From assembly GCF_000017845.1 (NCBI RefSeq), contig NC_010546.1, positions 3,750,001 through 3,782,000 of the forward strand: a stretch of 32,000 nucleotides of DNA, in the 5' to 3' direction. Of the stretch, positions 1-32,000 are shown piece by piece (within the stretch, counting starts at the first letter, position 1; each line of letters starts with the position of its first letter). Both the position numbers and the translations under genes were made by a program. Below the pieces are notes generated by a model, which saw nothing but the letters and a program-made list of their open reading frames with translations, did not search any database and was not told the origin of the DNA. The stretch is from Crocosphaera subtropica ATCC 51142 (GTDB taxonomy: Bacteria; Cyanobacteriota; Cyanobacteriia; Cyanobacteriales; Microcystaceae).

Positions 1-1
1 T

Positions 2-1018
2 TTAGCTCATGCTTTACAACAACCTAATAACTGGAAAACTAAAGCTGGGTGGGCCGTAATGAGGTTTTTAGCTATTCTTACCGTTCCCTTTAATGGGGCT
101 TTATTAGGGGCTGATTTATTCCTCATCGGTACACAATTTTCTCAACAAAAACAGAAATTACTGGCTTTTGCTAAACCCTTCATAGGATTGATCATTCTCT
201 GTATTCCTATTGCCATTGATTTAATCTCCACCGTTACGTCAGGAAAACACCACTTAGTCGGTCCAACTCCTGGTATTAGAGAAGTTTTTCGGGAATTAAG
301 AATATTAACAGCTTATTCTTATCCCCCTCCCCCCCCTTATTTAACTAGATTTTTACAGGTTTACATTCTTTTAGTGATAGCTGTAATGGTGATTGCCATT
401 ATTAAAAAACCTCGTAGCCAACAAACTCTATGGGTAGCTGCTTGGGGATTTATTCCTTTAACAATAATTTTTGTTTATTCTCATCTCTCCAACTCCATTT
501 GGATTACTCGCTATTTTATGTTTATTGCGCCCTATTTGTTGCTTCTTTTAGCAGTAGGTTTTCTAAAAATATGGCGACAATGGCGAGCTATGGCCATAAT
601 TGTAGCGTTGGTATATGGTATCGCCGTGAGCATTGGATTAACTCATTATTATAGCTCACCAGCACGTTATATGGGCGCTCGTGGAGATTTTTATCGAGGG
701 GTTGCTCAGCTAATTAATGCAGAGGAAAAACCAGGAGATGTGATTATTTGGTCGATCATTCATGGAACTTCTAAACCCTTAGAACATTATCATCGTGGCT
801 CGGCTTCTATTATCAAGAAAGACTATCAATATAAGTTTGACGAAGCTAACATAAAAGAGTGGCTTAATAGCTTACCACCCATTGAATCTCGTATGTGGAT
901 AGTATATCCAAACCAGTCTAAACTTTTCTGCCAACTACTTCAAGAAAAGTATAACAATGTCAAAAACTATAAAAAATTTGGTCAGTGTAGTGTATCGTTA
1001 ATTAATCCAGAAAGTTAA
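2..1018 (+). CDS. Polytopic membrane glycosyltransferase, ArnT/PMT (GT39)-like, C-terminal part; 5' end lies outside the window
   Basis: The reading frame of ORF 59..1018 stays open back to nt 2 (LAHALQQPNNWKTKAGWAVMRF...), so the gene is truncated by the window edge. It has several hydrophobic helices followed by a ~120-aa soluble tail. It sits directly upstream of a polyprenyl-phosphate GT2, the usual ArnT/ArnC-type pairing. The family call comes from architecture and context only. Confidence 0.5.
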   Translation, partial: LAHALQQPNNWKTKAGWAVMRFLAILTVPFNGALLGADLFLIGTQFSQQKQKLLAFAKPFIGLIILCIPIAIDLISTVTSGKHHLVGPTPGIREVFRELRILTAYSYPPPPPYLTRFLQVYILLVIAVMVIAIIKKPRSQQTLWVAAWGFIPLTIIFVYSHLSNSIWITRYFMFIAPYLLLLLAVGFLKIWRQWRAMAIIVALVYGIAVSIGLTHYYSSPARYMGARGDFYRGVAQLINAEEKPGDVIIWSIIHGTSKPLEHYHRGSASIIKKDYQYKFDEANIKEWLNSLPPIESRMWIVYPNQSKLFCQLLQEKYNNVKNYKKFGQCSVSLINPES

Positions 1019-1135
1019 TCCATTCGATACTTATAGATAGAATTACGAGCTATCAACTTCCATAATTGGCTCAATTCTCTTACCGTTTCATGTTACATTA
1101 TCAACAAAATTTTTAATCAAAATCTATATAAAGTG

Positions 1136-2155
1136 ATGAGCGAAACATTAAGACTATTAACTCAGCAAGATAATCAAAATTACAGTGAAACTTATCTTTC
1201 TGTCATTGTTCCCATTTATAATGAACTAGAGAGTTTACCCCTGCTAGTTCAAGCAATTGCTGATGTTTTAACAGAGAACCAATTATCTTACGAAATTATT
1301 TGTGTTGACGATGGCTCTCAGGATGGCTCTGCTGAATTATTGCAAGACCTTGCTAACAGTCGTCATGATTTAGTAGCCATTATTTTTCGTCGCAACTACG
1401 GCCAAACTCCAGCGATGGCAGCCGGATTTCAATATGCTAAAGGAAATATTATTATTACCTTAGATGGAGATTTACAAAATGATCCGGCCGATATTCCTAA
1501 GCTCGTTGCCAAACTCGAAGAAGGTTATGATTTGGTGAGTGGTTGGCGTAAAAATCGCCAAGATGCCCGTTTAACAAGACTTCTACCCTCTAAAATTGCT
1601 AATTGGATTATCGGTCGAGTCACAGGGGTTAAATTGCATGACTATGGATGTTCTTTAAAAGCCTATCGTCGGGAAGTGCTATCGGATATGAATCTTTACG
1701 GCGAACTCCATCGCTTTTTACCGGCTCTTGCCTATATCGAAGGAGCAAAAATTACTGAAATTCCTGTTCGTCATCATGCCCGACGTTATGGAAATAGTAA
1801 ATATGGTTTAGGACGGACTTTCCGAGTCTTAATGGATTTACTGACTATCTTTTTCCTGAAAAAGTTTCTGACCCGTCCTATGCACATTTTTGGACTCGGT
1901 GGCTTAATTTTATTGATAACCGGCCTGTTGATGGGCAGTTACTTAACCTTTATCAAACTGATTCTTGGATTGAGTATCGGTCATCGTCCTTTACTGATTT
2001 TAGCCGTGCTTTTAATCCTCACTGGCATACAACTCTTAATTTCTGGATTATTGGCAGAACTCATTATGAGAACTTATCACGAATCACAAAAACGCCCTAT
2101 TTATCGTATCCGTCAGATAGTTCAGTCTTCAAATTCAACGGATATCACTGGTTAA
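1136..2155 (+). CDS. GT2 polyprenyl-phosphate glycosyltransferase (GtrB/ArnC/DPM1-like) with two C-terminal TM helices
   Basis: N-terminal GT-A signature LSVIVPIYNE...ICVDDGSQDGS...LDGDLQNDP (DxD), then RHHARRYGNSKYG and two C-terminal TM helices (IFGLGGLILLITGLLMG, LLILAVLLILTGIQLLISGLL). ATG at 1136 (GTG at 1133 is also possible). Confidence 0.85.
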   Translation: MSETLRLLTQQDNQNYSETYLSVIVPIYNELESLPLLVQAIADVLTENQLSYEIICVDDGSQDGSAELLQDLANSRHDLVAIIFRRNYGQTPAMAAGFQYAKGNIIITLDGDLQNDPADIPKLVAKLEEGYDLVSGWRKNRQDARLTRLLPSKIANWIIGRVTGVKLHDYGCSLKAYRREVLSDMNLYGELHRFLPALAYIEGAKITEIPVRHHARRYGNSKYGLGRTFRVLMDLLTIFFLKKFLTRPMHIFGLGGLILLITGLLMGSYLTFIKLILGLSIGHRPLLILAVLLILTGIQLLISGLLAELIMRTYHESQKRPIYRIRQIVQSSNSTDITG

Positions 2156-2315
2156 AACAGCATTCAGCGTTCAGCAGTTCCTTAACGAAGTTCTGACTAA
2201 GCGCAAACAGGATTATAAGAATATAGCTGATAGCTTGTTAAATGATCGATCTTTATTCTGATGAGCTACTTTGTTAAGTAATATTACAATCATGCTGTCA
2301 TACTGGCATAACAGC

Positions 2316-2344
2316 TTGACAGCCCTAGAAAAACTCGTTAGAGT
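2316..2344 (+). promoter_or_regulatory. Sigma70-type promoter candidate, TTGACA-17 nt-TAGAGT, for the RHH/AAA+/DUF1257 genes
   Basis: TTGACA at 2316-2321, a 17-nt spacer, and TAGAGT at 2339-2344. This lies ~37 nt upstream of the ATG at 2381. Sequence match only. Confidence 0.45.
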
Positions 2345-2380
2345 GGTGACACATACCCGGGTAACCTCAGCTAGAGTGAT

Positions 2381-2731
2381 ATGCAAGACAAGCAAAAAGT
2401 CACACTATATCTCCCCCCTGGAATTCATCGGCAACTCAAAATTAGAGCCGCCATCGACGAAGACTCTATGTCGGCCTTAGTTGAGAGGGCAGTGGACTTT
2501 TATCTCAAATACCCAGATAAAGTAGAAGAAGTAGAAGCTGCTGCCTATGGAAAAACACACCAAGTCCATGTTTGTCCAGAATGCGAAGCCGCCATGGTCA
2601 TGCGAAACGGACAAATGGTTTCTCTAAAAAATCAGCCTAGTGTTATCACAGATGATTTTCCCCTAGATATCAGAGAAGCAGTGCCAACCAATACCGACAC
2701 TTCTGGGGAAGAAGCCTTAGTTCCCTGCTAA
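2381..2731 (+). CDS. Small ribbon-helix-helix (CopG/ParD/Arc-like) protein, first gene of the Ycf46 module
   Basis: The N-terminus KVTLYLPPGIHRQLKIRAAIDEDSMSALVERAVDFYL fits the beta-strand/helix/helix RHH pattern. The C-terminal half has one CPEC pair and an acidic tail. The stop is 38 nt before the AAA+ gene. Confidence 0.65.
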   Translation: MQDKQKVTLYLPPGIHRQLKIRAAIDEDSMSALVERAVDFYLKYPDKVEEVEAAAYGKTHQVHVCPECEAAMVMRNGQMVSLKNQPSVITDDFPLDIREAVPTNTDTSGEEALVPC

Positions 2732-2769
2732 GTTGCTTAACTGTCCAACCATCATTTTAGGTCGATGCC

Positions 2770-4278
2770 ATGAAAGAAGAGCTAAACATACTAATACAAG
2801 CTCAGTATCCTCTAATATATCTTGTTACGTCAGAAGAACAAAGAGCAGAGCAGGCGATCGCTAAGATTGCTCAACAATATAGTAAGCATCGGCGCGTCTT
2901 TTCTTGGACTGTGACCCACGGAATGGTTGAATACGGACAGCCAGGAAATGCTACTCAACATAATACAGTTCATGCTGAACCAGCGATTAGTTGGGTAATC
3001 CGTGAAAAAGAACCAGGGATTTTCATATTCAAAGATTTGCACCCCTTTATTGCTGATGCCAACGTTACTCGTTCTTTGCGGGATGCCATCATCAGCTTAC
3101 GGGGAACAGAGAAAACGATTATTCTGATCTCTCCCCTACAACAGATTCCTATAGAACTAGAAAAAGACGTTGTTGTTCTCGATTTTCCTTTTCCCGATTT
3201 AAGCGAACTCAATCAAGTTTTATCACGACAACTGGAGCAAGCTAGAAGTAACCGCATTACTACCGATGCTCGTGAAAAGCTCCTCAAAGCGACCCTAGGA
3301 TTAACCAAGGATGAAGCAGAGAAGGTTTATCGAAAAGCTTATGTTAAAGCGGGTCGTCTGACAGAGGAAGAAGTTGACATTGTTTTGTCAGAGAAGAAGC
3401 AACAGATTCGCCGAAATGGAGTTCTTGATTACATCGAAGAAGATGAAACCATTAATGCTGTTGGTGGTTTAGAAGAACTGAAGAAATGGCTCAAACAAAG
3501 GTCTGGAGCCTTTACAGAAAGAGCCAGAGAATATGGTTTACCCCAACCCAAAGGAATGTTGATTTTAGGGGTTCCAGGATGTGGAAAGTCTCTGATTGCG
3601 AAAACAACCTCTCGGTTATGGGGATTACCCTTGCTGCGGTTGGACTTAGGTAGAGTCTATGACTCGGCGGTGGGTCGTTCCGAAGCCAATCTAAGAAATG
3701 CCTTGAAAACAGCTGAATCCATTTCCCCTGCCATCCTCTTCATTGATGAATTAGATAAGGCTTTTGCTGGCAGTGCTGGCTCAGCTGATTCCGATGGAGG
3801 AACATCAAGCCGAATTTTTGGTTCCTTTTTAACCTGGATGCAAGAAAAAACCTCACCGGTATTTGTAATGGCCACAGCTAACCGTGTTGAACGGTTGCCA
3901 GGAGAGTTTTTACGCAAAGGAAGATTTGACGAAATATTCTTTGTGGACTTGCCTAGTTTAGAAGAACGTCAAGCTATTTTCAATATTCACCTTACTAAAC
4001 GTCGCTCAGATATTTCTCGCTTCGATATTGAGCAACTGTCTAAGGTATCCGATGGATTTTCTGGTGCAGAGATCGAGCAGGCTATCATTGCAGCCATGTA
4101 TGAAGCCTTTGCTCAAGATAGGGAGTTTACGCAGCTTGATATTATTGCTGCCATTAAATCGACTCTCCCCTTATCTCGCACCATGACTGAACAGGTTACT
4201 GCCCTGCGGGACTGGGCGCGACAAAGAGCGCGACCTGCTTCAGCCTCCGTCGCTGAATACCAGCGATTGGAGTTCTAA
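2770..4278 (+). CDS. ycf46: AAA+ ATPase of the Ycf46 family (N-terminal ~230-aa domain of unknown function plus one classical AAA module)
   Basis: Walker A GVPGCGKS (nt 3568-3591), Walker B ILFIDELD (from nt 3733), and sensor/Arg-finger region ATANRVERLPGEFLRKGRFDE. The 502-aa length and the N-terminus (LNILIQAQYPLIYLVTSEEQRAEQAI) match the cyanobacterial/plastid Ycf46 pattern as I remember it. Confidence 0.85.
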   Translation: MKEELNILIQAQYPLIYLVTSEEQRAEQAIAKIAQQYSKHRRVFSWTVTHGMVEYGQPGNATQHNTVHAEPAISWVIREKEPGIFIFKDLHPFIADANVTRSLRDAIISLRGTEKTIILISPLQQIPIELEKDVVVLDFPFPDLSELNQVLSRQLEQARSNRITTDAREKLLKATLGLTKDEAEKVYRKAYVKAGRLTEEEVDIVLSEKKQQIRRNGVLDYIEEDETINAVGGLEELKKWLKQRSGAFTERAREYGLPQPKGMLILGVPGCGKSLIAKTTSRLWGLPLLRLDLGRVYDSAVGRSEANLRNALKTAESISPAILFIDELDKAFAGSAGSADSDGGTSSRIFGSFLTWMQEKTSPVFVMATANRVERLPGEFLRKGRFDEIFFVDLPSLEERQAIFNIHLTKRRSDISRFDIEQLSKVSDGFSGAEIEQAIIAAMYEAFAQDREFTQLDIIAAIKSTLPLSRTMTEQVTALRDWARQRARPASASVAEYQRLEF

Positions 4279-4414
4279 CAAGCTTTCACCTGCTCCCAAC
4301 AGGTGTAAAGGCTAGTCACAAGCTAGCAGCCTATAAAACGTCGTCCCTATGAGACGGCACATTCAAACCCTAAATTGTTGTTGTTAACTTCTGTTCTACT
4401 GGAGGAAATCGAAA

Positions 4415-4768
4415 ATGTCTCACTTTAGCACTCTGCGCACCAAAATCACAGATGCTGAAATTTTAAAAGCTTCTTTACGGGATCTCGGTATTTTTGTTAA
4501 GACCGATGCTGATGTAAGAGGTTATAACGGTCAGCGCGTTCGTTCTGATATTGTTGCTGTTCTTGATGGTGAATACGATCTCGGCTGGTCTCGCAATAGC
4601 GATGGTAGCTTTGATCTAATTGCTGACCTTTGGGGTGTTGCTAAGAAGCACAACCAAACCGAATTAATCAACTCCATCAATCAAAAGTATGCTGTTAACA
4701 AGACCTTAGCAGAAGTTAAGCAGCGTAACTTAGGCAAAGCTAATATCAATTTAGTTCTTCACAGCTAA
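4415..4768 (+). CDS. DUF1257 (Ycf35-like) small protein
   Basis: The N-terminus MSHFSTLRTKITDAEILKASLRDLGI is the typical DUF1257/Ycf35 signature. GGAGGA lies 8 nt upstream of the ATG. Same strand as the AAA+ gene. Confidence 0.8.
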   Translation: MSHFSTLRTKITDAEILKASLRDLGIFVKTDADVRGYNGQRVRSDIVAVLDGEYDLGWSRNSDGSFDLIADLWGVAKKHNQTELINSINQKYAVNKTLAEVKQRNLGKANINLVLHS

Positions 4769-4793
4769 GATTTAGCGCGCGTTCCCAAGCTTG

Positions 4794-4825
4794 GGGTTAA
4801 CCAGTCCTCGGTTGACCCTTTTTTT
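4794..4825 (+). terminator. Intrinsic terminator after the DUF1257 gene
   Basis: GGGTTAACC (4794-4802) pairs with GGTTGACCC (4810-4818), giving a 9-bp stem including one G-U. The loop is 7 nt and is followed by T7 (4819-4825). It sits between convergent genes. Confidence 0.65.
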
Positions 4826-4838
4826 GGGTTTATTTTTT

Positions 4839-5984
4839 TTAAGACAACGTTTTCAAAAAAGCTAGACTACTATAGAGATGAAAAGCTCCATCCCAAGGGG
4901 TTTCCTCTCGACGTAATAGGCCAACATGAGGATGAATCAGTTTGAGTAACTCTTGAAAATCAATGGCGGATTCTCCAAAAGGCGTAAATTCTGACCAAGT
5001 TAGAATACTAGGATTTTTTTCGTTAATAAAAGCCATGATATGTTGCCAGCTTTCCTTCATGGTTGCTTGGCCATCCTGAGCTTTTTGTTTATCAGAAAAA
5101 GATATTCCTTCGAGGAAACGATACTGTTGATCACACAGACGAATGATAGTATTTTTTTTAGGAAGATGAAGATCGCACATTTTTGCATAATCTAGGGTTG
5201 CTGTGGTGCGTTTTAATTGTCCCCTCAACCCAATATCGACACATTCTTCAAAAATGGGAAGTAATCCTTCTACTCGTTGTTCGACTTCTGACCATTCAAA
5301 TGTAAAGATATCCCGTTGTCCTTTTTTGGGTTCATAGACAATAGTCACTTTGGGATCAACAGACTCAATATATAGAACACTATATACCTTTAACCTATTA
5401 ACCTTGCCAAGCAATGCAGTAAAACAGGGGATATCGGCTTGTTTCAGTTGTTCGGCTTGAAAATTGAGCTTACCAATAGCCCCAGTGCGGTACAATCGCC
5501 AAGAACGACTAGGGAGTTGTAATCTAGCAGTATAGGGATCAATTGCCATAATTTCCCCAAATTTCTGGGCTGCAGTCTTTTTTAACTCATTAGAAATAGC
5601 CTCAAGAACCAATATCCCCATTTCTTGCGATCCGCTTTCTGCCATCGCTTCATCTAAAGCGGTTTGACGTTCCTTTATTTCTTGTTGGTTAATTCGTTCA
5701 ATTCCTTGACGAATTTGTCTCATTAGCTTGGGGTTAACTGCATTAGGTAACAGTTCTCGATAACGTTCATTAGCAAAGCTTACATTTCCTTGAGCTTCAG
5801 CTAAACGAGCTTGATAAAATGGAATCCAAATATTATCGGGGTCGTCTTGCTGTAACTGTTGAAGCAGTTGAGACGCTTCCTCGTAATTCTCGCTATTAAT
5901 AGCATTAATAATTGATTCAACCATAGCAGTATCTATAGTTTGATTAGGTGTATAAATTGAAAATTCTAGAGAAGAAAAATACAA
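4839..5984 (-). CDS. Hypothetical protein with an N-terminal TPR-like helical region
   Basis: Long uninterrupted ORF (381 aa). The N-terminus NSENYEEASQLLQQLQQDDPDNIWIPFYQARLAEAQGN looks like a TPR unit; the rest has no motif I recognise. An alternative start is Met21 (nt 5924). Confidence 0.6.
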   Translation of the reverse strand: MYFSSLEFSIYTPNQTIDTAMVESIINAINSENYEEASQLLQQLQQDDPDNIWIPFYQARLAEAQGNVSFANERYRELLPNAVNPKLMRQIRQGIERINQQEIKERQTALDEAMAESGSQEMGILVLEAISNELKKTAAQKFGEIMAIDPYTARLQLPSRSWRLYRTGAIGKLNFQAEQLKQADIPCFTALLGKVNRLKVYSVLYIESVDPKVTIVYEPKKGQRDIFTFEWSEVEQRVEGLLPIFEECVDIGLRGQLKRTTATLDYAKMCDLHLPKKNTIIRLCDQQYRFLEGISFSDKQKAQDGQATMKESWQHIMAFINEKNPSILTWSEFTPFGESAIDFQELLKLIHPHVGLLRREETPWDGAFHLYSSLAFLKTLS

Positions 5985-6037
5985 TAAATAAGTCTATAAA
6001 GCCAGCAAAATTCAAGAAAATTAATAAATAATTTTGC

Positions 6038-7231
6038 TCAAGAATTTACATAAACTCGTCCTTTCCATCCGCCTCCTTTTCCTCGCCAGTGTCGCCATGC
6101 AGAGTCTATTGTCATTAAACCATAGAGAAGGCCAATTAGGGGCAGACTCAATCCCCACAGAGGAGAACATTGATATAACTTTAAAGTAGGAAAATAAGAA
6201 ATCGTCATTAATAACCAGGTAATTCCTCCCAAAATGGCAATTATTTGATTCTGAATAATTAATCCTATCATCAAACCAATGGGACCAACTAAATAAACTA
6301 AGGTTAATCCTAGTAAGGTTCCTATTAATAATAAAGGAGAATAATTTAACTGAGTATAGGCCGTTCTTGCCACCATATTCCAAATCGAATCTAAGTTATC
6401 ATAAGGTCGTAAACTAAGGGTTTTTTCACTTAATCCTAACCAAATACCTTGATCGGGATTTTTGCTATTTTCTTGTAATTTTCCTTTGACGGCTGCTGCT
6501 AGAGAACAATCATCAATTAACGCTTGTTTAACCACTTCTATTCCACCAATTTCTTCTAACATATCACGACGAATTAAAATACAACCGCCGGCTGCTGCTG
6601 CCATTTTATGACGGGGGTTATTTACCCAAGAAAAAGGATAAAGTTTTTCAAAGAAAAAGACAAACGCAGGGATCAAAAATTGTTCCCAAAAACTCTGACA
6701 TCTTAGTCTAACCATGAGGGAAGTCATGGCTAAATTATCTTGTTCTGCTTGATTAACCAATTCTTTTATATTGGTACTATGATGTTCAATATCAGCATCG
6801 GTTAACAGTAAATAATCGGGTAAATTTTCTCTCTTTTTTGCTTGTTCAATCCCTTGTTTCATTGCCCATAATTTTCCCGACCAACCAGCAGCTAAAGGTT
6901 GACCTGAAATGACTTGTAACTGCTCAGATTTGTGACAATTTTCTGCAATGTCTTGGGCTACTTTTCCTGTATTATCGTCGCTTTGATCGTCCACTAAAAT
7001 AATAGAAAAATGCCCTGGATATTCTTGGTTTAAGAGAGATGGCAAACTAATGGGTAACACGTCTGCTTCATTACGGGCAGGAATAACAGCACACACAGAA
7101 GGATATTGATTTAATGGATTAAGATTACTATCAATTCGTTGATTACTTAACCAAAACCCTCCTCGAAATAGTAATAAATAAACCCAAATAATTAAAGATA
7201 AACTTGCAATTATTACCAAAATATTTATCAT
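6038..7231 (-). CDS. Membrane-anchored GT2 glycosyltransferase, HpnB-like
   Basis: N-terminal TM helix, then VCAVIPARNEADVLPISLPSLLNQEYPGHFSIILVDDQSDDNTG, LLLTDADIEH (DxD) and C-terminal TM helices. This architecture matches hopene-associated HpnB-type GT2 enzymes. No other hpn genes are visible. Confidence 0.75.
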   Translation of the reverse strand: MINILVIIASLSLIIWVYLLLFRGGFWLSNQRIDSNLNPLNQYPSVCAVIPARNEADVLPISLPSLLNQEYPGHFSIILVDDQSDDNTGKVAQDIAENCHKSEQLQVISGQPLAAGWSGKLWAMKQGIEQAKKRENLPDYLLLTDADIEHHSTNIKELVNQAEQDNLAMTSLMVRLRCQSFWEQFLIPAFVFFFEKLYPFSWVNNPRHKMAAAAGGCILIRRDMLEEIGGIEVVKQALIDDCSLAAAVKGKLQENSKNPDQGIWLGLSEKTLSLRPYDNLDSIWNMVARTAYTQLNYSPLLLIGTLLGLTLVYLVGPIGLMIGLIIQNQIIAILGGITWLLMTISYFPTLKLYQCSPLWGLSLPLIGLLYGLMTIDSAWRHWRGKGGGWKGRVYVNS

Positions 7232-7345
7232 AAATTTACTCTCTTACTATTCCCAACAGTATAACTTATATCGATATAAAATTCTAATTACTTACAATAA
7301 TTTAAGTTTTATTCATCCAACCTTGTAAATTTGATAAATTGATTA

Positions 7346-8128
7346 TTAATTATTAATTATTAACTGTGCTTGTTCATTAAAACAGCGACGATACACTCCT
7401 TCTGTCACCAAAATAGCGGTTAAAATATTGGTTAACATAATCATAAATAAAATTAAAATTTGATAGGAAGCTGCGTTTAACGGTTCGGTTCCTCCTAACA
7501 CCTGTCCGGTAAACATTCCAGGTAAACTGACTAGACCCACTACCATCATTTGATTTAACGTAGGAATTAAACTGACTCGAATCGCTTCTTTGCGATAATT
7601 AGCGATCGCTTCTTTAGGAGTCGCCCCCAAACATAAATAGGTTTCTACCTCAAGTTGGTTATGGGAAATAGCAGTAATAAGACGTTCCCCTGATAAAGAA
7701 GCACTATTCATGGCATTTCCCAAGATCATTCCGGCCAAGGGTATTAAATACTGGGGAGAATACCAGGTGTCAGGCTGAATAATTAAACTGAGGGCATAAC
7801 TCAGGGTTAACCCACTACTCACCAACAACGATACCCAAACTAGGGGAAAAAACCCCTTTCCCTTGCGAGGGATGCGGTTACGGGTGACTTGGGTAGCAAT
7901 GGTTAACATCACCCCTAGAATGAATAAAACAGGGATAGGATGGTTTAATTCAAAGATCGCAGCGATGACATAGCCTACCGCTAAAAGTTGAAGCAGCGAT
8001 CGCCCTGTTGCCAGTAGGAGTTGTCCTTCTAAGCCTAACCCTTGCCAGTTGGACAAAACCACAGCAATAGCCATAATGCCCAAAGACCACCCCAAATCTA
8101 GCAAATCCAGTTCAATTACACCACCCAA
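7346..8128 (-). CDS. UPF0014 (FetB/YbbM-type) ABC-like permease
   Basis: A 260-aa polytopic protein with GRSLLQLLAVGYVI and the EVETYLCLGATPKEA...IPTLNQMMVVGLVSLPGMFTGQ motif characteristic of the FetB/YbbM family. The ORF-track start is a TTG. No partner ATPase gene is adjacent. Confidence 0.75.
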   Translation of the reverse strand: MGGVIELDLLDLGWSLGIMAIAVVLSNWQGLGLEGQLLLATGRSLLQLLAVGYVIAAIFELNHPIPVLFILGVMLTIATQVTRNRIPRKGKGFFPLVWVSLLVSSGLTLSYALSLIIQPDTWYSPQYLIPLAGMILGNAMNSASLSGERLITAISHNQLEVETYLCLGATPKEAIANYRKEAIRVSLIPTLNQMMVVGLVSLPGMFTGQVLGGTEPLNAASYQILILFMIMLTNILTAILVTEGVYRRCFNEQAQLIINN

Positions 8129-8152
8129 TGGATAATGCTCCCAATGTGTTAA

Positions 8153-8743
8153 CTATGCACCAAAATAAGGGGGCTCATTCCCTGCTTTCCATTTAATATT
8201 ACAGCCAATACTCGGTTTTTGCTGAGTATCAACTTTTCTATCCCGTAAAACGTCTTCTATGGCTGCTTTTAAATCTTTTCCCGTGATAGGAACATCATTG
8301 CCAGGACGACTATCATCAAATTGGCCCCGATAAACTAAACTATTATCCCTATCAAATAGGAAAAAATCAGGGGTACAAGCTGCCGTATAAGCTTTAGCCA
8401 CTTCTTGGCTTTCATCGTAACAAAACGGAAAATTCAACCCTAATGTTTCTGCCATTTTTTTCATATGTTCTGGAGAATCATCGGGGTGGGTCGTGATATC
8501 ATTAGCACTAATGGCAACTATTCCTAAACCTTTATCTACATATTCTTTTCCTAATGCAGCCAAAGCGTCTTGAAGATGTTTGACAAAAGGACAGTGAACA
8601 CAAATAAACATCACTAATAAAGCTTTTTTATCAGCAAAGGTATCCAGAGAAATTTTCTTACCTGATACCACATCTTCTAGGGAAAAATTTGGGGCTTTGG
8701 TTCCCAACGGTAACATAGTAGAAAGGGTTTTAACCATGAGCAT
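8153..8743 (-). CDS. Thioredoxin-fold AhpC/TSA (redoxin) family protein
   Basis: GTKAPNFSLEDV...KALLVMFICVHCPFVKH has a CxxC in a redoxin context. Length 196 aa. The gene ends 24 nt before the FetB-like gene on the same strand. Confidence 0.8.
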   Translation of the reverse strand: MLMVKTLSTMLPLGTKAPNFSLEDVVSGKKISLDTFADKKALLVMFICVHCPFVKHLQDALAALGKEYVDKGLGIVAISANDITTHPDDSPEHMKKMAETLGLNFPFCYDESQEVAKAYTAACTPDFFLFDRDNSLVYRGQFDDSRPGNDVPITGKDLKAAIEDVLRDRKVDTQQKPSIGCNIKWKAGNEPPYFGA

Positions 8744-8820
8744 AACTCCTAGTACGTTATCTACACTTTAAGACAATTATCTATTGTCCCTACCAATATT
8801 TTTAATTATACTTGTTCTTG

Positions 8821-9909
8821 TTAGAGTTGTTTTAACAATTCATCAACTTTCTTAATTCCTTCTGTATTATCGTATTCTTGATACAGTTTTTTGGCGTATT
8901 GTAGGGCTTTTTTTGCTTCACTATTTCTCTGTCTTTCTTTAAAAGCGACTCCCAAATAATAATAAGGTTCAGGATTTTGAGGAATAATTTCAATTAAATC
9001 TTTATAAGTAATAATTGCTCCTAAATAATCTTTCTGGGCTAATTGAATTCTACCAACTCCTGCATAAGCTTCTGGAGATTTGCGATTAAGATAAGAGATA
9101 CGACGATAAATTTTTAGTGCCTCATCTAGATTTTCTTGTACTTCATAAATACGGGCAATTTTTAACTGAATTTTTGTATTGCTTGGATCAATTCTTTCTG
9201 CTCTTTGTAATTGTTCTTTCCCTAATTCTAGTTGGCCTTGTTGTAAATAAGCAGTCGCCAATAACAACCTTAAATCTACATCGCCAGAAAAGCGTTCTAC
9301 TGCATTACCTAAGTATTGCAAAGCTTGATCTAATTGTTTTTGTTGTAGTAAAGACGACCCCATGATAGCAAAGGCTTCAGGATTATTAGGATCAAGGGCA
9401 ATTACTCGTTTATAAGCTTCGGCAGCCCCTTCGTAATTTTCTTGACGCAGTAAAACAACCCCTAACCCAATATAACTTTTAACGAATTGGGGATTCAGTT
9501 GAATGGCATAATAATAAGCAGAAGCTGCATTATTATTATCACCAATATTGGCTAGACTATCCCCTAAAGCATAATAAAAATTAGCGTTACTCGAATCAAG
9601 AGAAAGGGCCTGTTGATAGTATTTTACCGCAGCTTGATAATTTCCTTGTTGACTGTGTAAATAGGCGATGCCTGAAAAGATTCTCGCATTATCCTTATCT
9701 AAACTCGCTGCTTGTTCGTAAGTAGCGATCGCCCGTTGATAGTCTCCTTTGTCAACATAATCTCTACCCCGACGTAATAATTCATCTAATTGTTCCTTAC
9801 TGTAATTTTGTGACACAAGAATAGAAGTATCAGGAGAAGCGATAACAGGGGTGATACTACTACCTAATATAAAAGTTGTGAGTAAAGAGAGAGTAAGTTT
9901 AGAAATCAT
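8821..9909 (-). CDS. Secreted TPR-repeat protein
   Basis: At least 8 tandem 34-aa TPR units (e.g. YQRAIATYEQAASLDKDNARIFSGIAYLHSQQGN). Met22 (nt 9909) starts a clean signal peptide, MISKLTLSLLTTFILGSSITPVIA; the longer ORF-track start at 9972 looks like an artefactual extension. Confidence 0.85.
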   Translation of the reverse strand: MISKLTLSLLTTFILGSSITPVIASPDTSILVSQNYSKEQLDELLRRGRDYVDKGDYQRAIATYEQAASLDKDNARIFSGIAYLHSQQGNYQAAVKYYQQALSLDSSNANFYYALGDSLANIGDNNNAASAYYYAIQLNPQFVKSYIGLGVVLLRQENYEGAAEAYKRVIALDPNNPEAFAIMGSSLLQQKQLDQALQYLGNAVERFSGDVDLRLLLATAYLQQGQLELGKEQLQRAERIDPSNTKIQLKIARIYEVQENLDEALKIYRRISYLNRKSPEAYAGVGRIQLAQKDYLGAIITYKDLIEIIPQNPEPYYYLGVAFKERQRNSEAKKALQYAKKLYQEYDNTEGIKKVDELLKQL

Positions 9910-9980
9910 GGTGTTTGTAAAAGAGAAATAAAAAAAGGCTTGAACGATCAAACCTTGGAACATTATAAGCAAAATTAATT

Positions 9981-10385
9981 TTAAATGCCTCGTTTAATGG
10001 CGATTTCAGCTTGCTTGAATTCTTGTTTTAAGCGTTGTTTCAACTTTTCGGGGATAGGACGACTTCCATAAGAAGTATAGTAACCAGCGAGGGCATTTAA
10101 CGCCGTTTGCATGGTGGTAAAGGAACGAAGTCCCCCAGATTTATCTTCCCGTCGATAACGAGAAATATAATCATTGATTTGTTCTCTGGCTAAAGTCTGA
10201 ATTTGTTGTTTATTGTCCGCATCATTGGGTAAATCAATAGCTGTGGTTAAGGTTTCGATCACTTTTAGAGTATCTTGGCTATAATTACCAGAAAGTCCAG
10301 CAGAACTATTACCACACCCTGTTAAAGCGACAACCGCCACCAAAACTAGGGCTAGAATACGAGATAAGGTAGATTTGAAAAACAT
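9981..10385 (-). CDS. psb27: Photosystem II assembly lipoprotein Psb27
   Basis: Signal peptide with lipobox LTGC, then the conserved Psb27 core DTLKVIETL...INDYISRYRR...SFTTMQTALNALAGYYTSYGSRPIPEKLKQRL. Confidence 0.9.
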   Translation of the reverse strand: MFFKSTLSRILALVLVAVVALTGCGNSSAGLSGNYSQDTLKVIETLTTAIDLPNDADNKQQIQTLAREQINDYISRYRREDKSGGLRSFTTMQTALNALAGYYTSYGSRPIPEKLKQRLKQEFKQAEIAIKRGI

Positions 10386-10460
10386 AAGTTGTTAATACAG
10401 TTACATAATTCTAGATTTTTCCTATCCTATCCTACAAGGGGTAACTGAGTGAAGCCCTAT

Positions 10461-10500
10461 TCGTTACGAGTTCGGGGTTCGTGGTTTGGAGTTCAGCGTT
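10461..10500. repeat. Degenerate heptanucleotide tandem repeat (GAGTTCG-like, about 5 units)
   Basis: tcgttac gagttcg gggttcg tggtttg gagttca, in the spacer between psb27 and the ABC ATPase gene. Confidence 0.7.
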
Positions 10501-10523
10501 ATGAGTCACTAATCATGTTAAAT

Positions 10524-12332
10524 TTATAGGTCAGTGATAACTGTTTTGTCAGATGTCCATCGTAGGTTTTCTGGGAATTCGGGAATAGAATTGAGGAGAT
10601 TTTTAGTATATTCTTGGTCAGGATGATTAATAATGTGTTCTGCTTCGCCTATTTCAACAATTTCCCCTTGATTCATTACCATAATGCGATCGCTCATAAA
10701 TCTCACTACACTTAAATCATGGGAAATAAAAATACAGGTCAATTTTAACTTTTCTTGTAAGTCTTTTAACAGGTTCAAAACTTGTGCTTGTACCGATACA
10801 TCTAAAGCAGAAACTGACTCATCACAGATTAAAAAACGAGGATTTAAAGCCAAGGCGCGAGCAATACAAACCCGTTGTCTTTGTCCTCCAGAAAATTCAT
10901 GAGGATAACGATTATAACTATCGGTATCTAATCCCACTAAGGTTAATAAGGCTTCTACAATTTCTCTTCTTTTCTGGCTATTCGGTTGCGTTTGATGAAT
11001 AATCATCGGTTCGGCAATGGCTTGTCCTACGGTTAATCTTGGGTTGAGAGAATTATAGGGATTCTGAAAAACAATTTGCATATTTTTTCTAAGATTCCGT
11101 AACCATTTATTGCTCATAGATTTCTTAGAAATTTCATAGGTTTCAAAGGAAACATTCCCGTTGGCTGCTGGAATAAGTCTCAAAATTGTTCTTGCTAATG
11201 TTGATTTTCCACAACCCGATTCTCCAACTAATCCCAAAGTTTCTCCAGCATAAACCTCAAAACTAATATTATTTACTGCTTTAAATTTATTGGGTTTTAG
11301 TCCAAAAAATGCTGATTTTCCAAATTCAACGCTTAACTTTTCTACTGATAATAAAACTTTCTTTTCTTGTGCTTCTTTGGTTCTCGCTTCGATTTCATCG
11401 TGAGGAATAATTTTATAAACTAAATCACTTTCTTTGGATAAGTCTAAGTCTTTATTATCTTCTAAAAAATCAGCAACTGTGGGTAATTTATCTACTTTAA
11501 TATGGAGAGGAGGACGACAAGCGAGTAACCCTTTGGTATAACCATCTTGAGGATGGAGGAGAATCTGTTCTTTTTTGCCTTGTTCTATTACTTTACCGTT
11601 CCGCATTACTAATATGTTATCGGCTACTTCATTAATCACTCCCAAATCATGGGAAATGAAAATCATGGCAATATTATTATCTTTACAAAGACCTCTTAAT
11701 AACTCTAAAATTCCTTTTTGAACTGTTACATCTAACGCAGTTGTCGGTTCATCAGCAATTAAAATAGTAGGCTGACAAGAGATAGCCATCGCAATCATAA
11801 CCCGTTGTAATTGTCCCCCAGACAGTTCATGGGGATATCTTTTTAAATAAGCTTTTGCTTGTTTATCTGGACAAGTTTGCTTTAAAACTTTGACATTTTT
11901 CAATAACTTAATGGCTTCTTGATTTGCTTCTTCCTGAGTGACATTTTGATGCAGTTTAATGGCTTCAGTTAATTGATATCCTATAGTATAAACAGGGTTA
12001 AAAGCACTCATAGGTTCTTGGAAAATCATGGCAATTTCTTTACCACGATATTTTGTCCAGTTTGCGGATTTTAAGGTGGTTAATTCAATATAATCTTGTG
12101 GCAATTGATAATATTTAATGCTACTTTCTTGAGCAATTTTTCCAGGATTTTGAATTAACCCCATAATGGCTAAAGAGGTCACAGACTTTCCTGATCCTGA
12201 CTCTCCGACAATTCCTAAAATTTCCCCTCTTCTGAGTTGAAAATTAACATTATCTACTGCCACTTTGTTTTTGTCCCCTTGTAATGGGAATTCAATACGG
12301 AGATTGGATACATCAAGAACAAGCTCGCTCAT
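10524..12332 (-). CDS. ABC transporter ATP-binding protein with duplicated ATPase domains (DppD/DppF-GsiA type)
   Basis: Two complete cassettes: GESGSGKS...LSGGQLQRVMIA...ILIADEPTTALD and GESGCGKST...FSGGQRQRVCIA...FLICDESVSALD. The likely start is the ATG at 12332 (MSELVLDVSNLRIEF) rather than 12389. Confidence 0.9.
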   Translation of the reverse strand: MSELVLDVSNLRIEFPLQGDKNKVAVDNVNFQLRRGEILGIVGESGSGKSVTSLAIMGLIQNPGKIAQESSIKYYQLPQDYIELTTLKSANWTKYRGKEIAMIFQEPMSAFNPVYTIGYQLTEAIKLHQNVTQEEANQEAIKLLKNVKVLKQTCPDKQAKAYLKRYPHELSGGQLQRVMIAMAISCQPTILIADEPTTALDVTVQKGILELLRGLCKDNNIAMIFISHDLGVINEVADNILVMRNGKVIEQGKKEQILLHPQDGYTKGLLACRPPLHIKVDKLPTVADFLEDNKDLDLSKESDLVYKIIPHDEIEARTKEAQEKKVLLSVEKLSVEFGKSAFFGLKPNKFKAVNNISFEVYAGETLGLVGESGCGKSTLARTILRLIPAANGNVSFETYEISKKSMSNKWLRNLRKNMQIVFQNPYNSLNPRLTVGQAIAEPMIIHQTQPNSQKRREIVEALLTLVGLDTDSYNRYPHEFSGGQRQRVCIARALALNPRFLICDESVSALDVSVQAQVLNLLKDLQEKLKLTCIFISHDLSVVRFMSDRIMVMNQGEIVEIGEAEHIINHPDQEYTKNLLNSIPEFPENLRWTSDKTVITDL

Positions 12333-12534
12333 AACCCTATATAATAAAAAATTTAAACAGATTTTAACTGATTTTTTTGACTTTGACAAAGATATTAACA
12401 GAGTTTCATGAATAACTAAATAACTAATAACTGATTAATAAAATCTTACCCTTTCCATAAGTAACTTAAAGTCACAATATACAAGAAGCGTGTCACAATA
12501 TAAACAAAAATGGAAATATTATACGGAGAGGGAT

Positions 12535-14262
12535 ATGGTTGCAACTCCCATCAAAACAGAAAACCGTTTAACGATACAGACTGCTGATATTGCTGAAGAT
12601 ACCACTACTATACGTTCTTTAGACTGGGATCGCGATCGCTTTGACATTGAGTTTGGCTTGCAAAATGGAACCACTTATAACTCTTATATCATTTGCGGTG
12701 ATAAAGTTGCCCTTATAGACACTTCCCATGCTAAGTTTCGCCAGTTATACCTCGATACTTTAACGGGACTCATTGACCCCAAAACCATCGACTATTTGGT
12801 TATCAGTCACACCGAACCTGATCATAGTGGTTTGGTTAAAGATATATTAGAACTGGCTCCCCAAGCAACGGTAGTGGGTTCAAAAGTGGCGATTAACTTC
12901 TTAGAAGACTTTATCCATCAACCTTTTGAGCGCATTTTAGTTAAAAGTGGGGAATCTTTAGACTTAGGAAAAGGTCATATTTTAGAATTTGTTAGCGCAC
13001 CTAACTTACATTGGCCCGACACTATCTTAACCTACGACAAAGGCACTGAAACCCTTTTTACCTGTGATGTGTTTGGAATGCACTATTGTTCGGATCTCCT
13101 TTATGACGAACATTTAGATGAGATTGCCCCAGACTATCACTTCTATTATGAATGTTTGATGGGTCCTAACGCGCGATCGGTGCTTTCTGCCATGAAACGC
13201 ATGGACAAGTTAGGAACTATATCTACTGTAGCTAATGGTCACGGTCCATTATTACGTTATAATCTCCATGAGTTAGTCGAACGTTATCGGACTTGGAGCG
13301 AAGAGCAAAGCAAAGCGGATAAGAGTGTTGCTGTGTTTTATGTGTCTGACTACGGATACAGCGATCGCCTTTCCCAAGCTATTGCTAAAGGGATTACCAA
13401 AACTGGTGTGGCAGTAGAAATGGTGGATCTCAAATCTGCTGACACCCAAGATGTCAATGAGATCGTCAGTCGATCAGCTGGTTTAGTGATTGGAATGCCT
13501 CCCCTAGAAGGTCATCATAATAAAGAAACTACCAGTAACATTGGAACCATTATTGCTGCAGCCAAAAACAAGCAATATATAGGGATGTTTGAATCCTATG
13601 GCGGTAACGATGAACCCATCGATCCCTTATTAACCAAGTTTCGAGAAGCAGGGTTAAGCAAAGGATTTAACTCCATCCGAGTTAAAGATACTCCCAGTGA
13701 AACCATTTATCAACTCTGTGAAGAAGCTGGAGTCGACTTAGGACAAACTCTAACCCAAGATCGTAAGGTAAAACAACGGAAGTCCTTAGATAGCGATTTA
13801 GATAAAGCGATCGGTCGTATTAGTGGGGGTTTATATATCCTAACTGCCAACAAAGGAGAACTTAACGGGGCTATGTTAGCCTCTTGGGTGACACAAGCGA
13901 GTTTTGAACCCCCAGGGTTTACCGTTGCTGTGGCCAAAGATCGGGCGATCGAGTCTTTGATGCAAGTGGGTGATAGCTTCGTTTTAAATATCCTTGAAGA
14001 AGGAAAATATCAACCCTTAATGAAGCATTTTCTCAAACGATTTCCCCCTGGGGCCGATCGCTTTGAAGGCATTGATGTCCAAACCGCTAACAATGGATCA
14101 CCGATTTTAGTCGATGCGTTAGCTTATTTAGAATGCGAAGTGATCAGTCGCATGGAATGTAGCGATCATTGGATTGTTTACAGTAAAGTAACCAATGGAC
14201 GAGTTTCTAACCCCGATGGCTTAACTGCGATTCATCACCGAAAAGTCGGTAACTATTATTAA
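12535..14262 (+). CDS. flv3: Class-C flavodiiron protein (metallo-beta-lactamase-like, flavodoxin-like and flavin-reductase domains), Flv3/FlvB-type
   Basis: Canonical di-iron ligands are all present: SHTEPDHSG, NLHWPD, TCDVFG and NGHGP. A flavodoxin-like region follows, then a C-terminal flavin-reductase domain (GLYILTA...GAMLASWVTQASFEPP). Intact ligands plus a solitary gene argue for Flv3/FlvB rather than Flv1/Flv2; the symbol is tentative. The ATG at 12535 is preceded by GGAGAGGGA; the GTG at 12490 is less likely. Confidence 0.85.
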   Translation: MVATPIKTENRLTIQTADIAEDTTTIRSLDWDRDRFDIEFGLQNGTTYNSYIICGDKVALIDTSHAKFRQLYLDTLTGLIDPKTIDYLVISHTEPDHSGLVKDILELAPQATVVGSKVAINFLEDFIHQPFERILVKSGESLDLGKGHILEFVSAPNLHWPDTILTYDKGTETLFTCDVFGMHYCSDLLYDEHLDEIAPDYHFYYECLMGPNARSVLSAMKRMDKLGTISTVANGHGPLLRYNLHELVERYRTWSEEQSKADKSVAVFYVSDYGYSDRLSQAIAKGITKTGVAVEMVDLKSADTQDVNEIVSRSAGLVIGMPPLEGHHNKETTSNIGTIIAAAKNKQYIGMFESYGGNDEPIDPLLTKFREAGLSKGFNSIRVKDTPSETIYQLCEEAGVDLGQTLTQDRKVKQRKSLDSDLDKAIGRISGGLYILTANKGELNGAMLASWVTQASFEPPGFTVAVAKDRAIESLMQVGDSFVLNILEEGKYQPLMKHFLKRFPPGADRFEGIDVQTANNGSPILVDALAYLECEVISRMECSDHWIVYSKVTNGRVSNPDGLTAIHHRKVGNYY

Positions 14263-14270
14263 ACCCGTAG

Positions 14271-14293
14271 GGTGGGCATTGCCCACCTTTTTT
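14271..14293 (+). terminator. Intrinsic terminator downstream of the flavodiiron gene
   Basis: GGTGGGC (14271-14277), loop ATT, GCCCACC (14281-14287), then T6 (14288-14293), starting 9 nt after the stop codon. Confidence 0.75.
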
Positions 14294-14344
14294 AACTCTT
14301 GTGTTCCTGTGTTATTTTGGTAAATTGAGTTTCACAGACAAAAT

Positions 14345-14575
14345 CTAGACTAACTGTTCATCTAGTCGACACTGTGCTAAATCTCTGATTAGAGCGATAC
14401 GTTGTTCAATATAAGAAGCTAAATCCTTTGTTTCTTGCCCAGTGAGACTTTTTTGCCGTTGGATGCGATTAATTAAGCTATCGATTAATTCTCTCTTAGA
14501 AAGATGTAAAAGACTGTGAGCTTGAAATTGCTCTGTGGTCAACCATAGTTGCTTAATAATAACAGGATGTAACAC
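14345..14575 (-). CDS. Small hypothetical helical protein (76 aa)
   Basis: GTG start with GAGGA about 9 nt upstream. No recognisable motif. It is supported only by ORF length and the SD-like sequence. Confidence 0.35.
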   Translation of the reverse strand: MLHPVIIKQLWLTTEQFQAHSLLHLSKRELIDSLINRIQRQKSLTGQETKDLASYIEQRIALIRDLAQCRLDEQLV

Positions 14576-14686
14576 TTTCGACTTTCCTCACACTTGAGAT
14601 TCATCTTAAAAAATTATAAAAATAAAGACTTTTATAAATGGTAGTCATTTACACATTTTTATGATTCGTAATAGACTAATAAACCT

Positions 14687-14721
14687 GAGTTCGTGGTTAG
14701 GAGTTCGGAGTTCGGAGTTAT
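14687..14721. repeat. Heptanucleotide tandem repeat (GAGTTCG x5, STRR-like)
   Basis: gagttcg tggttag gagttcg gagttcg gagttat, in the spacer downstream of the Kef-type gene. Confidence 0.85.
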
Positions 14722-14860
14722 ACCAAATCCGCTTATCATCGTAGAGTAATCTTCTTTCTCCCCCTGTCTCCTCTGCTTCCTCTACTCCCTCTGCCTTCTC
14801 AAGATGATTGGTCTACTGTCTACAGCAGTTTGAGACTTGATAGTTTCAATTTATATTGAA

Positions 14861-16516
14861 CTACTCCCCCTGTCCCTCCTTTAAATCCTTGAATAGCTCC
14901 TCAGCCGCTTGCTCTGCTGCATCTACAAAGGGACGCAGAATCAAATCTACCTCAGAGGTTTGTAGTGCTTCATCTTCGTGATCTTTATGGATAGTGACGG
15001 CCAATTTCCCCTTATAGTCGTAGTGCTGGAGGGCGTGTAGCAGGGTTAGGTTAATCTCAATCCCTGGAATACTGCTAACGACCCACTTAACCGCATTCAG
15101 GGGAAGGTGACTGGGGTATTCTGGATCTTCTGCATCACCATAGTGAACCAAGAAACCCTGTCGCCGCCAACGCCGCACATTTTCTGGGTCAAAGTCCACA
15201 CCATGAACAACCAGTCCTTTCCTGCTGAGGCTGTTCACCAACCAACCACCATAGCGACCCAAGCCATAGACAATCACATCAGCTTTTGTGGCGGAAAACC
15301 CAGTATCCCCGGCTTCTTCTCGGTGTGGAATTCGGCGCTCGAAGATGCTCAGTGTGGGCGATAGCCACTCATACAGCAGGTGGGAATAAAGGATCATATA
15401 AGTGGACACGCCGATAGTAATTAAACCTACCAGGGTGATCAACCCCACCGTCTCTTCATCGATATGTCCTAGACTCAAACCCAAGGCCGCAAGAATTAGG
15501 GAAAACTCGCTAATTTGAGCTACGGTCAACCCAGAAAGCAAGCTGGTGCGTTTGCGATAACCCATATAGCCCATGATTGCCATGACAATGGTGGGGTTGC
15601 CAATCAGAACAAACAGGGACAACACTAGGGCAGGTACAATCTGCGCCCCCAGCAGATGTAAGTCGAGGTGAGCCCCCAGGTTCACAAAAAAGAACAGCAG
15701 AAGAAAGTCTCGAATGCTGACTAACCGTGACCCAATTGCATCCCGATAGCGAGTAGACGCTAAGGAAATCCCCGACAAAAATGCCCCGACTTCACTACTG
15801 AACCCTAAAATTTCACTTAGTGCAGAGAGTGTTACAGCCCAAGCGATCGCAAAGATAAGAAGCAATTCCTGCGATTGCGCCAAATGGTGGAGTAACTTCG
15901 GCAGCACAAAGGCCATCATGACCCCGACCCCTAGAAGCAACAGTCCTCCTTTTAGCACCAGTTGCAACAGGGTTATCCCTGGGGACAGAGCAGCATCACC
16001 TCCCAAAGCCGACAGCCCAATCATGACCAACACCACGACCAGGTCTTGCACAATCAAAAAGCCTAGCGCAATCCGACCATGTAGGGAATCAATCTCTCGT
16101 TTATCCGAGAGGAGCTTGACAATAATGATTGTGCTGGAGAAGGTCAAAGCGACGGCAATATACACCGCTGTTAGGGGAGTAAACCCCAACAAAAGAGAAA
16201 TCAGAAAACCCACGATTGACGTAAAGGCGACTTGCCCGAACCCGGTTGCTAGTGCTACCGACCCCATGCTTTGAATTAGGTGCAGGTCAAGCTTTAGCCC
16301 TACCACAAACAGCAGAAGGGCAATGCCCAACTCCGCAAACAGTTCCATTTCTTCACTTGGGATAACCCAGCCAAAGGCCGAAGGTCCAACCAGAATACCT
16401 ACTGCAATGAAGGCGACAATCAACGGTTGACGTAACGCCAAACCCATTGCTCCCACTATAGTGGAAACCAATAAGACAAAAGCGGTTTCATAGAAAGGGT
16501 TAGTGAGTAGTTCCAT
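14861..16516 (-). CDS. CPA2 cation:proton antiporter (KefB/KefC-like) with a C-terminal TrkA-N/RCK domain
   Basis: About 12 TM helices of the Na+/H+-exchanger type, then the Rossmann motif VIVYGLGRYGG and an RCK-like tail. Possible starts are Met1, Met19 and Met23 (16582, 16528, 16516); I chose MELLTNPFYETAF. The DNA is visibly GC-richer than its neighbours. Confidence 0.85.
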   Translation of the reverse strand: MELLTNPFYETAFVLLVSTIVGAMGLALRQPLIVAFIAVGILVGPSAFGWVIPSEEMELFAELGIALLLFVVGLKLDLHLIQSMGSVALATGFGQVAFTSIVGFLISLLLGFTPLTAVYIAVALTFSSTIIIVKLLSDKREIDSLHGRIALGFLIVQDLVVVLVMIGLSALGGDAALSPGITLLQLVLKGGLLLLGVGVMMAFVLPKLLHHLAQSQELLLIFAIAWAVTLSALSEILGFSSEVGAFLSGISLASTRYRDAIGSRLVSIRDFLLLFFFVNLGAHLDLHLLGAQIVPALVLSLFVLIGNPTIVMAIMGYMGYRKRTSLLSGLTVAQISEFSLILAALGLSLGHIDEETVGLITLVGLITIGVSTYMILYSHLLYEWLSPTLSIFERRIPHREEAGDTGFSATKADVIVYGLGRYGGWLVNSLSRKGLVVHGVDFDPENVRRWRRQGFLVHYGDAEDPEYPSHLPLNAVKWVVSSIPGIEINLTLLHALQHYDYKGKLAVTIHKDHEDEALQTSEVDLILRPFVDAAEQAAEELFKDLKEGQGE

Positions 16517-16652
16517 TGTTGAATCCATTCGCAAAAAAGAAAGGGTTATTAACTCAATTTGTGTTGAGTTTTGAGAACTCATTTCTGACAGTTTCTCAAA
16601 GTCTCTTTCAATCTTAATCTTTAATTCTCAACTCTTTTAACTTACATTCTGT

Positions 16653-17720
16653 TTATTTCACTGAGTCATTATCCTGAAGAATAATCCCCCCACCCAAAAC
16701 AATCTCCCCATCATAGAAAACAGCAGCTTGACCTGGCGTAATGCCAAATTGAGGCTCATTAAACTGTAATGTGACCCGATTATTTTCAATGGGAATAATG
16801 CTGACAGGAACAGCCTTGGAACGATAACGCACTTGTACTTCTACGGTAATAGGAGAAGACGGTTCAGCTATTGAAACCCAGTTTAACCGTCCCACAGTAC
16901 AATCAGAACGACCTCCAGCCGCCCGGTTGCCCACAATCACCCGATTCATTACTGCATCCAATTTAACCACATATAAAGGTTCTGGGGCTGCAATACCTAA
17001 GCCTTTGCGTTGTCCAATGGTATAGTGATGAATGCCTTGATGAGTGCCTAATACTTTGCCATCGAGATCGACAATTTCTCCTTCTTTGGGTTTAATGTAT
17101 TGATCGAGAAAGCTGGCCATCGATCCATGAGCTTCAATAAGACATAAATCTTGACTTTCCGGTTTACTAGCAGTTTTTAGGTCAAATTCTGCTGCAATGC
17201 GTCGGGTTTCTTCTTTGGTTTGTTCTCCCAAAGGAAAAATAGTCCCTTTCAAAATATCTTGAGAAAGATCGTATAAAAAGTAAGATTGATCTTTATTGCG
17301 ATCAATGGCTCGTAACAGTTGATAGCGTCGCGTTTGCTCATCGTAGCGAATACGAGCATAATGACCCGTAGCAATGCGATCGCAATTTAACTCTTCTTTA
17401 GCATAGGCTAACATTGGCCCAAATTTCACCGCACGATTACACTGAGAACAGGGTAAAGGGGTGACTCCTGACTCATACCCTGAAACCAAATAATTGATAA
17501 TATTCGCTTCAAATAACTCTCTTGTATCCACAATATGATGGGGAACCCCCAACTGTTCACAAATAAAGGCAGCATCTACCATTCCTTCTGAACAGCATTG
17601 TCCTTTCCCTTTCATTAACCACAGGGTTAACCCGATTACATCGTATCCTTGATGGTGCAAACTCGCTGCTGCAACAGAACTATCAACTCCACCGGATAAA
17701 CCAACAACAACCTTCTTCAT
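16653..17720 (-). CDS. mnmA: tRNA-specific 2-thiouridylase MnmA
   Basis: PP-loop [18 protein letters not shown], the catalytic Cys region [30 protein letters not shown] and the C-terminal [18 protein letters not shown]. The start is taken at the ATG at 17720 (Met13 of the track ORF). Confidence 0.95.
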
Positions 17721-17870
17721 TGTTAAACGTTTCTTAAAAACCCAAAAACTAACCATCGACTGTTTCTAGGCTAACATTTTCAGTATTACAATGATGAGTA
17801 ACTAAGCCGAAAACAACAAAAAGTAAGTTTTGCTGTTAACGGTGTGAGGATGTGTTTATTTAAGGTTTAA

Positions 17871-18500
17871 ATGATGTTGAAAATTAGTGATTCCTTACTT
17901 ACGAAGACTACTCAGCAGGTCACCAGGTTCCCTTCCTGCTTAAGACAGTTTTCAACTATGATAGGTTGTTTACTCTTAACTGTGGGATCAACTTCCGTTG
18001 GTTTGGCACAAACTACTTCTAACCGTGAGTTACCCCCACCTCCTATGCCTAAAATGGTAAGTCCTCAGCCTTCTTCTAATCAAGTTCGCCCCATGTCGGT
18101 CGAAGTGACTCCGACTAATGATAGTTCAACCCCTATTAAAGAATATACCTTTGAGGCACCCCAAACGTTACCGGCTCAAAGCTTCGATGATGATCAATCA
18201 ACCTCGGAGATAAAGACGATTAATCCTGAATCCTCAACTGTTTCACAACCGACCCAAACTCCTAGTTTTTATCGAGTACAAGTCTCAGGTCAAAATTCAT
18301 CTTTATTATCTCAAGTTAAAATGGTTGAACCGATGGCTTTTATTCGTCAAAGTGAAGGGGTGATTCATGCGGGAATGTTTCAACATTCTCAACAGGCACA
18401 ACAACGGGTACAAGAACTAAAAAATAAGGGAGTTAACGCAACAGTGGTTCCCGTTTACCAGAATACGAATACCTCCTTATCAGTACAAATGCAACCTTAG
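17871..18500 (+). CDS. Secreted Pro/Ser/Gln-rich protein with a C-terminal SPOR-like domain
   Basis: Internal signal-peptide-like MIGCLLLTVGSTSVGLAQ (an alternative start at 17955), a low-complexity linker, and the C-terminal ~70 aa FYRVQVSGQNSSLLSQVKMVEP...AGMFQHSQQAQQRVQELKNKGVNATVVPV, which resembles a SPOR fold pattern. The domain call is tentative. Confidence 0.55.
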   Translation: MMLKISDSLLTKTTQQVTRFPSCLRQFSTMIGCLLLTVGSTSVGLAQTTSNRELPPPPMPKMVSPQPSSNQVRPMSVEVTPTNDSSTPIKEYTFEAPQTLPAQSFDDDQSTSEIKTINPESSTVSQPTQTPSFYRVQVSGQNSSLLSQVKMVEPMAFIRQSEGVIHAGMFQHSQQAQQRVQELKNKGVNATVVPVYQNTNTSLSVQMQP

Positions 18501-18501
18501 T

Positions 18502-18536
18502 CAGTAACGAGTGAACAGTGATCAGTCATCAGTGAT
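18502..18536. repeat. Heptanucleotide tandem repeat ((C/G)AGTNAN x5)
   Basis: cagtaac gagtgaa cagtgat cagtcat cagtgat, beginning 2 nt after the stop codon of the SPOR-like gene. Confidence 0.85.
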
Positions 18537-18839
18537 TCGTAGACTAGGCTTGATTAACTGTTCATTATTCACTACATATTTGTCTAATAGAGAAAGGCTA
18601 AATTTTGGTCTTTTCAATAAAAATAATAATATTTATCATCAAATAATTGGAAAACTAACTGAGTGTTAATTTTTTTGTCAGTTTTGACTGGTATTTCCTG
18701 TTTTGGAAATAAGATTTTTACAATGAAAGTGAAAGGGTGTGCGGAGCGAATCTCTTCACGATAAGAATGCACTATGTTAATGGGACAAAATTCTTATTAA
18801 GTCGATTCTTATTCGTTGAATATAAGTGGAGGATTTGCT

Positions 18840-19217
18840 ATGAATTACCGCAAATTATTACTAAATCTAGGGGTTGGAACCTTGATTTCTGTCCCTGTAG
18901 TCTTAGCTAATGGAGAAATGGCTAAGGCACAAAGAAGGGTCTTAACCATCCATAATCATACCGAAGCAAATATCACTGAATTGTATGTTTCTCCTGAATG
19001 GTCGAGATATTGGGGTGACAACATACTAGATCGTACCTTAAAGCCTGGGGATAGTGCTACTGTTGTCATCACAGGAAATACTTGTGAATATGATATTCTT
19101 GCCAGAGATGCTAACTACGAAGAAGTTCCCCCAGGAGGGTTCGGTGACTTTAACATTTGTGATAATGACCATTTTGGTCTAACTGATCACACAATGCGTG
19201 TTGTTCAATGGCCTTAA
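18840..19217 (+). CDS. Small secreted protein of unknown function (2 conserved-looking Cys)
   Basis: The ATG at 18840 is preceded by GGAGGA. Signal peptide MNYRKLLLNLGVGTLISVPVVLANGEMAKA. The mature ~95 aa contain two Cys (TCEYD, NICDND). No family recognised. Confidence 0.6.
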   Translation: MNYRKLLLNLGVGTLISVPVVLANGEMAKAQRRVLTIHNHTEANITELYVSPEWSRYWGDNILDRTLKPGDSATVVITGNTCEYDILARDANYEEVPPGGFGDFNICDNDHFGLTDHTMRVVQWP

Positions 19218-19508
19218 AATAACCTTGAAAAAATCACAACTACAGTAGGACAAAAATTAGTTAGGACATTTTTTATATCTTTGGTTGTCATTCCGAGAAA
19301 CGAGGAATTTGATTAACGTTCTAACCATAATCCGTAGTGCTATATTAGGGGGAAATTCCCCCTAATGCTATAAGATAATACTTCTACGATGAATTACCCA
19401 TCGAAACTTTTGAGTGTGAGCAACAGTCTATTAGCTACAGTAACCCCACCTTATTTCAATCTTTTGCCATAATTAAACTATATTTGGTGTTTCAATACTG
19501 ATCAATTC

Positions 19509-20504
19509 ATGATTGAAGTCGAACATTTAAGTAAAATTTACGGGTCAACTGCGGCCATTGAAGATGTGGACTTTTCCGTGGAAAAAGGGGAAATTCTCGG
19601 TTTTTTGGGACCCAATGGAGCAGGAAAAACCACCACCATGCGTATTTTAAGCGGTTATATTCCTGCTACTACCGGAACCGCTAAAATTGCAGGATACGAT
19701 GTTCATGAAAACTCCTTAGCAGTCAGAAGAAACATCGGTTATCTTCCTGAAACGCCTCCTCTGTATCCAGATATGACCGTAGAAGGGTTTTTGAAGTTCG
19801 TCGCTAGAATTAAAGGAGTCCCATCAGGCGATCGCCATTCTAGGGTAAATTGGTCGATGGAACGCTGTCAACTCGAAGATAAGCGCAAAGTTTTGATTCG
19901 TAAGCTATCTAAGGGTTATAAACAACGAGTGGGTATTGCTCAAGCCATTGTTCATGATCCCCCTGTTATTATTTTAGACGAGCCAACCGTAGGATTAGAC
20001 CCTAAACAAATTATTGAAGTGCGTAACCTCATTAAAAGTTTGGCAGGAGAACATACGATCCTCTTATCAACTCACATTCTACCAGAGGTCAGTATGACCT
20101 GCGATCGTGTCACCATTATCAATAGTGGTAAAGTCGTCGCAACGGATACCCCTGATCATTTAATGTCCCATCTAACAGCAAAAGGAGGTTATGAAATCGA
20201 AATCGAAGGGGATATATTCAGTTTAGAACCTCTATTAAGGAATCTTCCTGGAATTACCCAATTAGAAATTAAATCTAATAGTCAAACAAAACGTCATGTT
20301 TTATTATTAACCACTGACTCAAATCAAGAGATAGGAAAAGACATTGCTGCGTTGATTGTTAATCAAGGGTTGGGATTACATGAAATGAAGCGAACTCGTG
20401 CGACTTTAGAAGATGTTTTCTTGAACCTAATTACCGAAGAATCATCACTAGACTCCCAAGAAGAAAAATCATTAGAAACTGTTGATACTGAACAAACTTT
20501 ATAA
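19509..20504 (+). CDS. ABC-2 type transporter ATP-binding protein (GldA-like)
   Basis: Walker A GPNGAGKTT, signature LSKGYKQRV, Walker B VIILDEPTVGLD, and a C-terminal extension. It is the first gene of a tightly packed 4-gene operon. Confidence 0.9.
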   Translation: MIEVEHLSKIYGSTAAIEDVDFSVEKGEILGFLGPNGAGKTTTMRILSGYIPATTGTAKIAGYDVHENSLAVRRNIGYLPETPPLYPDMTVEGFLKFVARIKGVPSGDRHSRVNWSMERCQLEDKRKVLIRKLSKGYKQRVGIAQAIVHDPPVIILDEPTVGLDPKQIIEVRNLIKSLAGEHTILLSTHILPEVSMTCDRVTIINSGKVVATDTPDHLMSHLTAKGGYEIEIEGDIFSLEPLLRNLPGITQLEIKSNSQTKRHVLLLTTDSNQEIGKDIAALIVNQGLGLHEMKRTRATLEDVFLNLITEESSLDSQEEKSLETVDTEQTL

Positions 20505-20515
20505 CTATTTTTGAG

Positions 20516-21301
20516 ATGATATTAACTAATTTAATTGCTATTTTCCGCAAAGAATTTCAAAGTTATTTTACGTCTCCCTTTGCTTATATTATTGCTGCTG
20601 TTTTTTGGTTAATTGGCGGTTTCTTTTTTAGTGCCATTTTAGAAGAGATTTTACAAACCCTATCATTTTTAGAACAAAGTGGTCAGTTATCAACTCCTGT
20701 GGACGTTCCGGGTCAATTCATAGATAGTTTTTTTGGAGTCATTATTTCTCTTCTATTAGTGTTATTACCTGCTTTATCTATGGGATTATATTCCGAGGAA
20801 AGAAAGCGGGGAACCTTGGAATTACTAGCTACTTCTCCCGTAACCAATTGGGTGGTTGCTGTCGGAAAATTATTAGGGGTTTTAGCCTTTTTTGTTGTTT
20901 TGATGATACCTTTTTGGATTTATGAGATTATTCTCTTTAGTAATGCTAGTCCTCCTATTAATCTAAACATTATTTTATTGTCTCATGGGTCTTTAATTTT
21001 AATTGCGACTGCTATTCTTTCTCTGGGAATGTTTATTTCTTCTTTAACTGACAGCGGAATTTTAGCTTATATTTTGACCTTTATTTTAATATTATTCTTG
21101 TGGATTATGGATGCGATCGCTGCTAATTTACAGGAACCTTTTAAAACTATTTTATCCTATCTTTCATTATTTGATCGTTACACTGATTTAGTTAAAGGAG
21201 TTTTAGATGTCAGTAGTTTAGTTTTATTTGCTAGTTATATTTTATTAGGCATTTTCTTGACCGCACAATCTATTGAAGCATTACGTTATCAACGTTCTTA
21301 A
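20516..21301 (+). CDS. ABC-2 type transporter permease (GldF-like)
   Basis: Six-TM protein with EERKRGTLELLATSP, the motif typical of ABC-2/GldF-type permeases. It starts 11 nt after the ATPase stop. Confidence 0.85.
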   Translation: MILTNLIAIFRKEFQSYFTSPFAYIIAAVFWLIGGFFFSAILEEILQTLSFLEQSGQLSTPVDVPGQFIDSFFGVIISLLLVLLPALSMGLYSEERKRGTLELLATSPVTNWVVAVGKLLGVLAFFVVLMIPFWIYEIILFSNASPPINLNIILLSHGSLILIATAILSLGMFISSLTDSGILAYILTFILILFLWIMDAIAANLQEPFKTILSYLSLFDRYTDLVKGVLDVSSLVLFASYILLGIFLTAQSIEALRYQRS

Positions 21302-21336
21302 AATGTTATAAAAAATCTTAAAAATATTATTGGAAT

Positions 21337-23244
21337 ATGAAAAAAATAAGTAACTACAAAACTATTCTCAAATATTTATTCATTCCTGGGTTAATTTTAA
21401 CTGTTGCTGGTTTAGTTCCTCTTTTTATTACTAAAACTCAGAGTATTCTTTATCTCAGTTTAGTGATTGCAGGAGGTATATTCTTATTTATCTGGTTAAT
21501 CTATTTATTAGTAACAGGAAGAAGTTTTTGGCAGAAAAGATCAACACAAACAGGGACAAATGCTTTTGTTTCTGTCTTATCTTTAGTGATTATATTGGGA
21601 TTAATTAATTTTATTGCGGTTCGTTATTCTCCTCGTATTGATTTGACCGAAAATCAACTTTATACTTTATCCCCAGAAACGCAAGAAATCGTTAAAAATC
21701 TAGACAAACCGACTAAAGTTTATGTTTTTGACAAGGAAATAACTCCTCAAGATGAAGATTTATTAGAAAATTATCAACGTTACAATAATAACTTTCAATT
21801 TGAACTGATTGATCCTGATATTAAAGTGGGACTGACTGAACAGTTTAATGTTCAATCATTAGGAGATGTTTATCTAGAATATGGAGATAAAAAACAATTA
21901 GTTCAAACCTTAATTGTTTTTAATCAAAGGGAACCCTTATCAGAAATCAAACTAACCAATGCAATTGAAAAAATCAAGAAGGATTATATTCCAAAAATTT
22001 ATCTATTACAAGGTCATGGGGAATATTCCTTAGAACCCTCCCCCGAAGGAAGTTTATCAGAAGCAACCAACAGTCTTGAAAGTAAAGGATATGAAGTTAA
22101 CCCCTTAAACTTAGTAGAAAATGCAGGTATTCCTGATGATGCAGATGTCATTATTATTGCCAGTCCAAAACGTCAATTATTTGAGCAAGAAGTGACAGCA
22201 TTAAAAGAGTATTCTGAACAAGGTGGTAACTTATTTTTATTACTCGATCCTAACACAGATCCAGGGTTAGAACCTATACTAAAAGACTGGGGAATTCAAT
22301 TAGATAATCGTATTATTATAGATGGTTCAGGGTCAGGAAATATTGTCGGTTTAGGACCAACAACTCCCTTTATTACTAACTACGGGAACCACCCAATTAC
22401 AGAAGAATTTGCTAATAGTATTTCTTTTTATCCGTTATCTCGTCCTGTAGATACGGTTGAGGTAGAAAACATCGAAGCAACCTCTTTATTAGTCACGAAT
22501 GAACAAATGTGGGCTGAAAGTAATTTAGAATCAGAAGAAGTTATTTTTGATCCCGAAGAAGACATTCCTGGACCTTTTGATTTAGGAGTTGCATTAACCC
22601 GTACAATTGATAAAGAAGTAGTCAATAATGACACAAAAGAAGATAATCAAAATAGTGAAACAAATGAAGGAATTGAAAATTTAGATGAATCTGAAAACAA
22701 AGAAATAGAAAATAATAATAATTCTGAACAAGAAACGGAGGAACAAAATCAGTCAGATTCTTCTGATAATGAAGTTAATAATAATACTGAACAAGAAAAG
22801 GATGATAACAATAGTGAAACTATCAATAATCAATCTGATGTAAATGAAGAGGAAACAGAAGGTAATAATAACTCTGACTCATCAGTTAATGACGAAACCA
22901 ATAAAAATCAAAAAGAAGAAAATACGTCTAACCCTTCTAATAATGAACAAAATAATAACCCTGAAAAAGAGCAAATCGAATCTCGTTTAGTAGTAATTGG
23001 AAATTCTACCTTTGCTACTGATAGTTTATTCAATCAACAATTAAACGGAGATGTCTTTTTAAACTCTGTACAATGGTTAAGTAATCAAGATGATCAACCT
23101 CTATCCATTCGTCCCAAGGAACCAAAAGATAGAAAACTAAATTTATCCCCCTTACAAGCTAATATAATCACCATATTGTCCCTGGGTATTGTTCCTTTAT
23201 TGGGGTTAATTGCTGCTGGAATAACCTGGTGGCGAAGAAGATAA
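21337..23244 (+). CDS. GldG-like ABC-transporter auxiliary protein with a ~120-aa acidic low-complexity insertion
   Basis: N-terminal TM helices, the GldG-type core (RIDLTENQLYTLSPET...IYLLQGHGE...LFLLLDP...SFYPLSRP...RLVVIGNSTFATD) and a C-terminal TM anchor. The N/E/D/S-rich insertion is encoded at about 22618-22980. Confidence 0.85.
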   Translation: MKKISNYKTILKYLFIPGLILTVAGLVPLFITKTQSILYLSLVIAGGIFLFIWLIYLLVTGRSFWQKRSTQTGTNAFVSVLSLVIILGLINFIAVRYSPRIDLTENQLYTLSPETQEIVKNLDKPTKVYVFDKEITPQDEDLLENYQRYNNNFQFELIDPDIKVGLTEQFNVQSLGDVYLEYGDKKQLVQTLIVFNQREPLSEIKLTNAIEKIKKDYIPKIYLLQGHGEYSLEPSPEGSLSEATNSLESKGYEVNPLNLVENAGIPDDADVIIIASPKRQLFEQEVTALKEYSEQGGNLFLLLDPNTDPGLEPILKDWGIQLDNRIIIDGSGSGNIVGLGPTTPFITNYGNHPITEEFANSISFYPLSRPVDTVEVENIEATSLLVTNEQMWAESNLESEEVIFDPEEDIPGPFDLGVALTRTIDKEVVNNDTKEDNQNSETNEGIENLDESENKEIENNNNSEQETEEQNQSDSSDNEVNNNTEQEKDDNNSETINNQSDVNEEETEGNNNSDSSVNDETNKNQKEENTSNPSNNEQNNNPEKEQIESRLVVIGNSTFATDSLFNQQLNGDVFLNSVQWLSNQDDQPLSIRPKEPKDRKLNLSPLQANIITILSLGIVPLLGLIAAGITWWRRR

Positions 23245-23267
23245 AATTAGCAATTAAGAGGTTAATT

Positions 23268-23828
23268 ATGAAGTTAAAAAATACAACTTGGATTTTATTA
23301 GGGGTCGCTATTATTTTAGGGGTTGGAGTTTATGTTTATGAATTACAAATAAATCCCCAACAAGAACAAATTGAAGCTACCAATAAACAACTATTTACTT
23401 TTGATGAAGATGACATCAAAGCATTAACTATTGAAACAGAAGATCAAACCTATAAATTTGAGAAAACCAGTGATGAAAATCAACCTTGGCAAATGAAAGA
23501 ACCCCAAGATACAGTTGCTAATGATGCAGTGATTTCTTTTTTAACTAATCTTTTAGTTACGAGTGAAAGTGAGAGAACACTAACCGTTCCTCAAAATCAG
23601 AAAAAAGACTACGGTTTAGATAAACCATTAGGAATAATTACTATTGAACTTGAGAATGAAAAACAACATAAAATAGTCCTAGGTAAGCTTAATTTTCAAG
23701 GAGAATTATTATATGCTCAAATTGACAGTTCGTCTCCATCTCAAGAAGAAATTACCATTAACTTAGTCCCGAAAAATTTTCAATATGCAGTGGATAGACA
23801 ACCAGAAGAATGGACTAAAAATAAATAA
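23268..23828 (+). CDS. DUF4340-like single-pass membrane protein
   Basis: The ATG at 23268 has GAGG 9 nt upstream (MKLKNTTWILLGVAIILGVGVYVY). The region FTFDEDDIKALTIET...WQMKEPQDTVANDAVISFLTNL, and the position immediately after a gldG-like gene, match the usual DUF4340 context. The protein is shorter than typical family members. Confidence 0.65.
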   Translation: MKLKNTTWILLGVAIILGVGVYVYELQINPQQEQIEATNKQLFTFDEDDIKALTIETEDQTYKFEKTSDENQPWQMKEPQDTVANDAVISFLTNLLVTSESERTLTVPQNQKKDYGLDKPLGIITIELENEKQHKIVLGKLNFQGELLYAQIDSSSPSQEEITINLVPKNFQYAVDRQPEEWTKNK

Positions 23829-23936
23829 TATATTTTCAGATTAATTTTATAATCTAATCAAAAACTAGGGAACGGCATCTTTGTTTAATAAGTCTCATCA
23901 ATAAGATGGGAAAACAAAGACAAAACTACAGTGATC

Positions 23937-25625
23937 ATGAATAATTTTCGTGCTATATGTATAGGAATAGAAGACTATTTACATTATCAACCCTTAAACG
24001 GATCTGAAAATAGCGCACAAGCACTTTATCGCTACTTCTTTGAAGAAGCTAACATCCCATCTCATCAATTATTATTACTGACTGATACCTCTCCCTCCCC
24101 AGGAAAACGATCAACCTATCCTAACCGAGATAATATTTTACAATGGATTAATGATAGTCCCATTAAAGTTGAATATTGCTGGTTTTTCTTTCAAGGATAC
24201 GGTATTAATTATCAAGGAGAAGACTACTTACTACCGATCGATAGTAACTTAAACACTATTCCCCAAACAGCTATAAAAGTGCGATCGCTTTTTGAAAAAT
24301 TACAAAATAGTAGCCAAAATTTACTCATCATTTTAGACTTACAAAATCCTTTAAAAGATGGGAAATTAGGACAAATAACTTTAGATTTAGCTCAGAAAAA
24401 AAATATTTCTTTGATTTTTTCTTGTCGTTCCCATGTTTATCAAAGCATTAGTGCAGAAAAAAGTATCTTTATTACTGCCTTAACCGAAGCTTTGCGCTAC
24501 TATAGTCATCATTTAACCCTTCATAAGTTAGACGCTTACTTCAAAGAAAGATTAAATCCTTCCCATCAAAAGGATTTTCCAGCGATCGCCCTTCCCATTA
24601 TTATTAGTCCTGAAACGATTCGTCATCAACCCCTATTACCTGCTTCTAAAAAGCCAATACTAGACAATCAAGAAAATCAAGCCCTATCGTTCAAAATTCA
24701 ACAAAAACCCCATCAAAGCCCTGACCAAAAGCCCACAAGTACCCTAATCTTACCTAAGATCCCATCAACCCCTTTCAAACCCCAACTGTCCTTAAATATC
24801 CCTCTGACGCAAACTAACATTAAACCGAGTTCTCCTGCTGCTTCTTTACCTTCTGTTTCCTCAACTGCCACAACAACCCCTGAACCTTCAAAAAAGTCAT
24901 CCCTAGGAAAATACTGGTTATGGATAGGAGGAATATTAGCAACAACCGCCGTTGTATGGTGGATGTCTCTGAAAATTGGTCAACATCTCAATGCTATCAA
25001 TTATCAAAAAATTCAAGAAAACCAACAGATTTTAGACTATGGGAAAATTTCCTTAAGTGTGCAACAAGCATCCCAATTTAACCAAGCTATTAGCTATGCA
25101 CGACAAATTCAACCCCATACAGCCCTGTATCAGCAAGCTCAGGTCAAAATTAACCAATGGAGCCAAATGATCCTAGATATTGCCCAAGGAAGAGCGATTA
25201 TAGGGGATTTTCAAGGGGCGATCGCAGCCATTAAACTGGTTCCTCCCGATAACCAACAACTTTATAATTTGGCACAACAATCTTTAAAAGAGTGGCAAAC
25301 CCTCAGTCAACAACAACACGATAATCAAGTTTTAATTGAAGCTGCCCTATCTTTAATTGAACCCAACCAAGCATCATCTTATAATCGAGCCATTAGACTC
25401 CTAAAACACTTAGAGAAAAAAGAGTTAGGTTATCATCATGCCCAAAAATTGATTGAACAATTAAGTAAAAACATATATCAATTAGCGCAAACCAGGGCCC
25501 AACAAGGACAATTAACCTTAGCCATTGAAACCATTGAATTAGTCCCCAATGATACTCAAGTTTATTCAATGGCACAAGAAGCAAAAATAAACTGGCAACA
25601 ACATCTTAATCGTACATCTAACTAA
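23937..25625 (+). CDS. Pseudo-orthocaspase: caspase (C14)-like domain with both catalytic residues substituted, Pro/Ser linker, one TM helix, C-terminal repeat domain
   Basis: The p20-like layout is AICIGIEDY...GSENSAQ...CWFFFQGYG...EDYLLPID...LLIILDLQNP. The canonical SGHG His is Tyr90 (TAC 24198-24200). The canonical D-x-C Cys is Gln138 (CAA 24342-24344). TM helix YWLWIGGILATTAVVWWMSL. The C-terminus has three copies of a motif ending ...LVP(P/N)D.Q.Y..AQ....W. ATG at 23937 (GTG at 23931 also possible). Confidence 0.7.
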   Translation: MNNFRAICIGIEDYLHYQPLNGSENSAQALYRYFFEEANIPSHQLLLLTDTSPSPGKRSTYPNRDNILQWINDSPIKVEYCWFFFQGYGINYQGEDYLLPIDSNLNTIPQTAIKVRSLFEKLQNSSQNLLIILDLQNPLKDGKLGQITLDLAQKKNISLIFSCRSHVYQSISAEKSIFITALTEALRYYSHHLTLHKLDAYFKERLNPSHQKDFPAIALPIIISPETIRHQPLLPASKKPILDNQENQALSFKIQQKPHQSPDQKPTSTLILPKIPSTPFKPQLSLNIPLTQTNIKPSSPAASLPSVSSTATTTPEPSKKSSLGKYWLWIGGILATTAVVWWMSLKIGQHLNAINYQKIQENQQILDYGKISLSVQQASQFNQAISYARQIQPHTALYQQAQVKINQWSQMILDIAQGRAIIGDFQGAIAAIKLVPPDNQQLYNLAQQSLKEWQTLSQQQHDNQVLIEAALSLIEPNQASSYNRAIRLLKHLEKKELGYHHAQKLIEQLSKNIYQLAQTRAQQGQLTLAIETIELVPNDTQVYSMAQEAKINWQQHLNRTSN

Positions 25626-25788
25626 TACTAGATACTGCACTGTCATTGCGAATGTAGCGGTAGCGGCATGAAGCAATCTCTATGTCTATGGTAAGTAGTC
25701 GAACATAAATGTATTTTTTAGATTGCTTCGGGGTATTTTTAGTAACAATCAAAGCTTTAACATCGAGCGAAGTCGAGATGTACTGTTT

Positions 25789-25901
25789 ATATAGCGTTTC
25801 TTGGACTCATGAGGTACACCTAATATTTAACTCCTGACTCCTGACTCCTGACTCCTAAAACTAGAAAATGGTGTACCTCACAAGTATGAGAACTGCTATA
25901 T
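25789..25901. repeat. MITE-like element: 32-bp imperfect inverted repeats flanking a (CTCCTGA)x3 heptamer core
   Basis: The left arm 25789-25820 and right arm 25870-25901 are complementary at 25 of 32 positions, with the first 11 (ggtgtacctca) perfect. The core 25831-25856 is ctcctga x3 plus ctcct. No coding capacity. Confidence 0.6.
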
Positions 25902-26182
25902 TACCCCTCGCAATGCGGTGCGACCCCGCGCCTTCGTAATGCACAAGGGAAGGCGCACCAAGACGACAAGTTAAGTCTCTAATAACTTTCGAGAATTGGC
26001 ATAAGATAGCAATTCCTTTAACTGCCATTCAGCGGAAACCAGCAATCTCAGTAATATTATGCAGTTTATACTTAAACTTAACTCAATCGACCTTTTTTTA
26101 GACAAAATTTACTGAATACCGTAAATTAGAAAATCCTTAAATTTACTGTTTTTATTTAATAAATTCATAGGAATAATAGAGG

Positions 26183-26198
26183 AGTGACCAATATCACT
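26183..26198. promoter_or_regulatory. Candidate CRP-family (SYCRP1-type) binding site, AGTGA-N6-TCACT
   Basis: AGTGACCAATATCACT matches the palindromic core GTGA-N6-TCAC of TGTGA-N6-TCACA (8/10). A GATAAT -10-like hexamer at 26243-26248 lies downstream with a poor -35. The site is ~150 nt upstream of the first pilin-like gene. Pattern match only. Confidence 0.3.
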
Positions 26199-26343
26199 AA
26201 ATTATCTCCTATTAAATCACTGCTGTTGGTGACTCCCTCTCTGATAATAAGCACCAGGTCTAGCAGGTAAAAACTAGGTCCATATTGTCGTAGTTAGTGC
26301 TTTAAGACTACCAGTATTTTATAGTAACTTTAGGACGAAAATT

Positions 26344-28212
26344 ATGAATACAAGATACACAGAAACTTTTTTGTTTCTCTCTCGCCTTTCCCGTAGAAGT
26401 AACAAAGGCTTTGCTTTGGGATTTGTGTTAACGGCTGGCGTTCTCATGGCAGCAACCGGGGCTGTTATGTTACTCAGAAGTAGCAGCGAACAAGAAAAAG
26501 TTATAGCGCAAGGAGCTACTGCCCAAGGCAAAACCAGTGGAGAAGTTGCTATTGCTAGAGTACAATTTCTTCTCGCTAGATATCCCTTTCTCGCTCAATA
26601 TGATAGTTCTCAATGGAGCAATGTAGCTAATCCCAGTACAGATATTGGACAAGACTTTGAAGAACACATTGAGATCACAAATAATACAGGTGGTCGAGAA
26701 AGTTCTTGTGCAAGTGAAAGTGAAGAAGATAGCAGTGAAGTTTTAACCCCTGAACAACAGCAAGCTGAGATTATTAGCTACGTTGATACATACACATCAG
26801 ATTTAAGTCCTTATGAGCAATCAGGCCAAAGCAAATGGCAACAAATCGATACCACGAATTCTAGTCAGGTAGATTTCAGACTTATTAGTTATAACGCTCC
26901 TGAATCAGTACCAGGTATGGGAGAGTTAAAACTTCAGAGCATGGCGAATCGAGACAAACAATTCAAAGAATCGCCTACTCAATTAACTGTAACTATTCCA
27001 GTAAAACAAAATGAGACAACAACGGAAGTTGAAGAAGGAGATACTCCTGGCCTCTGGACTCAACAGGGAAAAGTTATCAAAGGTAGTGGGGGAGGTGGTA
27101 ATAAACACTGGGCTGCCCATATTTGGGTCAGTGATCCTTGTTATAGTCAGAAACCAGATGATCCAGCAACTTTAGAAGTGTTAGAAGATATAGAAGACGA
27201 AACTTTACTCAGTTACAACGGGAAAACCTATAAACCACCTATTGTTAAAGATATGGATTTTCCTGAGTTTCCTGAATTTCCTACTGATCTTCCTGCAAGT
27301 CAAGTCAATGTGACTGTCTCAAGTGGCAATGGCAATGGCAATGGCAATGGCAATAAAAAAGCTAGTAGCTATCAAGATAGTTATTTCTCTACTGTTGCCA
27401 GTGTGATGAATGGGTTTGTGGATAAAGCATTTACTAAAATTTTCGGTGGTGTTGCTTTAGCTAAAAATGGCAACGGTAAGGGCAAGGGTCTAGTTGATGA
27501 CATCACTGATACCACGAATGATGTAGTCGATGACATCACTGATACTACAAATGATATAGTCGATGATCTCACGAATACAGAGAATACAAACGATACCACC
27601 AATGTTGGTGGCGGGGCTGTTTGTGGAAATAACAGTGCTAATGCTGCCAATGGAAGCGTATTTCCCAGAAATGGAGATACAGGTAAGATAGTCAAAGTCG
27701 GCAATGAAGACGTTTGCGTTTATGAATATATCTGGAATCAAACCCCCAGTGATACGACCATTCAAACTGTCAGCCAAGATGGTAAACGTCAAAAGGTAAT
27801 TTTCTACATAAAAGATGGAGTCGATTTTGATCTCAAAGGCAACGAGAAAATTCTCAAAAACTGTGGGGATTTTGACGACAATGCGGATCTCTGTAGACCA
27901 ACGGATTTCCAAATATTTGCCCAAGGAACTGGCAATTTTTGTTTAAGTGGTGCTGTGGTTATGGATGCCTTTGTTTTTGCTCCAGAACGTCATTCTGGAG
28001 TCAATGGAGGACCAAAAGGAGCCTTGAGAGGAACCATTTGGGTGAAAGGATGGAATACTTCTAGCTGTGGTTCTAATGGTAATCATCTTCACGTTACTCA
28101 AACAGGAAACTGGTCAGATTTTTATGGGGTAAAAAACCCTGAAGCCGGTCCGTCCATTGTTATTGGACAACCTGCCACCGTTAAAACTGAAGCCTTTAAT
28201 CCCGATATATAA
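26344..28212 (+). CDS. Large (622 aa) PilX_N-type pseudopilin-like protein, paralogue A, with internal tandem repeats
   Basis: The class-III-like N-terminus is RRSNKG|FALGFVLTAGVLMAATGAVMLL (no Glu at +5), followed by ...AQGKTSGEVAIARV as in PilX N-terminal domains. It is colinear with the next gene. It contains the GNGNGNGNGN and VDDITDTTND repeats. Confidence 0.75.
   Translation: MNTRYTETFLFLSRLSRRSNKGFALGFVLTAGVLMAATGAVMLLRSSSEQEKVIAQGATAQGKTSGEVAIARVQFLLARYPFLAQYDSSQWSNVANPSTDIGQDFEEHIEITNNTGGRESSCASESEEDSSEVLTPEQQQAEIISYVDTYTSDLSPYEQSGQSKWQQIDTTNSSQVDFRLISYNAPESVPGMGELKLQSMANRDKQFKESPTQLTVTIPVKQNETTTEVEEGDTPGLWTQQGKVIKGSGGGGNKHWAAHIWVSDPCYSQKPDDPATLEVLEDIEDETLLSYNGKTYKPPIVKDMDFPEFPEFPTDLPASQVNVTVSSGNGNGNGNGNKKASSYQDSYFSTVASVMNGFVDKAFTKIFGGVALAKNGNGKGKGLVDDITDTTNDVVDDITDTTNDIVDDLTNTENTNDTTNVGGGAVCGNNSANAANGSVFPRNGDTGKIVKVGNEDVCVYEYIWNQTPSDTTIQTVSQDGKRQKVIFYIKDGVDFDLKGNEKILKNCGDFDDNADLCRPTDFQIFAQGTGNFCLSGAVVMDAFVFAPERHSGVNGGPKGALRGTIWVKGWNTSSCGSNGNHLHVTQTGNWSDFYGVKNPEAGPSIVIGQPATVKTEAFNPDI
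27325..27354 (+). repeat. Hexanucleotide microsatellite (GGCAAT)x5 encoding (Gly-Asn)5
   Basis: A perfect 5-unit repeat inside paralogue A. A degenerate echo, aatggcaacggtaagggcaagggt, lies at about 27466-27489. Confidence 0.9.
27493..27591 (+). repeat. In-frame 33-bp tandem repeat x3 (VDDITDTTNDV / VDDITDTTNDI / VDDLTNTENTN)
   Basis: The units are 27493-27525, 27526-27558 and 27559-27591. The first two differ at only a few positions and the third is more diverged. Confidence 0.9.
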
Positions 28213-28232
28213 ATGTAATCCCAATCATTCTT

Positions 28233-28274
28233 TACCTCTGACTGAAATCACAGTTAGAGGTAGTCCAATTTTTT
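28233..28274 (+). terminator. Intercistronic terminator-like hairpin between the two large paralogues
   Basis: TACCTCTGACT (28233-28243) pairs with AGTTAGAGGTA (28252-28262), giving an 11-bp stem with one G-U and an 8-nt loop. T6 at 28269-28274 follows 6 nt later. It could act as a partial terminator or a processing site. Confidence 0.4.
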
Positions 28275-28302
28275 CGATAATGACTTGTTTCCCAACAATG
28301 CT

Positions 28303-29709
28303 ATGAATCTCAAGTTAAAACTATTATTACTCAATCGCAATAACGACCAAGGAATGGCGTTAGCCTTCGCTTTAAGCATCGGTGTAATCATGATGTTAGC
28401 CGGAACCATCATGATTGTTCGTTCTCAAACCGATCAAACCCATGTTCAAGCACAACAAAGTACAGCAGAAAGCGTCAGTGCTGCTGAAGTTGGAGCAACC
28501 CGTATTTTTTCCTTGCTGAATGAAAACCGTTACCTAGCTATGTATCCTGACTGTAACAGTCGAGACATTAACGGACTGTGTGGCGATACGGGAACTACCC
28601 CCAGTTGGGCTAATGCCATTAATGTTCCTAAGCTTACGGTTTGTGAAGAAGGCAAAGCAACAAATGTTCGGGAGATTGCCCTTAACCAAGACTGGCAACC
28701 CATCGATCCTAATAATACAAAACAAGGAGAATACCGATTACTGTCTTACGAATATGCTAACCCTGGAATTGCACCTGGGAAGGGTAAATTAACCGTAGAA
28801 GGACGAATTCGCGCCCATAACGACTTTACTGGTTCTGTGAGTCAACTGACCGTAGAAATTCCCGTTTCTCCTGGCCCAGTCGAAGGTACGCCTATTCCTG
28901 GCGTGTGGTTAAACGATGATCCCACCGATGCCACAGGGAATAACGGGGTTGAAGGAGATGTCTTGATGGGCAACTGTAACTTGACCAAAGAACAACTCGC
29001 TGAACTTAATGTGACAGGAACCGATCCTCAAACCGGTCAACCTTACCAAGCCAAGCATACAAATTTAGAATTCCCTGATCCCCCTGAAATTCCCTCCACT
29101 GCTATTTATTTAGGGGTAGTTGGAGAAAACAAAGACGGAACATTAGCTGGTATTTCAGGAGACATTACCTTACCCAGAGTGGGAGATACTCCTGTCACCA
29201 AAACCATTAACAACAAAACCGTTGAGGTTTATGAATACGAAGTAGAAGAAATTAATTTTGATTCAGGTTCCCATTCTCTAACCATCGAACCTGGCAAAAA
29301 AGTCACCCTCTATCTTAACGGCAGCATGATTGTCAAGAGTAACAGTGGCATTATTCATAGTTGTACCAACTCTGACGGAACTCCTATTGCTGGTTGTTTA
29401 CCCACAGACTTCCAAATTTATGGCCTTGGGGATGCCACTAATACCATTTGCACCGCAGGAAATAAACGCATCGAAGCCTTTATTTTTGCTCCAGAATACA
29501 TTGTAGGAACGGCTGGCACCGGCGGAGGACAAGGCGGTATTAAAGGGACGATTTGGGCAAAGGAATGGTCCAATAGTAAGTCTTGTGGTTCACAAACGAG
29601 TAATACGGCGGTAGTTCAGACCGCAAGATGGGAAGACTTAGGATTAGAACCTAAAAATACCCCTCCTCTATTATCCAATACCTCCAGTTGGAAGCGTAAC
29701 CAAAGATAA
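28303..29709 (+). CDS. Large (468 aa) PilX_N-type pseudopilin-like protein, paralogue B
   Basis: The ATG at 28303 gives MNLKLKLLLLNRNNDQG|MALAFALSIGVIMMLAGTIMIV (no Glu+5), then ...STAESVSAAEVGATRI. It shares YRLLSY/FRLISY, SQLTVEIPV/TQLTVTIPV, VEVYEY/VCVYEY, C.PTDFQI(Y/F), EAFIFAPE/DAFVFAPE, GTIW.K.W and SCGS with paralogue A. Confidence 0.75.
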   Translation: MNLKLKLLLLNRNNDQGMALAFALSIGVIMMLAGTIMIVRSQTDQTHVQAQQSTAESVSAAEVGATRIFSLLNENRYLAMYPDCNSRDINGLCGDTGTTPSWANAINVPKLTVCEEGKATNVREIALNQDWQPIDPNNTKQGEYRLLSYEYANPGIAPGKGKLTVEGRIRAHNDFTGSVSQLTVEIPVSPGPVEGTPIPGVWLNDDPTDATGNNGVEGDVLMGNCNLTKEQLAELNVTGTDPQTGQPYQAKHTNLEFPDPPEIPSTAIYLGVVGENKDGTLAGISGDITLPRVGDTPVTKTINNKTVEVYEYEVEEINFDSGSHSLTIEPGKKVTLYLNGSMIVKSNSGIIHSCTNSDGTPIAGCLPTDFQIYGLGDATNTICTAGNKRIEAFIFAPEYIVGTAGTGGGQGGIKGTIWAKEWSNSKSCGSQTSNTAVVQTARWEDLGLEPKNTPPLLSNTSSWKRNQR

Positions 29710-29748
29710 GGGGAAGACTAATTTTATTGTTGTCCAGGTACTTACACC

Positions 29749-30558
29749 ATGAACAAACCACTACTCACCTTACTACTTTGTCCCTCAAAACCAAATAATG
29801 ATCAAGGTTTTAGTCTTTTTGAAGTTACTATTGCCATCTTAGTGTCCTCAGCCTTTTTGATGGGAACCTTACAAGCAATGACCATTAATGCTGTCATGCA
29901 AATTAAATCAGAAAGACAAGCTAAAGCTAACTTTATCATTCAACAAGATATCGAAAAATTACAGGCCGCAGCCAGTAGTATGGATCTTGACTATATCGAA
30001 AACAATCTTAACCCCGATGGGAAAAGTAAATCCCAACTTTGCTTTCGTTTTAAAATTCCTAATATGGCAGATGTCCGTTTTGGGGCTGATTTAGTCAAAG
30101 AATTGGATGATATTCTAACAAATGACAGCGAACCTAGCACTAAATCTGATCCAGCTATCAATACTAATACAGTTTTTTCCTCTGCTCAAACCTTCAATCA
30201 GTTCAAAACTGATGCTGATGGCAATGTTCTTTATACCAATGGTCAACCAGTATTGAATGAACAAAAAGATTCTGTTGAAACGAGCGACAGTAAAAAAGTC
30301 GTAGTCCAAATATTAATGAACGACGATATCCTCAACAAAAACTATCGTCTTGTTCGATTAATGACAGTCGATAGCAGCACCAGATACGACGTTTTACAAG
30401 TTTATTATCGAGTCGGAGAACCCTATGACCCCAATGATCCCAACCAAACAGATAACGACAGCGACAGACTACGGGATGATCAATCTGGTAGAAAATCAAT
30501 CATCGCCGAAAATTATACAGAAGTTATTCCGGCCGCTGTTGCTGAGTGCGGTTTCTAA
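29749..30558 (+). CDS. Prepilin-type minor pilin, PilV-like
   Basis: MNKPLLTLLLCPSKPNNDQG|FSLFEVTIAILVSSAFLMGTLQAM has the canonical G|F-x-x-x-E class III signal with a hydrophobic helix. The Cys is near the C-terminus. The subfamily call is tentative. Confidence 0.7.
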   Translation: MNKPLLTLLLCPSKPNNDQGFSLFEVTIAILVSSAFLMGTLQAMTINAVMQIKSERQAKANFIIQQDIEKLQAAASSMDLDYIENNLNPDGKSKSQLCFRFKIPNMADVRFGADLVKELDDILTNDSEPSTKSDPAINTNTVFSSAQTFNQFKTDADGNVLYTNGQPVLNEQKDSVETSDSKKVVVQILMNDDILNKNYRLVRLMTVDSSTRYDVLQVYYRVGEPYDPNDPNQTDNDSDRLRDDQSGRKSIIAENYTEVIPAAVAECGF

Positions 30559-31081
30559 TCCCAATCAAGGAGTAACCCTTCTAGAAATCATCATTGCTGC
30601 CGTCATTACTGGCATCTTAGCTGCGATCGGCATTCCTAGCTTGATGGGAATGCTACAAGGAGATCAAGTTAAACAAGGGGTTGATCAAATTCAACTGGCC
30701 TTACAAGATGCTCAAAAACAAGCCATCCGTAACTCCAAACAATGCACTATTATCATCGATAAAACCGCCACTCCCCCTACCATTGACATCAAAGATCCCC
30801 ATCTTCCTAATAATCAAGGTTGTTTAGGTTCGGTTGAGCGAACATTACCTAACAATGTGGTTATGACTGGCAATTTTACCAACAATGAGGTCAGTTTTTC
30901 TTTTAAAGGGAATACAACAACAATGGGTACCATTGTCGTCAAACCGGCTAAAGGTGGCGGGGAAAAAAGATGTTTAGTCATGGGTTTAGGACTAGGCCTT
31001 ATGAGAACAGGAATTTACGATTCAAGCGCATCTGATAATCCTCCTAGTGCGACTAATTGCAAGAAAGTAACAGACAGTTAA
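30539..31081 (+). CDS. Prepilin-type pseudopilin, GspH/FimT-like
   Basis: NPNQG|VTLLEIIIAAVITGILAAIGIPSLMGMLQGDQVKQGVDQIQLALQDAQKQAIRNSKQCTI fits the GspH/FimT pattern. No ATG lies near the signal. I place the start at the TTG at 30539 (11-aa leader), overlapping the upstream gene by 20 nt. The start is uncertain. Confidence 0.65.
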   Translation: MLSAVSNPNQGVTLLEIIIAAVITGILAAIGIPSLMGMLQGDQVKQGVDQIQLALQDAQKQAIRNSKQCTIIIDKTATPPTIDIKDPHLPNNQGCLGSVERTLPNNVVMTGNFTNNEVSFSFKGNTTTMGTIVVKPAKGGGEKRCLVMGLGLGLMRTGIYDSSASDNPPSATNCKKVTDS

Positions 31082-31090
31082 GAAAAAATC

Positions 31091-32000
31091 ATGTTAAAAA
31101 TCTATTTAAAACTCTTACAAAAATATCGTCCTTCTGCTGGCTGGACTTTAGCAGAATTAATCATTGCATCCGCCATGACTTTGATCGTGGTTATGGTAGC
31201 AGGGTTTAGTTTAGTGACTATTTTACGGGAAAACAAAGTGGCTAATGCTACAGGCCAAATGCAATATGACATGAATAGGGCAACGGAATTTATCTCAGAA
31301 GAAATTCGTGGTGCCAAAACCATTGAAACCGATCAAGCAGTAATTTATAATGCTGCCCCAACCTTTTATAAAAAATACGTTGAAGGGAAAGCCAATCCGA
31401 AAATTCCTATCTTAGCTTTGAAAATCGATGGGGTTTATGAGCGAGTTGTGTATTATGTCGACGAAGTGGCTGATGGAGAAATTTGGCAAGGTCCTGGAGT
31501 CATTCGACGCTTTGGCCCAGCATTCACGGCTACAGGTGAACACGATGATGCACAGAAAAGAACCCCCGATACCTGGCAGAGTAGTGCGCTCGTAGACATG
31601 ATGGTAACAACGTTAGATACTCCGCAAAAACAATGTCAAAATTTACCCCCTGATGTAGTGAGTGCTAATACTTATGTTGCTACCGATGATCAAGGAAATC
31701 AATGGTATCGTCTTCCCCAAAAAGAAGCAGACGTGAAAGGGTTTTTTGTTTGTGTCCAAGAAAATAAACAATTGGTGCAATTGAATATTGTTGGTACAAG
31801 TTTGGATGAATTCGCACATTTAGGCTATGACAAAAACGATATTTCAGAAGGCAAGTCCCGTTACGCCGACAAGATGGAGTACAATATCGCTACCATGGTT
31901 CATGCTCGTTCTGAAGCTATTGGTGGTGGCGGAGAAGCGGTTCCCGATTTTTTAGTCAGTCAGCAAATTATTAAATTACAAGAAAGTGGTAAGGCAAAAC
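31091..32000 (+). CDS. Prepilin-type minor pilin, PilW-like; 3' end outside the window
   Basis: This ORF is not in the supplied track. I translated from the ATG at 31091 and found no stop through nt 32000 (303 codons): MLKIYLKLLQKYRPSAG|WTLAELIIASAMTLIVVMVAGFSLVTILRENKVANATGQMQYDMNRATEFISEEIRGAK. It starts 9 nt after the previous stop. The track ORF 31102..31323 (-) lies antisense inside it. Confidence 0.75.
   Translation, partial: MLKIYLKLLQKYRPSAGWTLAELIIASAMTLIVVMVAGFSLVTILRENKVANATGQMQYDMNRATEFISEEIRGAKTIETDQAVIYNAAPTFYKKYVEGKANPKIPILALKIDGVYERVVYYVDEVADGEIWQGPGVIRRFGPAFTATGEHDDAQKRTPDTWQSSALVDMMVTTLDTPQKQCQNLPPDVVSANTYVATDDQGNQWYRLPQKEADVKGFFVCVQENKQLVQLNIVGTSLDEFAHLGYDKNDISEGKSRYADKMEYNIATMVHARSEAIGGGGEAVPDFLVSQQIIKLQESGKAK

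Follow-up and report, generated by a model that had tools for sequence, protein, structure and literature searches.

The three-gene locus described here, which lies in a 32-kb window (the whole stretch of Crocosphaera subtropica ATCC 51142 DNA that we analyzed), is, judged by sequence, the Crocosphaera orthologue (cce_3625 onward) of the slr0373-ycf46(slr0374)-slr0376 stress operon of Synechocystis sp. PCC 6803, and likewise of Synpcc7942_0416-0418 of S. elongatus. Because it is an orthologue of these published operons, the module is already known. The joint explanation that we consider probable, while leaving appreciable room for doubt, is that of a stress-operon orthologue whose promoter would be wired to RpaB and autoregulated, and whose products would be a two-tier ATPase and its DUF1257 partner, with the output of the two uncoupled by the spacer between their genes.

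A conserved cyanobacterial gene module

The preliminary description had proposed three co-directional genes, and all three open reading frames were found on the plus strand where it had placed them (Table 1), the first encoding a protein 100% identical to cce_3625. It had also named slr0373-slr0374-slr0376 as the Synechocystis counterpart and linked ycf46 to CO2 utilisation, and both points agree with passages of PMC7496141 and PMC7283877, both of which refer to Singh and Sherman 2002 and to Jiang et al. 2015. Shortage of Fe, S or N, salt, oxidative stress and high light all induce the Synechocystis and S. elongatus operons, which also respond when inorganic carbon is low and comprise the genes with the strongest blue-light induction; in S. 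elongatus the operon is RpaB- and (p)ppGpp-dependent. In line with the earlier statement that no mechanism is established, none was found in the literature searched.

Table 1 Features of the locus, in window coordinates
Feature	Position	Strand	Remarks
HLR1-like element (candidate), pair of 8-nt direct repeats	2270..2291	-	29 upstream regions aligned
Four tandem 8-bp boxes, consensus W-T-G-(A/C)-C-G-(T/G)-C	2292..2323	+	in register, 28 loci
Sigma-70-type promoter	-35 TTGACA 2316-2321, 17-nt spacer, -10 TAGAGT 2339-2344	+	scan, 10/12 matches
Perfect 10-bp palindrome TACCCGGGTA	2354..2363	.	~+4 to +13
slr0373-family RHH gene (cce_3625)	2381-2731	+	116 aa
AGGTCGA, weak Shine-Dalgarno-like	2759..2765	+	just upstream of ycf46 start codon
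ycf46 (slr0374 orthologue), predicted two-tier AAA+ ATPase	2770-4278	+	502 aa
Twin RNA hairpin, P1 4283-4310, P2 4311-4327, then conserved GCAG	4276..4332	+	directly after ycf46 stop codon
Third hairpin P3, A-run before it	4342..4356	.	minus-strand terminator-like in scan
DUF1257 gene leader: GTTGTTGTT + pyrimidine tract, then Shine-Dalgarno GGAGGAAA (4401-4408)	4377..4408	+	29-31 spacers aligned
DUF1257 gene (slr0376 orthologue, Ycf35 family)	4415-4768	+	117 aa
3' UTR: box GCGTTCCCAA (4779-4788), then intrinsic terminator (stem 4793-4819 + T-run)	4779..4829	+	terminator scan

Gene-neighbourhood comparison bore out the claim of a conserved module, with the order RHH, Ycf46, DUF1257 on one strand in 28/28 complete cyanobacterial loci drawn from 185,579 species genomes. 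The same order is seen in Planktothrix, Leptolyngbya PCC 7375, Synechocystis and Anthocerotibacter (Gloeobacterales), among which the flanking genes vary while the trio persists. The module is single-copy, syntenic and universal in the cyanobacteria sampled. Beyond cyanobacteria, adjacency of the AAA and DUF1257 genes extends to Planctomycetota, Verrucomicrobiota, Myxococcota, Chloroflexota, archaeal MAGs and viral contigs: DUF1257 and then DUF2997 adjoin the ATPase gene in 19/51 non-cyanobacterial Ycf46-like loci, and both are present in 27/80 viral ones (Pfam-checked). With the models used here, roughly 60-65% of non-cyanobacterial and viral Ycf46-like genes have no DUF1257 nearby, so the ATPase appears able to work without it. 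In red-algal plastids, losses of ycf35 and ycf46 tend to fall in the same lineages (PMC5940233).

Predicted architecture of the three proteins

Profile searches, as proposed earlier, placed all three products in families. The 116-aa protein scores 168 bits against the NCBIfam equivalog NF052617, "slr0373 family blue light stress response protein" (cutoff 100), and 23.6 bits against Pfam Antitox_RHH, under the cutoff of 27.2; its top match in a PDB profile search is a CopG-family RHH (E = 0.018). The RHH occupies the N-terminus (~residues 4-45), and the C-terminal part carries an invariant C65-P-E-C68, H63 and the C-terminal C116 across 120 homologues.

The 502-aa Ycf46 matches AAA PF00004 at 99 bits, together with AAA_lid_3. 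Residues 1-220 form a degenerate AAA-like domain and lid with no P-loop, and residues ~226-502 form a classical-clade AAA domain and lid with Walker A (GVPGCGKS), Walker B (ILFIDELD), sensor-1 N371 and arginines R382/R385 conserved; as read from these motifs, the first tier is one that has lost nucleotide binding, ATPase motifs being intact only in the second. A confident AlphaFold2 model (pLDDT 93.4, pTM 0.90) gives Ycf46 a p97/Cdc48-like two-tier fold, which Foldseek aligns over ~550 columns with the D1 and D2 tiers of p97/Cdc48/Rix7/AFG2 (query TM-score 0.60-0.69), and by analogy the protein would assemble as a hexamer. Pore loop 1 reads A-V-G in the window and mostly L/Y/I-V-G across the family; threading is not assured, because this loop is without the aromatic residue of canonical unfoldases.

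The 117-aa product of the third gene scores 75.6 bits against DUF1257 PF06868 (cutoff 22.2), begins with MSHF, and is 79-96% identical between cyanobacterial orders, with ~79% identity to Anthocerotibacter over its full length. Its AlphaFold2 model (pLDDT 83) has the order beta-alpha-beta4-alpha2 and no PDB fold match at E < 0.05; the fold was found in two unnamed viral proteins. An adaptor or substrate role for this protein had been suggested, and the linkage of AAA and DUF1257 genes far beyond cyanobacteria lends weight to DUF1257 being a likely dedicated partner of the Ycf46 ATPase, perhaps one that docks on the dead tier as cofactor or adaptor, perhaps its main client.

Conserved elements at the promoter

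The promoter scan by itself was not beyond chance (4 sites found vs 5.8 expected); we accept the near-consensus TTGACA-17-TAGAGT promoter, proposed previously, because its phylogenetic footprint is conserved. TTGAC(A/G)-17 nt-TAnnnT falls in identical alignment columns in each of the 30 cyanobacterial loci anchored on CTTGAC(A/G), the 31st locus (L009) has ATTGACA at those -35 columns, and the ATG follows 63-70 nt downstream, bar a few loci with a miscalled start. Transcription would begin at this promoter, with a predicted start near 2351.

Some 81 to 60 nt upstream of that predicted start (~-81 to -60) lies an element whose consensus over 29 regions, read as the reverse complement, is GTTACATT-tc-TTTACATT. 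The published HLR1 is given as (G/T)TTACA(T/A)(T/A)-N2-repeat in a passage of bioRxiv 10.1101/2021.03.26.437152; the window copy matches at 13/16 positions and is a candidate RpaB-type HLR1 element, one that would wire the promoter to the redox/light regulator RpaB. For classical activation or repression, the quoted positions are not as far upstream as that of the window copy.

Between this element and the promoter, and overlapping the latter, are four tandem boxes (ATGCTGTC, ATACTGGC, ATAACAGC and TTGACAGC, in order), the fourth of which includes the -35 hexamer; self-identity is 0.51 at an 8-nt shift vs 0.14-0.30 at shifts of 3-13. The palindrome just past the predicted start is also conserved, with ATACCCGGGTA identical or ~1 base off in ~23/30 anchored loci and recognisable though more diverged in most of the remainder; its short length rules out an RNA hairpin. 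We infer that the boxes are a candidate operator of the RHH protein and the palindrome a second candidate, and another factor could be the binder of either. These conserved repeats are circumstantial evidence for the earlier proposal that the RHH protein is the autoregulator of the module, which we consider likely: the promoter is probably wired also to the operon's own RHH product, which would bind the boxes and/or the palindrome and, through its Cys3/His module, might be redox- or metal-sensitive.

A covarying RNA element between ycf46 and the DUF1257 gene

The ycf46-DUF1257 spacer had been described as containing small hairpins, among them CACCTG...CAGGTG, with no T-run. That hairpin is present (it is P1) and the terminator scan found no plus-strand hairpin with a T-run between the two genes; the structure is not merely a set of small hairpins, but a conserved, covarying RNA element. 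RNAalifold predicts 15 pairs in the twin hairpin, 9 of them with compensatory changes, and 95.6% of cells are paired, values that 0/500 shuffles reach and that compare with 37-65% in slid controls. A covariance model gives exactly one match per cyanobacterial locus (31 loci, 5 held out; 27.9-78.7 bits), matches Synechocystis too, and has no match elsewhere in the window or among the 27 non-cyanobacterial loci scanned. The twin hairpin has no Rfam match; an RNAz candidate, "slr0374-x-slr0376", was listed earlier (PMC2662882).

Downstream of the twin hairpin, P3 read on the minus strand is a hairpin followed by a U-run, and most loci have an A-run and then a GC-rich hairpin of varying sequence in its place. 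The Shine-Dalgarno GGAGGAAA is invariant in nearly all loci, 6 nt before the DUF1257 ATG, and weak hairpins that would sequester it, of merely -4 to -15 kcal/mol, are predicted in many. The translation signals are thus unequal, GGAGGAAA for DUF1257 vs AGGTCGA for ycf46. The latter recurs as (A/G)GGTCGA or GGATCGA 4-8 nt before the ycf46 ATG in most loci, the rest of the RHH-ycf46 spacer being unconserved and 38-221 nt long; the window has the shortest spacer among correctly called loci (38 nt vs 55-221 nt elsewhere). RNA polymerase may be able to read through the ycf46-DUF1257 spacer, and we infer that the twin hairpin and the perfect Shine-Dalgarno could uncouple DUF1257 from Ycf46 output at the level of processing, stability or translation.

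Support for the claim of one transcription unit is only partial. Passages of PMC7283877 and bioRxiv 10.1101/2021.03.26.437152 cite RT-PCR-type evidence for a tricistronic message, but slr0376 is reported in the former to be predominantly monocistronic in Synechocystis, with its own start site, and the latter handles slr0373-slr0374 as a dicistronic unit; no conserved -35/-10 in the aligned spacers accounts for such a start. The strong terminator proposed after DUF1257 was recovered by the scan, its stem sequence is conserved across orders, and ~25/29 loci have the box as well as the GGGTTAACC...GGTTARCCC stem; the message would end there. This 3' region may correspond to ncr1200, an ncRNA downstream of slr0376 (PMC7283877).

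Alternative explanations

We regard it as unlikely that the genes are merely co-regulated neighbours with no physical coupling, DUF1257 being an independent stress protein that has its own transcript and is kept near by shared regulatory signals. Such an arrangement would fit the mostly monocistronic slr0376 with its mapped start site (PMC7283877), the 107-188 nt structured spacer that separates ycf46 from DUF1257 in every case, the location of the second DUF1257 paralogue, ycf35, elsewhere and adjoining the cyanobacterial DUF2997 together with fed7 (PMC4284462), and the finding that none of 150 diverse Ycf46-like representatives is fused to DUF1257, DUF2997 or RHH; against it, AAA-DUF1257 adjacency recurs in non-cyanobacterial phyla, archaeal MAGs and viral contigs, which are without the cyanobacterial regulatory signals, and the ycf46-DUF1257 linkage is older than the Gloeobacterales split. 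Distinctly improbable is a spacer acting as DNA, with the GCTAGC...GCTAGC repeat serving as operator or contributing to an internal DUF1257 promoter. P1 covaries freely, the distance between the P2 arms ranges from 4 to ~50 nt, changes in those arms are compensatory where present (L005, L030 and L174), and the lack of a conserved -10 or -35 speaks against an internal promoter, even if the P2 arms hardly vary in sequence, GCTAGC is itself palindromic and an internal slr0376 start site has been reported in Synechocystis.

Two further readings concern what the module does. That Ycf46 and DUF1257 constitute a new ATP-dependent protease, with a DUF1257 ring carrying Ser2 (with His3) as nucleophile in analogy to HslU-HslV, seems to us very improbable: the DUF1257 ring is a purely hypothetical oligomer, the 117-residue model is unlike any N-terminal-nucleophile hydrolase or peptidase in the PDB, His3 is missing from the membrane-anchored DUF1257 subgroup, and Ser at position 2 is common among well-expressed bacterial proteins. 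These points outweigh for us the extreme conservation of DUF1257 (M1 and S2 at least 90% conserved even among proteins at 15-30% identity, MSHF invariant in the soluble type, and an MSH motif remarked on in PMC13060386), the conserved Ycf46 C-terminus AEYQR(L/M)EF, which is like docking tails, and the loose term "AAA+ protease protein" used for Ycf46 in a Hess-lab preprint. Hardly any credence attaches to the likeness to toxin-antitoxin or anti-phage modules raised in the preliminary description, with the RHH protein as antitoxin or regulator and the AAA+ protein (with DUF1257) as effector or sensor. The weak Antitox_RHH match is under the Pfam cutoff; PADLOC IetA models do match Ycf46 at 94.5 bits, but only within the generic AAA part (residues 250-484), and NCBIfam IteA reaches 81.5 bits vs a cutoff of 510. 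JGI labels RHH relatives "plasmid stability protein", fusions to SIR2, trypsin-like peptidase, kinase or TerD domains occur among distant Ycf46-like proteins, and viral contigs commonly carry the family, all of which would favour this reading; yet the window has no IetS-like protease or other effector nearby, expression of the published operons tracks abiotic stress, and a single, syntenic copy universal in cyanobacteria, with members kept in plastids, is the opposite of patchy defence or toxin-antitoxin loci.

Comparison with known systems

Both Ycf46 tiers fold-match type II AAA+ proteins (p97/Cdc48/VAT, Rix7, AFG2), and the second tier is nearest in sequence to p97 D2 (E = 1e-53). Unlike the p97 type, Ycf46 has no N-terminal cofactor-binding domain, no Walker A in its first tier, and A-V-G rather than aromatic-hydrophobic-Gly in pore loop 1; overall identity is ~19%, and hexamer formation and substrate threading are putative.

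The first protein shares with MetJ/Arc/CopG/NikR a small N-terminal RHH (beta-strand KQKVTLY in the window), its extra C-terminal module recalls the layout of NikR, and the tandem 8-bp promoter repeats with their GACGTC-like core are reminiscent of MetJ met-boxes. Solved RHH proteins are only marginally similar to it in sequence (E = 0.018), its DNA binding is putative, and the Cys-Pro-x-Cys...Cys module is without a characterised counterpart among RHH repressors.

IetAS (IteAS) resembles the module in the AAA domain of IetA, a match that stops short of the N-terminal dead tier of Ycf46; IetAS has the IetS protease, for which the window module has no gene, and in contrast to IetAS the window module is vertically inherited in cyanobacteria. 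The module also resembles the Ycf46-like AAA+/DUF1257/DUF2997 clusters of other bacteria, archaea and uncultivated phages, in which a full-length ATPase 36-51% identical to Ycf46 adjoins DUF1257; the corresponding PHROGs are 8638, 20456 and 23133, all annotated "unknown function". In the non-cyanobacterial clusters DUF2997, which is absent from the entire 32-kb window, directly follows DUF1257, often with a radical SAM gene, and a slr0373-type RHH is missing except in one lineage (L170), where the order is RHH-AAA-DUF1257-DUF2997-radical SAM.

From slr0373-slr0374-slr0376 and Synpcc7942_0416-0418 the window copy has no structural difference: families and order are identical, the NCBIfam equivalog matched by the first gene bears slr0373's name, and the loci of Synechocystis spp. 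carry both the trio and the twin hairpin as in the window.

The locus is an orthologue of a known stress-induced operon

The window carries three co-directional genes, placed as the preliminary description had read them, whose products can be assigned to families. The 116-aa protein is 100% identical to cce_3625 of Crocosphaera subtropica ATCC 51142 and is placed over its full length in "slr0373 family blue light stress response protein", an NCBIfam equivalog (NF052617; 168.3 bits, cutoff 100), domain searches of the 502-aa protein recover AAA (PF00004) at residues 263-393 together with an AAA lid, and the 117-aa protein, encoded on the same strand directly 3' of ycf46, matches DUF1257 (PF06868, 75.6 bits). 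The locus is the orthologue of the already described slr0373-ycf46-slr0376 operon; the module is not new, and the value of the locus lies in comparative leads rather than in module discovery.

The literature agrees with the preliminary description in its choice of slr0373-slr0374-slr0376 as the stress-responsive Synechocystis counterpart, these three genes showing the strongest induction under blue light (PMC7496141), and in its link between ycf46 and CO2 utilisation, which papers citing Jiang et al. 2015 describe as impaired when slr0374, encoding Ycf46, is inactivated. The orthologue in S. elongatus, the three-gene operon Synpcc7942_0416-0418, constitutes an "RpaB ycf46" expression module of its own, which is upregulated in severe oxidative stress and darkness and is (p)ppGpp-dependent; the same study also cites Ycf46 as a KaiC interactor (bioRxiv 10.1101/2025.07.21.665879). 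Published expression data come from Synechocystis and S. elongatus, and stress-induced co-expression in Crocosphaera is suggested by the conserved promoter, HLR1-type (a pair of octamers of the kind bound by RpaB) and terminator sequences. For about three decades ycf46 and ycf35 have carried the label "hypothetical chloroplast reading frames"; in model cyanobacteria few transcription units are induced by stress as strongly as this operon, yet it is without known biochemistry.

Features of the module and its surroundings (window positions)
Feature	Position	Strand	Description
Flanking gene	59-1018		Membrane protein, 0 Pfam matches; unrelated to the module
Flanking gene, upstream	1133-2155		Family-2 glycosyltransferase; unrelated to the module
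Putative HLR1-type octamer pair	2270-2291	-	Consensus GTTACATT-tc-TTTACATT; fits the published RpaB site definition
Four tandem 8-bp boxes	2292-2323	+	W-T-G-(A/C)-C-G-(T/G)-C; last box contains the -35
Promoter	2316-2344		TTGACA-17-TAGAGT
Palindrome	2354-2363		TACCCGGGTA; about +4 to +13, nearly invariant
slr0373-family RHH gene	2381-2731	+	116 aa
ycf46 AAA+ gene	2770-4278	+	502 aa
Twin hairpin P1 + P2	4276-4332 (P1 4283-4310, P2 4311-4327)	+	Directly 3' of the ycf46 stop codon
A-run and hairpin	4342-4356	- (terminator-like)	Downstream of the twin hairpin
DUF1257 gene	4415-4768	+	117 aa
Conserved 3' untranslated region of DUF1257 gene	4779-4829	+	Box GCGTTCCCAA, then terminator stem GGGTTAACC...GGTTARCCC, across orders
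Intrinsic terminator	4793-4819		Stem, followed by a T-run
Flanking gene, downstream	4839-5984	-	TPR protein; unrelated to the module
Flanking ORF	6038-7231	-	397 aa

The three genes stay together across cyanobacteria

A scan of one genome per species, based on an alignment of diverse Ycf46-family proteins, returned 29 cyanobacterial loci, at 68-84% identity to the Ycf46 of the window across residues 1-502 (including the family-specific N-terminal half), and 51 non-cyanobacterial loci at 44-51%. With genes around these loci called by profile models built in this analysis, the order RHH, Ycf46, DUF1257 on one strand was found at 28 of 28 complete cyanobacterial loci, one more being cut by a contig end. 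The trio also occurs in Planktothrix, Leptolyngbya PCC 7375, Synechocystis spp. and the Gloeobacterales relative Anthocerotibacter, among unrelated flanking genes, with one syntenic copy per sampled cyanobacterium, Gloeobacterales included. This profile and neighbourhood comparison bears out the co-occurrence of the three families that had been proposed, and with it the picture of a conserved module.

Conservation is uneven within the trio: DUF1257 proteins are 79-96% identical between orders (about 79% to Anthocerotibacter over the whole protein), compared with a fall to 42-48% for the RHH protein. One record titled as a Sphingobacterium thalpophilum MAG (L030) carries a clearly cyanobacterial RHH-ycf46-DUF1257 module at 78% identity, with a twin hairpin scoring 29.5 bits, and its contig is probably mis-binned.

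A shared promoter architecture with candidate operators

Consensus scanning recovered the promoter that the preliminary description had placed upstream of the RHH gene; 4 promoter-like sites were found in the region against 5.8 expected, so that the count alone is not above chance. When the upstream regions of 29 loci were aligned, they revealed one common architecture, its elements deduced from conservation, in which the -35 TTGACA, the 17-nt spacer and a -10 of the form TAnnnT are conserved, and this phylogenetic footprint confirms the proposed promoter. The four tandem boxes, the last of which contains the -35, have a clear 8-nt periodicity (identity 0.51 at a shift of 8 vs. 0.14-0.30 at other shifts). 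They and the palindrome are candidate operator sites of the RHH protein; a GACGTC-like core repeated in tandem every 8 bp is reminiscent of the met-boxes of MetJ.

The RHH domain itself is matched at the margins of detection, with Pfam Antitox_RHH scoring 23.6 bits against the 116-aa protein (cutoff 27.2) and a PDB profile search with the family giving marginal best matches to a CopG-family RHH protein (E = 0.018) and to the SvtR-like 2kel (E = 0.036), along with marginal zinc-finger matches. The RHH protein has an invariant KQKVTLY strand, and 120 homologues show little or no change at H63, C65-P-E-C68 and the C-terminal residue C116, which suggests that these Cys and His residues form a metal or redox site.

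The preliminary description had also noted a formal likeness to toxin-antitoxin or defence-type modules, and for this copy that likeness is not supported. For a type II toxin-antitoxin pair, the RHH domain is sub-threshold, the adjoining gene encodes a 502-aa AAA+ protein and not a small toxin, and one syntenic copy in each cyanobacterium sampled is seen in place of a patchy, mobile or multi-copy spread. An IetAS/IteAS system fares no better: NCBIfam NF042959 (IteA) reaches 81.5 bits where 510 are required, the PADLOC IetA match is limited to residues 250-484, the AAA domain alone, and no IetS serine protease adjoins the module, whose neighbours are the glycosyltransferase and the TPR protein.

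A structured spacer and the DUF1257 transcript

The spacer between ycf46 and the DUF1257 gene is structured and always 107-188 nt long. In its predicted twin hairpin, RNAalifold places 15 pairs, and 9 of these are backed by compensatory changes; pairing holds in 95.6% of cells, compared with 37-65% in slid controls, and 0 of 500 shuffles reach the observed values. A covariance model finds exactly one match at each of 31 out of 31 cyanobacterial loci (L001, L005, L053, L174 and L008-L035 except L031 in our sampling), 5 of them held out, and matches Synechocystis, with no match in the 27 non-cyanobacterial loci searched, in Anthocerotibacter, in the metagenomic locus L170 or elsewhere in the window. 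By this measure the twin hairpin is specific to cyanobacteria above the Gloeobacterales. Rfam gave no match at E up to 1 on either strand of 2000-5200. The interval "slr0374-x-slr0376" was a top RNAz candidate in a 2009 list (PMC2662882), and the element appears never to have been characterised since.

Downstream of the twin hairpin, an A-run and hairpin that read on the minus strand as a hairpin followed by a U-run are present at this place in most loci, and could end an antisense transcript over the DUF1257 start. The DUF1257 leader, 3' of the twin hairpin, then holds a conserved GTTGTTGTT and a pyrimidine tract, and its Shine-Dalgarno sequence GGAGGAAA is invariant in nearly all loci, whereas the ycf46 start codon is preceded by AGGTCGA alone. 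In many loci the DUF1257 Shine-Dalgarno sequence is predicted to be sequestered in a hairpin, but weakly and inconsistently, and such a hairpin is not claimed here.

At the far end of the module, our scan recovered the terminator that the preliminary description had identified, with its stem conserved. The conserved 3' UTR of which it forms part may be the source of a 3'-UTR-derived small RNA like ncr1200. The motif UCCCAA is common to the P1 loop (CTCCCAA) and the box GCGTTCCCAA in many loci.

No intrinsic terminator lies on the plus strand between the genes, which makes read-through of the spacer plausible, as had been expected. The further proposal of one transcription unit stands in part: besides this lack of an internal terminator, a tricistronic operon has been reported in Synechocystis (Singh and Sherman 2002; Jiang et al. 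2015, as described in citing papers), but slr0376 is reported there to be mainly monocistronic from its own start site, with the ncRNA ncr1200 downstream (PMC7283877). A further study handles the pair slr0373-slr0374 as one dicistronic unit, to which the RNA helicase CrhR binds (bioRxiv 10.1101/2021.03.26.437152). A separate DUF1257 promoter would accord with such a start site; neither the spacer nor the last 90 nt of ycf46 holds a conserved -35/-10, and conservation in those 90 nt tracks codon positions. Since no such promoter elements are conserved, we tentatively favour read-through, after which the twin hairpin would act through processing or through a difference in stability. The single transcription unit is a working hypothesis, as are the three roles proposed for the proteins, namely DUF1257 as adaptor, DUF1257 as substrate and the RHH protein as autoregulator.

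The AAA-DUF1257 linkage extends beyond cyanobacteria

Outside cyanobacteria the module has a different composition. At the 51 non-cyanobacterial loci of the species scan we found no slr0373-type RHH gene, and at 19 of them DUF1257 is immediately followed by DUF2997 on one or the other side of the ATPase gene. A Pfam check of the non-cyanobacterial neighbours confirmed DUF2997 (53 bits) and gave weak support for DUF1257 (22.1 bits; cutoff 22.2). DUF2997 had no match in the 32-kb window, where ORFs down to 30 aa were scanned, nor at any of the cyanobacterial loci, with ORFs down to 35 aa; in cyanobacteria it is reported to lie beside the other DUF1257 paralogue, ycf35, and fed7 (PMC4284462). In red-algal plastids, ycf35 and ycf46 tend to vanish in the same lineages (PMC5940233).

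Three loci of a metagenome lineage (L170-L172) hold the five-gene order RHH-AAA-DUF1257-DUF2997-radical SAM, with an RHH protein 36% identical to that of the window, CPxC kept, and a DUF1257 protein 60% identical, an arrangement that joins the cyanobacterial architecture to the one seen elsewhere. Six Planctomycetota/Verrucomicrobiota loci (L036, L037, L039, L044, L052, L058) likewise have a radical SAM gene, placed 0.2-1.1 kb upstream of the ATPase gene.

Full-length Ycf46-like proteins are likewise encoded in at least 466 stretches of IMG/VR contigs, and of the best 80 viral loci among these, 27 have both DUF1257 and DUF2997 within 5 kb, with a Pfam check made. The three PHROG families involved are all annotated as of unknown function. 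Such ATPases, 30-44% identical and common in phage genomes (L088-L167 from IMG/VR and L168, mycobacteriophage Corndog gp96), occur on phage contigs that include ones of 100-550 kb, and their viral surroundings, judged by eye from motifs, often resemble replication and recombination genes, with neighbours that look like helicase, primase, SbcCD, RecA-like and sometimes radical-SAM-like genes. By Pfam, neither DUF1257 nor DUF2997 was among the neighbours of the Ycf46-like genes in two cultured phages, Corndog and a Streptococcus satellite phage.

The fusion partners of long Ycf46-like proteins are Lon protease, TerD, trypsin-like peptidase, Ser/Thr kinase or SIR2(-like) domains (representatives P0260, P0267, P0313, P0317, P0332, P0388, P0373 and P0249), and one such protein is split by a LAGLIDADG-containing intein. 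These fusions are typical of conflict systems, in contrast to the housekeeping-like cyanobacterial copy. Natural fusions to DUF1257, DUF2997 or RHH were found in 0 of 150 Ycf46-like representatives.

This pattern of linkage, with the RHH gene present only in some lineages, argues that AAA-DUF1257 is the evolutionary core and the RHH gene a lineage-specific addition. The linkage is not obligatory, because most distant homologues are without it.

Predicted structures of Ycf46 and the DUF1257 protein

The confident AlphaFold2 monomer model of Ycf46 (pLDDT 93.4, pTM 0.90) aligns in Foldseek over 524-584 columns (about 550) to the D1+D2 tiers of p97, Cdc48, Rix7 and AFG2, with TM-scores of 0.60-0.69. 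Because this match spans both tiers, residues 1-220 are an AAA-like domain with its lid in this model, and Ycf46 shows the two AAA-fold domains in tandem of type II AAA+ proteins. The first tier has no P-loop, a conserved T-x-E-E-x-R standing at that place, and is thus a pseudo-ATPase tier. The cyanobacterial C-terminal tail SVAEYQR(L/M)EF (residues 492-502, window 4246-4278) is conserved, with variable tails in other lineages; it could be a docking tail, and model confidence is low there.

For the DUF1257 protein, the model (pLDDT 83) has the order beta-alpha-beta4-alpha2 with a long terminal helix. Foldseek gave no PDB match with E < 0.05, a sequence search of the PDB returned a chance-level match alone (E = 0.17), and in BFVD the fold was found in two unnamed viral homologues and no others. 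M1 and S2 stay at least 90% conserved even where members have diverged widely, and in the soluble type MSHF does not vary. A Planctomycetota/Verrucomicrobiota subgroup (L036, L037, L044, L050, L058, L065) has instead a hydrophobic N-terminal segment, MS-x-V...P-VIA-WPA, without His3, which suggests a membrane-anchored variant.

Comparison with known systems

Taken as a whole, one broad reading is tentative, and rather doubtful in all its parts at once: Ycf46 and DUF1257, with DUF2997 where present, would form an ancient, unrecognised two- or three-part AAA+ machine common to cyanobacteria, red-lineage plastids, many other bacteria, some archaea and large phages, in which the p97-like ATPase, its first tier dead, would have DUF1257, a protein of new fold, as its obligate client or cofactor, and to which cyanobacteria would have added an RHH/RpaB-controlled promoter and a lineage-specific twin-hairpin RNA setting the Ycf46:DUF1257 ratio. 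The comparison turns an open question into testable leads: DUF1257 as candidate partner, its linkage to the ATPase reaching into phages and distant phyla, candidate DNA sites of the RHH protein, the spacer RNA and the p97-like picture of Ycf46 with a pseudo-ATPase tier.

Against the Ycf46-like AAA+/DUF1257/DUF2997 cluster, the locus in the window differs in the absence of the DUF2997 gene beside DUF1257. With classical-clade AAA+ proteins (p97, FtsH, proteasomal ATPase), Ycf46 shares both Walker motifs, sensor 1 and the arginine fingers that belong to the second region of homology: its second tier (residues ~226-502), closest to p97 D2 (E = 1e-53), has GVPGCGKS, ILFIDELD, sensor-1 N371 and R382/R385, nearly invariant in 76 family members. 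It departs from them at pore loop 1, where the aromatic-hydrophobic-Gly motif is replaced by A300-V301-G302 and the family has L (33), Y (11) or I (6) as first residue, followed by V-G; p97 D2 has W-F-G at this place, and the Ycf46 of the window A-V-G.

Follow-up and report, generated by a model that had tools for sequence, protein, structure and literature searches.

The Locus of cce_3645

The window analyzed here, a 32,000-nucleotide stretch of the Crocosphaera subtropica ATCC 51142 genome, carries on its forward strand the pseudo-orthocaspase gene cce_3645. All coordinates below are positions of the window on this strand. The CDS occupies positions 23937..25625, stop codon included, and encodes 562 amino acids (aa) from the ATG at 23937. 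The protein is 100% identical to the metaclust entry 43989.cce_3645 (Cyanothece/Crocosphaera subtropica ATCC 51142), and the ORF is real. A start at the in-frame GTG of 23931 would lengthen the protein by two residues (564 aa in total); the 47-sequence alignment of the family begins at the Met of the ATG, from which residues are numbered in this work.

Scans with Rfam and for terminators around the gene returned nothing. The sole match in NCBIfam was a sub-threshold glycosylase, which is spurious, and PADLOC assigned only its generic "caspase" model (aa 6-134), which is no evidence of a defence system. No paper that names cce_3645 came up in the literature search.

The upstream genes (ABC-2/GldG/DUF4340) and the downstream pilin-like operon lie on the same strand as cce_3645, at distances of ~100 bp and ~720 bp (718 bp), respectively. 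This ABC-2/GldG and pilin arrangement is kept in eight loci of close Crocosphaera/Cyanothece relatives. It is absent from Crocosphaera sp. UHCC 0190 and XPORK-15E, in which the protein is still 61-63% identical and the synteny is thus lost within the genus, as well as from Pleurocapsa PCC 7327, Gloeothece PCC 7424, and Coleofasciculus. In the 85 loci inspected, these neighbors were also missing from about 70 other genomes. As the arrangement is conserved among the closest relatives only, the neighborhood says nothing on function.

A different neighbor is found in other lineages. At 53 of the 85 loci, the gene has a divergently encoded secreted protein of ~180 aa beside it; these 53 loci belong exclusively to filamentous lineages or MAGs. 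The window holds no copy of this family, and no Crocosphaera name occurs among the named entries of its best 120 of 281 matches. None of the 85 loci has a true orthocaspase beside the gene.

A Caspase Fold without the Catalytic Dyad

Residues 1-235 (23937..24641) constitute a catalytically dead domain of the caspase-haemoglobinase fold, according to Pfam, AlphaFold, and Foldseek. In detail, the Pfam model Peptidase_C14 (PF00656) matched aa 5-213 significantly (E=1.3e-10, 41.9 bits against a cut-off of 21.4), and the same model matched 44 of the 47 family members. The AlphaFold model, with pLDDT mostly between 80 and 96 in this region, has strands at residues 6-10, 45-48, 78-99, 126-136, 158-164, and 221-223. 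These form an alpha/beta/alpha sandwich with a six-stranded sheet, which is superposable on solved structures of the caspase family: Foldseek matched MALT1 and metacaspases at E~1e-7 over ~245 columns, with E-values from 1e-7 to 1e-5 for MALT1, Yca1, and AtMC9. The domain comprises the p20-like part together with the contiguous beta5/beta6 region. Orthocaspases are prokaryotic caspase homologues that lack a p10 domain of the metacaspase type; this cyanobacterial protein has a single contiguous fold of 235 aa, followed in the model by a disordered linker. Residues 1-235 are therefore a genuine caspase fold. The preliminary description gave the p20 layout an extent of ~150 aa, which is replaced by ~235 aa for the caspase fold on the basis of AlphaFold and Foldseek.

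Family profiles were required for the comparison with known structures, as a single-sequence search of the PDB gave only chance matches to designed repeat proteins. The profile of the family aligned with yeast Yca1 (4f6o) pairs "FFsGYG" with "YSGHG", and its alignment with MALT1 (3v4o) pairs "GyG" with "AGHG" and "LLDinR" with "LLDMCR". In these alignments the catalytic His corresponds to Tyr88 (codon TAC, 24198..24200; motif FFFQGYG) and the catalytic Cys to Gln136 (codon CAA, 24342..24344; motif ILDLQNP). The same two residues had been named before as Tyr90 and Gln138, numbers which are valid from the GTG start only.

The dyad is not restored elsewhere in the domain, since no His or Cys is invariant or nearly so at any position of the 47-sequence alignment. 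The residue at the Cys position may be N, Q, K, R, Y, T, S, or H, and such free variation is incompatible with the role of a nucleophile. Among the conserved residues are Asp96, Asp102, Asp134, Ser162, and Glu184, and Trp82, six residues upstream of Tyr88, is invariant in this alignment. An active member of Peptidase C14 needs the His-Cys dyad, which cce_3645 lacks; judged from these alignments, its product cannot be a cysteine protease. The earlier view that the protein is of orthocaspase type, has exchanged both residues of the dyad, and is catalytically dead agrees with the profile alignments.

The S1 pocket has also changed. Asp134 (24336-24338), two residues before Gln136, is retained, and Ser26 (24012..24014) occupies the position of the first pocket Asp in the family alignment. 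Of 120 family members, 96 have Asp here, whereas the whole Crocosphaera clade has Ser or Asn; the respective motif is QADAQAL in the wider family and ENSAQAL or ENNAQAL in the clade. The substrate pocket of the Crocosphaera clade is, by these replacements, predicted to be further degraded, and the idea that it still binds Arg or Lys is weakened by the loss of one pocket Asp.

The Linker, the Transmembrane Helix, and the C-terminal Repeats

The caspase-like domain is followed by a basic linker rich in Pro, Ser, Thr, and Lys (aa 236-325; 24642..24911), which has 15 P, 15 S, 11 K, and 9 T in 91 residues. In the AlphaFold model, residues 239-325 have pLDDT <50 and are disordered. A single transmembrane (TM) helix follows (aa 326-345, YWLWIGGILATTAVVWWMSL; 24912..24971), as indicated by hydrophobicity and the model, in which it belongs to a long helix of residues 325-371. 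It is the only hydrophobic segment of the protein, with a Kyte-Doolittle window score of 1.46 (up to 3.1 in the homologues). Composition, hydrophobicity, and the structural model thus concur with the order of a P/S/T-rich linker and one TM helix that had been read from the sequence.

The C-terminus, previously held to be domain-less, is predicted to be a well-folded, duplicated domain of helical repeats (pLDDT 94.2, pTM 0.80, all-helical). It consists of two super-repeats of ~91 aa, recognized with hhalign and AlphaFold, at aa 366-456 (25032..25304) and aa 467-556 (25335..25604). Their alignment with each other by hhalign gave a probability of 99.9% (E=7e-34). Each contains two copies of the motif "AI..a..vP....Y..AQ..i..W". 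Copies 1 and 2 lie at aa 381-408 and 425-453 of the first super-repeat, and copies 3 and 4 at aa 482-509 and 526-553 of the second, with copy 3 being degenerate (W replaced by L). The C-terminal helical repeat domain of the preliminary description is thereby retained, with four motif copies in two homologous super-repeats in place of three.

This domain would be a TPR-like module that has no Pfam model of its own. The Pfam scan of the window protein gave TPR_19 at E=9.7; ARM_TT21 matched 21 of the 47 relatives (E<=0.001), and four of them scanned singly scored 25.9-31.5 bits against a cut-off of 27. The best Foldseek matches of the domain were BamD and CTPR (E~5e-3, TM-score <=0.36), and its only matches by sequence were designed helical repeat proteins. 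The domain family has at least 1,300 cluster representatives. A word-indexed profile search returned mostly short sequences, many of them from short contigs and several named peptidase C14, and showed no other architecture; an exhaustive HMMER search was needed in order to find the other proteins that carry this domain.

Membrane Topology

Several lines of evidence bear on the side of the membrane that each domain faces. One is the charge around the TM helix. The family as a whole gave no clear signal under the positive-inside rule; the Crocosphaera clade taken separately did, with a net charge of +3.35 before the helix and +1.76 after it, and with more positive charge before the helix in 13 of 17 proteins. 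In the homologues outside this clade, the charges on the two sides of the helix favor neither orientation or lean slightly the other way (net +0.04 before and +0.77 after). Another is the context of the C-terminal domain in other proteins. In one case, a PST linker joins it to the C-terminal end of a complete CNT/NupC transporter, a family with Nout-Cout topology (PMC4659628); this fusion is known from a single cluster representative and may be an artefact of gene calling. In multi-repeat proteins the domain comes after a basic N-terminal tail and a TM anchor.

The product of cce_3645 has no signal peptide, and a stretch of 325 aa with a folded domain precedes its TM helix. An intracellular metacaspase domain has been predicted for the caspase-TM architecture (Asplund-Samuelsson 2012). 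We infer that the caspase-like domain and the linker would be cytoplasmic, with the repeat domain directed toward either the periplasm or the lumen of the thylakoid; the C-terminal domain is probably extracytoplasmic.

Relationship to the YN Pseudo-orthocaspases

The substitutions of this protein have been published. Jiang et al. (2010; PMC2853523) reported for Cyanothece sp. ATCC 51142 the metacaspase 641678142 with H→Y and C→Q, classified it as "cbMC-alpha-other", and left its C-terminal domain unassigned. The strain is the same and so is the unique H→Y/C→Q pair, and it is nearly certain that 641678142 and cce_3645 are one gene. That description mentions neither the TM helix nor the repeat domain nor the orthology with the Y-N/TM proteins. 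Pseudo-orthocaspases as a class and their TM architecture were described subsequently (PMC3501461, PMC6426788, PMC8283722), and YQ variants appear in later papers. The novelty implied in the preliminary description therefore lacks support, and the Tyr-Ser variant which it cited for Synechocystis is in fact Tyr-Gly (PMC6426788, Table 1).

Among the 120 best homologues, 79 have the dyad letters Y-N and 19 have Y-Q, and those Y-Q homologues with a source name are all Crocosphaera. At the level of loci, 64 of 85 are Y-N, including all those of Nostocales. The closest relatives beyond Crocosphaera are thus of the Y-N type. The architecture of cce_3645 is conserved in full length across cyanobacteria, and the YN pseudo-orthocaspases (PMC6426788; the cbMC-alpha-TM proteins of Anabaena and Nostoc with H→Y/C→N in Jiang et al. 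2010) are homologous to it over the full length, with 30-47% identity. Common to both are FFF(S/Q)GYG, the invariant Trp, LD-x-(N/Q), the single TM helix, and the double super-repeat. A conserved Trp before the Tyr is the hallmark of the YN clade (PMC6426788), and cce_3645 has it (C-W82-FFFQG-Y88-G). In contrast to the YN proteins, cce_3645 has Gln136 for Asn at the Cys position, keeps one of the two S1-pocket Asp residues with Ser26 in the place of the other, carries no spacer to separate the C-terminal domain from the TM helix, and is not accompanied by the divergently transcribed secreted protein of the 53 loci.

The best matches, the shared architecture, and the motifs support cce_3645 as a putative Crocosphaera orthologue of the YN clade. 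According to Klemencic et al. (2019; PMC6426788), unicellular diazotrophs such as Cyanothece lack this clade. If the Cyanothece YQ protein is a YN orthologue, then the published restriction to multicellular diazotrophs would be an artefact of classification by dyad letters.

Proposed Role and Alternatives

We propose, with a probability of roughly 0.6, that cce_3645 is the Crocosphaera/Cyanothece orthologue of the YN-type pseudo-orthocaspase and encodes a single-pass, non-enzymatic TM adaptor with N-in/C-out orientation. The dead caspase fold, carried on the long flexible linker, would serve a cytoplasmic partner as a module for docking or oligomerisation, and the helical repeat domain would bind an extracytoplasmic partner. 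Such an architecture would parallel that of HetF (a clan-CD CHAT domain, a TM helix, and a periplasmic TPR), minus the catalysis. A scaffold or sensor role is the best guess on the grounds of this architecture and not of the neighborhood, from which it had originally been drawn. An extended form of this proposal regards the C-terminal module as a cyanobacteria-specific extracytoplasmic binding domain and the dead caspase protein as a trans-envelope adaptor, e.g., a HetF-like component of the divisome or of envelope biogenesis; we give it a small chance. The occurrence of the module in the CNT transporter and in membrane-anchored multi-repeat proteins, and the pairing with the secreted ~180-aa protein in filamentous species, fit this form. 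If it is true, the secreted protein would be the natural ligand, and Crocosphaera would possess a variant in which this ligand, the Asn, and one of the pocket Asp residues have been lost.

A regulator similar to cFLIP, whose dead domain would heterodimerise with, or be processed by, the NACHT-WD40 orthocaspase and thereby place proteolysis or cell death under membrane control, seems unlikely. ATCC 51142 does have one true orthocaspase (641676675, with NACHT and WD40; Jiang et al. 2010), and PMC6426788 discusses the precedents of cFLIP/caspase-8 and TbMCA4/TbMCA3. By analogy, a pro-death role may also be suggested by the higher H2O2 tolerance of the Synechocystis strain with deleted SyOC (PMC7889975), but the analogy would require this pseudo-orthocaspase to belong to the same clade. 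Moreover, Pleurocapsa PCC 7327 has a family member although it is reported to possess pseudo-orthocaspases only (PMC8283722), an indication that the family needs no active partner, and at none of the inspected loci does a true orthocaspase adjoin the gene. The inverted orientation, with the caspase-like domain and linker outside and the repeats in the cytoplasm, is improbable: most filamentous homologues are acidic before the TM helix and have "RNR" after it, yet this orientation requires a folded domain of 235 aa to pass through the membrane with its N-terminus leading and no signal peptide, the Crocosphaera clade obeys the positive-inside rule for N-in, and both the CNT fusion and the N-anchored multi-repeat proteins put the repeat domain outside.

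Still less can be said for an envelope scaffold in partnership with the exporter encoded upstream (ABC-2/GldG/DUF4340) or with the pilin-like operon downstream. The common strand, the closeness in the window, and the retention in the eight related loci speak for it, but with the synteny lost at 61-63% identity and absent in every other lineage, a downstream gap of 718 bp, and a family far more widespread than the arrangement, this explanation appears largely refuted already. Residual catalysis, that is, a hydrolase acting through other residues such as the conserved Asp134, Ser162, Asp96, Asp102, and Glu184, deserves hardly any credence; AtMC2 provides one literature case of a metacaspase function that does not depend on the dyad (cited in PMC6426788), while the present family has no conserved Cys or His, tolerates many residues at the Cys position, and has lost one pocket Asp in the Crocosphaera clade.

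Conclusively, cce_3645 is an ordinary gene, because its Tyr/Gln substitution was published in 2010 and its family is widespread in cyanobacteria. The initial finding restates a published observation, and the additions to the literature, namely the YQ-YN orthology, the C-terminal repeat domain, the degraded pocket, and the secreted neighbor, leave this verdict unchanged. Pseudo-orthocaspases exist in nearly all cyanobacteria, and a defined topology and partner for the YN clade would serve a small field; the divergent secreted neighbor of the filamentous members is a testable candidate for this partner.

Comparison with Known Systems

HetF of Anabaena PCC 7120 is a membrane protein whose TPR-type domain is described as periplasmic (PMC8406250, PMC9457339). 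It shares with cce_3645 an N-terminal caspase-like domain of clan CD, a single TM helix, and a C-terminal domain of TPR type. The CHAT domain of HetF contains the active Cys295, and HetF cleaves PatU3 and belongs to the divisome (PMC8406250, PMC9457339), whereas cce_3645 matches Peptidase_C14, does not match CHAT, and has neither the catalytic Cys nor the His. The likeness is one of architecture only.

Like cce_3645, SyOC (Sll0148) of Synechocystis PCC 6803 is a pseudo-orthocaspase from a cyanobacterium in which Tyr stands in for the catalytic His. SyOC is of the Tyr-Gly type and the only pseudo-orthocaspase with a knockout phenotype, i.e., the higher tolerance to H2O2 (PMC7889975); no Synechocystis name occurs among the named best homologues of cce_3645.

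The paracaspase MALT1 and the fungal and plant metacaspases (PDB 3v4o, 4f6o, 7qp0, and 6w8s) have the caspase-haemoglobinase fold in common with cce_3645 over ~240-260 aligned columns. The motifs around the dyad align with those of the cce_3645 family, and the sequence identity is 12-16%. Unlike cce_3645, MALT1 and the metacaspases are soluble, active His/Cys enzymes.

The Caspase Fold and the Loss of the Dyad

A single long ORF runs on the forward strand from 23931 (GTG) or 23937 (ATG) to 25625, and encodes a protein with 100% identity to cce_3645 (COG4249) from Cyanothece/Crocosphaera subtropica ATCC 51142. The Pfam model Peptidase_C14 is matched by residues 5–213 (E = 1.3e-10, 41.9 bits, gathering score 21.4), as well as by 44 of the 47 aligned relatives. 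The AlphaFold2 model, for which the 47-sequence alignment was the input, consists of a confident alpha/beta domain (residues 1–235), a disordered stretch (239–325), a long helix (325–371), and a confident helical domain (378–561). The Foldseek search against the PDB returned the MALT1 paracaspase and fungal and plant metacaspases (E 1e-7 to 1e-5, ∼240–260 columns). Based on the Pfam match, the predicted model, and the structural matches, the caspase-like part is genuine and, as modeled, spans the entire caspase-haemoglobinase fold of about 235 aa. The preliminary description, which suggested the Peptidase_C14 alignment, was thus right about the nature of this region but had confined it to ∼150 aa.

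Both residues of the dyad are replaced, as had been proposed. When the 120 best homologues are aligned, the Tyr column of FFFQGYG is Tyr in nearly all sequences, and the Gln column of ILDLQNP is occupied by Asn (79/120), Gln (19/120), or, in the remainder, K, R, Y, T, S, or H. The family profile aligned “WfFFsGYG” to “LHYSGHG” of the yeast Yca1 (E = 8e-5). The profile of residues 76–236 placed “fsGyG” on “YAGHG” and “LLDinR” on “LLDMCR” of MALT1, with an E value that is marginal alone (0.0065) and an alignment that agrees with the structural match. These Yca1 and MALT1 motifs hold the catalytic His and Cys of those enzymes. The earlier numbering of the two residues (90 and 138) holds from the GTG, and from the start at 23937 they become Tyr88 and Gln136. 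No invariant or near-invariant His or Cys exists at any position of the 47-sequence alignment, and therefore the possibility of a dyad elsewhere in the domain, raised in the same description, was not borne out.

The first Asp of the S1 pocket, located in “QADAQAL,” is present in 96 of the 120 members. Its counterpart in the alignment with Yca1 is the CIND Asp. Members of the Crocosphaera clade carry Ser or Asn at this site and retain Asp134.

Distribution and Orthology with the YN Clade

Full-length homologues are found across cyanobacteria (30–47% identity, 99% coverage). Scanning one genome per species revealed 294 loci, and the named taxa among the 80 listed are all cyanobacterial. The dyad residues of each lineage were read from the fetched loci. 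Nostocales, Coleofasciculaceae, Symploca, and others carry Tyr at the His position and Asn at the Cys position, with the first pocket Asp retained. Tyr is combined with Lys in Elainellaceae, with Arg in Pleurocapsa, with Tyr in Gloeothece PCC 7424, and with Gln in all 10 Crocosphaera/Cyanothece genomes fetched, where Ser or Asn replaces the first pocket Asp. The five Moorena loci (L022, L023, L024, L028, and L029) have Asn at the Cys position and Cys at the His position, a lineage-specific change at a site where Tyr is otherwise nearly invariant.

A conserved Trp ahead of the Tyr is a feature of the YN clade, that is, the pseudo-orthocaspases with Tyr and Asn at the two catalytic positions (Klemencic et al. 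2019, PMC6426788). Its counterpart here, W82, is invariant in the 47-sequence alignment. The full-length homology and this hallmark together indicate that the YN pseudo-orthocaspase has its Crocosphaera orthologue in this protein. YN variants were said to be missing from unicellular diazotrophs, Cyanothece among them (Klemencic et al. 2019, PMC6426788). On the contrary, our results indicate that a YN orthologue is present in Cyanothece/Crocosphaera, classed apart due to the different residue at its Cys position.

Linker, Membrane Topology, and the Repeat Domain

The linker (residues 236–325) is rich in Pro, Ser, Lys, and Thr (15, 15, 11, and 9 of 91 residues, respectively). It is followed by the sole hydrophobic segment of the protein (326–345), which is conserved in the homologues, where its hydrophobicity is higher.

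The C-terminal domain, modeled separately with pLDDT 94.2 and pTM 0.80, is composed of two super-repeats (aa 366–456 and 467–556), which are clearly homologous (hhalign probability 99.9%, E = 7e-34). Each contains two “AI..a..vP....Y..AQ..i..W” hairpins, and hence the helical motif previously noticed in three copies occurs in four, the third being degenerate. Neither Foldseek nor sequence searches found a close solved relative of this domain. The best Foldseek matches were BamD and consensus TPR proteins (E ∼5e-3, TM-score ≤0.36), designed helical repeat proteins were the sole matches by sequence, and the TPR-like Pfam model ARM_TT21 is touched by about half of the relatives over 28–60 residues.

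A signal peptide is absent, and the TM helix is preceded by 325 residues that include a folded domain. For the Crocosphaera clade, net charge is +3.35 in the 15 residues before the helix and +1.76 after it, with more positive charge before it in 13 of 17 proteins, a bias which favors an N-in orientation. The respective values for the rest of the family are ambiguous (+0.04 and +0.77). An exhaustive HMMER search with the profile of the C-terminal domain recovered 1,316 cluster representatives, and the pseudo-caspase domain was found in 100 of 130 newly retrieved sequences. Two other architectures are informative. In P0183, a putative fusion known from one cluster representative, a complete Na+-dependent nucleoside transporter CNT/NupC (Nucleos_tra2_N, Gate, and Nucleos_tra2_C of Pfam) continues at the C-terminus into a PST linker, after which comes the same double super-repeat; CNT transporters have a Nout-Cout topology (PMC4659628). 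A second family, made up of P0243, P0251, P0263, and P0268 (730–780 aa), combines a basic tail at the N-terminus and a single TM anchor with 4–6 matched stretches of the same “A..I....Y.EAQ..I..W” repeat and an “LP..PNCP..FWP” motif, and shows no significant Pfam domain. Since both architectures put the repeats outside the cytoplasm, we infer with moderate confidence that the pseudo-caspase is cytoplasmic and the repeat domain extracytoplasmic.

Gene Neighborhood

Upstream of the gene lie those of an ABC ATPase, an ABC-2 permease, a GldG-like ABC_transp_aux protein, and a DUF4340 protein. The ABC_transp_aux protein (21337–23244, +) bears a ∼120-aa low-complexity insertion rich in Asn, Glu, Ser, and Asp (about aa 425–545), which separates the conserved domain from the C-terminal TM helix. 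Further away, GC content peaks locally at 0.505 in 15001–16000 (∼0.38 in the window), inside a 573-aa ORF (14861–16582, −).

Downstream, a 718-bp gap precedes a pilin-like cluster (DUF7305, N_methyl/GspH). The gap contains, shortly past the stop codon, a perfect 10-nt inverted repeat (25670–25679/25720–25729). Within it a 32-nt imperfect inverted repeat (25789–25901, 78% complementary) also flanks a short run of tandem CTCCTGA heptamers (25830–25856), an arrangement reminiscent of a small hairpin or a MITE-like element. No Rfam family or canonical terminator was found in the gap. The product of the first gene of the cluster (26344–28212, +), 622 aa long, combines a run of (GN)n with tandem “DDITDTTNDVV” repeats and has no Pfam match; matches to DUF7305 and N_methyl/GspH (minor-pilin-like) come from the ORFs after it. 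Synteny of the cluster is limited to the closest Crocosphaera genomes.

The ABC-2/GldG and pilin-like arrangement recurs only in L005–L011, the loci of the closest Crocosphaera/Cyanothece genomes. It was not found in Crocosphaera UHCC 0190 (61% identity), XPORK-15E, Pleurocapsa, Gloeothece, Coleofasciculus, or any other lineage examined. Because of this narrow range the neighborhood is uninformative on function. Its conservation, a check proposed in the preliminary description, gives no support to the argument from placement for an envelope scaffold or sensor role; the pseudo-enzyme and its architecture stand with minor corrections. The cell division gene sepF (L004:10234–10596) comes next after the orthologue in UHCC 0190, in the same orientation; this single instance is noted only because HetF, with its parallel architecture, is a divisome protein.

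A different neighbor occurs in 53 of 85 homologous loci, exclusively from filamentous lineages or MAGs (within L014–L085, e.g., L022:3833–4375 and L028:2037–2579, both −). It is a divergently oriented gene for a secreted hypothetical protein of ∼180 aa, ∼200 bp upstream of the pseudo-orthocaspase gene. The protein has a signal peptide ending in “VQA,” the core AYTARVDL...LRRAEA.ARAAAQRSFD.DILVTDV...LEVSR..W..RPD..WATYF, a Pro-rich tail at the other end, and no Pfam model. It has 281 homologues, and the named sources among the best 120 of these are filamentous cyanobacteria or MAGs. No copy lies within the window. We regard this secreted protein as a candidate partner for the putatively extracytoplasmic repeats.

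Published Work and Proposed Role

Three metacaspases were reported in ATCC 51142 (Jiang et al. 2010, PMC2853523): an H→Y/C→S protein, a true NACHT-WD40 protein, and 641678142 (H→Y/C→Q), almost certainly the present gene, to which Gln at the Cys position was called unique. Asplund-Samuelsson et al. (2012) described the metacaspase with a C-terminal TM helix as the commonest architecture unique to cyanobacteria and predicted its metacaspase domain to be intracellular. Bhattacharjee et al. (2021, PMC8283722) listed YQ variants, together with 37 pseudo-orthocaspases that possess TM helices. In view of these three studies, the dead caspase-like protein was already known and its finding repeats published observations. 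What is added is the YN-clade orthology, the definition of the family to which the C-terminal domain belongs, the degradation of the Crocosphaera substrate pocket, and a candidate secreted partner in filamentous species. The sole functional study of a cyanobacterial pseudo-orthocaspase found concerns SyOC of Synechocystis, which is a Tyr-Gly variant (PMC6426788) and not Tyr-Ser as previously stated, and whose deletion leads to higher H2O2 tolerance (PMC7889975).

Canonical proteolysis is excluded. Lineages differ freely in the residue at the Cys position, and conservation is seen in the Tyr, the Trp, the DYL.P.D motif, and Asp134, a pattern which points to a structural or binding role of the fold. 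A cFLIP-like role toward the NACHT-WD40 orthocaspase of the strain is possible but disfavored, because Pleurocapsa PCC 7327 keeps a family member though it is reportedly without true orthocaspases (PMC8283722). The most economical model is that of a non-enzymatic single-pass adaptor. Its extracytoplasmic TPR-like domain would bind a partner, and the dead caspase fold, held on a flexible basic tether of roughly 90 residues, would dock to or oligomerize with cytoplasmic proteins.

The nearest characterized architecture is that of HetF of Anabaena, a divisome protease which cleaves PatU3 and in which a CHAT domain is joined through a TM helix to a periplasmic TPR domain (PMC8406250, PMC9457339). 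The likeness is architectural only; the protein studied here has neither the CHAT domain nor the catalytic residues expected of such a protease.

Follow-up and report, generated by a model that had tools for sequence, protein, structure and literature searches.

Five consecutive ORFs on the + strand occupy the 3′ end of the window, as we call the whole 32,000-nucleotide stretch of Crocosphaera subtropica ATCC 51142 DNA analysed here; all five were recovered by ORF calling in this 32-kb sequence, and the last was completed on the identical contig L001. Minor pilins are the small set of subunits that seeds and caps a type IV pilus. The first two genes, g1 (cce_3646, 26344-28212, 622 aa) and g2 (cce_3647, 28303-29709, 468 aa), are assigned as PilX-type minor pilins without Glu5, g1 being a fast-evolving upstream paralogue and g2 a conserved protein with a predicted beta-solenoid (DUF7305). 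They are followed by g3 (29749-30558, 269 aa), a minor pilin with Glu5 that occupies the PilV position, by g4 (30539-31081, 180 aa in the gene call), a minor pilin of the FimT/FimU/GspH type, and by g5 (31091 to the window edge at 32000), a Glu5 minor pilin of the PilW/GspJ/HpsC type, of which 303 of 480 aa lie in the window. Alternative starts exist for g2 (a TTG upstream at 28285, giving 474 aa) and for g4 (30425, which yields the longest ORF of 218 aa, or 30476).

The intergenic spacers from g1 to g5 measure, in order, 90, 39, -20 (an overlap) and 9 nt, in agreement with the preliminary description of this DNA, which had given spacers of 9-90 nt and one overlapping junction. Beyond nt 32000, g5 reaches its full length of 480 aa with a stop at about 32533 in window-equivalent coordinates, the next gene in the 3′ direction codes for an OppC-type permease, and synteny breaks after g5, which fixes the 3′ end of the operon. 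The operon is thus complete with five genes and ends at about 32533. Neither the window nor the following 6.5 kb on the 3′ side contained a major pilin, a PilB/T ATPase, a secretin or a PilY1 domain in the searches made, and the lack of such genes that had been noted for the visible part therefore extends past its edge.

Prepilin-type N-termini and subunit assignment

Each of the five proteins has a short polar leader that ends in Gly and precedes a stretch of about 20 hydrophobic residues. The cleavage regions read ...SNKG↓FALGF in g1 and ...NDQG↓MALAF in g2, with Phe at +5 in both and hence no Glu5; Glu occupies the +5 position in g3 (...NDQG↓FSLFE), g4 (...PNQG↓VTLLE) and g5 (...PSAG↓WTLAE). 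These are exactly the N-termini read in the preliminary description, with Glu5 in the last three proteins only. When a regular expression for the prepilin pattern was run over the window's 34 stop-to-stop segments with a length of 100 aa or more, the pattern was found at the N-termini of g1-g5, one further N-terminal match, at position 47, had Arg at +5, and the two remaining matches were internal membrane helices.

Searches with two models of the N-terminal methylation motif, Pfam N_methyl (PF07963) and TIGR02532, placed g4 above both cut-offs (25.2 bits for N_methyl, cut-off 21.2). g3 scored 17.6 bits with N_methyl, below the cut-off, and g1, g2 and g5 of this strain gave no match to either model. 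N_methyl matched 15 of the 20 g3 orthologues and 13 of the 18 g5 orthologues at E up to 0.01. g4 also passed Pfam GspH (23.2 bits, cut-off 21) and gave sub-threshold matches to ComGD, PpdA and GspH among the TIGRFAM-type models searched beside TIGR02532; on these profile matches g4 is classed as a FimT/FimU/GspH-type subunit.

The position of g3, which in related loci always lies directly 3′ of pilX, together with the published classification and faint N-terminal matches, including one to the PilV model TIGR02523, suggests that it is the PilV-type subunit. g5 would be the PilW-type subunit, mainly from its position and from faint N-terminal matches, those of its orthologues being to GspJ and ComGF; no family was found for its C-terminal part, an extension of about 200 aa. 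Neither g3 nor g5 met a Pfam or NCBIfam cut-off for PilV or PilW, and in the case of Pfam the orthologues were searched as well. Thus, of the profiles for N-methylation, GspH and PilW that had been proposed as a check, the first two were passed by g4, and the PilW cut-off was met by none.

The PilX-type paralogues g1 and g2

BLASTP aligned g1 with g2 over an N-terminal part (E 2e-19) and a C-terminal part (E 2e-13) at 27-38% identity, and profile-profile comparison of g1 with the g2 family by hhalign gave a probability of 100% and an E of 1.5e-72 over 423 columns. Judged by these alignments, in which the motifs listed earlier are visible, g1 and g2 are full-length paralogues, as their colinearity had led the preliminary description to claim. 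Its label of PilX_N type has to be dropped, however, as Pfam PilX_N matched neither protein and, among 25 relatives, only one, at E 0.063. Nor is their C-terminal module unassignable, as had been thought. It corresponds to Pfam DUF7305, which scored 32.1 bits in g2 (gathering cut-off 27) and had no match in g1 itself; 20 of 25 diverse relatives matched this model, upstream-type copies being among those scanned, and an exhaustive HMMER search gave the g2 family a size of 1085 representative clusters.

The AF2 model of g2 was good (pLDDT 79.9, pTM 0.71) and consists of a helix at residues 19-74, three sheet strands at 143-189, then a beta-rich region (201-438) and one final strand (464-467). Foldseek against the PDB returned ComZ (6qvi) as the top match (E 1e-6, probability 1.0), followed by ice-binding beta-solenoid proteins. 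In the structure prediction and fold search that had been suggested for the large proteins, g2 is modelled as a pilin helix and sheet bearing a beta-solenoid. ComZ of Thermus thermophilus, a competence-associated tip pilin, likewise combines the pilin fold with a large beta-solenoid inserted into it. The two are not detectably similar in sequence, with 10% identity and no match in a profile search against PDB sequences; the global TM is low at about 0.25, and phylum and operon context differ.

For g1, the AF2 model was poor (pLDDT 56.8), and no significant fold match was found for it. The 22-residue leader, MNTRYTETFLFLSRLSRRSNKG, is conserved, and a low-complexity insert lies at about residues 291-443. 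Tandem Repeats Finder detected two in-frame repeats on the + strand, one with a 6-nt unit in 5.2 copies (27324-27354, 100% matches) encoding (GN)5, and one with a 33-nt unit in 2.3 copies (27491-27566, 90% matches) encoding VDDITDTTNDx. The body of g1 is a hypervariable island with conserved flanks on either side: nucleotide identity is 0.35-0.6 over 26600-28250, compared to 0.85-0.93 in both flanks, and in the same genomes the orthologues of g1 are only 36-41% identical, compared to 70-88% for those of g2.

Upstream region and the g1-g2 junction

A candidate CRP-type operator, GTGACCAATATCAC, with the core GTGA-N6-TCAC, lies at 26184-26197, 147 nt 5′ of the g1 ATG. It is the single match to this core in the 32-kb window, where 0.34 would be expected, and in four Crocosphaera genomes it falls within a block of conserved sequence. 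Related loci contain 22 such sites, of which 16 are found within 300 nt 5′ of a pilX-like start, covering 15 of 23 loci. The box resembles TGTGATCCAGATCACA, the CRP site upstream of Synechocystis slr0442/PilX2 (PMC2633013), a gene that is activated by SyCRP1 (Oeser 2020, 10.1101/2020.12.15.422378). Alignment of four Crocosphaera strains showed ATAATAAGC to be invariant, and a candidate -10 element, GATAATA (26242-26248, + strand), is proposed within the invariant block. A simple sigma-70 scan did not pick up GATAATA at this position; from here a conserved putative 5′ UTR runs to 26343. Transcription of the operon probably starts from a promoter controlled by the predicted cAMP-CRP (SyCRP-type) operator at 26184-26197.

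Between g1 and g2, a 13-bp hairpin followed by a T-run (28232-28263, + strand; dG -19.4 kcal/mol, z -3.3) resembles a terminator or attenuator, and lacks conservation in the Crocosphaera MAG L004. Because of this terminator-like hairpin, g1 is possibly not fully co-transcribed with g2-g5.

Relationship to known minor-pilin sets and proposed role

The locus combines two large pilins lacking Glu5 with three that have it, and one of these three is GspH/FimT-like. The synteny comparison that had been suggested at the outset found the order pilX, g3, g4, g5 (X-V-T-W) again in about 20 cyanobacterial loci, spanning Chroococcales, Nostocales, Chroococcidiopsis, Gloeocapsa and Halothece. According to a preprint that is not peer reviewed (Schuergers 2026, 10.64898/2026.02.12.705559), all cyanobacterial PilX bear a beta-solenoid similar to ComZ and to ice-binding proteins, PilX, PilV, PilW and FimT occur as complete sets in single loci, cyanobacteria are generally without PilY1, and the PilX solenoid is proposed to replace PilY1 as tip plug. 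It has also been reported that pilX homologues adjoin pilA5 homologues (Oeser 2020). The locus therefore belongs to a module type already described in cyanobacteria and is no new system, and the earlier claim of an undescribed module does not stand, since the architecture, the single-locus sets and the idea of PilY1 replacement were already in these papers. What our analysis adds is the conserved CRP-type box, the hypervariable body of g1, and the end of g5 and of the operon at about 32533.

The Com lineage includes Synechocystis PilA5-8 and PilX1-3 (Slr0226, Slr0442 and Sll1268/Slr1268), S. elongatus RntA/RntB/PilA3/PilW, and T. vulcanus tll2333-35. In the preprint (Schuergers 2026), PilW is kept as one family across Com and EPS, and deletion of the Com-type locus abolished transformation in T. 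vulcanus. The set described here most likely belongs to this lineage, because no Hps (EPS-type) model was met, and synteny according to the papers and the CRP box point the same way, the reference proteins being compared by description only. The preliminary description was thus right to suspect kinship with cyanobacterial minor-pilin loci, and the hps/pilA9-slr2019 (EPS) type that it named as an alternative was not upheld, as no Hps equivalog cut-off was reached by g1-g5 or by their Nostocales orthologues; these orthologues are therefore distinct from the hps genes there.

An EPS/Hps-type set, equivalent to Synechocystis pilA9-pilA12 or Nostoc hpsA-D and priming long adhesive motility pili or a polysaccharide-secretion pseudopilus, is accordingly improbable. 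HpsC is the best match of g5, but at 30 bits and E 4e-7 it is weak and stands far below the cut-off of 200, and g1-g4 gave no match to HpsA, HpsB or HpsD at E up to 1. The pilin-like four-gene module of Nostoc punctiforme (HpsA-D; PilA9-PilA12 in Synechocystis) also has a large PilX-type leader, and g1 is enlarged to 622 aa with extra low-complexity inserts; HpsA, however, has no similarity to g1 or g2. The labels Com and EPS are not strictly tied to function (Schuergers 2026), which leaves some room for such a reading. The adjacency of PilX and PilV agrees with the Com lineage, and so does a CRP box similar to the one at slr0442/PilX2.

Com-type sets share with the Crocosphaera locus the four roles of PilV, FimT, PilW and a PilX that lacks Glu5 and bears a beta-solenoid, the adjacency of PilX and PilV, the absence of PilY1, and more than one PilX paralogue per genome; Synechocystis slr0442 shares a CRP box 5′ of a pilX gene. 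They differ in that the whole set and a second PilX lie in one operon in Crocosphaera, whereas pilX genes are dispersed in Synechocystis and the set is split across two loci in S. elongatus. Further differences are the upstream PilX body, hypervariable among close Crocosphaera strains, and the additional C-terminal 200 aa or so of its predicted PilW; in this comparison the genes of Crocosphaera were set against published descriptions of the other sets.

In proteobacteria, PilY1 is an apical plug or adhesin. The fimU-pilVWXY1E cluster of Pseudomonas aeruginosa and the minor-pilin/PilY1 clusters of Myxococcus follow the logic proposed for the present locus, in which four core minor pilins form a priming and tip complex whose apex is a PilX lacking Glu5, although the order in P. 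aeruginosa is U-V-W-X-Y1-E as against X-X-V-T-W here, where PilY1 and PilE are both absent. PilX is 3-4 times larger here because of the solenoid, and the Pfam models PilX_N, PilW and PilV match nothing in the locus. The GspH-I-J-K pseudopilins of type II secretion are comparable in that g4 passes Pfam GspH and the large Glu5-less subunit would correspond to GspK in role; however, no match to GspI, GspJ or GspK was above threshold, and GspD, GspE and GspF were not found nearby in the window.

We consider it likely that the locus encodes the complete core minor-pilin set of a cyanobacterial type IVa pilus, with g1 and g2 as PilX-type caps, g3 as the PilV-type subunit, g4 as the FimT/GspH adapter and g5 as the PilW-type subunit. 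A tip or priming module with large PilX-like subunits in place of PilY1 had been guessed before, and this is supported by the beta-solenoid model of g2 with its match to ComZ, by the N_methyl and GspH matches of g4, and by the recurrence of the X-V-T-W order. By analogy with the GspK-I-J/H and PilX-V-W/FimU models, PilD would cut the leaders of the minor pilins after Gly, PilV would pair with PilW in the inner membrane, and the Glu5-less PilX would be placed on top of this pair as the terminal subunit. FimT would then join the complex to the major pilin, encoded elsewhere, and the complex so linked would prime pilus assembly and remain at the tip, where the beta-solenoid inserted in PilX may form a bulky apical plug or adhesin.

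Since only one subunit fits the apical position, the two PilX-type proteins most likely serve as alternatives to each other there, g2 perhaps as a conserved housekeeping cap and g1 as a strain-variable one. It is very unlikely that g2-g5 alone form the functional operon and that g1 is instead a duplicate that has become redundant or is decaying, or else a surface protein transcribed on its own. The low identity of its orthologues compared to those of its neighbours (55-88%), a body close to unalignable as DNA, the low-complexity inserts and tandem repeats, the terminator-like hairpin on its 3′ side and the single pilX of most related loci would agree with this. However, all Crocosphaera genomes that were compared have g1 with an intact frame of 586-622 aa, which retains the solenoid motifs as well as conserved positions for Cys, Trp, Pro and Gly; leader, alpha-1 helix, putative promoter and 5′ UTR are strongly conserved, the upstream copies group together in a separate old clade, and the conserved CRP-type box in Crocosphaera precedes g1 and not g2. 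The set as a whole may serve DNA uptake, motility or adhesion in Crocosphaera.

Gene content and order of the pilin operon

The source of the window is C. subtropica (formerly Cyanothece sp.) ATCC 51142, in which the first two of the five forward-strand prepilin-type genes are identical (100%) to cce_3646 (g1, located on a 4.93-Mb contig) and cce_3647 (g2). The PilX-type genes g1 (26344-28212, 622 aa) and g2 (28303-29709, 468 aa) are followed by g3 in the PilV position (29749-30558, 269 aa), the FimT/GspH-type g4 (30539-31081, 180 aa by gene call, with longer ORFs possible from 30425 or 30476) and the PilW-type g5, which starts at 31091 and runs beyond the window edge. According to an identical 13-kb Logan contig, L001, g5 encodes 480 aa and ends at the window-equivalent position 32533. 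The spacers are 90, 39, -20 and 9 nt, as short as the preliminary description of this sequence had stated. Downstream of g5, L001 carries an OppC-type permease gene and then DUF2997, DUF1257, ferredoxin, RluD-like and PlsY genes. Since a Crocosphaera MAG contig, L004, keeps all five pilin genes but differs downstream of them, the module comprises five genes and no more.

The prepilin N-termini were confirmed in all five proteins, each with a leader ending in Gly followed by about 20 hydrophobic residues, and the fifth residue of the mature protein (+5) was, as had been read before, Glu in g3, g4 and g5 and Phe in g1 and g2. When all 34 long stop-to-stop segments of the window were scanned with the same pattern, N-terminal matches were found in g1-g5 and in one more segment, at position 47 and with Arg at +5, and two other matches were internal membrane helices. 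In HMM searches g4 scored above the cut-offs of Pfam N_methyl and GspH, g2 above that of Pfam DUF7305, and g3 just below that of N_methyl, and the best score of g5 was a faint one to HpsC (30 bits vs a cut-off of 200). Because the Pfam and NCBIfam scans returned no match to g1, its family membership was taken from hhalign. Profile searches of PDB sequences with g3, g4 and g5 gave matches to the N-terminal helix only, and an Rfam scan of the window gave no match.

GTDB species genomes were scanned with a narrow alignment of the g2 family (A4), and g1-g5 were compared by BLASTP with the ORFs of the 24 loci found. The order pilX, g3, g4, g5 was present in about 20 of the 24 loci, including those of Trichormus azollae, Aphanizomenon, Chroococcidiopsis, Gloeocapsa, Pannus, Snowella and Halothece. 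A gene order that had appeared unusual is thus the standard cyanobacterial order for this lineage. A second adjacent pilX was restricted to a subset of loci, namely those of Crocosphaera, Cyanothece BG0011, a Microcystaceae MAG, strain SU2, Pannus and Halothece. The upstream copies formed a clade of their own in a neighbour-joining tree, separate from the g2-type clade, and the duplication is therefore old. Stand-alone g2-type pilX genes (56% identical) were also observed at L009 8983-10395 and L014 8902-10431, with neither neighbouring minor pilins nor an exact CRP core, in genomes that include a Crocosphaera MAG also possessing the five-gene operon. They recall the dispersed pilX1-3 genes of Synechocystis.

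The locus is a complete, compact minor-pilin set with a predicted priming role, an uncharacterised member of a kind already known, and it reveals no new kind of machine. It gives a clear annotation to five "hypothetical" genes of the diazotroph model C. subtropica ATCC 51142, with cce_3646 to cce_3650 and DUF7305 not being mentioned in the literature searched. Its modest extras are a tandem hypervariable PilX, a conserved putative CRP box and a PilW whose C-terminal part has no family assignment. Variable C-terminal add-ons were seen in the PilW-type proteins of the lineage, with about 200 aa in Crocosphaera (L001 6070-6660, equivalent to 31943-32533) and a DUF4082 domain (E 2e-55) in the 693-aa protein of a Chroococcidiopsis MAG (L018 4868-6949); these proteins look like modular pilins. 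A PilY1-like propeller fused to PilW at the g5 C-terminus was considered and rejected, the matches to designed "Pizza" propellers (E about 0.2) being noise.

The large PilX-type proteins

g1 and g2 had been described as colinear paralogues, which was borne out by BLASTP (E 2e-19 and 2e-13) and by hhalign of the two ortholog alignments (probability 100%, E 1.5e-72, 423 columns). Most of the surplus length of g1 comes from a low-complexity insert (about residues 291-443) with in-frame tandem repeats whose units are 6 nt and 33 nt long. The "PilX_N-type" label did not hold up, as PilX_N matched neither g1 nor g2 and, among 25 relatives, only one, at E 0.063. Likewise, the C-terminal module previously considered unassignable corresponds to DUF7305, the PilX beta-solenoid.

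An exhaustive HMMER search over 1.84 billion cluster representatives gave 1085 matches to the g2 family at E <= 1e-3 and 415 at E <= 1e-30, mostly full-length proteins of 450-550 aa, several of which carry the JGI name "Tfp pilus assembly protein PilX". Searching for homologues with a wide PilX profile brought in only three more proteins (P0043-P0045). The AlphaFold2 model of g2, built with 24 homologues (pLDDT 79.9, pTM 0.71), consists of a helix (19-74), three sheet strands (143-189), a beta-rich region (about 201-438) and a final strand (464-467). Foldseek against the PDB placed the Thermus thermophilus competence pilin ComZ (6QVI) first, with E 1e-6 and probability 1.0, followed by fungal and bacterial ice-binding beta-solenoids; a profile search of PDB sequences with the g2 family gave no sequence-level match to solved structures. 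The g1 model was poor (pLDDT 56.8) and Foldseek with it found nothing significant, so the assignment of g1 rests on its homology to g2.

A hypothetical gene adjoins pilA5 homologues in many cyanobacteria. In Synechocystis its homologues, namely Slr0226, Slr0442 and Sll1268, are pilins of a PilX-like type in which residue +5 is hydrophobic; RntA resembles Slr0226 (Oeser et al., bioRxiv 10.1101/2020.12.15.422378). The pilins of 90 cyanobacteria have been sorted into six families, with Com and EPS lineages told apart, and every cyanobacterial PilX was described with a triangular beta-solenoid that, like the one in ComZ, resembles ice-binding proteins (Schuergers et al., bioRxiv 10.64898/2026.02.12.705559). 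The same study proposed this solenoid as a "tip plug" instead of PilY1, which cyanobacteria generally do not have, and found several PilX paralogues that could not be assigned to specific tip complexes. The features of g2 are exactly those published for cyanobacterial PilX. The preliminary description, in which the large paralogues replaced PilY1 in a tip module, was therefore largely right as to function but not as to novelty, the hypothesis having already been published; the main texts of both papers name neither Cyanothece nor Crocosphaera.

A candidate CRP box and the lineage of the set

The CRP core GTGA-N6-TCAC occurs once in the 32-kb window (0.34 matches expected), at 26184-26197, 147 nt upstream of the g1 ATG. 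A count over the 391 kb of the window plus 22 related loci gave 22 core matches, 16 of them no more than 300 nt ahead of a pilX-like start, and 15 of the 23 cyanobacterial loci (window; L004-L028) had the core in this position. Since the counted upstream windows make up about 3% of the sequence, less than one match would be expected there by chance. The candidate sites are near the ideal CRP palindrome, for example CGTGATCTAGATCACA, and are often close to TGTGATCnAGATCACA. They match the known site upstream of Synechocystis slr0442 (PilX2), which is TGTGATCCAGATCACA at -189 (Xu and Su 2009, PMC2633013); slr0442 is activated by SyCRP1 (bioRxiv 10.1101/2020.12.15.422378). In four Crocosphaera genomes the box and the invariant ATAATAAGC, a candidate -10 element, share a conserved block of about 230 nt. 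The exact core was absent from the Nostocales, Chroococcidiopsis, Gloeocapsa and Halothece loci. Only this exact core is informative, because the full 16-mer pattern with two mismatches was not enriched in the window (10 found vs 14 expected). The predicted CRP box ahead of pilX-led operons is new here, if partly anticipated, and would provide a testable regulatory handle.

A second CRP-like site with one mismatch (28237-28252) was rejected as an operator; it is part of a hairpin in the g1-g2 gap and is not conserved in L004. This hairpin, of 13 bp with a T-run (dG -19.4 kcal/mol, z -3.3), is itself not conserved in L004, and may attenuate read-through and thereby set the g1:g2 ratio. At the 5' end of the operon, the UTR and the first 80 nt or so of g1 (26250-26420 and the L004 and L005 equivalents) are almost invariant in DNA sequence among Crocosphaera strains. 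A UTR hairpin, CCAGGTCTAG...CTAGGTCC, still pairs despite a two-sided change in L005, and a perfect hairpin, AGAAAC-TTTTTT-GTTTCT, lies within the g1 leader codons; judging from the three sequences compared, these features may point to RNA-level control.

Concerning lineage, the EPS type includes Nostoc HpsA-D, to which the set had been likened. g1-g4 showed no match to the Hps models at E up to 1, and since the orthologues in two Nostocales genomes also missed every Hps cut-off, this lineage is not that of the hps locus. The adjacency of PilX and PilV, the moderate size of g2 and a putative CRP box in common with slr0442 all point toward the Com lineage, to which the set probably belongs. In T. 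vulcanus, deletion of the Com-type locus abolishes transformation and deletion of the EPS-type locus abolishes motility (bioRxiv 10.64898/2026.02.12.705559).

Divergence of g1 and the neighbouring genes

Compared with its orthologue in the close relative Cyanothece sp. BG0011, g1 shows only 36% amino-acid identity, against 88% for g2, 75% for g3, 65% for g4, 57% for g5 and 87% for the upstream caspase-domain protein. In sliding comparisons with the contigs L005 and L006, nucleotide identity was 0.88-0.93 over the promoter, the 5' UTR and the first 250 nt or so of g1, fell to 0.35-0.6 in the g1 body (26600-28250) and was back at 0.8-0.89 in g2. Orthologues of g1 with an overall identity of 40% still have an almost unchanged 22-residue leader and alpha-1 helix. 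In every case the reading frame is uninterrupted, and the conserved residues Cys, Trp and Pro are retained. Furthermore, the similarity rankings of the two genes are incongruent, g1 being closer to XPORK-15E (41%) than to BG0011 (36%) and g2 closer to BG0011 (88%) than to XPORK-15E (70%). This hypervariability, which is new here, suggests an exposed domain that diversifies or exchanges alleles rather than one in decay.

Because g1 and g2 both have no Glu5 and would compete for a single apical position, we infer that they are alternative caps. A joint reading that we regard as tentative, and rather doubtful as a whole, is that g1 is a strain-variable alternative cap whose solenoid-bearing body (about residues 85-622) has been swapped or diversified, with two tips arising from one CRP-controlled operon. 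This body is flanked by conserved sequence, upstream the promoter, the 5' UTR, the leader and the alpha-1N helix and downstream g2, and the in-frame repeats of g1 would add variation in length. A single CRP-controlled operon would yield two kinds of tip on a common PilV-PilW-FimT base, a conserved one with g2 and a hypervariable one with g1, the latter being tuned to a strain-specific ligand or varying to escape pilus-specific phages or grazers. The natural side-by-side pair of presumed PilX caps in this locus, one conserved and one hypervariable, bears on the question of paralogues and tip complexes raised in bioRxiv 10.64898/2026.02.12.705559.

Upstream of the operon on the forward strand lies a gene for a 564-aa caspase-domain protein (23931-25625; Peptidase_C14, E 1e-10) that contains a transmembrane segment and whose C-terminus is rich in repeats. 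Read by eye, FQGYG and LDLQNP stand where the His and Cys catalytic motifs are usual, and the protein may be an inactive pseudo-orthocaspase. Just upstream of it, also on the forward strand, a four-gene unit (19509-23828) encodes an ABC ATPase, an ABC-2 permease, a GldG-like auxiliary protein (ABC_transp_aux, DUF7088) and a 199-aa ORF; its position is kept in L004, where the counterpart of the last ORF is DUF4340. Since the synteny of the caspase-domain and ABC-transporter genes is limited to close Crocosphaera relatives, they were placed outside the module. Near the locus there are two DUF1257 genes. One (4415-4768) follows an AAA ATPase gene in the region 2770-4768, and the other belongs to a DUF2997-DUF1257-ferredoxin trio beyond the 3' end of the operon (L001 8176-9255). 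Between the caspase-domain gene and the operon, 25700-26000 is a strain-specific intergenic insert, whose nucleotide identity to L005 and L006 is 0.07-0.21. Inside it, 3.9 copies of the heptamer ACTCCTG (25830-25856) stand between the arms of a 10-bp inverted repeat (about 25811, GAGGTACACC; about 25871, GGTGTACCTC), and the insert resembles a small mobile or repeat element.

Follow-up and report, generated by a model that had tools for sequence, protein, structure and literature searches.

The stretch of DNA analyzed here (the window) comprises 32,000 nucleotides of the forward strand of Crocosphaera subtropica ATCC 51142 (contig NC_010546.1, positions 3,750,001 to 3,782,000). It contains an operon headed by two tandem paralogues of a cyanobacterial PilX-type minor pilin, gene A, which is 100% identical to cce_3646, and paralogue B, followed by three pilins that each bear Glu5 (Table 1). 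The FimT/GspH-type gene has its longest open reading frame from position 30425; the true start is likely the one that gives a protein of 180 amino acids, and identical contigs carry calls of this length. At the position of the fifth pilin-like gene, syntenic loci hold a gene of 478-481 amino acids. Synteny of the operon extends to other Crocosphaera; its gene order is kept at five related loci (L004, L005, L006, L009, and L011), and the gene for the 269-residue minor pilin is syntenic at every related locus. Two of these operons (L009 and L011) have a single PilX gene, which is of the A type rather than the B type. Horizontal acquisition of gene A was considered and rejected on composition, as its GC (0.41) and GC3 (0.29) are like those of its neighbors. 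Two minus-strand open reading frames over the repeats (27381-27704 and 27490-27924) lacked family support and were taken as repeat artifacts. Literature searches on cce_3645 to cce_3650 and on DUF7305 found nothing.

Table 1. Features of the pilin locus, in coordinates of the window. A slash in a prepilin motif marks the position after Gly.
Feature	Coordinates	Strand	Product, motif or residues	Basis
Gene A (cce_3646), PilX-type (ComZ-like) type IV pilus minor pilin	26344..28212	+	622 aa	
N-terminal pilin-like hydrophobic helix of gene A	26404..26484	+	KG/FALGFVLTAGVLMAATGAVMLLRSS	read from sequence
9-bp repeat TTTCCTGA(G/A) x2.7	27259..27282	+	FPEFPEFP, aa 306-313	TRF, 2.7 copies
Tract 1, perfect (GGCAAT)x5	27325..27354	+	(GN)5, aa 328-337	TRF
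Helix motif between tracts 1 and 2, non-repetitive	27382..27462	+	YFSTVASVMNGFVDKAFTKIFGGVALA, aa 347-373	conservation
Tract 2, hypervariable low-complexity loop	27463..27621	+	NGNGKGKG head and 33-bp array, aa 374-426	
Gly-Asn/Gly-Lys head AATGGCAACGGTAAGGGCAAGGGT, in tract 2	27466..27489	+	NGNGKGKG, aa 375-382	
33-bp unit array	27493..27591	+	VDDITDTTND[V/I], aa 384-416	TRF
C-terminal beta-rich domain of gene A	27655..28113	+	aa ~438-590	homologous to DUF7305 beta-solenoid of B
Putative terminator-like hairpin between A and B	28232..28263	+	13-bp stem, then T run	consensus scan
Paralogue B (cce_3647), PilX-type minor pilin	28285..29709	+	474 aa	Pfam DUF7305
Minor pilin	29749..30558	+	269 aa, G/FSLFE (Glu5 present)	Pfam N_methyl and TIGR02532, weak matches
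FimT/GspH-type minor pilin	30539..31081	+	G/VTLLE	Pfam N_methyl and GspH; NCBIfam ComGD/GspH-type
Fifth pilin-like gene, continues past window end	31091..32000	+	~480 aa, G/WTLAE	translation

The family of gene A was assigned through its paralogy with B because A matches no Pfam or NCBIfam model (E<=0.1) and has no significant neighbor in the PDB; the curated PilX model (PilX_N PF14341 or equivalent) likewise gave no match to gene A. In B, Pfam detected DUF7305 at amino acids 324-423 (E 1.4e-7), and a Foldseek search with the AlphaFold model of B returned ComZ of Thermus thermophilus as its best PDB neighbor (6qvi; E 3e-6, probability 1.0); ice-binding proteins came next, at E 0.1-0.2. The same search with the model of A found nothing in the PDB below E 0.4; a third of that model is disordered and its geometry is multi-domain, which probably explains the result. 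The two paralogues are 30% identical over amino acids 20-238 of A and 38% identical over amino acids 483-593, a segment that BLASTP pairs with amino acids 338-452 of B. The beta-solenoid of cyanobacterial PilX is recognized in B by Pfam and Foldseek and in A by the 38% identity to the solenoid of B, over a segment modeled as stacked strands (pLDDT 80-93). Strands are modeled over amino acids 438-585 of A, with pLDDT values mostly of 80-93. ComZ, a competence-associated tip pilin, shares with B a pilin fold interrupted by a beta-solenoid, but B is only 11-12% identical to it, and the low global TM-score (0.25) probably points to another domain arrangement. We know of no repeat-bearing disordered loop in ComZ.

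An exhaustive representative search gave a family of 736 representatives for gene A; a word-indexed profile search returned the same 15 proteins only. Among 30 sampled family members, 21 matched Pfam DUF7305, two matched an ice-binding-like adhesive domain, and only one matched PilX_N PF14341 (E 9.6e-4). Two relatives of the B type are named 'Tfp pilus assembly protein PilX' in the COG-based annotation of JGI.

Gene A begins with a class III signal-like segment (SNKG/FALGFVLTAGVLMAATGAVMLLRSS) and a hydrophobic alpha1N helix, which the AlphaFold model extends as a long helix over amino acids 23-79. This N-terminus is almost invariant across orthologues: about 70 amino acids are near-identical between species and the remainder of the protein is 30-45% identical. 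The +5 residue, counted on the assumption of cleavage after Gly22, is Phe rather than Glu in both paralogues (FALGF in A and MALAF in B), and all three downstream pilins have Glu at this position. The capping subunit PilX/GspK is recognized by its lack of Glu5 (10.64898/2026.02.12.705559). A second trait of PilX/GspK, co-encoding with core minor pilins, is found in the three downstream Glu5 pilins, one of which has a GspH domain. With regard to the HpsA/PilX_EPS subfamily, which has a greatly expanded solenoid, neither A nor B matched any NCBIfam model, and their sizes (474-622 amino acids) are modest. A and B may be alternative pilus caps, which would place both proteins at the pilus tip.

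The PilX-family minor pilins of cyanobacteria were described recently (PilX_Com type, with Synechocystis PilX1-3 and S. elongatus RntA; Schuergers et al., bioRxiv 10.64898/2026.02.12.705559). Like them, A and B have a pilin-like N-terminal helix without Glu5 and a pilin fold that accommodates a bulky beta-solenoid insert (DUF7305, ice-binding-protein-like), are encoded beside FimT/GspH-, PilV- and PilW-type minor pilins, and fall within 450-620 amino acids with no match to any HpsA model. Gene A differs from the described proteins in an extra loop of about 110 amino acids, made up of tract 1, the helix motif and tract 2. The preprint mentions neither the loop nor the repeats (a text search for 'disordered' gave 0 matches), and ATCC 51142 is absent from its supplement.

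The sequence-only reading of this DNA had described in-frame tandem repeats confined to gene A, and TRF found the 9-bp, 6-bp and 33-bp arrays independently. All four repeat elements lie where they had been placed, in frame 0 of the open reading frame at 26344-28212, and their unit lengths (6, 9, or 33 bp) are multiples of three, as had been claimed. Units of this kind, in frame inside the open reading frame, do not fit on/off switching of expression by slippage. The TRF call for the 6-bp array spans 27324-27354 (5.2 copies, match 100%); this is a perfect short-unit array, at the short end for hexanucleotide slippage. For the 33-bp array the call spans 27491-27566 (2.3 copies, match 90%). Three copies of the 33-bp unit had been proposed, but only two are good copies (27493-27558; 29/33 positions identical, with three of the four differences synonymous); the third (27559-27591) is a degenerate relic, because it is only 20/33 identical to copy 2. 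In 2000 codon shuffles of the gene A open reading frame, neither the observed 6-bp run of 25 (shuffle maximum 13; 0/2000) nor the observed 33-bp match of 30/33 (shuffle maximum 25; 0/2000) was equaled, and both arrays are far beyond chance. The exact run of the 9-bp repeat was matched in 145 of the 2000 shuffles; therefore, this repeat alone is not beyond chance.

The cassette runs from low-complexity tract 1 through a conserved helix motif into low-complexity tract 2, in which the NGNGKGKG head is joined by the acidic 33-bp repeats. In the AlphaFold model of A (alignment of 42 sequences), residues 330-358 and 367-422, which cover the repeats of both tracts, have pLDDT values below 50, from which disorder is inferred. 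The model of B has a mean pLDDT of 81 and after residue 22 no segment below 50, and where its solenoid begins the loop measures about 12 residues vs. about 110 in A. A check of the region in a structure model had been proposed, and disorder is indeed what the model predicts for the repeats of tracts 1 and 2. The helix between the tracts (residues 346-366) is modeled at low confidence; conservation of the motif (STIAxxMNxFVDKAFNNxFGGVALA) is limited to the Crocosphaera/Rippkaea subclade, and its C-terminal part aligns with the strand AIYLGVV of B. Among 187 collected family members, the three-part loop of about 110 amino acids is confined to this same subclade.

The FPEFPEFP segment is of another kind. 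Its pLDDT values are 74-92, P307 and P310 are nearly invariant across the family, and B has a homologous, single-copy FPDPPEIP in the matching position; the segment is a PxxPxxP motif, conserved and structured, rather than the variable element for which it had been taken. The statement that B has none of the repeats thus holds in that TRF detects no repeat in B, but not for the motif underlying the 9-bp array, which B has in single copy. The repeats had also been said to account for much of the size difference between the paralogues. In the alignment, 104 residues of A (315-363, 372-413, and 426-438) lie opposite gaps in B, and the net difference in length is 148 amino acids; only about 51 of the 104 residues are strictly repetitive, the rest being the conserved helix motif and spacer.

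Comparison of 15 orthologues identified tract 2 as a hotspot of repeats. It ranged in length from 6 to 81 amino acids, and lineage-specific, in-frame tandem arrays were present in 11 of the 15. Units used by orthologues include TPETP, SDTGS, GGGGST, GSS, and GDSG; some have none, and the tract has only 6-20 amino acids in P0019, P0002, and P0008. In most orthologues the composition kept one pattern: a basic head of N/K/R and Gly, then a body that is acidic or rich in Ser/Thr/Gly. The segment before tract 2, which holds (GN)5, was 51-73 amino acids long across orthologues (mostly 63-65); a GN-rich tract resembling tract 1 was found only in P0002, and the other orthologues had non-repetitive sequence of equal length. 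The conserved length of this segment argues against (GN)5 as a length-variable element.

Alignment of close relatives, which the sequence-only reading had recommended, located changes in whole repeat units in the homologous tract. Rippkaea PCC 8801 and a second Rippkaea strain differed by four SNPs in 1668 nucleotides and by two clean unit indels, both in tract 2: an AATGGT unit present in two vs. three copies and a 15-bp unit present in one vs. two copies. The two proteins are 98% identical and the 6-bp and 15-bp units are their sole indels. Two Crocosphaera proteins from metagenome-assembled genomes (P0007 and P0009, 89% identity) had gaps in tract 2 only. Recombination has also exchanged the center of the gene. 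L010 and Cyanothece BG0011, two near-identical (98%) strains of the Cyanothece type, are fully identical over nucleotides 300-899 and 1600-1899, but the block between (nucleotides 900-1600, about 700 bp) is divergent, with a dS of 0.35-0.40 vs. 0.04 and 0.00 in the flanks; this block is recombinant, and tract 2 is unalignable between the two sequences.

The 90% cluster of gene A holds one sequence. Three sequencing runs of ATCC 51142 (Logan assemblies) were 100% identical; these are of the same strain and, like the identical sets L011-L013 and L006-L008, are uninformative on polymorphism. A gapped flank pattern for (GGCAAT)n variants gave 0 matches in the metagenome and genome collections scanned, although it does match the window. 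The scan did not recover even the reference genome, so the stretch with (GGCAAT)n may be masked or absent in those collections.

Within the locus, gene A diverges far more than any other gene: it is 32-36% identical to its syntenic orthologues, compared to 81-83% for B and 60-95% for the neighboring genes. Among close relatives its gene-wide dN/dS was 0.21, and inside the recombinant block of L010 and BG0011 it was 0.27; on these values gene-wide positive selection on A was rejected. Around the cassette pN/pS reached a peak of 0.84 and dN/dS stayed below 1. Diversifying selection in the strict sense, as had been proposed, is not supported by a dN/dS of 0.21 for the gene and of at most about 0.8 around the cassette.

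We consider it probable that the repeats are in-frame, low-complexity expansions, made by slippage and recombination, and that the loop which holds them is intrinsically disordered and belongs to a subunit of the type IV pilus tip. Both A and B combine a pilin N-terminal helix without Glu5, the capping mark, with a DUF7305 beta-solenoid that interrupts the pilin fold, as it does in ComZ, and the three co-encoded Glu5 minor pilins would supply the rest of a priming or tip complex. In A, a single loop where the solenoid begins would have grown from about 12 residues, as in B, to about 110. Tract 2 would tolerate almost any length and sequence, and replication slippage and unequal recombination would keep creating, resizing and replacing arrays of multiple-of-three units within it. 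Such turnover would alter the length of the loop and the surface chemistry at the pilus tip while the protein is not inactivated. The presence in relatives of different repeats at the same spot argues for a fairly ordinary, slippage-prone surface loop and against the adhesin stalk that had been suggested from the repeats. Nor does the layout fit a stalk, as the loop of about 110 amino acids is internal, has arrays of two to five copies with a conserved helix motif between them, is bordered by folded parts on both sides, and belongs to a protein with a pilin-like N-terminus.

The same turnover could also be adaptive, with rapid change of the loop selected as a true diversifying or contingency mechanism in response to pilus-binding phages or grazers or to retune adhesion or self-recognition. 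Such an adaptive, hypervariable surface element would be in keeping with the divergence of A relative to B and the neighboring genes, with the exchange of the central block between 98%-identical strains, with repeat-unit indels about as common in Rippkaea as SNPs over the whole gene, and with the pN/pS peak around the cassette. We nonetheless consider it unlikely, given that dN/dS never exceeded 1 (0.21 gene-wide and 0.27 in the recombinant block), the arrays of gene A are short (two to five copies), and the three runs were without within-strain variation; moreover, an unconstrained loop predicts all of these patterns equally. The placement of A at the pilus tip, the exposure of the loop, and any selective benefit of its variation are inferred. 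Decay of a redundant duplicate, by which A would have come under relaxed constraint after the A/B duplication and would be accumulating junk repeats en route to a pseudogene, is very improbable. Gene A does evolve much faster than B, and the operons of some relatives (L009 and L011) manage with one PilX gene, but that gene is of the A type and not of the B type. The open reading frame is intact in all of about 15 lineages, dN/dS is 0.21 between close relatives, and conserved parts include the N-terminus, the helix motif, and positions of Cys, Trp, and Pro.

A further alternative assigns function to the repeat peptides themselves, so that copy number would set binding valency and the array would not be a spacer; VDDITDTTND could bind Ca2+ or be O-glycosylated, and the Gly-Asn/Gly-Lys tracts could be contact sites for DNA or polysaccharide. 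DNA binding is known for ComZ-type tip pilins and glycosylation for cyanobacterial pilins (10.64898/2026.02.12.705559), which would suit such roles. The synonymous bias between 33-bp copies 1 and 2 (three of four differences) and the basic Gly-rich head with an acidic or Ser/Thr-rich body kept in most tract 2 orthologues are a hint of constraint beyond that on a neutral spacer. The unit sequences, however, are not conserved (TPETP, SDTGS, GGGGST, GSS, GDSG, or none), no motif matched Pfam or NCBIfam, and the repeat regions are modeled as disordered, which together make functional repeat motifs a quite improbable explanation. We rejected a calcium site of the EF-hand or PilY1 type in VDDITDTTND, as the unit is unconserved in every orthologue. 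A more elaborate form of the slippage-prone loop, which we regard as a long shot, would make the PilX insert of Crocosphaera and Rippkaea a device in which two disordered tethers hold the conserved amphipathic helix at the pilus tip, with a reach tuned by repeat slippage and by the swapping of tract 2 through recombination, and with A as a diversifying cap and B as a conserved cap that compete for a PilV/PilW/FimT base. If this were true, the tethered helix could be a latch or plug, or an element that binds a partner, a membrane, or DNA.

In-frame, low-complexity repeats in exposed loops of surface proteins are a well-known phenomenon, and in-frame tracts resembling variable-number tandem repeats occur in surface proteins such as those with the staphylococcal Sdr/Clf Ser-Asp repeats and in the linkers of pilus-associated adhesins. 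Gene A resembles the Sdr/Clf type in that its units are multiples of three, such that the reading frame survives a change in length, in its Gly/Ser/Asn/Asp-rich composition, and in differences in copy number by slippage, which were shown for the homologous tract in Rippkaea. Unlike those repeats, the arrays of gene A are very short (two to five copies, 10-33 amino acids); they lie within a globular subunit and do not build a stalk that links an anchor to a ligand-binding domain, and a cell-wall or outer-membrane anchor is missing from the protein. Hypervariable type IV pilins, such as Neisseria pilE and the allele groups of Pseudomonas pilins and minor pilins, combine a conserved N-terminus with a mosaic, recombining C-terminal region. 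The conserved N-terminal 70 or so amino acids and variable remainder of gene A follow the same pattern, as does the recombinant block with about ninefold higher dS than its flanks between 98%-identical strains. In contrast to those systems, no silent donor cassettes were evident in the window, no evidence of programmed variation was found, and the variable subunit is a capping minor pilin and not the major pilin.

Type IV pili of cyanobacteria drive motility, aggregation, buoyancy, and DNA uptake, and Crocosphaera is important among the nitrogen fixers of marine and coastal waters. Cyanobacterial PilX with an inserted beta-solenoid was proposed in a 2026 preprint to fill the place that PilY1 has in other bacteria as tip plug and adhesin (10.64898/2026.02.12.705559). 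A disordered, recombining loop in A next to a conserved, repeat-free B offers a handle on which part of the tip surface is free, or is pushed, to vary. Tract 2 would be a natural permissive site for tags in a tip subunit and is a potential marker for strain typing. Variation at the pilus tip of Crocosphaera could affect phage susceptibility, aggregation, and gene exchange.

The repeats of gene A (cce_3646; 26344-28212, plus strand, 622 aa) were characterized together with its tandem paralogue B (cce_3647; 28285-29709, plus strand, 474 aa) in Crocosphaera subtropica ATCC 51142, formerly placed in Cyanothece. The translation of the A reading frame was 100% identical to the cce_3646 protein. All four repeat features listed by the sequence-only reading are real and in frame, and the 9-, 6- and 33-bp arrays were recovered independently by Tandem Repeats Finder. 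When 2000 codon shuffles of gene A served as the chance test, none matched the 6-bp or the 33-bp array (0/2000 each); the exact run of the 9-bp repeat was reached in 145, so this array alone is unremarkable. The 33-bp array, reported earlier as three units, consists of two good copies (29/33 identical) and a decayed third (20/33). As had been proposed, in-frame units within intact open reading frames can alter protein length without inactivating the gene.

In-frame repeats of gene A (window positions) and arrays in the homologous low-complexity tract (tract 2) of A-type orthologues
Gene or locus	Repeat	Position	Frame	Detection
cce_3646 (A)	9-bp repeat encoding FPEFPEFP	27259-27282	in frame of ORF 26344-28212	Tandem Repeats Finder
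cce_3646 (A), tract 1	perfect (GGCAAT)x5, (Gly-Asn)5	27325-27354	in frame of ORF 26344-28212	Tandem Repeats Finder
cce_3646 (A), tract 2	NGNGKGKG	27466-27489	in frame of ORF 26344-28212	
cce_3646 (A), tract 2	33-bp unit array	27493-27591	in frame of ORF 26344-28212	Tandem Repeats Finder
L006 (related locus), tract 2	GGTAAA x5.8 + 15-bp unit x3.2 (TPETP)			
L010 (related locus), tract 2	CAATGG x11.7			
L011 (related locus), tract 2	RGRGN + SDTGS units			
C. chwakensis CCY0110, tract 2	18-bp unit x4.7 (GGGGST)			
Cyanothece BG0011, tract 2	9-bp unit x14.6 (GSS)			
MO_167.B6, tract 2	(NG) x6.7 + (SGS) x9.7			

Tandem Repeats Finder detected no tandem repeats in B, which agrees with the earlier view that the repeats are confined to A, except that the alignment places a single FPDPPEIP of B opposite FPEFPEFP as its homologue. 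The repeats explain the size difference between the paralogues only in part: 104 A residues of the cassette region face gaps in B, against a net length difference of 148, but only about half of those 104 are repetitive.

A and B share 30% identity across the N-terminal 220 residues and 38% across the C-terminal 110, and their middle parts are unalignable. An exhaustive profile search yielded 736 representatives of the family, which typically match in N-terminal and C-terminal stretches flanking a variable middle. B matched Pfam DUF7305, as did 21 of 30 sampled members; an ice-binding-like adhesive domain was found in two of the 30 and PilX_N in one, and two relatives carry the JGI label 'Tfp pilus assembly protein PilX'. 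AlphaFold modelled B with confidence (mean pLDDT 81). The best PDB neighbour of this model was ComZ of Thermus thermophilus (6qvi; E 3e-6, probability 1.0), a tip pilin involved in competence, followed by ice-binding proteins. A alone matched no curated family model and its AlphaFold model had no PDB neighbours, so its assignment rests on paralogy with B. A 2026 preprint (10.64898/2026.02.12.705559) describes a triangular beta-solenoid that interrupts the pilin fold in all cyanobacterial PilX homologues, and proposes that these proteins take the place of PilY1 in capping and plugging the tip of the pilus; we found the same architecture for the A/B family. Pilin-like N-terminal segments of A (KG/FALGF...) and B (QG/MALAF...) lack Glu at +5, and the three genes downstream have canonical motifs (G/FSLFE, G/VTLLE and G/WTLAE, the second in a gene with a GspH domain). 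PilX-type architecture and Glu5-less N-termini beside Glu5-bearing pilins lead us to read A and B as putative alternative capping subunits of a single minor-pilin operon.

Several features of the surrounding genes were also recorded. The longest ORF at 30425-31081 (218 aa) probably over-extends a FimT/GspH-type pilin, whose start was called at 30539 (180 aa) on identical contigs with a 20-nt overlap with the preceding gene. A terminator-like hairpin (28232-28263; 13-bp stem and T run) is predicted in the 72 bp that separate A from B, and given this prediction A may be transcribed or attenuated apart from the remaining operon. The 718 bp of intergenic DNA preceding A contain a perfect 7-bp tandem repeat (ACTCCTG x3.9; 25830-25856); being non-coding, with a unit length that is not divisible by 3, it could be relevant to expression. 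Immediately upstream of the operon, 23931-25625 encodes a caspase-like Peptidase_C14 protein that has a transmembrane segment at its centre and is repetitive and rich in Gln throughout its C-terminal half; every syntenic Crocosphaera locus has this gene in the same place. In an unrelated gene, ORF 21337-23244 for an ABC-transporter auxiliary protein, a long low-complexity insert rich in Asn, Glu, Asp and Ser contains a 27-bp x2.1 tandem repeat (22624-22680), the second region of the window with in-frame repeats.

For A, AlphaFold (mean pLDDT 71, from an alignment of 42 sequences) modelled the pilin and solenoid parts confidently, and pLDDT fell below 50 at residues 330-358 and 367-422; (GN)5, NGNGKGKG and the peptides of the 33-bp array all fall within these segments. 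FPEFPEFP lies in blocks with pLDDT of 74-92, and two of its prolines are nearly invariant family-wide; rather than a cassette repeat, as first listed, it is a conserved PxxPxxP motif whose 9-bp periodicity is incidental. The two low-complexity tracts are separated by a non-repetitive motif, YFSTVASVMNGFVDKAFTKIFGGVALA, and its helix consensus (STIAxxMNxFVDKAFNNxFGGVALA) was confined to the Crocosphaera/Rippkaea subclade among 187 collected family members. In B, the FP motif runs directly into strand AIYLGVV, which a short loop connects to strand TLPR; the A cassette is thus one loop at the solenoid start, enlarged from about 12 to about 110 residues. The analogy with an adhesin stalk does not fit this anatomy, as the repeats lie in an internal loop of a pilin-type subunit. 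Right after the 33-bp array, a near-perfect palindrome (ACCACCAATGTTGGTGGC; 27595-27614) encodes TTNVGG and appeared as a minus-strand hairpin in the terminator scan; it is probably due to chance.

Synteny of the locus extends to other Crocosphaera genomes. Identity to the syntenic counterparts at three related loci (L004, L005 and L006) was 60-95% for neighbouring proteins and 81-83% for B, but only 32-36% for A. The first ~70 residues of A are almost invariant, unlike its remainder, and nucleotide-level alignment was retained only in the first ~70 codons and the upstream DNA (84%). Among 15 A-type orthologues, the distance from the FP motif to the helix end was nearly constant at 51-73 aa (mostly 63-65), and the (GN)5 tract lies in this length-constrained spacer. 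Between the helix and FPR, the conserved motif that follows, the distance was 6-81 aa; with the low pLDDT, this range bears out the earlier suggestion of an unstructured, variable region. Exactly at this tract, 11 of the 15 have their own, differing in-frame tandem arrays, and composition is loosely kept (basic Asn/Lys/Arg-Gly residues at the head, then a body that is either acidic or rich in Ser/Thr/Gly) but sequence is not. Operon slot content is not fixed, since unicellular cyanobacterium SU3 (L005) has A-type genes in both PilX slots (8001-9758, 585 aa; 10419-12107, 562 aa) and a B-type (DUF7305-scoring) gene in neither.

Gene A of Rippkaea orientalis PCC 8801 differed from that of a second strain by four SNPs in 1668 nt and exactly two indels, both in tract 2: an AATGGT (Asn-Gly) unit present twice vs. 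three times and a 15-bp unit present once vs. twice. Gaps between two Crocosphaera MAG A-type proteins (89% identical) were likewise confined to tract 2. Downstream of the PCC 8801 gene (L015:7691-12627), only a 106-aa ORF precedes two group II intron reverse-transcriptase genes (607 aa each) and IS605 OrfB; the other minor-pilin genes do not adjoin it and may have been moved elsewhere. For cce_3646, the 90% cluster holds a single sequence and three Logan runs matched the window at 100% identity across 5.3 kb. Gapped-pattern collection scans gave no other (GGCAAT)n copy numbers, and the stretch in question seems masked in or absent from the species-representative genomes, where an exact pattern (one match in the window) gave none and a protein-based scan returned relatives, not ATCC 51142. 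Because only one C. subtropica strain was compared, it is in sister lineages, at the homologous tract, that copy-number polymorphism is demonstrated, and not in cce_3646 itself.

Across the locus, L010 (a Logan assembly) shares about 98% identity with Cyanothece sp. BG0011. Their A genes (L010:337-2211 and L021:3001-4836) had zero mismatches at nt 300-899 and 1600-1899, vs. 15-35 mismatches per 100 nt at nt 900-1600, where tract 2 was unalignable. Synonymous divergence leaps to 0.35-0.40 in this ~700-bp block, centred on the hypervariable tract (omega 0.27), while the flanks are near zero (0.04 and 0.00), which points to imported DNA and not to locally accelerated protein evolution. The gene is thus a mosaic between the two strains, its central block bearing a recombination signature.

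Both in-frame low-complexity repeats in exposed surface-protein loops and pilin genes of hypervariable, mosaic structure are well known. A recent description covers PilX proteins with a solenoid (10.64898/2026.02.12.705559). Two features appear undescribed: the insert specific to Crocosphaera/Rippkaea, with its conserved helix between two tethers, and the contrast of a hyper-divergent cap adjoining a conserved one.

Diversifying selection on the repeat loop is plausible but unproven, and we consider it rather unlikely: in a low-power test between close relatives, omega was 0.21 gene-wide and reached its maximum (0.84) in a codon window spanning the helix and tract 2, values compatible with relaxed constraint that do not demonstrate positive selection. 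A function for the repeat peptides in their own right is weakened by repeat sequences completely unconserved between orthologues. Three observations contradict decay of A as a redundant duplicate: the ORFs are intact, A is under purifying selection, and the A type is what single-copy operons carry. Display of the conserved helix at the tip, with tether length tuned through repeat change, seems improbable, still more so than diversifying selection. The best-supported reading is that the repeat region is a disordered, probably exposed loop of a pilus-tip minor pilin. Its tract 2 would tolerate nearly any length and sequence, and slippage and recombination would continually create, resize and replace in-frame arrays there.
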